The translations under genes were made by a program, and so were the position numbers. A stretch of DNA of 51,684 nt from sequence record SRR31156797_8840. One strand, 5' to 3'. The notes beneath the pieces are model-generated. The model saw only the letters and a program-made list of their open reading frames with translations, had not been told where the DNA came from and searched no databases. The stretch's first letter is position 1; the number at the start of each line of letters is the position of its first letter. Positions 1 through 51,684 of the stretch are shown piece by piece.

Positions 1-126
1 GCTCATCATTTGCTTCGCTATGCTCAGCGTAATTGGCCTCACTGCGTTCGGTGTCATTTGAGCTTCGCTCGTCATTGGCTTCGCTACGCTCAGCGTAATT
101 GGCCTCACTGTGTTCGGCGTAATTTG
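1..126. repeat. REP-like hairpin cluster (66-bp tandem duplication containing four 17-nt hairpin units)
   Basis: 1-60 repeats at 67-126 with few mismatches. Units at 12-28, 36-52, 78-94 and 102-118; the same family recurs at 48301-48367. Confidence 0.8.
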
Positions 127-220
127 TGGTCATTATGTGTAGTTCGCTTATTTGCATTTTTCTACATTTTCTCAAACATCACTACTATCGCTAAATTCTC
201 TTCGTTCGCTAGAGTCCCTC

Positions 221-266
221 AAGTCGCTTCCTTCGTTTAAGTCACCTCCTTCGCTTAAGTCGCTTC
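221..266. repeat. degenerate 18-bp tandem repeat (about 2.5 copies)
   Basis: aagtcgcttccttcgttt / aagtcacctccttcgctt / aagtcgcttc. Confidence 0.5.
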
Positions 267-295
267 AGTCTCTTCGTTCACTAATTTCGTAAATT

Positions 296-1582
296 CTAAT
301 ATCTAACTTCCTCATAAACCTCCACCACCTCTCTGGCAGACCGCTCCCATTTCAATGCCGCAACTTCTTCTCTACCATATTTCTTAAATTCCTTTGCCAG
401 TCCGCCATAATTCAGCAATCCAAAAATGGCATCCGCCAAACCGTTGATATCCCAGAAATCCACTTTTACCGCATGTTTCAGCACTTCGGCAACACCAGAC
501 TGTTTGGAAATTACAACAGGCACATCATGGCGCATCGCCTCCAGCGGCACCAGCCCGAATGGCTCCGAAACTGAAGGCATCACAAATACATCGCTCATCC
601 GAAACATCCTGTCAACATCTTTGCCCTTTAAAAATCCTGTAAAGTGAAACCGGGTTCCCATGCCCAGCTCTGCAACCCGACGCACCAGGCCCGGCATCAT
701 ATCACCGGAACCGGCCATCACAAAACGCACGTTACCATCGCGCTGCAAGACAAGATTGGCGGCCTCAATAAAATATTCAGGCCCTTTTTGCTGTGTAAGC
801 CGTCCCAGGAAAGTCACCACTTTTTCATCCACATGCCGCAATTCTTTTTGATCATCCACCTCAACGGGATCGATGGCATTATGCACCGTTACGACTTTTT
901 CAGGATTGATACCGTATTTGTCGATCACAATCTCGCGGGTTAGATTGCTAACCGCGATTACCCGGTCAGCAGCTTCCATGCCTTTACGCTCAATATCATA
1001 AACGTCCTGGTTGATGTGTTTTCCTGAGCGATCGTATTCGGTGGCGTGAATATGCACGACCAGGGGCTTTCCGCTGATTTTCTTTGCAGCTATTCCCGCC
1101 GGGTAGGTAGGCCAGTCGTGGGCATGGATCACATCAAAATCCGATTTTTTGGCCAGATTACCGGCCACCAGGGCATAACGCGAAACTTCTGCCAGCAGGT
1201 CGATTCCGTATTTGCCTGAAAATGCAAAGCTGGTCTTGAGTACACGATCTTTCAATTCTTCTTCACTAAGATTCTTTCGTTGCTCTTCGGTCAATTTCCT
1301 GAAAGACTCCGGTGAAAGGTATGGCACCAGGCTGGAACCAATTTCCATGTAGGTGATCTGTTTCCAGAATTCCCGGAACTCATTCTCAGAAGTTTGCATC
1401 TCAATATCGCTGGCATTGACCAGGCGTATGGCCGATGCATCCTCATCACCCCAGGCTTTGGGTACCACAAAACTGATTTCGACATCCTGTTTTGCCAGCG
1501 CCCTGGTAAGTCCGAGACACGCCGTTCCGAGGCCACCTGTGATGTGGGGAGGAAATTCCCAACCGAACATGAGTACTTTCAT
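296..1582 (-). CDS. GT4 family glycosyltransferase (glycogen synthase-like)
   Basis: MKVLMFGWEFPP..GGLG N-terminus, HAHDW, SEPFGLVPLEA GT-B motif; follows a debranching enzyme gene. Confidence 0.9.
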   Translation of the reverse strand: MKVLMFGWEFPPHITGGLGTACLGLTRALAKQDVEISFVVPKAWGDEDASAIRLVNASDIEMQTSENEFREFWKQITYMEIGSSLVPYLSPESFRKLTEEQRKNLSEEELKDRVLKTSFAFSGKYGIDLLAEVSRYALVAGNLAKKSDFDVIHAHDWPTYPAGIAAKKISGKPLVVHIHATEYDRSGKHINQDVYDIERKGMEAADRVIAVSNLTREIVIDKYGINPEKVVTVHNAIDPVEVDDQKELRHVDEKVVTFLGRLTQQKGPEYFIEAANLVLQRDGNVRFVMAGSGDMMPGLVRRVAELGMGTRFHFTGFLKGKDVDRMFRMSDVFVMPSVSEPFGLVPLEAMRHDVPVVISKQSGVAEVLKHAVKVDFWDINGLADAIFGLLNYGGLAKEFKKYGREEVAALKWERSAREVVEVYEEVRY

Positions 1583-1629
1583 TAAACTACTTTTTACAAT
1601 ATCTTCAAAATTATTTCGCTTTTGCGGAC

Positions 1630-3573
1630 TTAATCCATTTTTTGCAGCATATCATCCACGCGGAGCAACTCTGCCACGGCAGTTGCCATCGAAATTGCTC
1701 CCGATGGCCTGTGCGGAGGATCACCATCAAACAACTCCGAGATTGTCCCGATTCCATATTCCTGCATTTCCGACCCGAAGGATGCATAAAGGTTTTTCAC
1801 CACACGTACACCTGATTTCCCATAAACTTTCAGGTAAGCTTCGGCGAAATGCCCGATGAGCCAGGGAACCACACTACCCTGGTGGTAAGCTTCGTCACGT
1901 TGAATGGCATTCCCCCTGTAAACTCCCTTGTATTTTGGGTTTCGGGGCGAAAGTGTGCGCAGGCCTTTCGGGGTTAACAATTCCATTTCAACCTTGTCGA
2001 GTACTTTCTTCTTTTGAAGGTCGGTGAGCGGAGAATATGGCAGGCTCACCGCCAGCAGCATATTGGGCCTTACCGACCAGTCTTTCCGGTCCCCGTGGAT
2101 GCAATCTGCCAGATAGCCCTTCTTTTCATCCCAGAATTGATTGTTGAATGACTTTTCCAGCTTATCTGCTACAGGCTGCCATTTATCGATAAATGATCCA
2201 TCACCTGCTATTCCGGCCATTTCGAGGATGAATTTGAGGGCATTGTACCAAAGGGCGTTTACCTCAACCGCAATTCCCATCCGGGGTGTTACCGGCCGTC
2301 CATTAATGGTGGCATTCATCCAGGTCAGGGCAAAACCAGCCTCTCCCGATGCCAGCAAACCGCTGTCTTCCATCCTGATGTTGAACCAGGTGCCTTCAGC
2401 GTAAGCATTTAAAATCTTAGCTATGATGTTCTTATAAAGCTTCCAGTTTTTTTCGGTCTCCCCGATGTAGGCCGCATACTTTTGCAAAGCCCAGAAAAAC
2501 CAAAGCTGGCTGTCTACCGAATGGTATTCGACAGTGTCGTTTTTAACGGATGCCGGGAAAAACGGGCCCTGCATGCGTGATATCATTATTTGAACAACCG
2601 CGTGAAATGTCTCTTTGTCTTTGTTAATCAACACCAATCCCGGAAGTGCCATAAAGGTATCCCGGCCTATTGGCCCGTACCAGGGGTATCCTGCAATCAG
2701 GTCTGTTTTGTCTTGGTGATTTACGATGAACTGTTCAGAAGCATTCAGCAGGCAGTTTTGGAATGAAGTCCGGGGTATCCGCTTTTTAACCTCTGAGGAG
2801 AATTTTTGCTTTAGGCCCGCAGGCAGGGTTTCTTTCGTCCCTGCGGCAACCATAATGCTTTCGCCTTTTTTGATGCCCACCTCGAAAGTACCCGGCACAT
2901 ACAGATCCTCATGACACTCATAGCCACGCTCTATTTCGCGCACATATTCAATGTTGTAGTACCAATCCGGGTTATGTTGATATTCGGGTGGTTTGCTAAA
3001 CTGTAGGAACAGCGGTGAATAGCCTTTATACATCGTAACTTCGATACCGTTTTTCACCGGTGAATAATCCCATGATGCATCCGAATTTGCTTTGGAAAGT
3101 GCATGAATACTACGAAATGCAAGAAACGGCTTAAACCGCAATATTGTTGGAGAATGTGCATCAATAAGGGTATATTTCATCAACAGCAGGTCTTCGCGTG
3201 ATGAAAACACCATTTCCCGTTCAAGCACTACGCCGCCAACCCTCCAGGTAATTTTTGAAGTCGGATCCAACTCAAACTTTTTTACATACTTGTGACCCTT
3301 TGGCTGGTAAGTATTACCGGGATATTTTTGTACACCCAGATTGAATTCCGTTTCGTGTTGTACAACGGTTTCATGCAAGGCCGATAACAAAACATGGGGC
3401 GCATTTCCAAACTGAGGCTGAGGCACAATCAACAAACCATGGTATTTCCGGGTGTTGCAGTTTACTATGGTAGTGCAGGCATAAGCGCCCGCCCTGTTTG
3501 AACGCACCACCTCTCGGTTGAGTGCGTATTCCAGATTTACCAGTTGTTTCTTATCAAATTTGATGTATGCCAT
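1630..3573 (-). CDS. glycogen debranching enzyme (amylo-alpha-1,6-glucosidase)
   Basis: TRKYHGLL N-terminal domain, AGYPW..GRDT, LTWM, VEVNALWYNAL, RPN, AYHQG, ISELFDG. Confidence 0.92.
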   Translation of the reverse strand: MAYIKFDKKQLVNLEYALNREVVRSNRAGAYACTTIVNCNTRKYHGLLIVPQPQFGNAPHVLLSALHETVVQHETEFNLGVQKYPGNTYQPKGHKYVKKFELDPTSKITWRVGGVVLEREMVFSSREDLLLMKYTLIDAHSPTILRFKPFLAFRSIHALSKANSDASWDYSPVKNGIEVTMYKGYSPLFLQFSKPPEYQHNPDWYYNIEYVREIERGYECHEDLYVPGTFEVGIKKGESIMVAAGTKETLPAGLKQKFSSEVKKRIPRTSFQNCLLNASEQFIVNHQDKTDLIAGYPWYGPIGRDTFMALPGLVLINKDKETFHAVVQIMISRMQGPFFPASVKNDTVEYHSVDSQLWFFWALQKYAAYIGETEKNWKLYKNIIAKILNAYAEGTWFNIRMEDSGLLASGEAGFALTWMNATINGRPVTPRMGIAVEVNALWYNALKFILEMAGIAGDGSFIDKWQPVADKLEKSFNNQFWDEKKGYLADCIHGDRKDWSVRPNMLLAVSLPYSPLTDLQKKKVLDKVEMELLTPKGLRTLSPRNPKYKGVYRGNAIQRDEAYHQGSVVPWLIGHFAEAYLKVYGKSGVRVVKNLYASFGSEMQEYGIGTISELFDGDPPHRPSGAISMATAVAELLRVDDMLQKMD

Positions 3574-3622
3574 GAATGCTTAAGTGCTTTTTTCTAATTT
3601 TTTAATCAATAATCCAACATCC

Positions 3623-3630
3623 CAAAAGTA
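3623..3630 (-). promoter_or_regulatory. Bacteroidota -7 promoter element
   Basis: TACTTTTG (TAnnTTTG) 50 nt upstream of the debranching enzyme start. Confidence 0.55.
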
Positions 3631-3745
3631 AGAAAATTGGCTGGCGGGTCATCGGATTAAAAACTGTTAACAATAAATTAACCGATAGGAAATTCCAAAA
3701 TGAGTTCACTAAAGAAATTCGGGTAAGGGAAAATAATTGTTGAAT

Positions 3746-4711
3746 CTATACAAACCACCACCAGTTGAGTAGCCAGAAAATAAACGGCAACGTCAGCAAT
3801 CCGGCAAGGGTAGTGGAAAACACATTGACCATGGCGGCATTTTCATCGGCACCATAGTTACGGGCCAGGATTACCAGGATAGCCATACAGGGCATGGCAG
3901 ACTGCATCACCAGTGCTCCTGCAGCCGGAAAGGTAATTTCCAACGAGGTAAACTGATTCAACAAAATCGTAATCAACAAAACCAGGATGGGTGCAATTAA
4001 CAATTTGTTGATGTTGAGCAGAAAAACATCCCAGCCAAAATCCTTACTTACCGGCTTGAAACCAGCCATCAACATCCCAATATAAATCATCGAAAGATAC
4101 AACGAACTGCTTCCGATGCCCGAAACAGTTTGCTTAATCACCCCGGGAACCGGAATACTTAACGTCATAAACAGAAAGCCAAGCGCAAATGCAATGGTGT
4201 TGGGATTGATCAGTTTTCGCAGGTTTTTAAACAACCCTCCCACTTTTCGGGTATCGAGGCTGTAAATACCAAACGTCCAGATGATGGTCATTTGTGCCAG
4301 ATGATAAATCGCTGCGTAAAAAAATGCAGGGCTGCCAGGAAACAATGCTGCGATTAGCGGATATCCGAGAAAAACAACATTCCCGAAAATTGTATGCAGA
4401 GCATGCACGGTTTTCTTTCCGGCAGGAAGTTTTAACATGCCGGCGGTACCCCATCCCAAAAAATATTGGAGTGCAAGAAAAGGATAAGACAATACAAACA
4501 CAATCAATCCATTTCCGAGTAATTCATCGGAATATGTAAATCCGGAGATCACCGAAAAGATCAGCATAGGCAGGGTAAGCCTGAAAATTATCTTTTGTAA
4601 TCCGGCCTTCACTTCGCTGCCCAGCCACCTGGTTTTAAAGGCTGTAAAACCTATCAGGGTGAGCAAACCGAGCAGTACAACCTTATCAAATATGACCTCA
4701 AAACCGTTCAT
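3746..4711 (-). CDS. AEC (auxin efflux carrier) family transporter
   Basis: About 10 TM helices, LTLP.LIF, GNVVFLGYP, NPN, AMP motifs. Confidence 0.88.
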   Translation of the reverse strand: MNGFEVIFDKVVLLGLLTLIGFTAFKTRWLGSEVKAGLQKIIFRLTLPMLIFSVISGFTYSDELLGNGLIVFVLSYPFLALQYFLGWGTAGMLKLPAGKKTVHALHTIFGNVVFLGYPLIAALFPGSPAFFYAAIYHLAQMTIIWTFGIYSLDTRKVGGLFKNLRKLINPNTIAFALGFLFMTLSIPVPGVIKQTVSGIGSSSLYLSMIYIGMLMAGFKPVSKDFGWDVFLLNINKLLIAPILVLLITILLNQFTSLEITFPAAGALVMQSAMPCMAILVILARNYGADENAAMVNVFSTTLAGLLTLPFIFWLLNWWWFV

Positions 4712-6033
4712 GAGGGCTTAATGATATTAACTTCAAAAATCCTGTTGGTGCTTTCGCTGGTTCCCACAGGCCGTAGAAAAATATTGGGATGTGAACTTTC
4801 CAATCCACCGAAAATATATCCCACCAGGGTTTTTCCGGGTGGTAATTTGTCATAATCCACAATTTTATCATGCAGAAGTGGAATATTTTTTACCGGGATA
4901 AAATTGGCACTTGCTCCGAGTAATCCGGGCATTTTAATGTTGAGGATGCCTTCTTTCAGGCTGCCATCAGCAAACCGGGAAACCTGGCTAATTGTATTTA
5001 CAGATGGTACCAGCGGATCGTTGACAATCTCACCTGTTTCAGGATCAGGGGCAAACCGGGCCATTCCGCCAAAAAACAAATTATCCATCCGGTTGGCTGC
5101 TTCGCTGTATACCGGAAGACAGGCGCTGTGGTAGTGCGAGAATTGCTGTTCGAAACTTTCTATGACTTCATATCCATCCTCGTATATGTTTACCGGGTTG
5201 AGCCAGGGAAAATTACGGTCATACTGAAAAACCCCGCTGAAAGCCGTGTAACCAAAATTTCCGTTAGGAAATATCTGCGGAAGCAAATTATAATCCCTGC
5301 GATGAAAATGGGCTGTATCCCTCACTTTTCCTTCATCAATAATCACTGACACCCCGGATTCCTTTACCAAGCTGAATTTCCTGATTTCGTTGGTATATAT
5401 TTGGGTATGTCCTTTGTTTGGTTGTGATGAGTAGCGGCCATCAAACCGGTTCCCGAAAACCAGGTAGTAAACATCGCCAATTTCACCCAGGTATCCACCA
5501 GAAACAGCCATATCCTGGTTTTCGATCTGGTTAAAGTACTTACCTATTTTCTGATCGCTTTTTACTGCTTCCATCAAACCGGCCACATCAACCTGGGTTA
5601 TCATGGGTAAAGTTTGATAATCGTCAGCCTTATCGCTCCACCCATAGCCACCAGCAAGGATCAACAGATTGCCATCCTGGTAAAACGACATATTGGTGGA
5701 TTGCAGCTGCTCGTAAAGACTTTCTGGCAATTCATCCAATGGTTTGCTCCAAACCTGTTTTGTTTCAGGATCAATTACGAAAATATTTTTGTTCGATAAT
5801 TCCTTTGGATAAGCCCTGTCCGGGCGATGATCGTGCAAACCATCAGTCCTGCCTCCAATAATGAGCCACTGGCCATCATGTACAGCGTGGACATATGAGT
5901 TTAGTGCCGGAACCCCGGAAAAAGTGATTTCGTTGATTTCGGCATTAAGCAGGTAATCAGGATGTACTTTATTACATGAAAAAATTGAAAACAAAAACAG
6001 TGATCCGAATGTTAGTAAGGCTATGTTTTTCAT
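4708..6033 (-). CDS. hypothetical lipoprotein (possible beta-propeller)
   Basis: MKNIALL...IFSC lipobox-like signal, start moved to ATG 6033; Kelch-like GG motifs (IIGGR, LAGGY, FFGGM, IFGGL); ATGA overlap with the AEC gene. Confidence 0.7.
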   Translation of the reverse strand: MKNIALLTFGSLFLFSIFSCNKVHPDYLLNAEINEITFSGVPALNSYVHAVHDGQWLIIGGRTDGLHDHRPDRAYPKELSNKNIFVIDPETKQVWSKPLDELPESLYEQLQSTNMSFYQDGNLLILAGGYGWSDKADDYQTLPMITQVDVAGLMEAVKSDQKIGKYFNQIENQDMAVSGGYLGEIGDVYYLVFGNRFDGRYSSQPNKGHTQIYTNEIRKFSLVKESGVSVIIDEGKVRDTAHFHRRDYNLLPQIFPNGNFGYTAFSGVFQYDRNFPWLNPVNIYEDGYEVIESFEQQFSHYHSACLPVYSEAANRMDNLFFGGMARFAPDPETGEIVNDPLVPSVNTISQVSRFADGSLKEGILNIKMPGLLGASANFIPVKNIPLLHDKIVDYDKLPPGKTLVGYIFGGLESSHPNIFLRPVGTSESTNRIFEVNIIKPS

Positions 6034-6119
6034 GAAGAATCTCATTTTTTGTGTTGTGCGCTGCAAATGTAACACGGTACAAACAATTTAAAACCTTTTG
6101 TGTTAATAGACTTGAAATA

Positions 6120-6749
6120 ATGAATAGATCCTATATGTCGAAGATGATAAATAATTTCCCACTTTTCCCTATTGGCCTGATCGTATTCCCCGGTGAAGTG
6201 CAACCATTGCACATTTTTGAACCGCGGTATATAGAGCTGGTAACCGAAATGGAAGAGTCGGAGGAAATATTTGGAATACCGTTTGTTAATGAAGGAACGA
6301 TTTGCGAATACGGTTCTGGTGTGGTGCTGCATAAAATTTTGGCCAAGAGCCCAACAGGTGAAATGGATATACTTGTCCGCGGTGTCAATCTTTTCAAAAT
6401 CAAATCGATTGAAGAAAAACTACCCGGGAAGCTTTATGGTGGCGGCACTGTAGAGTTCCTCGAAGAAATGAACCTTTCAGTATCACCAACCCTCAACGAG
6501 CTTTTCAGAACGTATAAACAGCAATTGGCTTCGATAAATAAAAATAAAGAAGAACCGCCCCAGGTCATCACGCCAAATCAAATATTGGACATTGCCGGAC
6601 AGTTACCCCTGGAAATTGATGAGAAATATGAAATCCTGAAATCCACAACCCATGAAGTCAGGGAGCAACTCATCGAAGAAAAACTCAACTTTTTGCTGAT
6701 GATCAACAAAAAGCTGGAAGAGGTGGGATATCGTTTCTATCTTAACTGA
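6120..6749 (+). CDS. LON peptidase substrate-binding (Lon-N) domain protein
   Basis: FPLFPIGLIVFPGEVQPLHIFEPRY signature; start uncertain (6120, 6135 or 6144). Confidence 0.85.
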   Translation: MNRSYMSKMINNFPLFPIGLIVFPGEVQPLHIFEPRYIELVTEMEESEEIFGIPFVNEGTICEYGSGVVLHKILAKSPTGEMDILVRGVNLFKIKSIEEKLPGKLYGGGTVEFLEEMNLSVSPTLNELFRTYKQQLASINKNKEEPPQVITPNQILDIAGQLPLEIDEKYEILKSTTHEVREQLIEEKLNFLLMINKKLEEVGYRFYLN

Positions 6750-8380
6750 TCTTCAGCCTCAGCATCCGCAACTTCAAAAATACAGGATATCCGCTCCCCT
6801 TCTCCGGTAAGCCGGTAGAAATTATCTCCCTCAATAAGCAGCGCCTCAGGCACTACATCATCTGTCCTTATGGGGACGTCTATTGCGATAACCTTCCCGT
6901 CGAATAGTGAAATCATACGCTTTACTTCGGTGTGCGCAATGATGATTTTAGATGCTTTGTAATACTTTAAAATATTTGTGACCTGTTTTTCGGTGATACT
7001 TTTGATACCACTAAACCCCTCCAAAATATAACCTCTGTACCATAAAGGCCCTTCAGCATTGAGCAGAATAGAGGTAAGATCGGCGTCCCGCATCGGGGTT
7101 TCCGGATTTACCGACAGGTACTCCCTGATCAGATCATTGATCTTTTCGAGCTTTATACGCTGATTGAGCAGGGTGGGAGAAATTCCGGCATGCGAAAAAA
7201 TGCAATCGTTTATTTTTATAATGGTATTTCGGGTTCTGAGCCAATTTCCCAAAACAGTGTTTGTTCCATAATAATCAGCGGCATCACGCATAAAATAATT
7301 TGAAAATACCTCATATTTCCTGTTCAGGTAGCGGGTGTCGTTAAGCATCACCATAACTTCATGGTTTCCAAGCAGCATATGCACTTTACCTCCTGCTTTC
7401 TGTGCCTTCAGGTCGAGTTGATAGATAAACCACAAACACTCGGTTACCTCATTTCCGCGATCAAAAACATCACCTAAAAATACAACGTGCCCTTTACTCC
7501 ATATCCAGTTTTTATTTACATCAATTACTTTATTGTTTATCAAATAATTAACCAACGCATGGTAATGGCCATGAATATCACCTATGGCGATCACTTTTTC
7601 TACATCTTCAAAAACTGATTTATCAGAAGCAATTTCTTTGGTAATCACATACTCGTTGGTATCATAGGCAAAGCCGCTTACAACAGCGGTATCAGCTACA
7701 ACCGAAACATAATTTTCATTTTTCACCGGGAAGCCCTTCTGCATATCATACTTCATATAAAACATGCGAAATAAGGTATCATTGATCCATTCCATATGCG
7801 GGCCATCTGAGTAGTCGGGCAGGCCAGAATAATAATTTCGCATCTCGATGATTTTTACCAGATAAGCGGCAACATCAGGAAAGTTGGCCATATTGGCATA
7901 GTCGAGTGCTGTAAGGCCATTTTCGTTTGCTATCATAGCATCGGCACCATTTTCGATCAGCATTTTCACACAATCCATCCGGCCGATTTTAGCAGCAACA
8001 ATCAATGCGGTATTTCCTTTTTTAATCCGCTGATTCAAATCGGCACCGTGTTTTATCAGATGATGCATCGACATCAACTGCATTTTTAAAACAGCATGGA
8101 TAAGAGGAGTTCGGTCTTTACTGGGAATGTTTGGATCTGCACCTTCCTCAAGAAGGATTTTCACTGCATCTGGATTATTCTGTTTGATGGCATAATTGAG
8201 CAGGGTAAACCTGCCTTTATCATATTGTTTATCAATATCTTCACCCTGATGAATAAAAGCGATCAACGTCTTGTTATGGTTGGATTTTATGGATTTCAGG
8301 GCTTCCTTTTCAGATATCTGACAAAAAAGCTGCCCCGCAAACCCGGAAAAAAATAATATGACAAAAATGATTCGGTTCAT
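6737..8380 (-). CDS. secreted ankyrin-repeat + Shewanella-like (Shelph) metallophosphoesterase
   Basis: Signal peptide; about 4 ankyrin repeats (TLLNYA, TPLIHA, TALIVA, TALDYA); GDIHG, GDVFDRG, GNHE, HAG, GPLWYRG, IDV motifs. Confidence 0.85.
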   Translation of the reverse strand: MNRIIFVILFFSGFAGQLFCQISEKEALKSIKSNHNKTLIAFIHQGEDIDKQYDKGRFTLLNYAIKQNNPDAVKILLEEGADPNIPSKDRTPLIHAVLKMQLMSMHHLIKHGADLNQRIKKGNTALIVAAKIGRMDCVKMLIENGADAMIANENGLTALDYANMANFPDVAAYLVKIIEMRNYYSGLPDYSDGPHMEWINDTLFRMFYMKYDMQKGFPVKNENYVSVVADTAVVSGFAYDTNEYVITKEIASDKSVFEDVEKVIAIGDIHGHYHALVNYLINNKVIDVNKNWIWSKGHVVFLGDVFDRGNEVTECLWFIYQLDLKAQKAGGKVHMLLGNHEVMVMLNDTRYLNRKYEVFSNYFMRDAADYYGTNTVLGNWLRTRNTIIKINDCIFSHAGISPTLLNQRIKLEKINDLIREYLSVNPETPMRDADLTSILLNAEGPLWYRGYILEGFSGIKSITEKQVTNILKYYKASKIIIAHTEVKRMISLFDGKVIAIDVPIRTDDVVPEALLIEGDNFYRLTGEGERISCIFEVADAEAEDQLR

Positions 8381-8472
8381 GCAACAGATGCTGTAATATT
8401 TTTATCTACAGCTAAAATTGTGTGTTTTAGGTTGTTTAAGCCAATGATGGTTTTAATGTAGTAGTATTATAT

Positions 8473-9534
8473 CTATTGAAATTTTGGTTTTCCCAAACAA
8501 TTTTCCATAAATTCAAGATTTATTAGCCCTTCGTTTTCAATAACTTCGTAAAAGTCATCGTAAAAACTAATAGCATTCTTTCGTTGCCGTTTACGTAAGG
8601 GTTCAAATTCTTCGTACAATTGATAAATTTCCTGTTTTTTCGCCCTAAAAAAATCGAACTGTTCTTCCAATTGTTCCCTGGTTCGGCAATACCCCCGAAA
8701 CAATCGCTGCGAAACCGATTCCAGTTCGAATCGTGGCAATGGCCTGGCATAAACAGTATTGATAACGCCGCACCAATCAAAATCATACGGAATAGCGTAA
8801 GGACGCTTTGAATGTTCGGGAACAAAAAGCTTGATGTTATGCAGAGTAGAAACGGCCCAATCGGTGTTGCCAACAAAATATTGAAACATGGCTAACCTGC
8901 TCATATGCTGAAATTGCGTACTATCCTGCATGAAATATTTTTCTTTGATTTCGTTCAACTCCAGGCGGTCTTCAAGTGCATCATCGGATTCAATAAAAAA
9001 CGCAAAACTTTCCTGTGATTTTTTCCCTGAGGGTTCATCAACATAATTAATGTTAAATGGCCTCACCCTGAAACTTGTATCGGTTAAAAGGTTCAAAACA
9101 CGGTAAACCAAATATTCACTCATTACATATTGCCGATAGACTCTGGAGTTTGGCCTGCAATGCGTTACAAGCTTTACTTTATCCAACCCTTCAAACAAAG
9201 TACCTTCAACCTGTTTCTTCTTAAAATTTAATTTAAGCGGTGGAAAAATACAGTTTTTAGGGTCACGCCTGAAATTCCCACGCGTTTCTACCTTGATATT
9301 AAAAACAAGGGTGTCGGTACCTACAACATATTCCAGGAAGGCCAGGTGCTCACGCCTGTCATCCCCCACATCATCCAGGATGGTTTTAAAATCTCCACGA
9401 AGTGTGATGTTAAGAATCTGGTGATCCCTGAACATTGGCAACGCATTTCCTTGTGAATAATCTTGTGAATACAGGGTATTTCCTAAGAACAGGATGATGA
9501 AAAAAGACAATATGTATGGTCTCAAATGTCTCAT
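8473..9534 (-). CDS. secreted CotH-like (atypical kinase fold) protein
   Basis: Signal peptide; RGNFRR, PPLKLNF, EYLVY, GNTDW...HN, PYDFD in the order of CotH/Fam20-like kinase motifs. Confidence 0.65.
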   Translation of the reverse strand: MRHLRPYILSFFIILFLGNTLYSQDYSQGNALPMFRDHQILNITLRGDFKTILDDVGDDRREHLAFLEYVVGTDTLVFNIKVETRGNFRRDPKNCIFPPLKLNFKKKQVEGTLFEGLDKVKLVTHCRPNSRVYRQYVMSEYLVYRVLNLLTDTSFRVRPFNINYVDEPSGKKSQESFAFFIESDDALEDRLELNEIKEKYFMQDSTQFQHMSRLAMFQYFVGNTDWAVSTLHNIKLFVPEHSKRPYAIPYDFDWCGVINTVYARPLPRFELESVSQRLFRGYCRTREQLEEQFDFFRAKKQEIYQLYEEFEPLRKRQRKNAISFYDDFYEVIENEGLINLEFMENCLGKPKFQ

Positions 9535-9573
9535 AATATGACATCAACAATTGGAAAAGAAGGATGTTAACAT

Positions 9574-10284
9574 TTAGTCGTCTTCCTCCTCATCTTTTTT
9601 AAATGCGAAATTGTCGAGAGTTTCCGCTTCAAAGAAATTCGTAGAATATTTATCCCAAAGATAGTAGATGGTTATTTCGGCCGTATCCCGAAGGAAATTA
9701 ATCTTACCAATCTCCACCCTATTGATTTTCAGTCCTGTTCGTTTTTCAAGATCATCAATGAACTTCTTTTGATTCTGCGGTTTTATCAGGTCGATTTTTT
9801 CGTAAATAATGGTTTTGCTTGACTCATGTTTGTAACTCCAAAAATATTCGATTATGATGGCAATCACAGCAAGCATGACATTCGCAAAAATCAACTCAAC
9901 ATAACTAATGGCCTTGTCCGATAGTGCGTTCAAAACCGAAATACAAATAATCAGGAACAGGTAGGTCATTTCCTTAATAGGGACGGTGCTGGTGCGATAC
10001 CTGATGATGCCAAATAATGCAAACAACCCCAATGCAAACCCCAGTTGAAGGTCGACATTTTGAAGCAGGTATGAAAGGAAAAACACCGAGACACTGATCA
10101 GTGTATAGGTGAAAAGATATTCCTTCCTTCGGTTGTGCGCATAATAAATGTACCTGACGACGACCAGGGTTATGATCAGATTGAGCAGAAATCTGAACCC
10201 CATCATCAGAAAGTCGTTCTGATCAAAGAAATTGATGCCAAAAAGTTTGGGATCAGTGATAAAATGGAGCATAGCCACTGTCAT
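9574..10284 (-). CDS. DUF4956 family membrane protein
   Basis: GFALGLFALFGIIRYRT..IKEMTYLF signature, about 5 TM helices; overlaps the VTC gene. Confidence 0.88.
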   Translation of the reverse strand: MTVAMLHFITDPKLFGINFFDQNDFLMMGFRFLLNLIITLVVVRYIYYAHNRRKEYLFTYTLISVSVFFLSYLLQNVDLQLGFALGLFALFGIIRYRTSTVPIKEMTYLFLIICISVLNALSDKAISYVELIFANVMLAVIAIIIEYFWSYKHESSKTIIYEKIDLIKPQNQKKFIDDLEKRTGLKINRVEIGKINFLRDTAEITIYYLWDKYSTNFFEAETLDNFAFKKDEEEDD

Positions 10285-11092
10285 TATTTATCTTTTTAAG
10301 TTGTAAAAATTTCTGTTTAAAACGGTTGTATTTAATGCCGGGGTTAATCATAACCAGGCCCATACAATATTTGCTGAAATTATTCGGCAAGATATAATTA
10401 TTCCTGAAAATGCGCTCGATGTCCGAAAAACCTGATGTCTTGCTTTGTTTAATCTCAGCAACACTCATCAAAGGCATACCGGCTTGTCTGTCAGTCATAG
10501 TGTAGGAAAGATTCAAATCGAGGGTCACCCTTTCCGGCTTGTTCTTGTGAACCAGTGTAATCCGTTCAAAATTATTATGCAAAGCCGGGTAAAGTATTTG
10601 AGAGCGATAGGGCGTTATTTTTTTAATAAACTTCTTTTCATTTTTACAAAATGCCGCATGCCGGTTTGTAATCCTGATGCGTTTTTTTCGGGTCCGTCCT
10701 TTATTTGATTTGAGCTTGATTTCCAGGAACACATCCCCTGAATTCAAATATTCTCTTTTCCTGACCTTGTACCTGTTCAACTTTTGATTATGATGATCGT
10801 GATACATTGCAAAACCCATGGTATCATAATACATGGAGGCATACGCCATGATTCTTTCATTTTGTATTTCAAGGATCCGGTAATGCCTGCTTGCTGCAGA
10901 TAATACAGTTTGAAGTTTATCAATTGAAAAGGGAAATTTCTTATCAAATCTGTCCATGAGTTTTACCTGATCCATCTCCTCGAGGGAAATGGATTCGAAT
11001 GCCGGTATAACTTCACGAGCCAGATCGACCGCTGAGCTAGGCTCCGGCGTTAGCAAACTTGCTGTATTTCTGTGTGTTTGTTCGCGATTCAT
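10253..11092 (-). CDS. VTC-domain (polyphosphate polymerase, TTM/CYTH fold) protein
   Basis: ISLEEM..VKLM.R.D.KF, YYDT, RYKVRKREY, FLEIKLK, ERVTLD, EIKQ, FSKYC; start taken as ATG 11092, TTG 11116 also possible. Confidence 0.9.
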   Translation of the reverse strand: MNREQTHRNTASLLTPEPSSAVDLAREVIPAFESISLEEMDQVKLMDRFDKKFPFSIDKLQTVLSAASRHYRILEIQNERIMAYASMYYDTMGFAMYHDHHNQKLNRYKVRKREYLNSGDVFLEIKLKSNKGRTRKKRIRITNRHAAFCKNEKKFIKKITPYRSQILYPALHNNFERITLVHKNKPERVTLDLNLSYTMTDRQAGMPLMSVAEIKQSKTSGFSDIERIFRNNYILPNNFSKYCMGLVMINPGIKYNRFKQKFLQLKKINNDSGYAPFYH

Positions 11093-11270
11093 GGTTGACA
11101 GATCAGAAGCGGACAAAAGTAAAGAAATATTTTTATCAGATGCTAACTCCGAAACTTCACAGCGGACAAACTACCAGCCGGGTCGGGCTACCCAGGCCGG
11201 CAGCTTAAAGCGGGCAGAGGGCAAGCAACACCACTTTACATTTTCCGGGACATAGGTGCCCCAAAAAGAC
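11045..11270 (-). ncRNA. putative structured RNA / cis-regulatory leader (unrecognised family)
   Basis: 16-bp hairpin with three G-U pairs on the minus strand (11168-11206), a second hairpin (11242-11267), a long-range helix 11045-11055/11141-11151, and repeated UUUGUCCGCU. Confidence 0.45.
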
Positions 11271-11275
11271 TAACG

Positions 11276-11956
11276 CTAAACAGGTGTTTGGTGTGAATAG
11301 AAACTGTGTTTGAGGGGTAGTTTGAAAACCACGGGTTTAAACAGATTTAGGGTCCGGAACAGGAATGGCCGGAAATATCTTTGTATACCTTCTGATACAT
11401 GATCACCAATTATAAAACGATCAACCTGAAATGCTTTATCAGCAAAGCCAATCTTAAAATTAAAACCGGGAATGAAAGGGGCAGAAGCCTGTCGGCTGAA
11501 ACGGCTCTTCAGAATATTTAATCCTGTTTTCGTGATTTGTGGATGCATAGCATTTTCCTCATTGGTAATCACGAGTAATTCCACTTCTTCATCCATCATA
11601 AAAAAATCATCCATAAAAATGAAGAAAGCTTCTGCTGTGGCAAACATGACATCTCTGGTATGATTCATTATTCGGCCAAGACCGGTAGCAGCGTTACCGA
11701 TCAAATATTTTAGGGTTTTCAGGATAAACGCAACCACAACGTTTCTGAACAAAAGTTTGATAATTGTTTTCCAGGGAAATTGATTTGCAATTTTGGTACA
11801 TTTTGCTTTGAAGCTGTTGTGGCCAAAATTCCAATCCAGGCCCAGCCTCTGCTGACCTGCTGAAATCGTGTTTGCCAGGAAATGTGTGCAAGGCTCAAAA
11901 GGTTGCTTCCTGGAAATTCCCATCGTCTTTAGGGTGTTTAACTGTGCATTAATCAT
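11276..11956 (-). CDS. hypothetical protein (226 aa, FMDD motif)
   Basis: Uninterrupted ATG-started ORF filling the gap; opposite-strand frames are short or look like antisense shadows; upstream TATATTTG promoter. Confidence 0.65.
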   Translation of the reverse strand: MINAQLNTLKTMGISRKQPFEPCTHFLANTISAGQQRLGLDWNFGHNSFKAKCTKIANQFPWKTIIKLLFRNVVVAFILKTLKYLIGNAATGLGRIMNHTRDVMFATAEAFFIFMDDFFMMDEEVELLVITNEENAMHPQITKTGLNILKSRFSRQASAPFIPGFNFKIGFADKAFQVDRFIIGDHVSEGIQRYFRPFLFRTLNLFKPVVFKLPLKHSFYSHQTPV

Positions 11957-11978
11957 GGTAGATGTTTTTCATAGTTAT

Positions 11979-12203
11979 ACTTAAGGTAATTGAATTTTCT
12001 TAACTTAAACAATCAATTATTTCTGGATAATCATGCTGCAAATATACATCGTAAACAATTTTTAAATGTTAATTATCAACGTTTTATGTGTTTAATTTTT
12101 ACCTTAACCAGCTTAATTAACTTTGTTAAATACGGACTTAATAATCTTAAGTTATATTAATTTAATCATTGAAAATTTGGATAATTACCTTAAGTTATAT
12201 TAA
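11979..12203. promoter_or_regulatory. divergent promoter region with repeated CTTAAG-centred sites
   Basis: 13-bp IR 11979-11991/12183-12195; 15-bp DR 12146-12160/12189-12203; TAnnTTTG on minus (12039-12046) and plus (12118-12125). Confidence 0.6.
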
Positions 12204-12296
12204 CTTTACGGCTCATATTTGCCACCCGGATCAGTGCAGGGCATCACCTCATTTTTTACAATTGCTTTTTTAACCAGGAAAATACGTTCAGGAATC

Positions 12297-13448
12297 ATGC
12301 TTGCTGAATTCTCATTTTTAAGGCATCCACTCGAAAAAATCTTGCGCTTTGGCCGGCAACTTGTGCCGGGCGTCGATCGTATTGATGCCTTTTTTTATGA
12401 TGAAAAAAGCAAGAGCCTTGTGGCCAGGACGTTGAACAGTGATATGGAGGACCAGCCTTATGGTAAAATTATGGATCTCAATGCAATAAAAGCTGAGGTT
12501 GAAAAACTTCGTAGGAAACGCTCACATTTTGAGTGGTTTACATTTGAAGAATTGCCCTGGAGTGGGTCAAAACATGAAAATGTTAACCGGGATATGCTCC
12601 ATCTGCTGGAGTGTTTCATTTTGATGGTTCCAGTGTCAAGTGCTGAAAAAGAAGGCTACAACGACCTGATCTTTTTCTACTTTAATAAGAACCTGAGCAA
12701 CCTGATGATGACTTCAGATATCACTGTTTCGGTGCATCAAAAAGACCTTGTTGCCAAGGTTTACAAAAATGCCATTTCGGCAATGTTGGCAGCATCACAT
12801 GAAGATCGAGAAGTGTGGGATGATTTTGCGCCGTCATTTTTAAACAACAACCAGACCATCGAAAAATTAAGGACAGAGCTGCACCAAATGCGTAAAATGT
12901 ACCAGGAGCGTTTAATTGCTTCCTGCCACTTTTACCTGGCCAATCTTTCGGTACAATATGGCCGTAATTATGAGTTTACAAAGGATGCTCTTGAACTTAT
13001 CAAAACATACGAAGGTGAATATTTCAGGCTGGAAAATGCCATAAAATCCGGCGTGCGGATCGCCAACAATCTTCACATGTACGATGATCGGGAGGTGATC
13101 AGGATCAGCGAATCCTACCTGAATTTTAATACTTCAAAGCGCATCGAAGAAATCAATGATGCTCACCTGCAAAGTGAACTTGAAAAGCCATTCAATTATT
13201 TAAACACCCTTGAAGAAATTTGCCTCAGGTTACAGGCTGAAAACCGCCCTACTACAGGTAAAAATGTTGCCGAACAAATGGATCCTCCGGTTAAGCCCCC
13301 TTCCATTACGATGTACCTGAACAGCAACCAGCAAAAAATCCTGAAGCTGTTTAGCTTCTATTCGGAGAAATGGAAGATCCTGAGAACGGGTTTTAAACCT
13401 ACCTATAATCTGCTTGAAAATGCCCGAAACCGGCCTCATCGCGTGTAA
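12297..13448 (+). CDS. hypothetical regulator-like protein (possible GAF-like domain, coiled coil, AAA+ lid-like segment, C-terminal HTH-like segment)
   Basis: ATG 12297 preferred over TTG 12219; FTKDALELIKTY..LENAI resembles an EBP lid; TGKNVAEQM..PPSIT resembles an HTH. Confidence 0.6.
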   Translation: MLAEFSFLRHPLEKILRFGRQLVPGVDRIDAFFYDEKSKSLVARTLNSDMEDQPYGKIMDLNAIKAEVEKLRRKRSHFEWFTFEELPWSGSKHENVNRDMLHLLECFILMVPVSSAEKEGYNDLIFFYFNKNLSNLMMTSDITVSVHQKDLVAKVYKNAISAMLAASHEDREVWDDFAPSFLNNNQTIEKLRTELHQMRKMYQERLIASCHFYLANLSVQYGRNYEFTKDALELIKTYEGEYFRLENAIKSGVRIANNLHMYDDREVIRISESYLNFNTSKRIEEINDAHLQSELEKPFNYLNTLEEICLRLQAENRPTTGKNVAEQMDPPVKPPSITMYLNSNQQKILKLFSFYSEKWKILRTGFKPTYNLLENARNRPHRV

Positions 13449-13472
13449 GATAATTTTTAGTTTATTTGATGC

Positions 13473-14339
13473 ATGAACCGCAATTCCAATCTGTATACAG
13501 GAAAATACATTTCAGTAGATGGCCGGTTAATCCGGGGCCAGGACTTTGATTGGGAAGGTATTGGAAATACCCGATCCGCGTACGAAGTTTTGCGCGTAAT
13601 GAAGGGCAAACCACTTTTCCTAGAAGATCATTTGAAAAGACTTGAAGAATCCATGAAATTCTTAAACCTTACCTCAAGCATCTCACGTCGGGAGATAGCC
13701 TTAAAAATTCTAGAACTCAGCCTCAGAAATTCTATTTCCACGGGAAACGTAAAACTGATTTATTCCAGAGGAATAACAAAAACTACTAATGATCAACCCA
13801 AATTGCTGATCGCGTTTGTCCCACATAAATATCCATCAGCAGAGGAGACCAACGCAGGAATCACCATGAAAACCCTCCAATTGGAGCGGCCAAACCCCAA
13901 TGCCAAGGTCATCCATCAAACCATCAACGATAAAGTCAACCGATTGAAAGCACAGTCGGGCTTTGATGAAATCCTGCTGGTAAATCATGATGGCATAATG
14001 ACAGAAGGAAGCAAGTCGAATATTTTTTTCATTCAGCACAACAACATCTTCACTGCCGGGATAAGTTTGGTTTTGGCAGGCATTACCCGGAAAAAGGTAA
14101 TTGATCTTTGTTTTGAGCATGGTTTTGAGTTGAGAGAAGGTAAACCATCAGTGGATATTTTGGGAAATATAAAAGGTGCTTTCATTACCGGGACGTCTCC
14201 AAAAGTGATGCCTGTCAGGCAAATCGACAATTACACATTCAGCACCAATAGTAGCCTAATCAAGCAATTACGCAAGTTATATGATGAGAAAATTGATGAT
14301 TACCTGAAAAAATTCAGCATCGATAATCCAACAGGTTAA
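13473..14339 (+). CDS. class IV PLP-dependent aminotransferase (BCAT/ADC lyase family)
   Basis: YEVLR, HLKRL, EGSKSNIF, LAGITR, FITGT motifs. Confidence 0.9.
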   Translation: MNRNSNLYTGKYISVDGRLIRGQDFDWEGIGNTRSAYEVLRVMKGKPLFLEDHLKRLEESMKFLNLTSSISRREIALKILELSLRNSISTGNVKLIYSRGITKTTNDQPKLLIAFVPHKYPSAEETNAGITMKTLQLERPNPNAKVIHQTINDKVNRLKAQSGFDEILLVNHDGIMTEGSKSNIFFIQHNNIFTAGISLVLAGITRKKVIDLCFEHGFELREGKPSVDILGNIKGAFITGTSPKVMPVRQIDNYTFSTNSSLIKQLRKLYDEKIDDYLKKFSIDNPTG

Positions 14340-14344
14340 TCAAT

Positions 14345-14740
14345 CTAACTTTCTATCCGGCCTATGGTTCCTGAAATAATCCGTAACTCAAATTCTTTTT
14401 CAGGCTTTGGGTCTTCGGCATTCTTGTCGTAGTAGATCATACGCAAAATGGCATTACCGGCGCTGATTGTTTTAAAGGTAAACGTGTAGGTTGCAATTGT
14501 ACTACCCGACTCATCAGCCAGCTTTATTTCCGGTTCACCAATTTGCTCAAAAACTTTGTGGTTTTTACCTACCACCCGCCATTCATAGCCTGGTTCACCG
14601 CTACCCTCAAGTTGCACCCTGAACTCTGAATTTAGGGCAAATTCCATGGTTTTGCCATCATCATCCCCGGTAATAATATTGCTGCATGAAGAAATCATTA
14701 ATGGAAGGATCAATAAAAATCTTAAATAGTATTTTTTCAT
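14345..14740 (-). CDS. chagasin-family (I42) protease inhibitor lipoprotein
   Basis: Lipobox MISSC; L.G...PGYEW and YTFTFK...G.A.L.M.Y chagasin-like pattern. Confidence 0.7.
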   Translation of the reverse strand: MKKYYLRFLLILPLMISSCSNIITGDDDGKTMEFALNSEFRVQLEGSGEPGYEWRVVGKNHKVFEQIGEPEIKLADESGSTIATYTFTFKTISAGNAILRMIYYDKNAEDPKPEKEFELRIISGTIGRIES

Positions 14741-14855
14741 TTTTACAATTGGATGAGTGATTATCATTTTCATGCTAAATTAAATGTTTTGGATGAGTTG
14801 GAGAAAATACCTGAGGTTTAATTAAATTAGCTGTTCAAAATTTAAAGACCGAATC

Positions 14856-17021
14856 ATGTTCAGAACCATTGTTTACAGAATAGGCATCCTTTGTGGTTTA
14901 TTTTGGATAACCTTTATTCAGGCACAGCCGCTGCAAATTAATGATGACTTTTTGAAGCTAAACGCTGAAGCCGACGATCCGCTTTACACAACATACGCAG
15001 CTTCGATGGAGCGATCCAGGTTGTATGGAGACAAGGCTTACAAAATGGATTATTACTCCTGCAATCAGCCGCTGAGCTATACGAGTGATCAGGCCGGAAG
15101 AATGTTTACCATATGGAAAATCGATAAAGTTGTAGTTGATAAAATGAGTGAATTTCATCAACGGCCGGTAGTTACAGCTTCTTTTCCGGATATGGCCATT
15201 CTGGAATACCAGCCATGGCCGGGGATTCAGATACAGGAAACCTTTATGGTTTACAGTTCCAAAACTGCTTTGGTCAGCATGTGGGTGACCAACAAGAGTG
15301 AAAAACCTCATGAAGTGGTCATTTATCCCGTATTGACACTTGATGAAGATTCCCTGCAAATTATTGATTACGATCGCAATTCCAATGTTTACACCACCCA
15401 CAGGTACGAATCACGGAAACGGCTCATCAGTAATCTATATGCCAATGCCCCCTATCCCACCCACGTCCGGGATTTTTTTGCCGGAAATTTCAAACCTTTT
15501 TCTCATGGTGGATTTCGTGGAACCATGGACGATTTTTACAATATCATTAAAACCGATTTTTATTCCGATGACCGCTCTGATTCCCTGAACCTCGCCACAG
15601 AAGGCCTGGTCAGGTTTGTCGCGCTTCATGGTAAGGTGAAACTTGATCCGGGTGAATCCGTTGAGCTTAGGTATTTCAGAGGTATTCAGGATCAACAGGA
15701 AAATCCGGAAGATTTAAAACAGGAAATCGAAACCTTAAAATCAGCATCACTTCAATTATTTGTAGATAAGAACACTGAACTTTTTAAATCCGTTCCCAGA
15801 ATTAGTTTTGAGAATGACAGTGAGCAATTGGCCTACCTGGGCGCCTTTAACCTTGCCAGGGGTTGCATGCTACCGCCTGCAGGAGAAACATCGCACAACT
15901 TTTATGTATTCTCAAGGAACCCGCTTTGGGGCTGGGGCCATGGCCACCAGGTATTGCACGAATCGCTAAGTATGCTGGCTTATGCCCATCTCGATCCGGA
16001 ATCAACCCGGGAATCGCAACGCGTTTTTATGGAGCAGCAGGGTGATGACGGACTTATTGCGTATCGCCATGGACCACGTGGGGAACAATCTTATCCGCAC
16101 AAAGGAAAGCCAACAACCTCTGCCCCATTCTATAATTGGATTAACCTTGAAATTGTAAAAGTGAATAATGATGATAAATTTTTGCAGGAGGCCTACGAAT
16201 CAGGGTCAAAATATGTGGAATGGCTGTATGAAAACCGTGATGTTGACCAGGATGGAACTTTTGAGTGGGGGCCTTACGGCATCATCGAGAATGTGCGCGA
16301 CTGGTACAACGCAGTGTTCCAGGTTTCTAAAGAAAGGTACCTGGATGTGGATAAAGAAGATATTTCGGATGAACTGGAATGCCTTGACCTGAGTCTCATG
16401 GTGGTAAAGGAGTTGCGCAGTTTGTCAGAAATGGCCATTCTACTCGAAAAGCCCAAAACAGCAAAAAAGTGGAAAAAGCGTGCTGATGAACTGTCTGAAA
16501 AAATCAATGCACTGATGTGGGACGAGGAAACCGGATTCTACTATCATGTGAACCGCGATGATCATTCCTGGTTTTATATGACCCGAGACTTGCGCAGACA
16601 GGAAATCATAGGGTTTTTACCCATGTGGGCAGAAGCCTGTTCTCCCGAACGTGCCGAAATCCTGGTAAAAACCCTCACCAACCCTGACAAGTTCTGGAGG
16701 AAGTATGGCGTTCCTACCCTGGCAGCTGATGATGAATGGTACACCCCATATGTTGACTATTGCTGCAAGTGGAACGGCCCGGTTTGGCTGCTATGGAATT
16801 ACATGGTTTTCGACGGACTGGTAAATTATGGCTATGATGAACTCGCACTGGAACTTGGCGATAAAATGCTGCTGGCAGTTACTACGCAGTTGTCAAAAAA
16901 TCACAATTACTGGGAATCATACAGCCCGGACAATGAAGTTCTCAATTGCCCTCCAAACTATATCTGGGATGCGATCATTGCAAAATTACTGATCAGGGTG
17001 GACAAGATCAGCAAACAATAA
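14856..17021 (+). CDS. secreted glycoside hydrolase, GH63/MGH1-like (alpha/alpha)6 family
   Basis: Signal peptide; INALMWDEETGFYY, YGVPTLA, WNGPVW, WESYSP C-terminal motifs. Confidence 0.8.
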   Translation: MFRTIVYRIGILCGLFWITFIQAQPLQINDDFLKLNAEADDPLYTTYAASMERSRLYGDKAYKMDYYSCNQPLSYTSDQAGRMFTIWKIDKVVVDKMSEFHQRPVVTASFPDMAILEYQPWPGIQIQETFMVYSSKTALVSMWVTNKSEKPHEVVIYPVLTLDEDSLQIIDYDRNSNVYTTHRYESRKRLISNLYANAPYPTHVRDFFAGNFKPFSHGGFRGTMDDFYNIIKTDFYSDDRSDSLNLATEGLVRFVALHGKVKLDPGESVELRYFRGIQDQQENPEDLKQEIETLKSASLQLFVDKNTELFKSVPRISFENDSEQLAYLGAFNLARGCMLPPAGETSHNFYVFSRNPLWGWGHGHQVLHESLSMLAYAHLDPESTRESQRVFMEQQGDDGLIAYRHGPRGEQSYPHKGKPTTSAPFYNWINLEIVKVNNDDKFLQEAYESGSKYVEWLYENRDVDQDGTFEWGPYGIIENVRDWYNAVFQVSKERYLDVDKEDISDELECLDLSLMVVKELRSLSEMAILLEKPKTAKKWKKRADELSEKINALMWDEETGFYYHVNRDDHSWFYMTRDLRRQEIIGFLPMWAEACSPERAEILVKTLTNPDKFWRKYGVPTLAADDEWYTPYVDYCCKWNGPVWLLWNYMVFDGLVNYGYDELALELGDKMLLAVTTQLSKNHNYWESYSPDNEVLNCPPNYIWDAIIAKLLIRVDKISKQ

Positions 17022-17101
17022 AATCAATTTTTTCTTGCCGAAACATTGACGAATTATAACAAAAGAGAGATAAAAAAATATTCAGGTGGTGTGCGGCGAT
17101 A

Positions 17102-17407
17102 TTATTTCGTTCGTTCATTCCAAATTTCGGGATTTCGGCTTGTGTGAAAAATGGCCTCAACTTTAACCGTGGTGGTTTGCTCTAATACCCGAAAATGTAC
17201 AAGGTATGGAAAACTTTTTAATCCCATACACCGGACATCATCATATTTTACAGCAAAATGCAGGGCAGTTGATGAAAGCTTTTCAGTTTGGTCTTTCATA
17301 GCATCAAAAAACCTGTCACCTAAACCAGATTGTTTTTCATTATACCAGTCAACTGCCTGGACGATGTCATTATAGAAATCAGGGTTGTATTCTACACTAA
17401 ATTTCAT
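17102..17407 (-). CDS. RelE/ParE family toxin
   Basis: DI..AV.WY..K..GLG.RF, FPYLVHF, AIFHTSRNP. Confidence 0.88.
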   Translation of the reverse strand: MKFSVEYNPDFYNDIVQAVDWYNEKQSGLGDRFFDAMKDQTEKLSSTALHFAVKYDDVRCMGLKSFPYLVHFRVLEQTTTVKVEAIFHTSRNPEIWNERTK

Positions 17408-17655
17408 TTGCGGGATTCCATTTTTTCTTCGATGTCATTCCATGTCAGATAGCTGTCAGTTTTTTTTTCATATTTTTTAATCCGTTCCCGTACTATTTGT
17501 TTGTGCTCCTCAGGGATTTCAATTTCCTCAATATTTTGCTCTGACCATAAAACTTCACTTAGCTGTTGTTTCTCAGCAGGTGAAAGTTGCTTTACAATAT
17601 CTACTACCTGATTGAAACTAAGTGGTATATTTAATTGAACAAATTGTGTATCCAT
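17404..17655 (-). CDS. addiction-module antitoxin protein
   Basis: LSPAEK..L...LW, IPEEHK..VRER, TW..I; ATGA overlap with the toxin. Confidence 0.85.
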   Translation of the reverse strand: MDTQFVQLNIPLSFNQVVDIVKQLSPAEKQQLSEVLWSEQNIEEIEIPEEHKQIVRERIKKYEKKTDSYLTWNDIEEKMESRK

Positions 17656-17763
17656 AATTTTAAAATTTTAAGGTCGAACATGTTGTTGTTTCCTATTCAA
17701 TGCATTGCGAAACTACACACAAAAAAGAGTAAGTATTCCAATCATTTTGGTGTTTCTTATTTG

Positions 17764-17771
17764 CAAATTTA
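17764..17771 (-). promoter_or_regulatory. Bacteroidota -7 promoter element of the TA operon
   Basis: TAAATTTG about 110 nt upstream of the antitoxin. Confidence 0.45.
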
Positions 17772-18014
17772 GTCAATTACAATTTGTGAAATATGAGACC
17801 TACCTTATTCAAGAAATTTGACAGCTCAACGCAGCTTCGTGATGTCGATTAATGTTTGTTTAAAAGGTTTTCGAATTGGCATTTTTGATTATAGATGTTG
17901 TTTATAAAACGCTCATAACCAACAAGTCTGCGAAGGGTTGATTTGAATTGTATTTCTGATCCATATCAATCGCAGGATGAAGTGAAATGTACTTGATGCT
18001 TAACTAAGAATCAG

Positions 18015-19430
18015 CTATTTCCCCCTACCCTGAATGATGATCAAAACGGTGTAAAACATGATCTTAAAATCCATGGCCAACGACATGTTCTCCACATAAA
18101 GGATGTCGTATTTCAGGCGCTGCACCATCTCATCCACATTAGAGGCATAACCAAATTTTACCTGCCCCCAGGAAGTAATTCCCGGCTTTACCTTGAAAAG
18201 CAGCCTGTAGTGTGGTGCCCGCTTCACAATCTGGTCTATAAAAAACTGCCTTTCGGGCCGGTAGCCTACCAAAGACATTTCGCCTTTCAATACTGTAAAA
18301 AACTGCGGTAACTCATCCAGCCTGACTTTGCGCATGAACAACCCGAACGGTGTGATGCGGGAATCATTTGTGGTCGAAAGCTGTGGTGTGCCTTTTTCCG
18401 CACCGACATACATTGACCGAAATTTGGGGATCATAAAGGGTTTGCCATGTAAACCTATCCGCTCCTGCCAGTAAAATATCGGGCCTTTGGATGAAAACTT
18501 CACCCCGGCAACCAGGAAAATATATACCGGCAACAAAAGAATAATGGCAACAAGTGATGCTGTAAGGTCGACAAGCCGCTTGATGGATTCCTGCCAGGGT
18601 GGCATCATATGCGGCGAAATCTGGACCAGCGGTTCGGTAAAAATAGAGGTTGTTTTTACCGATCCAAGGAGGTAGTCCTGCATTCCAGGGATAATCTTGA
18701 TGATAACATCCGTATCCTCGATTTTAGTCAGGATTTCTTCTACCAACTGTGTCTCAGACCTTTCGATGGCAATCACCACCTCTTCAATGTTCATTTCACG
18801 CACCAATCGTGGCAAATCATCAAAATGGCCGAGGTGTGGCAGGTGCTTCGCCAGTGCATATTTCTTATAATCCCTGGCGTTTACAAACCCAACAAATTGA
18901 TTTCCAGAAGAGGGAAACTGGTCGTTGAGCTGCTGAAAAAGTTCGACCGCATTTTTGTTACTTCCAACAATAATGGTGGGAAATCCAATGACTTTATGGT
19001 GAATTTTTTTTACCGCCCGTGTTGTAATGATAAGGCGGAACAAACCGGTAAAAAAGAAATGAATGCCAAACAAAACCAGGAAAGAGGTGAAATAGCTTCT
19101 GTAAGAAGGCACTACATCATCAATGAGCAGTGTGAAAAACAAAATTACCACTCCAATGAATGCCGTTGAAAAAGTAATGGTCAATTCCTTAATCCTCGAT
19201 TTCCGGTAAATTTTTCGGTAGGAACCGGCGATGATATAAAGAATAAGCCAGAACAACGGAATGATAACAATCCCCAAATACAAATTCGGATCACCAAATA
19301 CCAGGTCCAACTCATCGAATAGATTGGTTGTTTCAAGGTTTTTTCGGTAGATAAAAAACAACATCCAGGCAATAGCAGCTGAAAGTAGATCTGCAAAAAC
19401 GTATTTGGCTTGTTGTATTTTTTTATTCAT
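18015..19430 (-). CDS. polyprenyl glycosylphosphotransferase (WcaJ-like sugar transferase)
   Basis: N-terminal TMs, CoA-binding-like domain, KRLVD, KFRSM, LDELPQ, GEMSLVG.RPE, KPGITSWGQV. Confidence 0.92.
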   Translation of the reverse strand: MNKKIQQAKYVFADLLSAAIAWMLFFIYRKNLETTNLFDELDLVFGDPNLYLGIVIIPLFWLILYIIAGSYRKIYRKSRIKELTITFSTAFIGVVILFFTLLIDDVVPSYRSYFTSFLVLFGIHFFFTGLFRLIITTRAVKKIHHKVIGFPTIIVGSNKNAVELFQQLNDQFPSSGNQFVGFVNARDYKKYALAKHLPHLGHFDDLPRLVREMNIEEVVIAIERSETQLVEEILTKIEDTDVIIKIIPGMQDYLLGSVKTTSIFTEPLVQISPHMMPPWQESIKRLVDLTASLVAIILLLPVYIFLVAGVKFSSKGPIFYWQERIGLHGKPFMIPKFRSMYVGAEKGTPQLSTTNDSRITPFGLFMRKVRLDELPQFFTVLKGEMSLVGYRPERQFFIDQIVKRAPHYRLLFKVKPGITSWGQVKFGYASNVDEMVQRLKYDILYVENMSLAMDFKIMFYTVLIIIQGRGK

Positions 19431-19447
19431 ATAAAATCATTGTGATA

Positions 19448-20314
19448 TTACCTGTACAATAATTTCATGTTATCGAGCTGAATGGTAGCTGTTTCATTAG
19501 GATCATCCAGATACGTCCGAACAAAAACCTTAAATGAAGCGGCACTACTGGCCCTTACCTTATCGGTAAAATTGATGTAAATTTTATTCCATTCGTCCTT
19601 GGCATATAATACGATTATTTCGGTTTTGATAATTTGTGAAATACTCTCTTCGATGATGCCGACTGAAAAATAGTAGTCGTTTTTGTAATGCATTTCGAGC
19701 AATACCGGCGACCCGTCTTTTGGTAACTGGTAGCTGCTAAACGTTGCTGCTTCAAAAGTGTTATGGATACTATCGAGGCTGATGGCACCAGAGAAATTCC
19801 CTTCAAAAACCTGATCACCACTATACCTGGAAAGGGCTGTATTTCCACCCAAATTGGCAGTATCCAGTGAAACAGAAGGATCTTCAAAATCCTCAATCCA
19901 TGAAAATACGGTAGATTCCCAATAGTTTGTCGATGGCGAAACTATAACCACCGAATCCGGAAAATAATCGAAAGCATCAATGATAACAGGTTCGAAAAAG
20001 GGATTGTTTACGCGGGTTGTGGAAATACCATTCAATTCGATTCCCGCTTCAAGGCGCAACTCACCGGTTCCGTCTTTTAGAATGGGAATCGTGGCCGGAA
20101 GTTCAAAAACACCTATGGTTGCACCATCGGCAAATACCCAAACATCTTTAATTTTTTGTCTTGAAGTTCCCTGGCTCGCAAAGTCGGCCTGAAATCCAAA
20201 AGGTTCCACAGTAACGAATGCAGGAATGCCGGGTTCCAGGTTCTCATCCTTGCAGGAAGTTAACACCATCAGGCCCGGAATTAATACGACAAATAGTATG
20301 TTTGAAAATTTCAC
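19448..20314 (-). CDS. hypothetical lipoprotein
   Basis: GTG start, LTSC lipobox, 288-aa ORF within an operon. Confidence 0.75.
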   Translation of the reverse strand: MKFSNILFVVLIPGLMVLTSCKDENLEPGIPAFVTVEPFGFQADFASQGTSRQKIKDVWVFADGATIGVFELPATIPILKDGTGELRLEAGIELNGISTTRVNNPFFEPVIIDAFDYFPDSVVIVSPSTNYWESTVFSWIEDFEDPSVSLDTANLGGNTALSRYSGDQVFEGNFSGAISLDSIHNTFEAATFSSYQLPKDGSPVLLEMHYKNDYYFSVGIIEESISQIIKTEIIVLYAKDEWNKIYINFTDKVRASSAASFKVFVRTYLDDPNETATIQLDNMKLLYR

Positions 20315-20393
20315 TTTTTCAGCTATGTGTTTTTAAACAAGCATTTCAAACGATCATCACAATCCGTTATTGCTTTTTTGCCGGACAAACCAA

Positions 20394-21365
20394 CTAGTAG
20401 TTAATTTTATCAAGAATCTGGTAAGCAACGTCCAGAGCACGGTATCCATCGTTGATGGTAACTGGCGGAACAGCATTATTTTGGATTGCATCGGCAAAGC
20501 TGGCCAACTCAGTCATGATGGCATTATTTGGCTTAACTTCAGGTTTGTTGATGCTGATCTCCTTTTTGCCCTTACCTTCACCCAAATCCAACACCATGGC
20601 AAACGGATCATCCGGGTCTTTGTCGATGTCTTTCATCTTTACGATCTCCATCTCCTTGGTCAGAAAATCTACCGAAATATAAGCATCGCGCTGGAAAAAC
20701 CTGGATTTTCGCATGTTCTTAAGTGATATCCGGCTTGCGGTGAGGTTGGCCACACAACCATTTACGAATTCGATGCGTGCATTGGCGATGTCAGGTGTGT
20801 CGCTAACGATGGGAACCCCGCTGGCGCTGATTTTCTGAACATCCGAGTTCACAACACTCAGGATGATGTCGATGTCGTGGATCATTAAATCGAGCACAAC
20901 AGGCACATCAGTACCACGCGGGTTGAATTGTGCCAGCCTGTGGGTTTCGATGAACATCGGGTTTTTAATGGAACCGGCAGCCGCCAAAAACGCCGGATTG
21001 AACCGCTCAACATGTCCTACCTGGACTTTCACATTGGCTTCTTCAGCAATCTTGATTAACTCAGTGGCTTCCTCAGGTGTGGTTACAATTGGCTTTTCGA
21101 TAAATACATGTTTCGACTTTTTTAAAGATTCCGAAGCACAATCGAAATGCGAAACCGTTGGCGTAACGATGTCTATCACATCCACGGCATCGATAATCTC
21201 ATGCAAAGAGTCGAACTTTTTAATCCCAAATTCTGCCTCAACTTTTTTGGCAGTTTCTTCGTTGGGATCGTAAAAGCCAACCAATTCATAATCTTCAATT
21301 CCACGAATACATTTCAGGTGAATTTTGCCGAGATGTCCGGCACCGAGAACTCCTATTTTTAACAT
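20394..21365 (-). CDS. Gfo/Idh/MocA family oxidoreductase (GnnA-like)
   Basis: GAGHLG, EKP, GHVERFNPA, DLMIHD, ASRIS. Confidence 0.9.
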   Translation of the reverse strand: MLKIGVLGAGHLGKIHLKCIRGIEDYELVGFYDPNEETAKKVEAEFGIKKFDSLHEIIDAVDVIDIVTPTVSHFDCASESLKKSKHVFIEKPIVTTPEEATELIKIAEEANVKVQVGHVERFNPAFLAAAGSIKNPMFIETHRLAQFNPRGTDVPVVLDLMIHDIDIILSVVNSDVQKISASGVPIVSDTPDIANARIEFVNGCVANLTASRISLKNMRKSRFFQRDAYISVDFLTKEMEIVKMKDIDKDPDDPFAMVLDLGEGKGKKEISINKPEVKPNNAIMTELASFADAIQNNAVPPVTINDGYRALDVAYQILDKINY

Positions 21366-21381
21366 ATCTTAAAATTTTGCA

Positions 21382-21389
21382 CAAAAGTA
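21382..21389 (-). promoter_or_regulatory. Bacteroidota -7 promoter element
   Basis: TACTTTTG 17 nt upstream of the start. Confidence 0.5.
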
Positions 21390-21598
21390 AATTTTTTGGC
21401 AGGATGGCAGCAGCATGCGGATAATAAATCCTTTCAGGCATAAAAGAAATGGAATAATGGTGAATCGGCAGGTTGGAAAAGCTGAGTGGTTGATTGGTCA
21501 AAATTCTCCACTAAAAATGTTAAATTCCAAATTCTACTTCAATATCCAACGTTTTTATAATTTCGCACGCGTTTAACCGAAAATGATGATTTGAAAAC

Positions 21599-22252
21599 AT
21601 GAATTTATCTGATACATACCGCCACAAGGGAATGCGTAAACAACTGGTTGAAACCCTGAAAGAGAAAGGGATTTCTGACCAAATGGTTTTGGATGCCGTG
21701 ATGGAAGTTCCCAGGCATTTTTTTATGGATTCATCGTTTTTGGAATACGCCTACCAGGACAAGGCCTTCCCCATCGGCTCGGGGCAAACCATTTCGCAGC
21801 CCTACACCGTTGCCTTTCAATCGCAATTGCTGGAAGCGGAAAAAGATATGAAAGTTCTGGAAGTAGGAACCGGTTCGGGTTACCAGGCATCAGTATTGCT
21901 GGCCATGGGTTTAAAGGTTTTTACGGTGGAGCGCCAGTTTCATCTCTACAAAAAGGTGAAGCAGTTTTTTGAAAAGCACCGCTACAAAATCAGGGTCTTT
22001 CATAAAGATGGCTTTGAAGGGCTGCCCACCTTTGCACCATTCGACCGCATCCTGATCACCGCAGCAATTCCTGAATTAAATGAAACGTTAAAATACCAGC
22101 TTAAGATGGGTGGTATTTTGATTGCTCCGGTTGGCAGACGTGGCCATCAGACCATGACACGGATTATCCGCACAGGCAAAGATGAATTTACAGAGGAATA
22201 TCATGGTGGATTCGTTTTTGTGCCTATGCTACCGGGAAAGGCCAATGACTAA
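21599..22252 (+). CDS. pcm: protein-L-isoaspartate O-methyltransferase
   Basis: VPRH.F, AY.D.A.PIG.GQTISQP, VLEVGTGSGYQ, APFDRI, FVPML. Confidence 0.95.
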   Translation: MNLSDTYRHKGMRKQLVETLKEKGISDQMVLDAVMEVPRHFFMDSSFLEYAYQDKAFPIGSGQTISQPYTVAFQSQLLEAEKDMKVLEVGTGSGYQASVLLAMGLKVFTVERQFHLYKKVKQFFEKHRYKIRVFHKDGFEGLPTFAPFDRILITAAIPELNETLKYQLKMGGILIAPVGRRGHQTMTRIIRTGKDEFTEEYHGGFVFVPMLPGKAND

Positions 22253-22974
22253 ATGTAGCCCTCAGCATGAAAATCCCTGGTAAGGGCTTTATACTGACCA
22301 GTGTATTTTCCTCCGGCATCCCTAATAAAAAGACTTTCTGACTCAACGTTTTCAACTTCGTACTTTGAGAAAACCAGAATTTTCCTGTTCATAGGTTTTC
22401 CGGGTTTAGGATAGATTTCAAGCGTTCTGAAATTAAAAAATCCAACTTTCGTAGCCATTTTATGAAAATATAATGACGCTTCAACGGGTAGAATTACAGC
22501 TAGTCGGCCATTGTTTTCCAGGAATTTAAATGATTTTGTGACAAACGCCTCCATCGGGAAACTGATGGTGTGTTTGGCTAATATCAATCGTTCTGATTCA
22601 GGCAACAAACTACGATTAAAAAATGGCGGGTTGCTGACGATGAGGTCATATTTTTTCTCAGGGTCTGGGCTGTAATCCTGAAACGATGAATGTATCGCGC
22701 TAAGCCTGCTGTCCCAGGGACTATTTTCAAAATTCAGGGCAGCTTCATCAACGGAGGGTTTATCGATATCTATGGCATCGATTCTGGCTTCGGTGCGCTG
22801 GGCCAGCATTAGGGCAATAATTCCACATCCAGTTCCTAAATCAAGTATATGCTCTGTGTCCTCCCCGACCCGCAGCCACGAACCCAGGATAAACGCATCT
22901 GTTCCGACTTTCATGGCCGAATGTTCATGTTGCACTTTGAAATGCTTCAAAAGGAATGGGCTACCCATTTTCAT
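22249..22974 (-). CDS. yfiC: tRNA1(Val) (adenine37-N6)-methyltransferase
   Basis: MKVGTD, LDLGTGCG, SNPPFF, LT.DF C-terminus. Confidence 0.88.
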   Translation of the reverse strand: MKMGSPFLLKHFKVQHEHSAMKVGTDAFILGSWLRVGEDTEHILDLGTGCGIIALMLAQRTEARIDAIDIDKPSVDEAALNFENSPWDSRLSAIHSSFQDYSPDPEKKYDLIVSNPPFFNRSLLPESERLILAKHTISFPMEAFVTKSFKFLENNGRLAVILPVEASLYFHKMATKVGFFNFRTLEIYPKPGKPMNRKILVFSKYEVENVESESLFIRDAGGKYTGQYKALTRDFHAEGYI

Positions 22975-23508
22975 TTAATCATTCAAATAAAGATCGATTA
23001 AACCGTCTGGTAATTCCAGGGAAATGGTTTTTACTTTGGTGTTAATCTCAATCAAATAATCCTCGACAAGCGGAATCAATATTTCTTTCTTTTCTTTAAA
23101 AACCTGGATCAAAACCTGATCGGGCGACTCAAAAACATCAGTAATGGAGCCTATAGTCCCTTTAGCCTCATCAATAATTGTGTAGCCAATTAACTCACTA
23201 TAATCCATTCCAGTGGTGAGGGATTCATCATTCGGTTTATCATCAGGCAGGTAAACCTTGCATCCAACAAACCGCTGGGCAAGTTCGGGAGCATTGTAAT
23301 CCTGCAACAGCACCCTGAAGGATTCAGGGTTTCCTATGGAAATCTCATCAACAAAAAACGGAACCAGCCCCCCGTCAATTTCGATAAAAATAACTTCAGG
23401 ATCATGATTTAGCATTGTATTTTTCTTCTGGTAAAATACGGTTGCTTCACCCGTTTTCCGGTTCACTTTTGAAATGGAACCTATTTTTTTGAATTTGTCT
23501 TTTTCCAT
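22975..23508 (-). CDS. rimM: ribosome maturation factor RimM
   Basis: Follows rpsP; VPFF, ILIP, LPDGLIDLY. Confidence 0.9.
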   Translation of the reverse strand: MEKDKFKKIGSISKVNRKTGEATVFYQKKNTMLNHDPEVIFIEIDGGLVPFFVDEISIGNPESFRVLLQDYNAPELAQRFVGCKVYLPDDKPNDESLTTGMDYSELIGYTIIDEAKGTIGSITDVFESPDQVLIQVFKEKKEILIPLVEDYLIEINTKVKTISLELPDGLIDLYLND

Positions 23509-23521
23509 GGTTTAAAAGAAA

Positions 23522-23567
23522 AACCGGGGCAACTGCCGGATAATGATCCTGACCGCTTGCCCCGGTT
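23522..23567 (-). terminator. hairpin / probable intrinsic terminator between rpsP and rimM
   Basis: aaccggggcaa...ttgccccggtt 11-bp IR followed by a U-rich run on the minus strand. Confidence 0.55.
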
Positions 23568-23591
23568 AACAATACCTTTTAAAAGTTAAAT

Positions 23592-24335
23592 CTATGCTTT
23601 ATCTTTTTTTTCGGTTTCTTCAGTAGCTTTTTCCTCTTTTGGAGTTTCTGCTTCTTCGGCTTTAAGTGTTTCGGCCTTTGGAGCTTCTTGTTTCTCAGCC
23701 TTAGGTGCTTCTGCTTTTGGAGCCTCAATTTCTTCGACCTTAGGTGCTTCCTCTTTTGGAGCTTCTGTTTCTTCAGCTTTAGGTGCTTCAGCTTCTTCGG
23801 CTTCAGCAGCCGGAGCTTCTTCACCTGCTTCAGCGGCCTGCTTTTCCTGTGCTTCTCTTACCTGCGCATCGGCTTCAGCCTGGCGGCGTTTGGCAATTTC
23901 TTCCTGCCTTGCTTCCTTAATTTTGGCTTCTGCTTCGAGGCGTTTCTTTTCTTCGCTACGCTCCTTATTTTCCAGTTCGCTGTTTGCATTATCAATCTTG
24001 GCCTGCTTGGCTTCCATCCATTCCTGGAATTTCAGCTCGGCCTGTTCGGCTGTTAATGCACCTTTGGTAACGCCTTTCAGGAGGTGATTTTTATAAAGCA
24101 CACCTTTGTATGAAAGGAGTGAGCGAACGGTGTCGGAGGGTTGTGCCCCAACCTGCACCCAGTGAAGGGCTTTGTCGAAGTCGAGGATAAGTTCCGCCGG
24201 TTTAACAATGGGATTGTACGTGCCAATCTTCTCAATGAATCTTCCGTCTCGTGGTGCCCGACCATCCGCAATTACAATATGATAAAAAGGCTGTCCCTTC
24301 TTACCATGTCGCTGCAATCTGATTTTTGTTGGCAT
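23592..24335 (-). CDS. rpsP: 30S ribosomal protein S16 with long acidic C-terminal extension
   Basis: [40 protein letters not shown] repeats. Confidence 0.97.
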
Positions 24336-24658
24336 AATTTGTAATAATTTAATTTAAAAAGTTTACTTCCGAAATTTGGCGTGCAAAAGTCGTATAATTT
24401 TTTGGAATAACAAAATTATTTTCCAGCTCAAATCACTAACCTACGCAATGTTAGATAATGTTGCGCTGAAAAGTAATCCTGCTACCAGAACTAACAAACC
24501 CTGAAATGCCTAATCAATTCAAGGTGATGATAAATGATGATAAACATTGGTTGGCAGCTATAAAGCTAATATCTGGCACAAGTAAGAGGCCGTAAGAACT
24601 TTTAGGTATTAAATCTGTTAACTAGCCGTTAGCTAAGCGTTTTTATTCAAACTTCTCC

Positions 24659-26005
24659 ATGAAAAAAGCACTCAAAATACTGGCCATCATCATTGCCATT
24701 GTTGCAGGATATTTTCTTGTGCTGCAACTTTACCCGAAAAATGCAGGGCGTTATCCGTTTCTGATCATACTCCTTCTCGGTGATTATTACCTGTGGGCAG
24801 CTTTCAAAGACTGGATTAAAAACAGAAAACCTTTCTTAAAATATTTTTTGGGATTGCTCTACTGGCTGCCGTTTATGCTCCTCCTCGGCACAACCACTAT
24901 CAGCATCAACACACCTCCTGATGCATGGCCTGATGCACTGAGGATTTATATTTTCGGATTCATCTTTATCGCCTATGCTGCCAAGTTGCTGCCGATACTG
25001 TTTTTGGTATTGGCCGATATTTTCAGGGGGTTTCAGTTTATCCATAAAAAAGCAACGGCCATTGCAAAACGTGACACATCAAACCACTCAGGAAGTAAAA
25101 TCACGCGTAGCGAATTTATGAAACGTGCCGGCCTGGTGAGTGGTGGAATCATTTTTAGCGGATTAATGTTGGGTATGCTCAAATGGGTCTTCGACTTTAA
25201 ACTGCACCGGCATGTTGTTAAAATTCCCGGCCTACCCAATTCTTTTCAAAATTTAAAGATAATCCAGATTTCTGATATCCACCTGGGAAGCTGGTCGTCC
25301 AAAACCGCCCTGCAGGAAGCTGTAGACCGGATCAATGGCCTGAATCCCGACATGATATTTTTTACCGGCGACCTGGTAAATAACAAAACCGATGAGGCCT
25401 ACCCTTTTGAAAAGATTCTCGCAAACCTCCGGGCGAAAAACGGCGTATTCGCAACCCTCGGCAATCATGACTACGGCGATTATGTGAGGTGGCCATCAAA
25501 ACAGGCCAAAGCAAAAAACATGACTGATCTTTATGATCTGTACCGCCGCATGGGCTGGAAACTGCTGAACAACGAAAATGAGGTTTTTGAAAACCCCGAT
25601 GGTAAGTTAGCCGTTTTGGGCGTAGAGAATTGGGGCGACTTTGGCCGGTTCCCGAAATATGGTGACCTGCAAAAAGCAACCCGGGGAGCTGAAGATGCCG
25701 ATGTAAAACTGCTTTTATCGCATGATCCATCACACTGGGACAAGGTTGTAACAAAAGATTTTCAGGATATCGACATCACTTTTGCCGGGCATACCCACGG
25801 TTTTCAGTTTGGCATCGAAATCAAAAATATCAAATGGAGTCCGGCACAATATGCTTACAAGCACTGGGCCGGCATGTATGCAAATATTTCGGGCAACCAA
25901 ACCCCACAGCGACTTTATGTAAACCGTGGCCTGGGAACTATTGGCTATCCCGGACGGGTTGGGATACTGCCGGAGATTACACTGATAGAATTAAAAAAGG
26001 CATAA
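24659..26005 (+). CDS. membrane-bound metallophosphoesterase (YkuE-like)
   Basis: N-terminal TMs; SDIH, TGDLVN, LGNHD, SHDP, GHTHG, VNRGLG. Confidence 0.9.
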   Translation: MKKALKILAIIIAIVAGYFLVLQLYPKNAGRYPFLIILLLGDYYLWAAFKDWIKNRKPFLKYFLGLLYWLPFMLLLGTTTISINTPPDAWPDALRIYIFGFIFIAYAAKLLPILFLVLADIFRGFQFIHKKATAIAKRDTSNHSGSKITRSEFMKRAGLVSGGIIFSGLMLGMLKWVFDFKLHRHVVKIPGLPNSFQNLKIIQISDIHLGSWSSKTALQEAVDRINGLNPDMIFFTGDLVNNKTDEAYPFEKILANLRAKNGVFATLGNHDYGDYVRWPSKQAKAKNMTDLYDLYRRMGWKLLNNENEVFENPDGKLAVLGVENWGDFGRFPKYGDLQKATRGAEDADVKLLLSHDPSHWDKVVTKDFQDIDITFAGHTHGFQFGIEIKNIKWSPAQYAYKHWAGMYANISGNQTPQRLYVNRGLGTIGYPGRVGILPEITLIELKKA

Positions 26006-26006
26006 A

Positions 26007-26038
26007 AAAGGGAGATGACCTATGGTCACCTCCTCTTT
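26007..26038. terminator. bidirectional intrinsic terminator
   Basis: ggag.tgacc-tat-ggtca.ctcc stem with A/T tails between convergent genes. Confidence 0.65.
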
Positions 26039-26063
26039 AGTTGTTTCTCATCATTTCAGCACA

Positions 26064-26501
26064 TTATCCAATCTCAATCATTCTTTTCGGCTTTTCTTTG
26101 GCTTCCTCTTTTTTGGGTAATGTGATGTTCAAAACGCCGTCCTTATACGAAGCCTTTATCTTCTTGTCTTCGATGGTTTTGGGCAGGGTAAAGCTGCGCT
26201 TGAACGACTGGTAACTGAACTCCCTTCTGGTGAATTCTCCACCTTCTTTTTCTTCGTTGTGATCTTCTTTTGCTGAAGAGATCACCAGCAGGTTGTTGTC
26301 GAGTTCAATTTTGAAGTCATCTTTTTTCATACCTGGTGCGGCAACTTCAACCTCAAAATTATCTTTGGTTTCCTTGATATTTACAGCCGGCATGGTTGAA
26401 TCGTTGAATCCCATGTTTGCTGTGTCGAACAAATCCCTGTTAAAAAATTCGTTGAAAATTGAAGGGAAAGCATCTCTGTTTCTAAATTTTACTAAAGTCA
26501 T
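26064..26501 (-). CDS. Hsp20/alpha-crystallin small heat-shock protein
   Basis: PAVNIKE, APG, RREF.Y.SF.RSFTLP, A.Y.DGVL.I.LPK. Confidence 0.95.
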   Translation of the reverse strand: MTLVKFRNRDAFPSIFNEFFNRDLFDTANMGFNDSTMPAVNIKETKDNFEVEVAAPGMKKDDFKIELDNNLLVISSAKEDHNEEKEGGEFTRREFSYQSFKRSFTLPKTIEDKKIKASYKDGVLNITLPKKEEAKEKPKRMIEIG

Positions 26502-26563
26502 GATTAACCTCCTGTTTTTGTTGGTTTAACAATGTTTTAATTTTTAATTTCGAAATGCAGGTT

Positions 26564-26579
26564 TGCAAATCGAATACCA
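26564..26579 (-). promoter_or_regulatory. sigma54-type -24/-12 promoter of hsp20
   Basis: TGGTATTCGATTTGCA has GG-N10-GC spacing, 63 nt upstream of the start. Confidence 0.55.
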
Positions 26580-26760
26580 AATCGAAAACAATAAGTTGGG
26601 GAAATAAATTGACTTATAAAATGAGGAAACTTAATAAATTAATTACCAGACCAATACAAAACTTTTAAAACGAATTTTCTGATGATTCATGCAAAGATTG
26701 CCAAAAATATATCGCACAACAATCCTGTCATATTGACCGATAACGACTAAATTATGTAGA

Positions 26761-28266
26761 TTATCCTGCCATCATGGCTGATTTTGACACATCATCAAGT
26801 TTAAACCAATCACAAACCCTTGAGGTTTTGTCTTCAGGTTCAAGTTTATGCCTGAACTCGTTGGTCTTGTTATTATAAATATAGTCTTTTGACCATTCAG
26901 CATGGTTTTCCTGCACCTGCCTGATGGCATCTATTACCAGGTAAAGTTCTTCATTGGTCATGGTAGGATGTAATGATAACCTGATCCAGCCCGGCTTTTT
27001 TGAGAGGTCGCCATGATTGATCAGTTGGGTGATTTCATGGGAAGTATCGTAGCTTACATCCAATAAAAAATGTCCGTAGGTTCCCGCGCAGGCACACCCA
27101 CCCCTAACCTGGATACCGAATTTATCGTTCAGTAGTTTTACAACCATATTAAAATGGATATCGTCCAGGTAAAATGATATCACACCAAGCCGGTCCTGCA
27201 CATTATTTGCTAAAATGTGAAGATCCGGTATTTTAGTCATTTCTTCAAAAGCAATCCTCACGAGTTCTTTTTCACGTGCTTCAATATTTTCAACACCCAT
27301 TTGATTTTTTAACTCAATACATAGTGCAGTTTTAATGGCCTGAATAAATCCCGGAGTACCGCCATCTTCGCGCACTTCAATATCTTCCACATATTTAAAC
27401 TCACCCCACGGATTGGTCCAGTCAACAGTGCCGCCACCCGGGTTGTCGGGCCGCTGGTCCTTGCGGTAGATTTTTGAATTAAAAACAAGCACACCAGAAG
27501 TTCCGGGCCCACCCAGGAATTTATGTGGCGAAAACATGATGGCATCCAGGTCTTCCATCGAGTCACCGGGATGCATGTTCATATCCACATAGGGCGCTGA
27601 TGCCGCAAAATCCACAAAACAAAGCCCACCGTTTTCGTGCATGATCTTTGCAAGCTGATGATAGGGTGTTGAAATGCCGGTTACATTGGAGCAGGCTGTG
27701 AACGACCCGATTTTCATTTTCCGGTTTTTGTATTTATCCAGCTCTTTTTGTAATTCATAGGGACAAACCAGCAAATCTTTGTTGGGTTTTAACTGCACCA
27801 CATCGGCAATGGTTTCGAGCCATGAGGTATGGTTGGAGTGATGCTCCATATGTGTGATAAAAACAACCGGGCGCTCTTCTTCTTTAAGGCAATCGGCTGC
27901 ATCCATTTTTTGCATGGTGCGGAATCCAAGCATACGCTGAAATTTATTCACAACAGTGGTCATCCCCGAACCGGCCGTAATAATTACATCGTGAGGTCCG
28001 GCATTAACATGGTCCTTAATTTTTTTATGCGCAAGATGGTAAGCCTTGGTCATAAGAGTGCCGGTTTCGCTGGTTTCTGTGTGTGTGTTGCCCACGAAAG
28101 GACCAAACTTTTTTACGATCGCTTCCTCAATAGGGCCATACAATCTGCCGCTGGCAATCCAGTCACCGTAAACAATCGTTTGTTCACCATAGGGTGATTG
28201 AAATTTTTGATTGATGCCAATGATGTTCTTTCTGAAACCGGCAAATAAATCTTCCATGTGTGTCAT
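26761..28266 (-). CDS. class V aminotransferase (cysteine desulfurase / selenocysteine lyase-like)
   Basis: EHHSN, SNVTG, SPHKF.GGPG, EDGGTP, QVRGGCACAG. Confidence 0.88.
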   Translation of the reverse strand: MTHMEDLFAGFRKNIIGINQKFQSPYGEQTIVYGDWIASGRLYGPIEEAIVKKFGPFVGNTHTETSETGTLMTKAYHLAHKKIKDHVNAGPHDVIITAGSGMTTVVNKFQRMLGFRTMQKMDAADCLKEEERPVVFITHMEHHSNHTSWLETIADVVQLKPNKDLLVCPYELQKELDKYKNRKMKIGSFTACSNVTGISTPYHQLAKIMHENGGLCFVDFAASAPYVDMNMHPGDSMEDLDAIMFSPHKFLGGPGTSGVLVFNSKIYRKDQRPDNPGGGTVDWTNPWGEFKYVEDIEVREDGGTPGFIQAIKTALCIELKNQMGVENIEAREKELVRIAFEEMTKIPDLHILANNVQDRLGVISFYLDDIHFNMVVKLLNDKFGIQVRGGCACAGTYGHFLLDVSYDTSHEITQLINHGDLSKKPGWIRLSLHPTMTNEELYLVIDAIRQVQENHAEWSKDYIYNNKTNEFRHKLEPEDKTSRVCDWFKLDDVSKSAMMAG

Positions 28267-28360
28267 TTTAGTCTAGTTTGTTAATCATTTCAGCAAATAC
28301 CCAATCAAGTTCGCGATTAAAATAAAAAGTAGGCCTAAGTTTTTAAAAAATTTTAAGAAG

Positions 28361-28368
28361 CAAAAATA
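28361..28368 (-). promoter_or_regulatory. Bacteroidota -7 promoter element
   Basis: TATTTTTG about 95 nt upstream of the start. Confidence 0.4.
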
Positions 28369-28502
28369 GAAATTCTTAAATACTTCCGTACTTTCAATTT
28401 ACAACTGCATAATAATTGAACATTAACAATTTTATGATTCATTAAATGTTGCTTTTACAGCCAAAGAGTCAAAACCACTAATTTAGCCACGTCAAAAACT
28501 GA

Positions 28503-30818
28503 GTGAGTATTACCGTGACCCGTCGACCAATTCATTATATTCTCATTTTAAAGATGCTAATCCTCCTGTTGTTGAGTACTCCAACATCAGGACAGGGTGT
28601 AGCCGTGGTGCTAAGCGGAGGCGGATCACGTGGCATGGCACACATTGGCGTTTTAAAGGCGCTCGAAGAAAACAACATCCCCATCGATTATATTGCAGGT
28701 ACTTCTATTGGTGCTGCAGTTGGAGCACTTTATGCTGCAGGATATTCTCCCAGGGAAATGGAATCCATCTTTACAAGTGATAATTTTGATCGCTGGGTTA
28801 ACATGAATCCTGCCCCGGGCCTCTCTTACTATTACACCAAAGAAGATCCTGATGCGGGTTGGATTGACTTTAAGCTTGATTTTAAGAACAAATACTCAAA
28901 ATTTTTACCTGACCGGATAAAAAATCCTACAGAACTAGACTTTGAGCTGGTGAAAATATTTGCAGATGCTTCTGCTGTGGCTAATTACAATTTCGACAGC
29001 CTTATGGTGCCCTTTAGGTGTGTAACTGCCTATATCGATTCGAGCCGTGCGGTGGTGATCAGGGACGGAAGCCTGGCCAACGCAGTTCGCGCATCGGTAA
29101 CTTTCCCATTCCTGTTTAAACCCATCGAAATTGATGGGAAATTGCTTTTTGACGGCGGTATGTACAACAATTTCCCCAGCGATATTGCCAGGGAATCCTT
29201 TGATCCGGCGTATATTATCGGGAGTAAAGTTTCGGGTAATTTCCCCAAACCTGATCCAGAAGATATCATTTCGCAGATACAGAACATGCTGATGACCAAT
29301 ACCGATTTCAGCCTGGATACATCAAATGGGATAATGATTGAACCGACAATCAAAAAAACCAGTTTAACTGATTTTACCCGGCACGAGGAATACATCAACG
29401 ATGGTTATGTGGCTGCACTCGATAAAATGGACGAGATAAAAAAGCGAATTCCGCAGTTAGTATCTTCTGAAGTCATCATTGAAAGACGTAATTCTTTTAA
29501 CAGGAAAAAACCGGAATACCTTATTGATTCAGTACAAGTAGAAGGCCTGACCAACAACCAAAAGCGTTATGTTTATAAAACCCTGTCCGCCAAATCAAAG
29601 GTGATCTCTATTGATGATCTTGAAAAGCAATATTATAAACTCGTTGCAGATGGTCAGCTGGTTTTGAACGGCATTAAATTGCAATACAATCCTGAAACTG
29701 AAAAATATGGCCTTTTTCTTAAAATAATTCCTGCAGACAAATTCTACCTGAAGTTTGGAGGAAATATTTCCTCCCGGGTTGCTAATCTTGCTTTTGTTGA
29801 ACTAAACTACAAAGAGCTTTTCCAGGATGCCCTCAAACTCAGGATGAATGTCTATTTCGGGAGATTTTATAATTCGGTGTTACTAGGCAGCCGGTTTGAC
29901 TTTCCGGGTAGGTTGCCGGTATATATGGGTGCCAACCTGGTTTACAACCATTTCGATTATTTTAAAAATACACTACATTTTATTGAGGACGTAACGCCAT
30001 CTTACCTGATACAAAACGAAAATTATTTCAGGCTTTACGGCGGAATTCCGACAAACTCAACTGGTAAGCTGGAACTGGACCTTATGGCTGGCCTGCGCGA
30101 GGATTCGTATCATCAGAGCAATGTCTTTAGCAGGGAAGATACGGCCGATGTAACAAAGTTCAGCTTTCTTCAATCAGCCATTAATTGGGAACTTAATTCA
30201 CTAAATCATAAACAATATGCCAATTCCGGAGCAAGATTCAGGATCAAAGTTGGCATCCTGACCGGTGAGGAAGAATTTGAAAGTGGATCGATCACGTCAA
30301 CGGGATTGGACCGGGCTAAACAAACCCAGAACCGCTTATTTTTCGACCTGCTGTGGGATAATTATTTCCAACAACTGGGACCGGTTAAACTTGGGTTTTA
30401 TGGCAGACTTCATCTTTCAAATCAGGAGTTTTTCAGCAACTATACTTCCAGTGTACTGGCGGCACCCGTATTTGAACCCATCCCCGAAAGCAAAACATTA
30501 TTCCTGCCCAATTTCAGGGCCTATAATTTTGGCACTGTAGGAATGAAAGCAGTTTGGAAAATCGCTCGCAGAATTGACTTACGAGCCGAAGCTTATTTGT
30601 ATCAGCCGTATCGCCATATTATGCAAAACGCGGACAACACACCCTACTTTGGGGAGGAGTTTGCTAACCGTTATTGGATGGGTACCGGGGCTCTTGTTTA
30701 CCACACTTTTTTTGGGCCTATCAGCTTTTCAGTGAATTATTTTGATAACCCCGATGAAAAATTTTATGCAGCGCTGAATATTGGATTCCTGATTTTTAAT
30801 AAACGTGCTTTAGAGTAA
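28503..30818 (+). CDS. patatin-like phospholipase with POTRA-like and beta-barrel C-terminus (PlpD-like)
   Basis: LSGGGSRG, GTSIG, DGG; C-terminal NIGFLIF barrel ending; start may be ATG 28554. Confidence 0.88.
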   Translation: MSITVTRRPIHYILILKMLILLLLSTPTSGQGVAVVLSGGGSRGMAHIGVLKALEENNIPIDYIAGTSIGAAVGALYAAGYSPREMESIFTSDNFDRWVNMNPAPGLSYYYTKEDPDAGWIDFKLDFKNKYSKFLPDRIKNPTELDFELVKIFADASAVANYNFDSLMVPFRCVTAYIDSSRAVVIRDGSLANAVRASVTFPFLFKPIEIDGKLLFDGGMYNNFPSDIARESFDPAYIIGSKVSGNFPKPDPEDIISQIQNMLMTNTDFSLDTSNGIMIEPTIKKTSLTDFTRHEEYINDGYVAALDKMDEIKKRIPQLVSSEVIIERRNSFNRKKPEYLIDSVQVEGLTNNQKRYVYKTLSAKSKVISIDDLEKQYYKLVADGQLVLNGIKLQYNPETEKYGLFLKIIPADKFYLKFGGNISSRVANLAFVELNYKELFQDALKLRMNVYFGRFYNSVLLGSRFDFPGRLPVYMGANLVYNHFDYFKNTLHFIEDVTPSYLIQNENYFRLYGGIPTNSTGKLELDLMAGLREDSYHQSNVFSREDTADVTKFSFLQSAINWELNSLNHKQYANSGARFRIKVGILTGEEEFESGSITSTGLDRAKQTQNRLFFDLLWDNYFQQLGPVKLGFYGRLHLSNQEFFSNYTSSVLAAPVFEPIPESKTLFLPNFRAYNFGTVGMKAVWKIARRIDLRAEAYLYQPYRHIMQNADNTPYFGEEFANRYWMGTGALVYHTFFGPISFSVNYFDNPDEKFYAALNIGFLIFNKRALE

Positions 30819-30821
30819 TGA

Positions 30822-31142
30822 TCAATATCGTGTCATGGTTGGGTCCACCTCCAGTGCCCACTGGTTTATCCCACCATCAAGGTTTACAAGATTGCTGAAC
30901 CCGAATTTTTCTTCGAGATGCTGAATTAACAAAATACTCCTGATACCGTGATGATTGTAAATTATGGTTTCCTTCACCGGTTGAATGTTTGATGGATCCT
31001 TTGCTACCAAACCCATCGGAAGAAAATCGGAGTTTGGAATAAAACAAATTTCCCTTTCATATTCTTCCCGGATATCCAGCACACGGATATTTTCTTCTGA
31101 TCGAAGTTTTAGTCTTAATTCAGAGACAGAAATGGATTTCAT
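30822..31142 (-). CDS. rhodanese-like domain protein (active-site Cys replaced by Asn)
   Basis: LDIRE.YE, YNHHGIRS, NLDGGI..W..EVDP..RY. Confidence 0.85.
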   Translation of the reverse strand: MKSISVSELRLKLRSEENIRVLDIREEYEREICFIPNSDFLPMGLVAKDPSNIQPVKETIIYNHHGIRSILLIQHLEEKFGFSNLVNLDGGINQWALEVDPTMTRY

Positions 31143-31153
31143 CGGGGAATTTA

Positions 31154-31849
31154 TTAAGATTCTGCATCGGCGATTTCCTGCAGTTCGTTCGATTCGAAAA
31201 TTACCTGGCTGGTGGGTGAACTGTTTGCGATAATGATCATTGCTTTGGCCACAACATCAGCCTGAATTGCACGGTATTTTTTCCATTTTCCGGATAGAAA
31301 GGGTTTAAAAATTTTCATCCCAATTTTGCCTATTTCCTCACCAAACCTAAATTCACTGCGATTGCCAAGCAGCATTGAAGGCCTGCCAATTGTTATCTGC
31401 GAAATCGTTAGCTTTTTAACGGTTTCCTCCATCCTACCCTTTGTGCGGAGGTAAAAATTTTTAGAATCAGCACTACTACCTATTGAAGATATCACCAGGT
31501 AATGCATCACCTTTTTGCTTTCACAAATTTTACCGATTTCTACAGGAAGGTCATGATCAACCTTTTCAAATTGTGGTTTAGATCCGGCTTTTTTTATGGT
31601 CGTTCCCAGGCAGCAAAACACGTCTTCACCAAGCGGGATATCATTGAGCGTTTTTAGATCTGTCAGGTCATCAACAACCTCTTTGAATTTGGGATTATCG
31701 ATGTTTTGTTTTTGGCGGTTTATGCATAAAATTTCACCATATTTCGGATTCAAAAGCAACTGTTCCACCAGCGCTCGACCAACAAGTCCGGAACCACCAA
31801 AAACTACTGCTGTTTTTAAATTTTTTCTGTTAAAATTCTTCTTTGCCAT
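31154..31849 (-). CDS. NAD(P)H-binding protein (CC3/TIP30/YraR-like)
   Basis: GGSGLVG, FCCLGTT...AGS, FYLRTKG, RPS.LLG.R; start ATG 31849. Confidence 0.88.
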   Translation of the reverse strand: MAKKNFNRKNLKTAVVFGGSGLVGRALVEQLLLNPKYGEILCINRQKQNIDNPKFKEVVDDLTDLKTLNDIPLGEDVFCCLGTTIKKAGSKPQFEKVDHDLPVEIGKICESKKVMHYLVISSIGSSADSKNFYLRTKGRMEETVKKLTISQITIGRPSMLLGNRSEFRFGEEIGKIGMKIFKPFLSGKWKKYRAIQADVVAKAMIIIANSSPTSQVIFESNELQEIADAES

Positions 31850-32846
31850 AGATTCTTTGCCACAGTTGTTTAAATAATTCTCCTGTACCTTCGAAAGACT
31901 TTTCAGCTTCCTCAACTTTAATATTTCCATTTTCGTTCTTCACCAGATACCGAAACACATAAGTTCCGGTACCGGTTTCCCAGTTTTTAATCCGGCCAAA
32001 TCGCAGATCATTGATCAACAAACCATCAGGGTGATTTTCAACAACGAAATATCCTTTCGTAAATCGCAGAATTCTCTCCACCGGCTTGTAATTTTTAAAT
32101 GGTTGAATCAAATGGTGGTTTTTATTGATCTGCTCAAATTGTATATCCTTATCATCATCCAAATGCGAATAATATCCCACAAGAAAAGCATTATCTGTTT
32201 CCACCACAGCTGCCCACAACACCTGATTCAAGGGGGTTGGATTGGTGATCAGTCTATCGTAGGTTATTTCCTGATTTAGAAGGCTGTTCTCGAAAACCCG
32301 GTTGATTACCTGCTTATTTGCGATTGTAAATAATAGATAAAATGCGCTTATTGAAATACCGAGCCGGTTCAGCATTCTTCTTTGTTTACTTCCCATCTTT
32401 TTGAATAGCAGCCAAATGGTGGTTGCCAGCAACGGAAAAGTAAACAACGGGTCCACAACAAAAATGGTATTGAATTCGAAGCGGTATTTCAGTGGCCAAA
32501 ACAGTTGTGTGCCGTAGGTTGTGAACGCATCGATCAGGATTGACGAAGAAAATATCAACCCGAAATAAACAAGCCATTCCCTGTATAAAATATTTCGACG
32601 CTTGAAAAAATGGGAAAATATCCAGCCAAACAGGGGAGCAGCAATAAACACAAAAGCCAGGGAGTGACTGAAACCCCGATGAAATAATAGCCTGGAGGCA
32701 TCATCCATAAACATGCCCGGAATCACATCAAGATCGGATAATGTGCCCGCCGCAGCCCCCATAAGCACTGCTTTGTTTCCGAGTTTTTTGCCCAAAACAG
32801 CCTCACCGACTGCCGCACCAACTACCAGTTGTGTTAACGAATCCAT
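31830..32846 (-). CDS. metal-dependent hydrolase (YdjM-like, membrane)
   Basis: MDSLTQ, DLD, HRGFSHS, D.FTTYGT, DLRFG. Confidence 0.88.
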   Translation of the reverse strand: MDSLTQLVVGAAVGEAVLGKKLGNKAVLMGAAAGTLSDLDVIPGMFMDDASRLLFHRGFSHSLAFVFIAAPLFGWIFSHFFKRRNILYREWLVYFGLIFSSSILIDAFTTYGTQLFWPLKYRFEFNTIFVVDPLFTFPLLATTIWLLFKKMGSKQRRMLNRLGISISAFYLLFTIANKQVINRVFENSLLNQEITYDRLITNPTPLNQVLWAAVVETDNAFLVGYYSHLDDDKDIQFEQINKNHHLIQPFKNYKPVERILRFTKGYFVVENHPDGLLINDLRFGRIKNWETGTGTYVFRYLVKNENGNIKVEEAEKSFEGTGELFKQLWQRIYGKEEF

Positions 32847-32863
32847 CCAGAATAATCGGGCTG

Positions 32864-33241
32864 TTAAAAGGGCAGATCGTCGGTTGGTTCTTCAACTTCC
32901 GGGATATCCTCAACGCCGGGAGGTGGCGGATTTTCGCCCTGAACGGGCTGCGCGGCAGCTTCCACACGCCAGGCCTCCAGGTTGTTAAAATAACTCACCT
33001 GGCCGTTCTTTTCCCAACGCCGGCCACGAATATTAAACGAAACCTTCAGGTCTTCACCAATATTGGTGCTGTCAATCAAATCGCAGCGATCCTGGGTTAG
33101 CTGAAATTTAATCGTTTCAACAAATTCGTTAGAACCCACATTTTCACGGGTTTCCAATACAAATTCCCGTTTCCTGAAACGATCTGTTACCTGCTGTGCT
33201 TCAAACTTTTCGATCAGTTTTCCTTCTATCTCAAAACTCAT
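32864..33241 (-). CDS. DUF3127 family protein (SSB-like OB fold)
   Basis: FRKREFV, V.FNIRGR.W, YFN.LEAW, DDLPF tail. Confidence 0.9.
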   Translation of the reverse strand: MSFEIEGKLIEKFEAQQVTDRFRKREFVLETRENVGSNEFVETIKFQLTQDRCDLIDSTNIGEDLKVSFNIRGRRWEKNGQVSYFNNLEAWRVEAAAQPVQGENPPPPGVEDIPEVEEPTDDLPF

Positions 33242-33398
33242 TATTGCAAAAATTTTATATTAATTACTCGATTTCTGTGTGAACCTGCAAAGATCATAAT
33301 TTTCGTCAGACAACTATTCAAAACTTAGTCCTGTCATAATCTAAATTCAGTTGTTACTTATAATTGAATACCATTCGTTATTTACCGCTGCGGAAACT

Positions 33399-34076
33399 CT
33401 AACACCACTTTCCTCTGATTGTTGGCTGCTTTAGTGATTTTTTCAACAGTTCAAGATATTTATCAAGCGGGATCAGTTTGGCACCCATACGGCGCATGTG
33501 TGATGTATCCTGTTGCGCATCAATCAGGTCGAAATTGAATGATTTAAGTTTTTCGGTAAGATGAAACAACGCTACTTTTGAAGCGTCAGGGCGCAGGAAA
33601 AACATCGACTCACCACAAAAAATCCTGCCAAGGGAAACGCCATACAATCCACCCACAAGCTCACCTTTATAATATGTTTCTACAGAATGTGCAAAACCCC
33701 GGCGATGAAGTTCAACATAAGCTTTTATCATGTGTGGATTTATCCAGGTTCCATCCTGACCGGGCCTCTGCGCTCGTGCACAATGGCGAATCACTTTTTC
33801 GAAATTTTGATCAAATTTTACTTCCGTATCCTGATTCCGGATGGATTGCCGAAGTGAATCTGAAACCTTTAATTGATCAGGAAACAATACCATTCGTGGA
33901 TCCAGCGCCCACCAGAGAATCGGTGAGTCTTCGTCGAACCAGGGAAAAATGCCATTGGAATAAGCCAGCAATAACCGCTCAACCGACAAATCTCCGCCGT
34001 AGGCCAATAACCCCTCCTCATTTGCAAGTTTCGGATGCGGAAAAATCAATTCGTTAGTAAGTTCGTAGACAGGCAC
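33399..34076 (-). CDS. aat: leucyl/phenylalanyl-tRNA-protein transferase
   Basis: GGDL, AY..GIFPW, TWI, AHSVE, LVGGLYG, GESMF, ASKVA. Confidence 0.95.
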   Translation of the reverse strand: MPVYELTNELIFPHPKLANEEGLLAYGGDLSVERLLLAYSNGIFPWFDEDSPILWWALDPRMVLFPDQLKVSDSLRQSIRNQDTEVKFDQNFEKVIRHCARAQRPGQDGTWINPHMIKAYVELHRRGFAHSVETYYKGELVGGLYGVSLGRIFCGESMFFLRPDASKVALFHLTEKLKSFNFDLIDAQQDTSHMRRMGAKLIPLDKYLELLKKSLKQPTIRGKWC

Positions 34077-34245
34077 GGAGGAGAAATTGGTTATTAGTCA
34101 TTGGTTAATCACAACTCTGTTGTCTTCCGAAGCTTTTCATCGCTGTATAAGTTTTGGTGAATGAAAAGCGAACGAGAAGTTATTTATTAACTTGCGTCAT
34201 GCGCCTCAGGCTATTCACCCGGCGCTCTGTGCTAAGCAACATAGG

Positions 34246-35877
34246 CTATAAAATCACTATTTTTTCAACTGCCATAGTTTTTTCTGATGTTTCAATTAAA
34301 ATACTGTAAATGCCCTTGCACAAACCATCAGGTAGTTCAATAAATACACCATTTTCGTCGATGCTTGAATTATAAACCAGGTTTCCATTCATATCCTGCA
34401 CCATTATTCGTGACGGGAAATCAATCTGCTTGACAGACAAGGTAAAATTACCATTGCAAGGGTTCGGAAAAATACGCATCTGTGGCAAGTTCGTCATAAT
34501 TTCATTTATTTCCACACCTTGATCAAACCAGAATTTGAAAGCTCCACCTTCACCTTGTGGCGGAAAAAACACATGATCATCACCCACCGAAGCCGTTAAG
34601 AAATATTGTAAAGTATCAGTCGGGGCAATATCCGTGAAAGCTGCCGAATAGATTTGTCCGCTTTCCGTTAAAGGGATTTTCTGATAATCCTGTTCTTCAG
34701 ATTTTCGATGGTGCAAAAAAGCAGAATCCATAACGCCTTCAAAAAACAACTCAGCTTCAATGATAAAAGGCGCGGTAAAATCCTGCATTCCAATTACTTT
34801 TCGGTGATTTATTTTAAGGTAATTTGGCTTGGTCACTTCTTTGGCAATACAATGCAAAGCCCCGTATAGCGGTGTAAGTGGCGTGGCATCCACCATTTCG
34901 ATGCGATAACCGGGCATATTGATTTCATAAACCTGCCTGGCTGTGCTGTCGTATTCCGGAAGGCCATAGGTTGGCAGAACAATCACATCGTTGATAATGA
35001 TGGAATTGGTGTAGGTACGCATTTCATCATTCTGTGTAGTTGCCCAGGATCCATTTGCTTTTGGCGGTGCAGGAATTCTCACCACTTTATATTCACGGCC
35101 GTTGGCATTGGTCATCTTCTCCAGTGTATCCACAAACGATTCAATCAACGCATAATCCGGAACAAATTCCGGATATTCAGATACCATGATGGTTTCGCTG
35201 TCGAGTATTTTCATGAACATATCCACGTGGCACCAAATACCACCACCACTGTTGGTAAGCGCTTCCAGGAACATCATATCATCCAGCCCAAGATATTCCT
35301 CCATTGTTTCTTTCACCTCCTGTTGGGACATACCCGGATTTTGGGAAAAAATTCGTGTACTTCCCCATCCACGGCCCAGGCCGTCTGTCAGGACATTGCC
35401 ACCTTCAAATTCAACCGGAAAATCGCTTACCGGAATATTAAAATAATTGGCCAGTTGTGTAGGCATGGAATCATCGTTTGGCCTTCCGTAGGCTGAATAT
35501 CCTGCATCCAGAAATAAACGCTCAGTGGTTTCACCGGTCTGATATCCGGCAAACGGGCCATAATCCCTGATCCATAATGTTTCTGTCCAACCCGGGATCA
35601 GGAACACATTTTCATCAGGTACGCCATGATCGCGCATATAGTTTCTGATTTCTGTAGTATCCATAGGGGCGGTTCCGGGATAATAAATCACCCAAACCTT
35701 TGCCGAAGGTTGCACTGCCTTGGCAATAGCTGCTGTGACCGGATTGCGACTGTCATTATAATCCCATGTGAGCAGTAAACCTTCCTGTTTTTCAAATTCA
35801 GGTGGAAAATAAACTTCCTGGCAGGTAATGGACACACTTAAAAAGGTAAGGAGTACTATAAGATAGAAATTGCGCAT
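34246..35877 (-). CDS. agmatine/peptidylarginine deiminase family protein with T9SS C-terminal domain
   Basis: Signal peptide from ATG 35877; WIRDYGP, EGGN, HVD, YTN, GALHC; IFPNP...G.Y...K CTD. Confidence 0.88.
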   Translation of the reverse strand: MRNFYLIVLLTFLSVSITCQEVYFPPEFEKQEGLLLTWDYNDSRNPVTAAIAKAVQPSAKVWVIYYPGTAPMDTTEIRNYMRDHGVPDENVFLIPGWTETLWIRDYGPFAGYQTGETTERLFLDAGYSAYGRPNDDSMPTQLANYFNIPVSDFPVEFEGGNVLTDGLGRGWGSTRIFSQNPGMSQQEVKETMEEYLGLDDMMFLEALTNSGGGIWCHVDMFMKILDSETIMVSEYPEFVPDYALIESFVDTLEKMTNANGREYKVVRIPAPPKANGSWATTQNDEMRTYTNSIIINDVIVLPTYGLPEYDSTARQVYEINMPGYRIEMVDATPLTPLYGALHCIAKEVTKPNYLKINHRKVIGMQDFTAPFIIEAELFFEGVMDSAFLHHRKSEEQDYQKIPLTESGQIYSAAFTDIAPTDTLQYFLTASVGDDHVFFPPQGEGGAFKFWFDQGVEINEIMTNLPQMRIFPNPCNGNFTLSVKQIDFPSRIMVQDMNGNLVYNSSIDENGVFIELPDGLCKGIYSILIETSEKTMAVEKIVIL

Positions 35878-35963
35878 AAAAATGTGAGTGAAGGATTGTC
35901 TGCAAAAAAACAAAATTTCCAACAAATTCCTTCAACCTTTTGTGATACAGAAGAAATGGAGAA

Positions 35964-37316
35964 TCATGAAACCTGAACTTCGGCCAGAACGAGTTCTCCC
36001 TCAACAGAAAAATCGGTTGATGAAGTAATTTTCAGATCAACAAATTCGCCAATAAGGTTCTCATTTTCTGATGCAAAGCGGCACACGATTTTGCCTTCGG
36101 TGAGTGCGGAGAGGAAACCATCTTTCCGGTCTTTTCGTGTAACCAAAACCTGAATGGTTTTGCCAATCAATTTGCTGTTATGACCGGCTGTATGCCTGCG
36201 GAGGTCTTCACTTAACTGGTGAAAACGGGTATTCTTTACCTCTCTGGGCACATCATCGGCCCACCGCGAACTGGTTGCTCCCGGCCTGGGCGAATACTGG
36301 GCAATGTATGCCATGTTGTATTTAAACTCGTCCATAATCTTACGCGTATTCTGAAACTGCTCATCGGTTTCACCGGTAAATCCTACAATGATATCTGTAA
36401 ACACGGCAGCCTCAGGGATCAGGCGCCAAATAGTTGCCATAATCCGGCGGTATTTTTCCACAGTATGCTTGCGGTTCATCCGGATCAACACCTTGTCATC
36501 ACCCGATTGGATGGGTAAATGGATTTGTTTGGCAAGGCATTTATATTGCGCGATAACCTCAATCACCTCATCCGTCATATCGCGTGGATGCGGCGATGTA
36601 AAATAGAGCCAAAAATCCTTATCTGAATTCTGCCCAAATTTTCCAATTTCTCTGAGGAGTTCAGGAAATGATAGCTCCTCTCCCTTCTTATCCAAACCAT
36701 AGGAATTCACATTCTGTCCTAAAAGTGTAATGGATTTATAGCCCTGATCTGCCAGGCGTTCAACTTCAGCAATAATCTCAGCTGAGGGCCTCGAAACTTC
36801 CCGCCCACGGGTATAAGGAACAGCACAAAATGTACAGAATTTATCGCAGCCATTCTGGATCGGAACAAATGCTTCAAAGTCGGAGGTATAGTGCGGTGTT
36901 ACTTTCCAAAAATTATCAATGCTGTCATTCCCCGGCATACTGCGCAGGTCATTAAAAAGAGATGCAGGTGTAACCACACCATATTGTTTGATCATCTCAG
37001 GCAACTTCTCCAATTCACTCATCCTGAAAACGATATCGAATAATTTCAGGAATTTATCCATATCGTTAGGCAAAATACATCCGGATATGAAGGTTACCAG
37101 GCTCTTTTGATTTTTCCATTTATTCCACTTCTGGATACGGGAATAAACTTTGTCGATGGCCTTCTGCCGGACGGAACAAGCCAGAATTCCCAGCAAATTC
37201 GCTTCTTCTTCATTGTCGGTCCACTGGTAGCCTGTTTGGCTTTCGATAACCGTGCGAACCCGCTCGCTGTCCGACATATTCATTTGGCAACCTAAAGTAA
37301 TAAGGTGGTATTTCAT
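35964..37316 (-). CDS. miaB: tRNA-2-methylthio-N6-dimethylallyladenosine synthase
   Basis: GCQMN, CDKFCTFC, LLGQNVNSY, SPHP, YSPRPG, TRAM domain. Confidence 0.88.
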   Translation of the reverse strand: MKYHLITLGCQMNMSDSERVRTVIESQTGYQWTDNEEEANLLGILACSVRQKAIDKVYSRIQKWNKWKNQKSLVTFISGCILPNDMDKFLKLFDIVFRMSELEKLPEMIKQYGVVTPASLFNDLRSMPGNDSIDNFWKVTPHYTSDFEAFVPIQNGCDKFCTFCAVPYTRGREVSRPSAEIIAEVERLADQGYKSITLLGQNVNSYGLDKKGEELSFPELLREIGKFGQNSDKDFWLYFTSPHPRDMTDEVIEVIAQYKCLAKQIHLPIQSGDDKVLIRMNRKHTVEKYRRIMATIWRLIPEAAVFTDIIVGFTGETDEQFQNTRKIMDEFKYNMAYIAQYSPRPGATSSRWADDVPREVKNTRFHQLSEDLRRHTAGHNSKLIGKTIQVLVTRKDRKDGFLSALTEGKIVCRFASENENLIGEFVDLKITSSTDFSVEGELVLAEVQVS

Positions 37317-37385
37317 CAAATAAAAATCTTAATTCAAAAACCTTTTCCCCAACATAAAAATAAAGCCTGGCGGGAAAATACAGAC

Positions 37386-38045
37386 CTAAAAATAAACTTC
37401 GGCATGCATATGATCTTCAGGCACACCCTTGTCAGTTAAAATATCAAATGCTTCATGTATCATCTTGACGTTTCCACACAAGAAATATTGTGTCGATTTA
37501 TCTACATCATGACTTCTTAAATATGCTGTAACCCTGCCGTGATAATCACCCGACTCATCACCTGAAGTACACAAGGTAAATCTTTCGTTTTCATATTCAG
37601 CCTGATCATAAGATTCATTTCCGTATCTTACACCATGAAGCACATGATAATCCAGCCCTGGATATGAGCGCACAAAACTTCTGAAAGGTGCAATGCCCGT
37701 ACCAGTTGCAATGAGCATAACTTTATTGTTATTTATGGTTTCCTGATCAATGGTAAAAAATCCCATCGGCCCATCCATCTGGAGTTCGCTTCCCGGCCTG
37801 AGTTTTTTTAATCTTTTTGATACATCTCCATCCAAAACTTCCTTGATGAGGACTTCAAAATATTCATCGCCTTCTGCGCTGTAAACTGAATATTCCCGGG
37901 CATTGTTTTCGTCCTTAATTCCGAGTATGACATGCTGTCCCGCCCTGAATTTCCTTTCATTCCTATCAAATCTTAAAACGTATGCTGAGTTTGTTAAATA
38001 TCTTACTCCCTGAACTGTAACCGGTTTGGTAATTGTATCCGCCAT
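37386..38045 (-). CDS. ferredoxin/flavodoxin-NADP+ reductase-like FAD/NAD(P)-binding oxidoreductase
   Basis: GQH, REYS, ATGTGIAPF, LCGN, EVYF; start uncertain. Confidence 0.88.
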   Translation of the reverse strand: MADTITKPVTVQGVRYLTNSAYVLRFDRNERKFRAGQHVILGIKDENNAREYSVYSAEGDEYFEVLIKEVLDGDVSKRLKKLRPGSELQMDGPMGFFTIDQETINNNKVMLIATGTGIAPFRSFVRSYPGLDYHVLHGVRYGNESYDQAEYENERFTLCTSGDESGDYHGRVTAYLRSHDVDKSTQYFLCGNVKMIHEAFDILTDKGVPEDHMHAEVYF

Positions 38046-38167
38046 TTTTCTGATCATTCTTCTGATTAAAGTTTTATACAAGCTAATTACATCATTAATT
38101 TAACAGTGCAATAACGTAGAGTTTTGTAGGATGTTCAAATAGCCGAAATGTTAATTCATTATAGGTA

Positions 38168-39310
38168 TTATTCCCAGCCATTAAGTATTTCATTGTATTT
38201 TTTGCATGTACCGGATTCAAGATATTCACGAATTATTTTTGCAGTGTAAGCGCCAACACCTTTAATTGATTCGAGTTTTTCCTTCATTTCAGATACCGGA
38301 CAATCCAGTCTGCTGATGTTGTAAGCGGCATATCCAAATGGAGATATTTTACCTTGTATTTTTAGTGTTTGATCCATTTGCTCCAACATCAGGATAAGTT
38401 TTTCATGCTGACTAAGGACGCCTTCATAAAATTGAGGAGATATCCACTTTGGAATTTTATACTGTCGATAAATTTTCAGGAACCTACTGCTGATCTTCTG
38501 GTAATACCCAGCTGAAACGCCTCCCCATTTGTTATCCCTGTAGATTTTATCATAGCCCTGTTTAAAACCCGGATAATGCTTTTGGAGAAAATCATGAAAA
38601 TGGTCTTTTTGTCTGCCGGGTTTGAGTGTCATCCCACCAAATAACATCCAATCAACATGGCAATTCTTTAACGAATTCAGGCTTTGGTTAAGCATTTCTT
38701 CCGAATCAGTAATTCCCGGAATAACCGGCATTAGCATTGCCCCAACAGGGATTCCTGCAGCTTTGAATTCACGAATTGCCTGTAATCTTTTTGATGGTAA
38801 TGAAGCGCAGGGTTCAAGGAGTTTAGCCAATTCATCATTAACGGTGGAAAAACTAAAACTCACCAAAACATTTGAAATTTTGTTGAGTTTTTTGATCAGG
38901 TCAAGATCACGAAAGATCAAATCAGATTTTGTGAGCAGGTGAACCGGTATTTTGTATTTGAGGAATACCTCCAGGCATTTTCTGGCTAACTCATACTTTT
39001 CTTCTGCAGGTTGATAAGAATCCCCCACACCCCCTCCCAAAACCACAAAACCATTTTTCATGGGTTTTCTCTTACGTCCGGGATCAATCGCCCTGTCCAA
39101 CAATTCATGTGCATTTATTTTTGCACTTACAATATTACCAAAGTCTTTACCCACCCTGTACTTTTCTGCCCTACCGTCACAATAAACACAATCATGCGCA
39201 CAGCCCCGGTATATGTTCAGACCATACCTGGCGATAAACCATGAATCTATCTTTTTATATGTCCTCAGGATGGACTTGGCAGTTATCCTTTGTATCGCTG
39301 TCCTTTCCAT
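38168..39310 (-). CDS. radical SAM protein (SPL/Rv2578c-like) with C-terminal HhH domain
   Basis: YRGCAHDCVYC, DSYQP.E, LTKS, MPVIPGITD; C-terminal IKGVG..TA.II.EYL.SG. Confidence 0.85.
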   Translation of the reverse strand: MERTAIQRITAKSILRTYKKIDSWFIARYGLNIYRGCAHDCVYCDGRAEKYRVGKDFGNIVSAKINAHELLDRAIDPGRKRKPMKNGFVVLGGGVGDSYQPAEEKYELARKCLEVFLKYKIPVHLLTKSDLIFRDLDLIKKLNKISNVLVSFSFSTVNDELAKLLEPCASLPSKRLQAIREFKAAGIPVGAMLMPVIPGITDSEEMLNQSLNSLKNCHVDWMLFGGMTLKPGRQKDHFHDFLQKHYPGFKQGYDKIYRDNKWGGVSAGYYQKISSRFLKIYRQYKIPKWISPQFYEGVLSQHEKLILMLEQMDQTLKIQGKISPFGYAAYNISRLDCPVSEMKEKLESIKGVGAYTAKIIREYLESGTCKKYNEILNGWE

Positions 39311-39319
39311 TTTTCAGGA

Positions 39320-39949
39320 TTACTTCCTTAAAAATGACAGGAAAATAAGAGACTTCTCTGAACTAACCGGTATCTCATCTTCTTCGAGTTGTTGCAAGCC
39401 ATTCGATGTAAGGGTTTCATGAATCAATTGCTTATCCACAGCGTGGGACACTCCTGAAAGCGCTTTTAGCGACTTATAAGGTGAAGAAGAAACAAATGCA
39501 GCTCCGTAATTTTTTTGGATTGCCAACGCAAGCACTCCGCCATGATTCAGGGCTTTAACCATTTTCAGAAGTACAATTGCCGGATCGACATATTCGAGCA
39601 ATAATCCGGTAAAAATCAGATCGACAGATTCAGAGCACCAGTTATAGTTTTGTATATCAGCTTGCAGCAATTCAAGACCCGGTATTTTTTGTTGGTATCT
39701 CGATCCGGCAATTTTAAGGTATTCAGGATTTACATCCATAGCAATCACCCTTTGTGTAATGCGATTATCTACATGTTCTAATCCATTCCCTGTGGAACAT
39801 CCCGGCAACCCAAAAATGGCTGGTTGATGTTTTTTGAGAACGTATCCAATAAGTTCGTTCAGCACCTGTAATTGCCCTACCTGTGCCATGTGTTTTTCAT
39901 AATCACAGGCTGGTATTTCGAGCCATGGATTAACCATAATTAATATCAA
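39320..39949 (-). CDS. class I SAM-dependent methyltransferase
   Basis: NPWLEIP..DYE.HM, GC.TGNG, DVNPEY, EYVD. Confidence 0.8.
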   Translation of the reverse strand: MILIMVNPWLEIPACDYEKHMAQVGQLQVLNELIGYVLKKHQPAIFGLPGCSTGNGLEHVDNRITQRVIAMDVNPEYLKIAGSRYQQKIPGLELLQADIQNYNWCSESVDLIFTGLLLEYVDPAIVLLKMVKALNHGGVLALAIQKNYGAAFVSSSPYKSLKALSGVSHAVDKQLIHETLTSNGLQQLEEDEIPVSSEKSLIFLSFLRK

Positions 39950-40752
39950 TATTTTTCCGGGACAAATGTCTGCTCATCCATAGGAGGACGAACATAACCC
40001 TTTGCATCAGGGCGTTCAGGCAGTTCAAAAGGTTCTGGCGTGAGGTCCTTATACGGTATCATGCTGAGGAGGTGATTGATACAATTCAGCCTGGCCTTTT
40101 TTTTGTCATCTGATGGCACAACATACCATGGCGATACTTTGGTATCGGTGTAAGCAAACATTTCATCCTTGGCGCGTGAATATTCAACCCATTTTTGACG
40201 TGATTGTACGTCCATGGGGCTGAGCTTCCAGCGTTTGGTGGGATCATTTATCCGGGCCTGGAAGCGGCGTTCCTGCTCTTCAACACTTACCGAAAACCAG
40301 TATTTGATCAGGATAATACCAGAGCGGATAAGCATTCTTTCGAAGTTTGGGCACGACCTGAGAAACTCCCAGTATTCATCGTCGGTACAAAACCCCATTA
40401 CGCGTTCAACACCGGCACGGTTATACCAGCTTCGATCGAGCAAAACCATTTCGCCTGCAGCGGGCAAATGAGGAGCATATCTTTGAAAATACCATTGCGT
40501 TTTTTCGCGTTCGGTAGGTGTACCTAAGGCCACTACCCTGCATATTCTGGGATTCAGGCTTTGGATAATTCGCTTAATGGTTCCACCTTTTCCTGCTGCA
40601 TCCCGCCCTTCAAAAATTACTACTACTTTGAGGCCTTTATGCTTAATCCATTCCTGAAGCTTTACGAGTTCGATTTGCATGTTACGAAGTTCACTTTCGT
40701 AAAAATCGTTGGATAATTTCTTTTTTCCGTTTTTTTTATTGTTGTTACCCAT
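39946..40752 (-). CDS. ppk2: polyphosphate kinase 2
   Basis: FEGRDAAGKGG, WYFQRY, DRSWYNRAGVERVMGF, WKLSP.D. Confidence 0.95.
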   Translation of the reverse strand: MGNNNKKNGKKKLSNDFYESELRNMQIELVKLQEWIKHKGLKVVVIFEGRDAAGKGGTIKRIIQSLNPRICRVVALGTPTEREKTQWYFQRYAPHLPAAGEMVLLDRSWYNRAGVERVMGFCTDDEYWEFLRSCPNFERMLIRSGIILIKYWFSVSVEEQERRFQARINDPTKRWKLSPMDVQSRQKWVEYSRAKDEMFAYTDTKVSPWYVVPSDDKKKARLNCINHLLSMIPYKDLTPEPFELPERPDAKGYVRPPMDEQTFVPEKY

Positions 40753-40774
40753 ACAAAAAAATTTTCGCGATTGA

Positions 40775-41935
40775 CTACAATTTTTTTACGCCATCACCTG
40801 CATCTGATAAATAAAATTCAGGTTTCAGACCGGTTTTATTTTGGTAGCTTTTACCAACGGCAGAAATAAAGTCTTCAACACTTTGTTCTTCAACAAGCGC
40901 AATAGCACATCCGCCAAACCCTGCGCCGGTCATCCTGGCGCCTAACACACCAGATTGTTTGCGGGCTTCTTCAACCATTACATCCAGTTCAGTACCAGTA
41001 ACTTCATAATCATACCTCAGGGAGTTATGCGATGCATTCATCAACTTTCCAAAAACCCTGAGATTTCTCTTTTTAAGAACCGATACTGCATCCAGAACAC
41101 GTTGGTTTTCAGCTAAAATATGCTTGGCCCTTTTCCGGATTGTGATATCAGGAATGTAGTGTTTCAGGTCGACAAACTCCTGGTAGGATAAATCACTAAG
41201 CGTATCAATCTTCTTTTGTGCTGAAAGAAAATCCACAGCCTGGCTACATTCTTTTACCCGTTCATTATATTTCGAATCGGCAAGTCCCCTCGGTTTATTT
41301 GTGTTTGCAATCACAATTTTATATCCTTCAAGATTTAATGGCACCAACTCATATTCCAGTGTGCCACAATCAAGAAAAAGTGCATGTCCGGAATTCCCCA
41401 TCCCAACGGCAAACTGGTCCATGATACCGCAATTCAAACCTACAAATTCATTCTCTGCTTTTTGAGATAGTATAACCAGTTCTACCGTATCAAGCTTCAA
41501 ATTGAATAAATCATTCAGGGCATAGGCTGTAACTACCTCGATGGAAGCTGAAGATGAGAGTCCCGCACCATTTGGGATATCACCGGCATAGAGCAAATCC
41601 AGGCCTTCAGGCTCCAGGCCACGATTTATCAGCTGATCGAAAACACCAAGCGGATAATTCATCCACTTCCCAGGTAATTGGTCAGAAATATTTTTTATGG
41701 AAATTTCTCCACCATAGTCAAAGCTCTCAGACTTGAATCGCAGGGTGCTGAGATCATTTTCGCGAATTAAAAGGTACGTTCCGTATGTAATGGCACACGG
41801 AAAAACATAACCATTGTTGTAATCGGTATGTTCCCCGATGAGGTTTATGCGTCCCGGTGCAAAATAGACAACAACCTCATTGTCTGATGTTCCAAAGAAT
41901 TCGTAAAATTTTGATTTAAGGTGTTCGATATCCAT
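40775..41935 (-). CDS. galK: galactokinase
   Basis: PGRINLIGEHTDYN, GAGLSSSA, CGIMDQF, GARMTGAGFGG. Confidence 0.95.
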   Translation of the reverse strand: MDIEHLKSKFYEFFGTSDNEVVVYFAPGRINLIGEHTDYNNGYVFPCAITYGTYLLIRENDLSTLRFKSESFDYGGEISIKNISDQLPGKWMNYPLGVFDQLINRGLEPEGLDLLYAGDIPNGAGLSSSASIEVVTAYALNDLFNLKLDTVELVILSQKAENEFVGLNCGIMDQFAVGMGNSGHALFLDCGTLEYELVPLNLEGYKIVIANTNKPRGLADSKYNERVKECSQAVDFLSAQKKIDTLSDLSYQEFVDLKHYIPDITIRKRAKHILAENQRVLDAVSVLKKRNLRVFGKLMNASHNSLRYDYEVTGTELDVMVEEARKQSGVLGARMTGAGFGGCAIALVEEQSVEDFISAVGKSYQNKTGLKPEFYLSDAGDGVKKL

Positions 41936-42100
41936 AGCAAACTTTTGAATGAATGTACGAAACTACAATATTTTTTTATGGACATAACTAAATTTGTTCA
42001 CAAACAATGTAGGTTTTTGCACAGCCAAAACCAGGAAAATAAATCCATTAAACCGGTTTCCGGACAAATTGGAAAGTAGGGTTTACGCAAGTTTTTTATC

Positions 42101-42108
42101 TATTTTTG
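42101..42108 (+). promoter_or_regulatory. Bacteroidota -7 promoter element
   Basis: TATTTTTG 23 nt upstream of the start. Confidence 0.5.
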
Positions 42109-42130
42109 CCATTGAACCAGATTTAAAAAC

Positions 42131-43108
42131 ATGAATAATTTTAATTTACGTAAGGCACTAATTTATATTTCATTTTTACTCCTGCTGATCCCGGATGTTT
42201 CAGCGCAACCGGGGCCTAAATTTTCTGAAGCTGAGCGAAACTGGTCGGAATACGACCTGACCGGATGGCGTTTTGGTATCAACATCGGTATGTATTTCGC
42301 CAGTAATTATTCCGCACAGTATTACAGCGGCGAACCCTTCAATGTAAACAACATCGATTATGTGCTGAACAACCAGTACTGGTACGAGGAAATCCAGCAG
42401 GAACTCAACAGTAACAAGGTTTATAATACTTTTGATTACCTTCCTCCACAAGCCTTTGCCAGCAGCTGGGAGGCCTGGAAAAATCAGTATGATGTGCAGG
42501 AGGGCGATAAAACCTGGTGGGTTTATTATCCACTTGAAATGAAATACGATGCTACAATTTCACCCGGATTTTATGCCAAATACAATTTCAACAATACCAC
42601 CGGAGTGTTTATCCAGACCAACTATGTTGAGTTAAAAACCAGCGGGGCCTTTCAGCTGGTGATCGATACAGTGACCTACACCAGCGAGCCGGGATTCAGA
42701 ACCGGTTTTTTGCGTGGCAAAGAACGCCGGAGTACCATTGACCTTGGCATCAGCAAATTTTACAGGACGGGCCAGTACACCAGTATCTTCATCGAAACCG
42801 GCCTACACATGAACAGTACAAAAGTTTTGGAAAGCCGTCTAAAAATCGGGAAAAGAGAATATACAATGATAAACCGGTATGGTTCCGGCGGGTACGTGCC
42901 GAATTCAAATAGTTATGCTTATGATGTTTACCAGGGCGGTATTGGATTTGGGGTATTCCTGAATGGAGGACTGAAATTCATTTTAAACGAATCAGTGTCT
43001 TTCGATCCCGGTGTATCTATTTATTACAAAAACCTGAATCTGGAAGGTTATTCTGACTTTAAGCCTGATATTTATGCTTACGTGAGAATAGTCTTCGATT
43101 TGTTTTAA
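42131..43108 (+). CDS. hypothetical outer-membrane beta-barrel protein
   Basis: Signal peptide, alternating aromatic strands, C-terminal Phe. Confidence 0.65.
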   Translation: MNNFNLRKALIYISFLLLLIPDVSAQPGPKFSEAERNWSEYDLTGWRFGINIGMYFASNYSAQYYSGEPFNVNNIDYVLNNQYWYEEIQQELNSNKVYNTFDYLPPQAFASSWEAWKNQYDVQEGDKTWWVYYPLEMKYDATISPGFYAKYNFNNTTGVFIQTNYVELKTSGAFQLVIDTVTYTSEPGFRTGFLRGKERRSTIDLGISKFYRTGQYTSIFIETGLHMNSTKVLESRLKIGKREYTMINRYGSGGYVPNSNSYAYDVYQGGIGFGVFLNGGLKFILNESVSFDPGVSIYYKNLNLEGYSDFKPDIYAYVRIVFDLF

Positions 43109-43118
43109 CCACATCTCC

Positions 43119-43703
43119 ATGATTACAATCCGGGAAGCCAACAAACTGCTCAAAAAATATGCTCGCCCCAATAGCAAAGCATACAAAATCCTTTTCCAAC
43201 ATTCCACTTCTGTAAAAAATCTGGCACTTAAAATCGCCGATAATAACCCGCAACTGGATGTTGACCGAAAGCTTCTTGAAGTTGCCTCCATGCTGCACGA
43301 CATTGGAGTGGTTGAGACTCATGCGCCTGATATTGGTTGTTTTGGAGACCATCCATATATCCGTCATGGATACCTGGGGCGCGACATTTTGGAGGATGAG
43401 GGTTTGCCCGATATTGCCCCCTTTTGTGAACGACATACCGGAACGGGTATTTCGAAAGCGGAAATCATCAGGTACAAATTACCACTCCCACATCGTGATA
43501 TGTTTCCGGTGAGTACAGAAGAAAAAATGCTCTGCTACGCTGACAAATTTTTTTCAAAGTCGGGAAAAAACCTGACCCAACCCAAGAAAATCAAAAAAAT
43601 CTACCGAAACCTATCAAAATATGGCGAAGACAAAGCCCGCAGGTTTGATGATTTTATTGGAATGTTTGGGATGTACTATGTTTATAACGCAAAGGGAAAA
43701 TAA
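43119..43703 (+). CDS. HD-domain phosphohydrolase (HDIG)
   Basis: HS..V, LHDIG, HG..G, ERHTG.G, YADKFFSK. Confidence 0.88.
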   Translation: MITIREANKLLKKYARPNSKAYKILFQHSTSVKNLALKIADNNPQLDVDRKLLEVASMLHDIGVVETHAPDIGCFGDHPYIRHGYLGRDILEDEGLPDIAPFCERHTGTGISKAEIIRYKLPLPHRDMFPVSTEEKMLCYADKFFSKSGKNLTQPKKIKKIYRNLSKYGEDKARRFDDFIGMFGMYYVYNAKGK

Positions 43704-43784
43704 AACGAACCGTTACTGTTACTCGCTTCAATTTTATTAAAATCAGATTTGTATCAAACAACAAACCAAACACTACATTGAATT

Positions 43785-45377
43785 ATGAAAACAACTTTGC
43801 TGACCATGCTGTTAATCGCAGGTTTTTGCTGCACCAGGCTTGCAGCTGATTCTATTGAGGTCTCGGGGATTGTTTCTGGCACCTGGAACGTGGACACTGT
43901 AAATGTTGTTGGTAATATACAAATCAGGGAAGTGGAAACGCTGGAAATTTCTCCCGGCACAATCGTTCTTTTTAGGGGCGAATATTATTTTGAAATACAG
44001 GGCTGCCTCAAAGCCATCGGCACAGAAAATCAGCCGATCTTTTTTACCATCAACGATACAACGGATTTCCACAACGACACCATTCCGCAAGGTGGCTGGA
44101 AACAGTTACGTATTGAAAACGTTACGCCTTCGGTCGATACTACAATACTCCGTTTTTGTGATTTTCGTTTTGGAAAAGCCGTTGCTGCTGATTCAGTACA
44201 TGGATTTGGAGGTGCTGTTTGCATAAGAAACACCAATAAAGTCGCGATCCATAATTGCAATTTCCGGAATAACTATGCTTATTACAATGGTGGCGCCATT
44301 TACCTCGAAGGGGCCTCCGTCAAGATCACCAACAATCATTTTGAATCAAACAGGTGTGGGCAAACTTTTGCCTATTATGGCTACGGAGGTGCCCTATGTA
44401 CGGATTGGGGTGAACCACAGCTAAAACAAAATTATTTCACGCAAAACTCCACAACGGGTGTAGGCGGTGGTTTGTGCGTAAGGTATAGCGACTGTGTGGT
44501 TTCCCATAATGTGTTTGATGATAATTTCAGTGCCATCGGCGGAGCATTTAGTATCCTGCACATCGACACGTGTAATTGGACAATCAACAACAACCTGGTG
44601 ATTAATAACGGATCAGCATTTTTTGGCGCCGGAATATCAACCCACAATTGCAGCCCAACTTATGTAAACAATACAGTCTGCGACAATCATTGCATTGGCG
44701 GAGGTGGTGGTTTTTACTGCAAGGACTCTGTTGTGCCGGTGCTTTACAATAACATCCTTTACGGGAACACGCAATACGGTGGCGAGCCCAACCAGGTTTA
44801 TTTATGGGATTTGCTGGCACAGCCTGATTTTTACTATAACAATGTTGAGGGTGGGTATGAAAATTTTGCCGGAACAGGCGGCACTGCATATTCAGGAAAT
44901 TATGAAAGCAACATAGATGAAGACCCCATGTTTGGTCAGGATGATTATGTTCCGGATCCAATATCACCATGCGTAAATGCCGGGACACCCGATACTGCCG
45001 GATTAATGATTCCATTACTGGATATTCGGGGAAATGACCGGATTATTGAAAGCATCATAGACATAGGTGCATACGAAAAGCAGAATTTGGTATTGGTTTT
45101 CGAACAACCTGCCCACCACATCCAACTTAGCGAACCCATGCCTAACCCGACGCCTGGCTTCACTACTTTTAAGATAATGCTCGAAAACCCAAAACATATC
45201 CGGATAAAAATTATAAACAGCAATGGCAAGTTTGTTGCCTTAGTTACTGACAAATGGTTCAGTTCAGGAATACATACCGTATGCTGGGCGGCAGGTTCTG
45301 ATGTACTTCCTGGCACCTACCTTGCAATTTTATCACTGGACAATCAACAGTTTGTAAAAAAAGTTATTGTTCAGTAG
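43785..45377 (+). CDS. secreted right-handed parallel beta-helix protein with T9SS C-terminal domain
   Basis: Signal peptide, repeated N....GGA motifs, SPCVNAG, IDIGAYE, PNP...GTY...KK CTD. Confidence 0.85.
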   Translation: MKTTLLTMLLIAGFCCTRLAADSIEVSGIVSGTWNVDTVNVVGNIQIREVETLEISPGTIVLFRGEYYFEIQGCLKAIGTENQPIFFTINDTTDFHNDTIPQGGWKQLRIENVTPSVDTTILRFCDFRFGKAVAADSVHGFGGAVCIRNTNKVAIHNCNFRNNYAYYNGGAIYLEGASVKITNNHFESNRCGQTFAYYGYGGALCTDWGEPQLKQNYFTQNSTTGVGGGLCVRYSDCVVSHNVFDDNFSAIGGAFSILHIDTCNWTINNNLVINNGSAFFGAGISTHNCSPTYVNNTVCDNHCIGGGGGFYCKDSVVPVLYNNILYGNTQYGGEPNQVYLWDLLAQPDFYYNNVEGGYENFAGTGGTAYSGNYESNIDEDPMFGQDDYVPDPISPCVNAGTPDTAGLMIPLLDIRGNDRIIESIIDIGAYEKQNLVLVFEQPAHHIQLSEPMPNPTPGFTTFKIMLENPKHIRIKIINSNGKFVALVTDKWFSSGIHTVCWAAGSDVLPGTYLAILSLDNQQFVKKVIVQ

Positions 45378-45455
45378 AATTACACCTGATTTCACAATCA
45401 GACAAGGACCTATTCAAATTATTGTAACTTTAGCAATAAATTTAAAGCGAAAAAC

Positions 45456-45701
45456 ATGTCTGATACGCTATGTGAAAATTTTGAGATATGCCGGCTGGTG
45501 TGTGCCAAAGATTATAAAATTGACAGGGGAGCAAAAGCGGTTTACATTAAACATTTCTGTTCCGCAGGGAAAGAAACCTGGTCGAAATGCAACAGGTATA
45601 CCACCAAAAAAGCACTTGATTTTTGTCCCGACTTTGTTTTACCCGACACCAGTTATAGCAATGAGGAAGTTTTGACAAAATTCGATGAAGGATCAAACTA
45701 A
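45456..45701 (+). CDS. small Cys-rich hypothetical protein
   Basis: 81 aa with 6 Cys (CENFEIC, HFC, SKCNRY, FCP); first gene of the tusE/desulfurase unit. Confidence 0.7.
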   Translation: MSDTLCENFEICRLVCAKDYKIDRGAKAVYIKHFCSAGKETWSKCNRYTTKKALDFCPDFVLPDTSYSNEEVLTKFDEGSN

Positions 45702-45748
45702 ACCAATTATCTGCTGTTTGAAAGCTGTTATTATGAGGAGAACTTAAA

Positions 45749-46066
45749 ATGCCAAAACTTGAATTAGATAACTTACTGATTGAAATTGATGACAGCGGAT
45801 ACATGACCGAACCCAGGAACTGGACCCGGGAAACAGCAATAAAAATTGCCAGATACGATGGGATTGGTGAACTAACCAAAAAACACTGGCAGGTGCTTAA
45901 CCTGATTAGAAATCACTGGGAGGAACATGACCGAGCTCCCATGATTCGGACATTATGCAACGAAACCGGATTAAAATTAAAGGACATATACGAACTTTTC
46001 CCACGTGGGCCGGCTCGCGGCGCATGCCGGATCGCCGGGCTCCCAAAACCCGAAGGATGTGTATAA
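45749..46066 (+). CDS. TusE/DsrC/DsvC family sulfur relay protein
   Basis: D..GY, LT..HW, P.IR, LFP.GP..GACRIAGLPKPEGCV. Confidence 0.92.
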   Translation: MPKLELDNLLIEIDDSGYMTEPRNWTRETAIKIARYDGIGELTKKHWQVLNLIRNHWEEHDRAPMIRTLCNETGLKLKDIYELFPRGPARGACRIAGLPKPEGCV

Positions 46067-46079
46067 ATTCTCTGCATAA

Positions 46080-47240
46080 ATGAAAGATCTGATTTACCTT
46101 GACAATGCTGCAACCACTTTTCCCAAACCAGAAGAGGTATACCAGTTTATGGACGCCTTTTACAGGAATCATGGTGTAAATCCGGGCCGGTCTGGCTTTG
46201 ACGCAGCCCTGGAAACTGAAGAGGTAATTTTTGAAACCCGCAAGCTTCTGACAGAACTTTTTAACGGAGATGATCCTACCAGGCTCACCTTTAGTTACAA
46301 TGCTTCTGATTCTTTGAATATGATTCTTCAGGGGCTCGCCGAAAAGGGCGATCACGTAATTACTACAAACCTGGAGCACAATTCGGTTTTGCGTCCACTT
46401 TACCATCTTGAGCAACAAGGCATTATAAAAACATCCTACATTCCATTTGACCAAAATGGTTTTGTGGATCCTGATGACATCCGAAAAAACATCACCCCAA
46501 AAACAAAATTGGTTGTGCTCAATCATGTGTCCAACATTTTAGGCACGGTGCAGCCAGCAAGGGAAATTGGCCAAATCTGCAAAAAAACAGGTGTCTATTT
46601 TATCCTGGATGCAAGCCAGAGTGGAGGGAACATAGCTATTGACGCACTGGGATGGGGTGTAGATGCCGTAATTTTTACCGGGCATAAATCCTTGATGGGA
46701 CCAACAGGGATAGGTGGCTCATGGGTATCGGAAAAGTTGCCTGTGCAAGGAACCCGATTTGGCGGAACAGGCGTGAGGTCAGCGCAGCGTAGCCATCTCA
46801 ACGAATTTCCTTACAGGCTTGAGTGTGGAACCCTTAATACCCTCGGAGTGGCAGGTTTAAATGCTGGTGTTAAATGGGTAACCAACCAGGGTATTGACAA
46901 TTTAGCAGCTAAAAAACTCAGGCTTTACAACAAACTTCGGGCTGCGCTCAGGGAAATTGATAATGTGGAGATTTATTGTGGAAACAACCACAAAAACCAA
47001 CAAGCTGTTTTATGCATGAACATAAAAGGACTGCCTGCCGGAGATGTGGGTATGATGCTGGACGTGGATCATAACATTGCCGTGCGAACCGGACTCCAAT
47101 GTGCGCCATTGGTTCACAATCAACTCGGAACTGATAAAATAAAGGGTGGAGTGAGATTTAGTCCTGGCCCATTCAATACCGAAAAGCATATCAATGAGGC
47201 AATTGCAGGAGTTACTGAAATAGCCGGTCTTGTTGGTTAA
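46080..47240 (+). CDS. class V cysteine desulfurase family protein
   Basis: YLDNAATTFPKP, EHNSV.RP, TGHKSL.GP.G, E.GT.N, VRTGLQCAP. Confidence 0.9.
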   Translation: MKDLIYLDNAATTFPKPEEVYQFMDAFYRNHGVNPGRSGFDAALETEEVIFETRKLLTELFNGDDPTRLTFSYNASDSLNMILQGLAEKGDHVITTNLEHNSVLRPLYHLEQQGIIKTSYIPFDQNGFVDPDDIRKNITPKTKLVVLNHVSNILGTVQPAREIGQICKKTGVYFILDASQSGGNIAIDALGWGVDAVIFTGHKSLMGPTGIGGSWVSEKLPVQGTRFGGTGVRSAQRSHLNEFPYRLECGTLNTLGVAGLNAGVKWVTNQGIDNLAAKKLRLYNKLRAALREIDNVEIYCGNNHKNQQAVLCMNIKGLPAGDVGMMLDVDHNIAVRTGLQCAPLVHNQLGTDKIKGGVRFSPGPFNTEKHINEAIAGVTEIAGLVG

Positions 47241-48259
47241 ATACTCCAGCTGGTCAATCCTGTGGTTGTGAATTCATAACGTTTTACCTGCCCGCCAAAT
47301 GCCTCCAGCGCTTTCACCACGTGAGTCCTGGTATTTTCCGGGCAATAGAAAAACATAAACCCTCCCCCTCCGGCACCTGAAATTTTCCCACCACTGGCAC
47401 CTGCATTTTTTGCTGCATCGTAAATCTGGTCGATCATAGAATTGCTGATTCCGGGAGCCATTTGCTTTTTATATTCCCAACCAAAGTCGAGTATCTCACC
47501 TATTTTCTCGAGCTCTCCTTTAAGGATTGCTTCTTTCATCATCACCGCTTGTCTTTTAAGCTGGTGCATGGCTTCGATGGATTTTTTGTTCTCTGAAACC
47601 ACATTTTTAGTTTGTGATTCGATGATCTTTGAAGATAAACGACTTGTACCGGTAAAATAAAGCACCAGGTTGTAAGCCAACTCGTTGAGATATTTGCTTC
47701 GTATGCGAAGCGGATTTACGATCACTTTATCTTCCTTGTAAAACTCCATGAAATTTACCCCGCCAAATGTTGCAGCATACTGATCCTGTTTTCCACCTGC
47801 CATATTCAGATCTTCCCGTTCAATTGCATAAGCAAGATGAGCCAGGTCATATTCTCCCAGAGGTAACTTAAGCCATTCGGCAAATGCACCCAGGATAGTC
47901 ACCACAAGTGTCGAAGAGGTTCCTAGACCGGAACCAGGAGGTGCATCCACAAAAGTGGTAAGCCTGAATGAAAGTGGTTTTTTTTCGAAGTCTTTTACCA
48001 CACGGTTGTAAATACCCTTAAGCAAATCGAGTTCACCGTCAATTTCAAGCTCTTCTCTGCTATCCAGTACCAGTTCCATCTCCTTATCTACTGATGATAA
48101 AATGATTTTGCCATCATTACGGGGTTCAACTGTTGCGTAGGCATACATACTGATTGTGGCATTTAAAATGGCGCCACCATAAAGGTCGGAATAAGGCCCA
48201 ACATCGGTGCCACCGCCGGCAAGACCAAGTCGTAATGGTGATTTGCTTCTGTATATCAT
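47237..48259 (-). CDS. hddA: GHMP kinase, D-glycero-D-manno-heptose 7-phosphate kinase (HddA-like)
   Basis: PLRLGLAGGGTD, PGSGLGTSS, GGKQDQY, KISGAGGGGF. Confidence 0.8.
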   Translation of the reverse strand: MIYRSKSPLRLGLAGGGTDVGPYSDLYGGAILNATISMYAYATVEPRNDGKIILSSVDKEMELVLDSREELEIDGELDLLKGIYNRVVKDFEKKPLSFRLTTFVDAPPGSGLGTSSTLVVTILGAFAEWLKLPLGEYDLAHLAYAIEREDLNMAGGKQDQYAATFGGVNFMEFYKEDKVIVNPLRIRSKYLNELAYNLVLYFTGTSRLSSKIIESQTKNVVSENKKSIEAMHQLKRQAVMMKEAILKGELEKIGEILDFGWEYKKQMAPGISNSMIDQIYDAAKNAGASGGKISGAGGGGFMFFYCPENTRTHVVKALEAFGGQVKRYEFTTTGLTSWSI

Positions 48260-48270
48260 TTCGGGTTTAA

Positions 48271-48292
48271 GTTATTAGTTATTGGATTATTA
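48271..48292. repeat. degenerate heptamer repeats
   Basis: gttatta gttattg gattatta. Confidence 0.4.
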
Positions 48293-48300
48293 GGTTAGTT

Positions 48301-48367
48301 GCTTCGCTGGGATCAGCGTTATTTGTTCTCACTGCATTCGAACGTCATTGGCCTCACTGCGTTCGGC
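48301..48367. repeat. REP-like hairpin cluster (three units), same family as 1-126
   Basis: gcttcgctgggatcagc, gttctcactgcattcgaac, gcctcactgcgttcggc at about 25-bp period. Confidence 0.8.
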
Positions 48368-48415
48368 ATCATTTGTTGTCATTTATGGGGATACATAAAT
48401 TTTTTTTTAAATTCC

Positions 48416-48688
48416 TCACATCAAATTGCGTTCTTTTAAAACCTCTTCCAAATACTTGTTCCTTTTTGAATTTTTAATCACAATGCGAATGAAAAAAACA
48501 GGAATTAACATTGGAATAAGAAATCCCAACTGTTTATTCGAAGAAAAAATCCACGAAACAATTCCGAAAATCAGGATTCCGACAAGAAACCCAATTAGTA
48601 TAGCATGTATAATTTTAGACTTTTTTAGCTTCTTTTTTTCGACTAAAAGTTCCTCGTCTGTTAACCTGTAAAGGTCCTTTATATCCAT
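48416..48688 (-). CDS. small AT-rich hypothetical membrane protein (2 TM)
   Basis: LTDEELL...K, two hydrophobic helices, LKERNL end. Confidence 0.75.
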   Translation of the reverse strand: MDIKDLYRLTDEELLVEKKKLKKSKIIHAILIGFLVGILIFGIVSWIFSSNKQLGFLIPMLIPVFFIRIVIKNSKRNKYLEEVLKERNLM

Positions 48689-48776
48689 AACAGTCTATTT
48701 TGTGAAATTCTACTCCGAATTAAAAGTATCTACGTTTTTTGCTAAATAAGGTCCAAACACCTAACGCTAATCACAA

Positions 48777-48825
48777 CCTACTACCTATTTCCTACTTCCT
48801 ACTTCTTACTTCTTACTATTTACTT
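48777..48825. repeat. heptamer tandem repeat (7 units, consensus CYTACTT)
   Basis: cctacta cctattt cctactt cctactt cttactt cttacta tttactt. Confidence 0.8.
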
Positions 48826-48829
48826 GCAA

Positions 48830-49972
48830 CTACTCCCCCGCCACCTCATCCACCGCTTCCAGCATCCGGTCCCATGAATACTGTTTCTTCTCTTTACGTA
48901 TATTAAGGGTGAATTCAGCTTCTTTTTTGTCGCCAAAATATTTCATAACCGCATCTGCGATTTCCTTTGCATTGGGTTCTATCACATAACCAACTTTTCC
49001 ATCCGGAACAATCTCAGCAAGGCCACCCACATTGGTTGTAACCATGGCTTTTTCAAAATGGTAGGCTATTTGGGTTACCCCACTTTGTGTGGCATCTTTG
49101 TAAGGCTGAACTACCAAATCAGAAGCATTGAAATAGTGGGCTACCCTGCTATCCGGGATAAAGTCATTCGACATGATCACAGAATCGCCGAGATTGTATT
49201 TATCGATCAACTCGAAATAGGGCCTTGAATCTGTGTAAAACTCACCTGCAACCAACAACTTTATATTATTATTTTTGATTCTTTTATCGGCCATCGCCTC
49301 AAGCAACAAATCCAACCCTTTGTAATCCCTGATAAATCCAAAAAACAAAAGGTACTTTATTTCTTTTTCCAGACCTAATTTTTCCCGGGCAATGACCTTT
49401 GATTCTAATTTTCCAAAATGATCGTACAGCGGATGGGGACAAAATTTTCGCGGCTTTCGGGTATCAAATCCTGAAAGGTCATTCATCACCTGGTCCGACA
49501 TGGCAACAAATCCGTCCACTGGTCTCACAAAATAGGACGCAAGCATTTTGTCGCCCGGCCTTTTTTCGTGAGGAATAATATTATCGAGGATGGAAATAAC
49601 CTTTGTATGCTTATTCTTTTTAGCTATTCGGGCTATGGTTCCCAAACAAGGACCCATAAACGGTATCCAGAATTTGATGATCAAAAGATCTGGCCTGCGG
49701 TTTTTGATCTTCTGCCCCACCCTTCGCCATGTTACCGGATTTATCGAATTTATTTCAACATCGATATCCAGGTCTTTTGGTGGTGGTTCTGACGAAAACT
49801 GCGTTTTGCCCGGGAAAAGGAAATTTGGGTACTGAAGCGAAAAGGTGATGATTTTAACTTCATCGCCGTTTTGTTGGTAAGCACGTGCAAGCCTTTCGTT
49901 GTAGGCCGACAAACCACCCCTCAATGGATAGGCAGAACCAACAATAACAATTTTTCTTTTTTCAGAACTCAA
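48830..49972 (-). CDS. GT4 family glycosyltransferase
   Basis: P.RGG, FFGFIRDYKGLD, PY..ATQSG, T.VGGL.E; TTG start. Confidence 0.9.
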   Translation of the reverse strand: MSSEKRKIVIVGSAYPLRGGLSAYNERLARAYQQNGDEVKIITFSLQYPNFLFPGKTQFSSEPPPKDLDIDVEINSINPVTWRRVGQKIKNRRPDLLIIKFWIPFMGPCLGTIARIAKKNKHTKVISILDNIIPHEKRPGDKMLASYFVRPVDGFVAMSDQVMNDLSGFDTRKPRKFCPHPLYDHFGKLESKVIAREKLGLEKEIKYLLFFGFIRDYKGLDLLLEAMADKRIKNNNIKLLVAGEFYTDSRPYFELIDKYNLGDSVIMSNDFIPDSRVAHYFNASDLVVQPYKDATQSGVTQIAYHFEKAMVTTNVGGLAEIVPDGKVGYVIEPNAKEIADAVMKYFGDKKEAEFTLNIRKEKKQYSWDRMLEAVDEVAGE

Positions 49973-49974
49973 AA

Positions 49975-50928
49975 CTATTCCTCTTTCATTTTAATCCCGG
50001 CTTCTTTTTCTATCAGGTAATCGTTTCTGCCCAGGGCATTTCGCGAAATCATCTCAGCTACAAATCCAGCAACAAATACCTGTGTTCCCATCACCATGGC
50101 CAACAACCCAAGGTAAAACAAAGGCCGTTCCGTCATCTTGTATTCCAGCAGGAAGATCTTTTTATACGAAAGATAGACTGCGATCCCGAAACCAAGCAGA
50201 AACAGCAAAGAACCAATCACCCCAAAAAAGTGCATGGGGCGTTTACCGAATTTGGATACGAATCCGAGGGTGATCAAATCCAGAAAACCTTTGATAAGCC
50301 GACCGGCACCAAATTTTGAATGGCCGTATTTGCGGGGATAATGCTTTACAACTTTCTCGGTGATGCGGGTAAAGCCGGCCCATTTCGAAATAACCGGAAT
50401 ATAGCGGTGCATCTCACCATATATCTCGATGGACTTTACAACGCTTTTCCTGTAGGCCTTTAGTCCGCAATTAAAATCATGGATTTTTATACCTGAAAAA
50501 ATGCTGGTGGTCTTGTTAAAAAACTTTGATGGCCAGCGTTTTCCAATAGGATCATGCCGTTTTTTCTTCCAGCCCGAAACCAGGTCAAAACCTTCTTCCC
50601 TGATCATCCTGTAGAGCTCAGGAATTTCATCCGGGCTATCCTGAAGGTCCGAATCCATGGTTATCACCACTTCACCATCAGCGTGAGTGAATCCTGTTTG
50701 GAGAGCTGCCGATTTTCCGTAATTTCTTTTGAATTTGATTCCCTTTACCGCATCTGAGCTGTTCCTGAGCTTTTCGATTATTCTCCACGAGGTATCCGTA
50801 CTTCCGTCATCAATAAAAAGAATTTCATATTCCAGCTTCATACCTTCAACCACTTTCCTGATCCAGGATTCCAGTTCAGGAAGTGATTCTTCTTCATTAA
50901 ATACGGGGATAACAAGGGATAAATCCAT
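49975..50928 (-). CDS. GT2 family glycosyltransferase (ArnC/DPM1-like)
   Basis: IPVFNEE, DDGSTD, RNYGKS.A, DSDLQD, DFNCGLKAY, two C-terminal TMs. Confidence 0.92.
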   Translation of the reverse strand: MDLSLVIPVFNEEESLPELESWIRKVVEGMKLEYEILFIDDGSTDTSWRIIEKLRNSSDAVKGIKFKRNYGKSAALQTGFTHADGEVVITMDSDLQDSPDEIPELYRMIREEGFDLVSGWKKKRHDPIGKRWPSKFFNKTTSIFSGIKIHDFNCGLKAYRKSVVKSIEIYGEMHRYIPVISKWAGFTRITEKVVKHYPRKYGHSKFGAGRLIKGFLDLITLGFVSKFGKRPMHFFGVIGSLLFLLGFGIAVYLSYKKIFLLEYKMTERPLFYLGLLAMVMGTQVFVAGFVAEMISRNALGRNDYLIEKEAGIKMKEE

Positions 50929-50936
50929 GCCGAAAA

Positions 50937-51473
50937 TTAAAATTCAGATTGTTCTTTTTTCAGGAAAATTCCAAGGATGGCAGATATGATCAATCCCGCG
51001 ATTGCGCCAAAAATCACAACCCAAATCGTCATCATCCAGGGTTTCATCATCATCCTTGTCCAGTTCATGGCCACTTCAATTTCCTGGTCCGACAAACCCT
51101 GGTCGTACATACCCTGCTCTGCTTCTTCAAGCATTACGCCCAATTCACCGGGAGCTATCACACTAAAAAATACATATACATAAATGGCTGAAACAATACT
51201 TCCGATCAGAATGATAAGAAATCCATGTTTAAATGATTGGCCATAGGTCATAAAACCACCAAACTGCCTGTCACGATATTGCTTGGTAAACATAAAGGCC
51301 ATTACAGCCATGATTACATAACTTAGCCATTGTACCTTACTGTCACGAGGCACATCCAATAAGTATAGTGCCAGCGAAAAAATGACCAGGACAAATCCGA
51401 GGTAAAGTCCACTTATTAAAGCTAATTTTCCGCCTGACGTGGTGTTTTCAGTTTGCATGTCTGTATTTTCCAT
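50937..51473 (-). CDS. DUF4199 family membrane protein
   Basis: 4 TMs, GGFMTYGQ.F..G; precedes GT2-GT4; start ATG 51473. Confidence 0.8.
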   Translation of the reverse strand: MENTDMQTENTTSGGKLALISGLYLGFVLVIFSLALYLLDVPRDSKVQWLSYVIMAVMAFMFTKQYRDRQFGGFMTYGQSFKHGFLIILIGSIVSAIYVYVFFSVIAPGELGVMLEEAEQGMYDQGLSDQEIEVAMNWTRMMMKPWMMTIWVVIFGAIAGLIISAILGIFLKKEQSEF

Positions 51474-51498
51474 GTTTAATGTGTTTTGGTTAGTGCTA

Positions 51499-51506
51499 CA
51501 AAAGTA
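51499..51506 (-). promoter_or_regulatory. Bacteroidota -7 promoter element
   Basis: TACTTTTG 26 nt upstream of ATG 51473. Confidence 0.55.
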
Positions 51507-51608
51507 ATCAGTAAACTTAAATATGAAACAAAATTTTACATCCGGTGTAAATGTTATCAATTTTAAGGAAAAAATTAGCATAACGCTTGCCTGAAGTATA
51601 ATAAGTAT

Positions 51609-51616
51609 TACTTTTG
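51609..51616 (+). promoter_or_regulatory. Bacteroidota -7 promoter element of ffs
   Basis: TACTTTTG immediately upstream of the SRP RNA. Confidence 0.65.
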
Positions 51617-51621
51617 CGCCC

Positions 51622-51684
51622 GGGTAAGTCCTGTGCGACCAGCTCCCGCTGAAATCCCCCAGGGTCGGAAGGCAGCAAGGGTAG
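51622..51684 (+). ncRNA. ffs: small SRP RNA (4.5S), truncated by the window end
   Basis: Helix-8 signature CAGGgtc-GGAA-ggcAGCAAG with GNRA tetraloop, directly after a promoter. Confidence 0.88.

Follow-up and report, generated by a model that had tools for sequence, protein, structure and literature searches.

The window, by which we mean the whole stretch of 51,684 nucleotides analysed here, carries one version of a module whose hub is a CotH-fold kinase together with a DUF4956 membrane protein, and in which the VTC-domain polymerase is optional or replaceable. Tentatively, at a probability of about 0.45, we read the kinase and the ankyrin-repeat phosphatase encoded beside it as an exported cognate pair that would write and erase phosphate, with the donor arriving via DUF4956 and VTC supplying polyphosphate (polyP) at this locus. 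A preliminary description of this DNA had proposed a circuit built around VTC; the kinase fold, the export signals, the pairing with a phosphatase and the link to polyP hold up, but the central place given to VTC does not. The trio of VTC, DUF4956 and CotH genes is already in print. The new elements are the likely cognate ankyrin-phosphatase and the signs that VTC can be replaced; our literature search, with most subscription journals outside its coverage, returned no description of the four-gene module or of a kinase-Shelph pair.

Organisation of the locus

The four co-oriented genes with short gaps that had been described were found again (Table 1), with an overlap of 32 nt between VTC and DUF4956, and gaps of 39 nt between DUF4956 and kinase and 92 nt between kinase and phosphatase. 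The longest open reading frame for the VTC protein begins at a TTG at 11116. Since all four genes recur in the same order in L001, L003, L004, L009 and L061, this order is not due to chance; the exact order was seen in close relatives only. Loci with all four gene types belong to two distinct clades of kinase and DUF4956, that of the window and that of L092/L099. A promoter scan performed at chance level (16 found, 17.8 expected), and a minus-strand hairpin resembling a terminator (6716-6686), one of 10 found against 5.8 expected, is too weak to use.

Table 1. Genes of the module and the adjoining upstream reading frame
Feature	Position	Strand	Basis
VTC-domain protein	10253-11092	minus	ATG start; PF09359 E 3e-23
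DUF4956 membrane protein	9574-10284	minus	PF16316 E 6.5e-52
353-aa CotH-fold kinase, likely exported	8473-9534	minus	predicted fold and conserved residues
547-aa ankyrin-repeat PPP phosphatase, likely exported	6737-8380	minus	Pfam Ank and Metallophos
226-aa ORF, fast-evolving	11276-11956	minus	co-oriented, 183 nt upstream of VTC start

The 226-aa ORF, which does not appear in the gene list of the preliminary description, is possibly the first gene of the unit. Compared with the ORF in the same place in L001 it shows 46% identity and a dN/dS of 0.46, against 0.03-0.09 for VTC, DUF4956 and the divergent gene in the same comparison. ORFs of 231-308 aa occupy this place in L002, L005, L006 and L061, with no BLAST match to them from the window ORF where tested, and neither Pfam nor Atlas gave it a usable match.

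A probable exported kinase of the CotH fold

The 353-aa protein likely founds an unnamed family of CotH-fold kinases, predicted to be exported, for which we found 1217 homologues. Its earlier label of CotH-like kinase is not borne out by Pfam, in which the window protein has no match to PF08757 (CotH) and only 6 of 83 family members match weakly (best E 4.5e-5), but is upheld by fold and catalytic residues. An AF2 model (pLDDT 91.9) retrieved B. cereus CotH (5jd9) by Foldseek with an E of 2.9e-8 and a TM of 0.56, and superposes on it with Z 19.4 and an rmsd of 3.3 over 267 residues, the next family reaching Z 12.8. All 211 family members compared share E140, E182 and D251, with N233 conserved in 210, D225 in 208 and K121 in 198. 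When motifs are compared with the B. cereus chain, D225, N233 and D251 take the places of the catalytic Asp and the metal-binding Asn and Asp of CotH; in B. subtilis CotH, catalytic and metal-binding roles are given to D228 and D251 (PMC7821199). This matching rests on motif and fold rather than on sequence alignment, because profile-profile comparison (hhalign) of the family with five canonical CotH proteins gave a probability of 0.1. Sequence searches of the PDB, with single sequence or profile, and of NCBIfam returned no match. We therefore do not file the protein in PF08757, yet predict that it works like CotH. It shares with the Bacillus enzyme (5jd9/5jda) the fold and the catalytic-loop pattern N-x-D...H-N...P-x-D-x-D, but differs in its 12-14% identity, in having a predicted signal peptide and cysteine pairs, and in lacking a spore context.

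The signal peptides previously claimed for kinase and phosphatase were assessed by visual inspection and a hydropathy test. By this heuristic, hydrophobic N-termini are present in 200/208 kinases and 28/28 phosphatases, against 5/46 VTC controls. Conserved cysteine pairs in the kinase agree with export: C95 is kept in 210 and C126 in 211 of 211 members, while C283 and a C-terminal Cys co-occur (both in 164, neither in 36, discordant in 9; n=209).

The ankyrin-phosphatase and its pairing with the kinase

Among solved structures, the phosphatase domain is closest to Shewanella PPI (1v73; E 4.4e-67). The motifs GDIHG, GDVFDRG, GNHE and HAG were all found, and the three PPP signature motifs, as defined in PMC535813, lie at 267, 303 and 338 and are invariant in 28/28 copies. 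At the position of the bacterial-type (I/L/V)D(S/T)G motif, which varies among these copies, the window enzyme reads IDVP, retaining the Asp and losing the Gly, and for this reason we call it Shelph-like without filing it as a Shelph, a relationship set by the closest PDB relative rather than by a tree with reference Shelphs. Like Shewanella PPI/Shelph it has the three PPP signatures intact; unlike it, it bears N-terminal ankyrin repeats (found in 22/28 fetched copies), the IDVP motif and a linkage to an exported kinase. In gammaproteobacteria it appears fused to a second kinase-like domain, a weak match (E 0.0043).

Its association with the kinase is taxonomically bounded: the pairing proposed earlier stands in Bacteroidales and in one gammaproteobacterial order, but fails in Gemmatimonadota. 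In Bacteroidales the phosphatase is present in 34/45 kinase-bearing genomes against 7/256 others, and adjoins 23 of the 65 kinase copies, in either order and also convergently or divergently oriented; the kinase tree shows a minimum of 7 changes. The gammaproteobacterial order of G307 has it in 24/31 kinase genomes against 21/70 others, within 3 kb of the kinase in 16 of these 31. Gemmatimonadota gave a match in only 2/32 kinase genomes (p 1.0). It is important to note that these co-occurrence p-values overstate independence because the genomes are related, and that a mirror-tree correlation over 28 kinase-phosphatase pairs (rho 0.38; 0 of 2000 shuffles) is not counted as co-evolution because shared descent predicts the same. 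Our conclusion is that the phosphatase is likely the cognate partner of the kinase. The pair is also found in a cultured host, Ancylomarina salipaludis (L023).

None of the three partners is adjacent to 35 of the 65 Bacteroidales kinase copies, and no candidate substrate gene was seen to be conserved among kinase neighbours. Small-molecule phosphatases also recur near the kinase: PafA-like (5/20), PhoA and SdiA/phytase-like. An apparent pst operon next to some kinase copies was discarded, Pfam having assigned its genes to a beta-lactamase fold and 2-oxoacid dehydrogenase.

DUF4956 is linked to the kinase independently of VTC

The membrane protein scores 176 bits against PF16316 (cut-off 30.6). 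Its AF2 model (pLDDT 81.6) has five helices and a C-terminal beta-alpha-alpha-beta-beta tail, hydropathy and loop charge make an N-out/C-in topology likely, and R95 and R97 are invariant. Fold searches, which exclude no family, gave no clear PDB match and nothing resembling a known channel, the matches being weak ACT/KH-type ones and generic bundles; a DUF4956-type protein has been labelled MgtC/ACT-like (PMC12345266).

With neighbour genes checked by Pfam, DUF4956 lies near 16/65 Bacteroidales kinase copies and at 12/20 Gemmatimonadota, 22/80 metagenome and 9/30 gammaproteobacterial kinase loci, whereas VTC lies near only 4/65 Bacteroidales copies. The linkage spans three phyla and both gene orders, with 7 changes on the kinase tree. 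Seven of the 12 genomes with DUF4956 but without VTC carry the kinase, adjacent in 5, and in G433, G456 and G508 the sole DUF4956 match adjoins it. Within the DUF4956 clade to which the window belongs (quick tree), 6 of 13 members have no VTC at the locus. VTC is absent from G125 and G250, and has no match in 12 of 34 genomes (drafts) that hold both kinase and phosphatase. The suggestion that the phosphatase is tied to the VTC genes must be given up, as the two are distributed independently across Bacteroidales genomes (p 0.31). Because the phosphatase is independent of VTC, and VTC is scarce beside the kinase and missing from much of the window's clade, we regard the four-gene circuit as one version of a module centred on kinase and DUF4956.

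VTC and the phosphoryl donor

The VTC protein is predicted to be a cytoplasmic polyP polymerase of the Vtc4-like triphosphate-tunnel type. Its family profile finds Vtc4 (3g3q; E 1.4e-7), and R48, K52, R111 and R113, invariant in 46/46 family members, align with Vtc4 R196, K200, R264 and R266 (numbering by hand count), of which the last two, with E426, are named catalytic (PMC9911596). It has no hydrophobic segment by hydropathy and no SPX or Vtc1-type membrane domain by Pfam. The arrangement recalls the yeast complex (Vtc4/Vtc3/Vtc1) with luminal Ppn2 in its tunnel domain with equivalents of K200, R264 and R266, its membrane partner, and its PPP-family hydrolase on the other side of the membrane; it differs in that the window lacks an SPX or Vtc1-type domain and DUF4956 has no structural match to VTC subunits. 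We know of no luminal kinase partner of yeast VTC. E213 and K241, also invariant, fall outside the stretch aligned with Vtc4; they may be the counterparts of E426, a metal ligand, and K458.

The periplasm is held to lack ATP. A CYTH-PPK1 fusion lies near the kinase at 6/20 Gemmatimonadota and 24/80 metagenome loci, occupying the VTC slot in other lineages, Gemmatimonadota among them. As PPK1 is a second, unrelated polyP polymerase, its presence in VTC's place sustains the polyP link that had been suggested. A single ORF joining kinase, CYTH and PPK1 in L226 proved an artefact, its parts lying in different frames.

In P0121-P0125 and L276, the kinase is fused behind an MFS/TLC ATP/ADP-carrier-like domain, an argument that ATP can be the donor. 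Such fusions are rare (5 among 5111 long candidates; 1/30 loci); P0126, which looks like a frameshifted join, was set aside. With only three candidates scored per genome, the carrier domain was found in at least 5/45 of the Bacteroidales genomes that bear the kinase, and none was found in G001, G085 or G003, the closest relatives. The domain in these few fusions resembles the NTT/TLC nucleotide carriers of free-living bacteria (PMC5381601), of which none is encoded at the window locus; the available part of that account gives fusions to HEAT, cNBD, methyltransferase and oxygenase, and none to a kinase. On balance we lean slightly towards polyP over ATP as donor.

Comparison with pel loci

Adjacent genes of the same three types lie in Gram-positive pel loci (10.1101/768473; S. 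intermedius SIR_1592-1594, PMC12345266), as a VTC-type polymerase, an MgtC/ACT-like DUF4956 protein and a secreted CotH-fold kinase; the available parts of these accounts show no biochemical function and name no cognate phosphatase. The window, in contrast, belongs to a diderm host whose nearest relatives are labelled Lentimicrobiaceae, its kinase is single-domain and outside PF08757, an exported PPP phosphatase follows the kinase, and a scan of genes adjoining the module recognised none of pel type. In S. intermedius, deletion of the DUF4956-type gene or of cotH lowers aggregation in sputum medium by more than 50%, and the part of the account available reports no comparable loss on deletion of the polymerase (PMC12345266); we count this in favour of the reading proposed below.

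Proposed mechanism and alternatives

In the mechanism we propose, VTC would make polyP in the cytoplasm, and DUF4956 would link this cytoplasmic donor to the exported kinase by passing or gating it. In the periplasm, to which both enzymes are presumably exported, the kinase would add phosphate to an envelope target, putatively a protein, and the phosphatase, perhaps targeted by its ankyrin repeats, would remove it; the activities of all three enzymes are predicted ones. Supply may be swapped elsewhere, PPK1 standing in for VTC in Gemmatimonadota and the ATP/ADP-carrier-like domain serving in a few bacteria. That this amounts to a widespread periplasmic cycle, in which the kinase would use polyP instead of ATP via DUF4956 (from VTC or CYTH-tethered PPK1), the phosphatase would reverse it, and some lineages would rely on the fused carrier, we consider doubtful. 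For CotH itself, reversibility is a stated open question, as is its source of ATP, and the available part of the account knows no spore-coat phosphatase (PMC7821199).

The small-molecule phosphatases among the kinase's neighbours fit phosphate turnover as well as signalling. The locus might thus serve periplasmic turnover of polyP or phosphate esters, with the phosphatase as a polyphosphatase or scavenger and the kinase acting on a small molecule or glycan. Yeast combines VTC with Ppn2, a PPP enzyme resembling those of bacteria, which cleaves polyP within the lumen of the vacuole (PMC8220851), the specificity of PPP enzymes is not predictable from sequence (PMC535813), and the S. intermedius CotH mutant has less Pel polysaccharide (PMC12345266). 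We nevertheless judge this reading rather unlikely: the phosphatase tracks the kinase and not the polymerase, among solved structures it is nearest to a protein phosphatase specific for tyrosine (PMC535813) where Ppn2 is ApaH-like, and the ankyrin repeats and the weakly matched second kinase-like domain sit poorly with it.

It is unlikely, too, that exported ATP is simply the donor for the pair, as ATP is for all characterised CotH kinases, with VTC a passenger or an ATP/polyP buffer that arrived with DUF4956. B. subtilis CotH uses ATP (PMC7821199), and the carrier-kinase fusions and the VTC-less loci of the window's clade point the same way, but the fusion is rare, the carrier domain is known from few kinase-bearing Bacteroidales genomes, and ATP alone leaves the linkage to two unrelated polyP polymerases unexplained. 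That VTC-DUF4956 and kinase-phosphatase are functionally unlinked modules, which a single rearrangement brought together and one clade then inherited, would agree with the confinement of the exact order to close relatives and with the co-occurrence of VTC and DUF4956 in 140 genomes, mostly without the kinase; the gene that usually accompanies these two encodes a DUF2490 barrel (24 members across 40 loci selected at a distance from the kinase). The recurrent linkage of kinase and DUF4956 across three phyla, the genomes whose lone DUF4956 match lies beside the kinase, and the kinase's presence in most VTC-less DUF4956 genomes make such an origin highly improbable.

Our preferred reading, of an exported write and erase pair fed via DUF4956, gives DUF4956 a testable role independent of VTC. 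The kinase family, with its small single-domain enzymes, allows three naturally occurring donor supplies (VTC, PPK1 and a nucleotide carrier) to be compared, and thus the question of the donor becomes one for direct assay.

Locus layout

The preliminary description had proposed that four co-oriented, tightly spaced genes form an extracytoplasmic phosphorylation circuit. The arrangement itself is present: a 32-nt overlap is followed by gaps of 39 and 92 nt, and the same order is found again in five related loci (L001, L003, L004, L009 and L061), L002 ending past its third gene. Records closest to the window are titled Lentimicrobiaceae or Bacteroidales. The 226-aa ORF beside the module has a dN/dS of 0.46 against its counterpart in L001, and its position is occupied by ORFs in five relatives.

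Features of the window; the first four, all minus-strand ORFs, take up 6737–11092
Feature	Position	Strand	Remarks
VTC-domain protein	10253–11092	-	PF09359, E 3e-23
DUF4956 protein	9574–10284	-	E 6.5e-52
Kinase, 353 aa	8473–9534	-	no Pfam match
Phosphatase, 547 aa	6737–8380	-	ankyrin + Metallophos
LON-substrate-binding-domain gene	6051–6749	+	convergent, 13-nt overlap with phosphatase gene; module flank in several relatives
226-aa ORF	11276–11956	-	fast-evolving; separates module from divergent conserved gene; family sought, none found
409-aa gene	12219–13448	+	divergent; no clear family; module flank in several relatives too
Overlapping pair of small ORFs (83 and 101 aa)	17102–17655	-	we take them to resemble a RelE/ParE-type toxin-antitoxin pair
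Second metallophosphoesterase	24659–26005	+	elsewhere in window
PPK2 polyphosphate kinase	39946–40752	-	elsewhere in window

The kinase

Searches with the 353-aa protein found 1217 homologues, almost all of them unnamed. The protein scores below the cut-off of the CotH Pfam model, and comparing a profile of its family against five canonical CotH proteins gave a negative result. The CotH-like fold proposed earlier is nevertheless borne out by its AF2 model (pLDDT 91.9), whose best structural match is Bacillus cereus CotH (Foldseek E 2.9e-8; Z 19.4, rmsd 3.3 over 267 residues), the next family reaching Z 12.8. E140, E182 and D251 never vary among 211 family members, and D225, N233, K121, R85 and R89 hardly do. 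Matched by motif, the loop NTDW...LHN...PYDFD corresponds to NFDG...VHN...PWDYD of CotH, whose aspartates are described as catalytic in B. subtilis in the available part of PMC7821199. We predict a CotH-like mode of action, yet the family is one of its own. In L063 and L073 the gene is broken into two ORFs.

By a heuristic, 200 of 208 kinases carry a hydrophobic N-terminal stretch, against 5 of 46 VTC controls. C95 is kept in 210 of 211 members and C126 in all 211, while C283 and a C-terminal cysteine co-vary (both in 164, neither in 36, 9 discordant); this conservation and paired gain and loss suggest disulfides and an oxidising compartment. A Pfam-type domain scan of the window proteins found no type IX sorting domain, which makes the periplasm the likely location.

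Pairing with the phosphatase

The phosphatase's catalytic domain has Shewanella PPI as its nearest solved relative (E 4.4e-67); it retains the three PPP motifs, and the fourth, bacterial one is altered (motifs as defined in an excerpt of PMC535813). A hydrophobic N-terminus is present in all 28 copies fetched, ankyrin repeats in 22 and not in 6.

That this phosphatase is cognate to the kinase, as the preliminary description held, gains support from its distribution. Among 301 Bacteroidales genomes, the central genome G001 included, the kinase occurs in 45 and the phosphatase in 41: 34 have both, 11 the kinase only, 7 the phosphatase only and 249 neither. For the 65 of 70 kinase matches fetched (five short fragments omitted; both flanks visible for 59), the phosphatase adjoins 23, in either order, and with convergent as well as divergent arrangements. 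Mapped on a FastTree of 86 kinases, this neighbour label changes 11 times, at least 7 of them forced by starred branches. Across 101 genomes from the order to which the Woeseiaceae record G307 belongs, two genomes matching the C-terminal part alone having been dropped, a related phosphatase is found in 24 of 31 kinase genomes versus 21 of 70 others, and lies within 3 kb of the kinase in 16 of the 31. Counting against cognate pairing, a single Bacteroidales query matched a phosphatase in just 2 of 32 kinase genomes among 101 Gemmatimonadota, and 5 of 20 kinase loci there have a PafA-like phosphodiesterase gene close by.

The phosphatase of the G307 order has an additional kinase-like tail (HipA_2, E 0.0043). 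Gammaproteobacterial relatives at L250:3108–4964 and L222:2948–4795 bear a C-terminal HipA/PI4K-like kinase domain and stand in divergent orientation to the kinase gene; beyond come an unnamed 320-aa gene, an SdiA-like gene and DUF4956. One phosphatase gene sits between two kinase paralogues in L079, L091 and L095, and an HD + PycTM gene lies divergently upstream of the pair in L013, L014, L024, L071 and L075.

VTC, DUF4956 and PPK1

VTC and DUF4956 occur together in 140 genomes and singly in 5 and 12. No more than 4 of the 65 Bacteroidales kinase copies, however, have VTC within two genes of them (DUF4956 adjoins 16), and VTC occurs independently of the phosphatase (p 0.31); the claim that it forms the core of the circuit was therefore too strong, and VTC is outside the module core. 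In a quick tree, the window's DUF4956 belongs to a 13-member clade (SH-aLRT 97) in which the kinase is next in all 13, the ankyrin-phosphatase is visible after it in 12, and VTC is upstream in 7 and not in 6. Five draft genomes with DUF4956 adjoining the kinase gave no VTC match; all five have PPK1 elsewhere. At 40 loci picked where the kinase is not nearby, DUF4956 is usually accompanied by a DUF2490 barrel and by secreted Cthe_2159 or true CotH proteins; no phosphatase of this type turned up at them. L092 and L099 form a second, separate clade with all four gene types, their phosphatase convergent and without ankyrins. At L115, L116 and L117 the same genomes carry a second, distant VTC-DUF4956 subfamily, partnered by an unnamed protein of 362 aa.

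By family profile the window VTC protein aligns to yeast Vtc4 (E 1.4e-7), and the equivalents of K200, R264 and R266 are invariant in the family; R264 and R266 are among the residues named as catalytic in PMC9911596. SPX and membrane parts are both lacking. The DUF4956 model has five helices and a small alpha/beta domain, and its basic loops fall on the presumed cytoplasmic side; fold searches gave no clear solved relative and no structural likeness to a known channel.

Within 2.2 kb of 20 Gemmatimonadota kinases (of 39 matches), DUF4956 is found at 12, a CYTH-PPK1 fusion at 6 and VTC at none. Of 516 metagenome matches, the top 80 have DUF4956 at 22, CYTH-PPK1 at 24, the phosphatase at 9 and VTC at 1, and 30 short gammaproteobacterial loci have DUF4956 at 9 and the phosphatase at 7 (Pfam-checked on subsets). 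PPK1, a polyP polymerase unrelated to VTC, thus sits in VTC's slot, which is the best evidence that the polyP link is real.

Proposed mechanism

Our preferred reading, to which we give a probability of about 0.45, is that the exported kinase would write phosphate on an envelope target and the exported phosphatase would erase that mark, DUF4956 passing or gating a phosphoryl donor, with polyP slightly favoured; no candidate substrate gene stood out. A rival is turnover of polyP or of esters, in which the phosphatase would behave as Ppn2 does in yeast (PMC8220851); we regard this as a distinctly weaker candidate.

Somewhat less probable still is an ATP-fed kinase-phosphatase pair with VTC as a passenger. 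The absence of VTC from 6 of the 13 loci of the window's DUF4956 clade is consistent with it, as are the five database proteins P0121–P0125 and L276:1–2526, in which the kinase is joined to the C-terminal side of an ATP/ADP-carrier-like MFS domain (weak TLC scores, one extra hydrophobic segment); the kinase's linkage to two unrelated polyP polymerases points the other way. DUF4956 was not found in G454, a genome bearing this fusion, and carrier domains were found in just 5 of 45 kinase-bearing Bacteroidales, probably an undercount. We infer that DUF4956 with a polyP enzyme, and a nucleotide carrier, may be alternative donor supplies; Free-living bacteria have NTT carriers too, their role unexplained in the part of PMC5381601 available. 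A chance join of genes is improbable.

Relation to known systems

The available text of 10.1101/768473 names cotH, polymerase and DUF4956 genes as a trio found at pel loci of Gram-positive bacteria. In Streptococcus intermedius grown in sputum medium, deletion of the DUF4956-type or CotH gene lowered aggregation by more than 50%, and no comparable drop is reported for the polymerase deletion in the sections available of PMC12345266; as far as these go, the phenotypes parallel our genomic ranking of kinase and DUF4956 over polymerase. Our literature search turned up no publication about this kinase family or about the phosphatase that accompanies it. We conclude that the module is real and is a variant of a known yet unexplained gene set: the trio is already in print, and what is new here is the likely cognate ankyrin-phosphatase, together with the evidence that VTC can be replaced.
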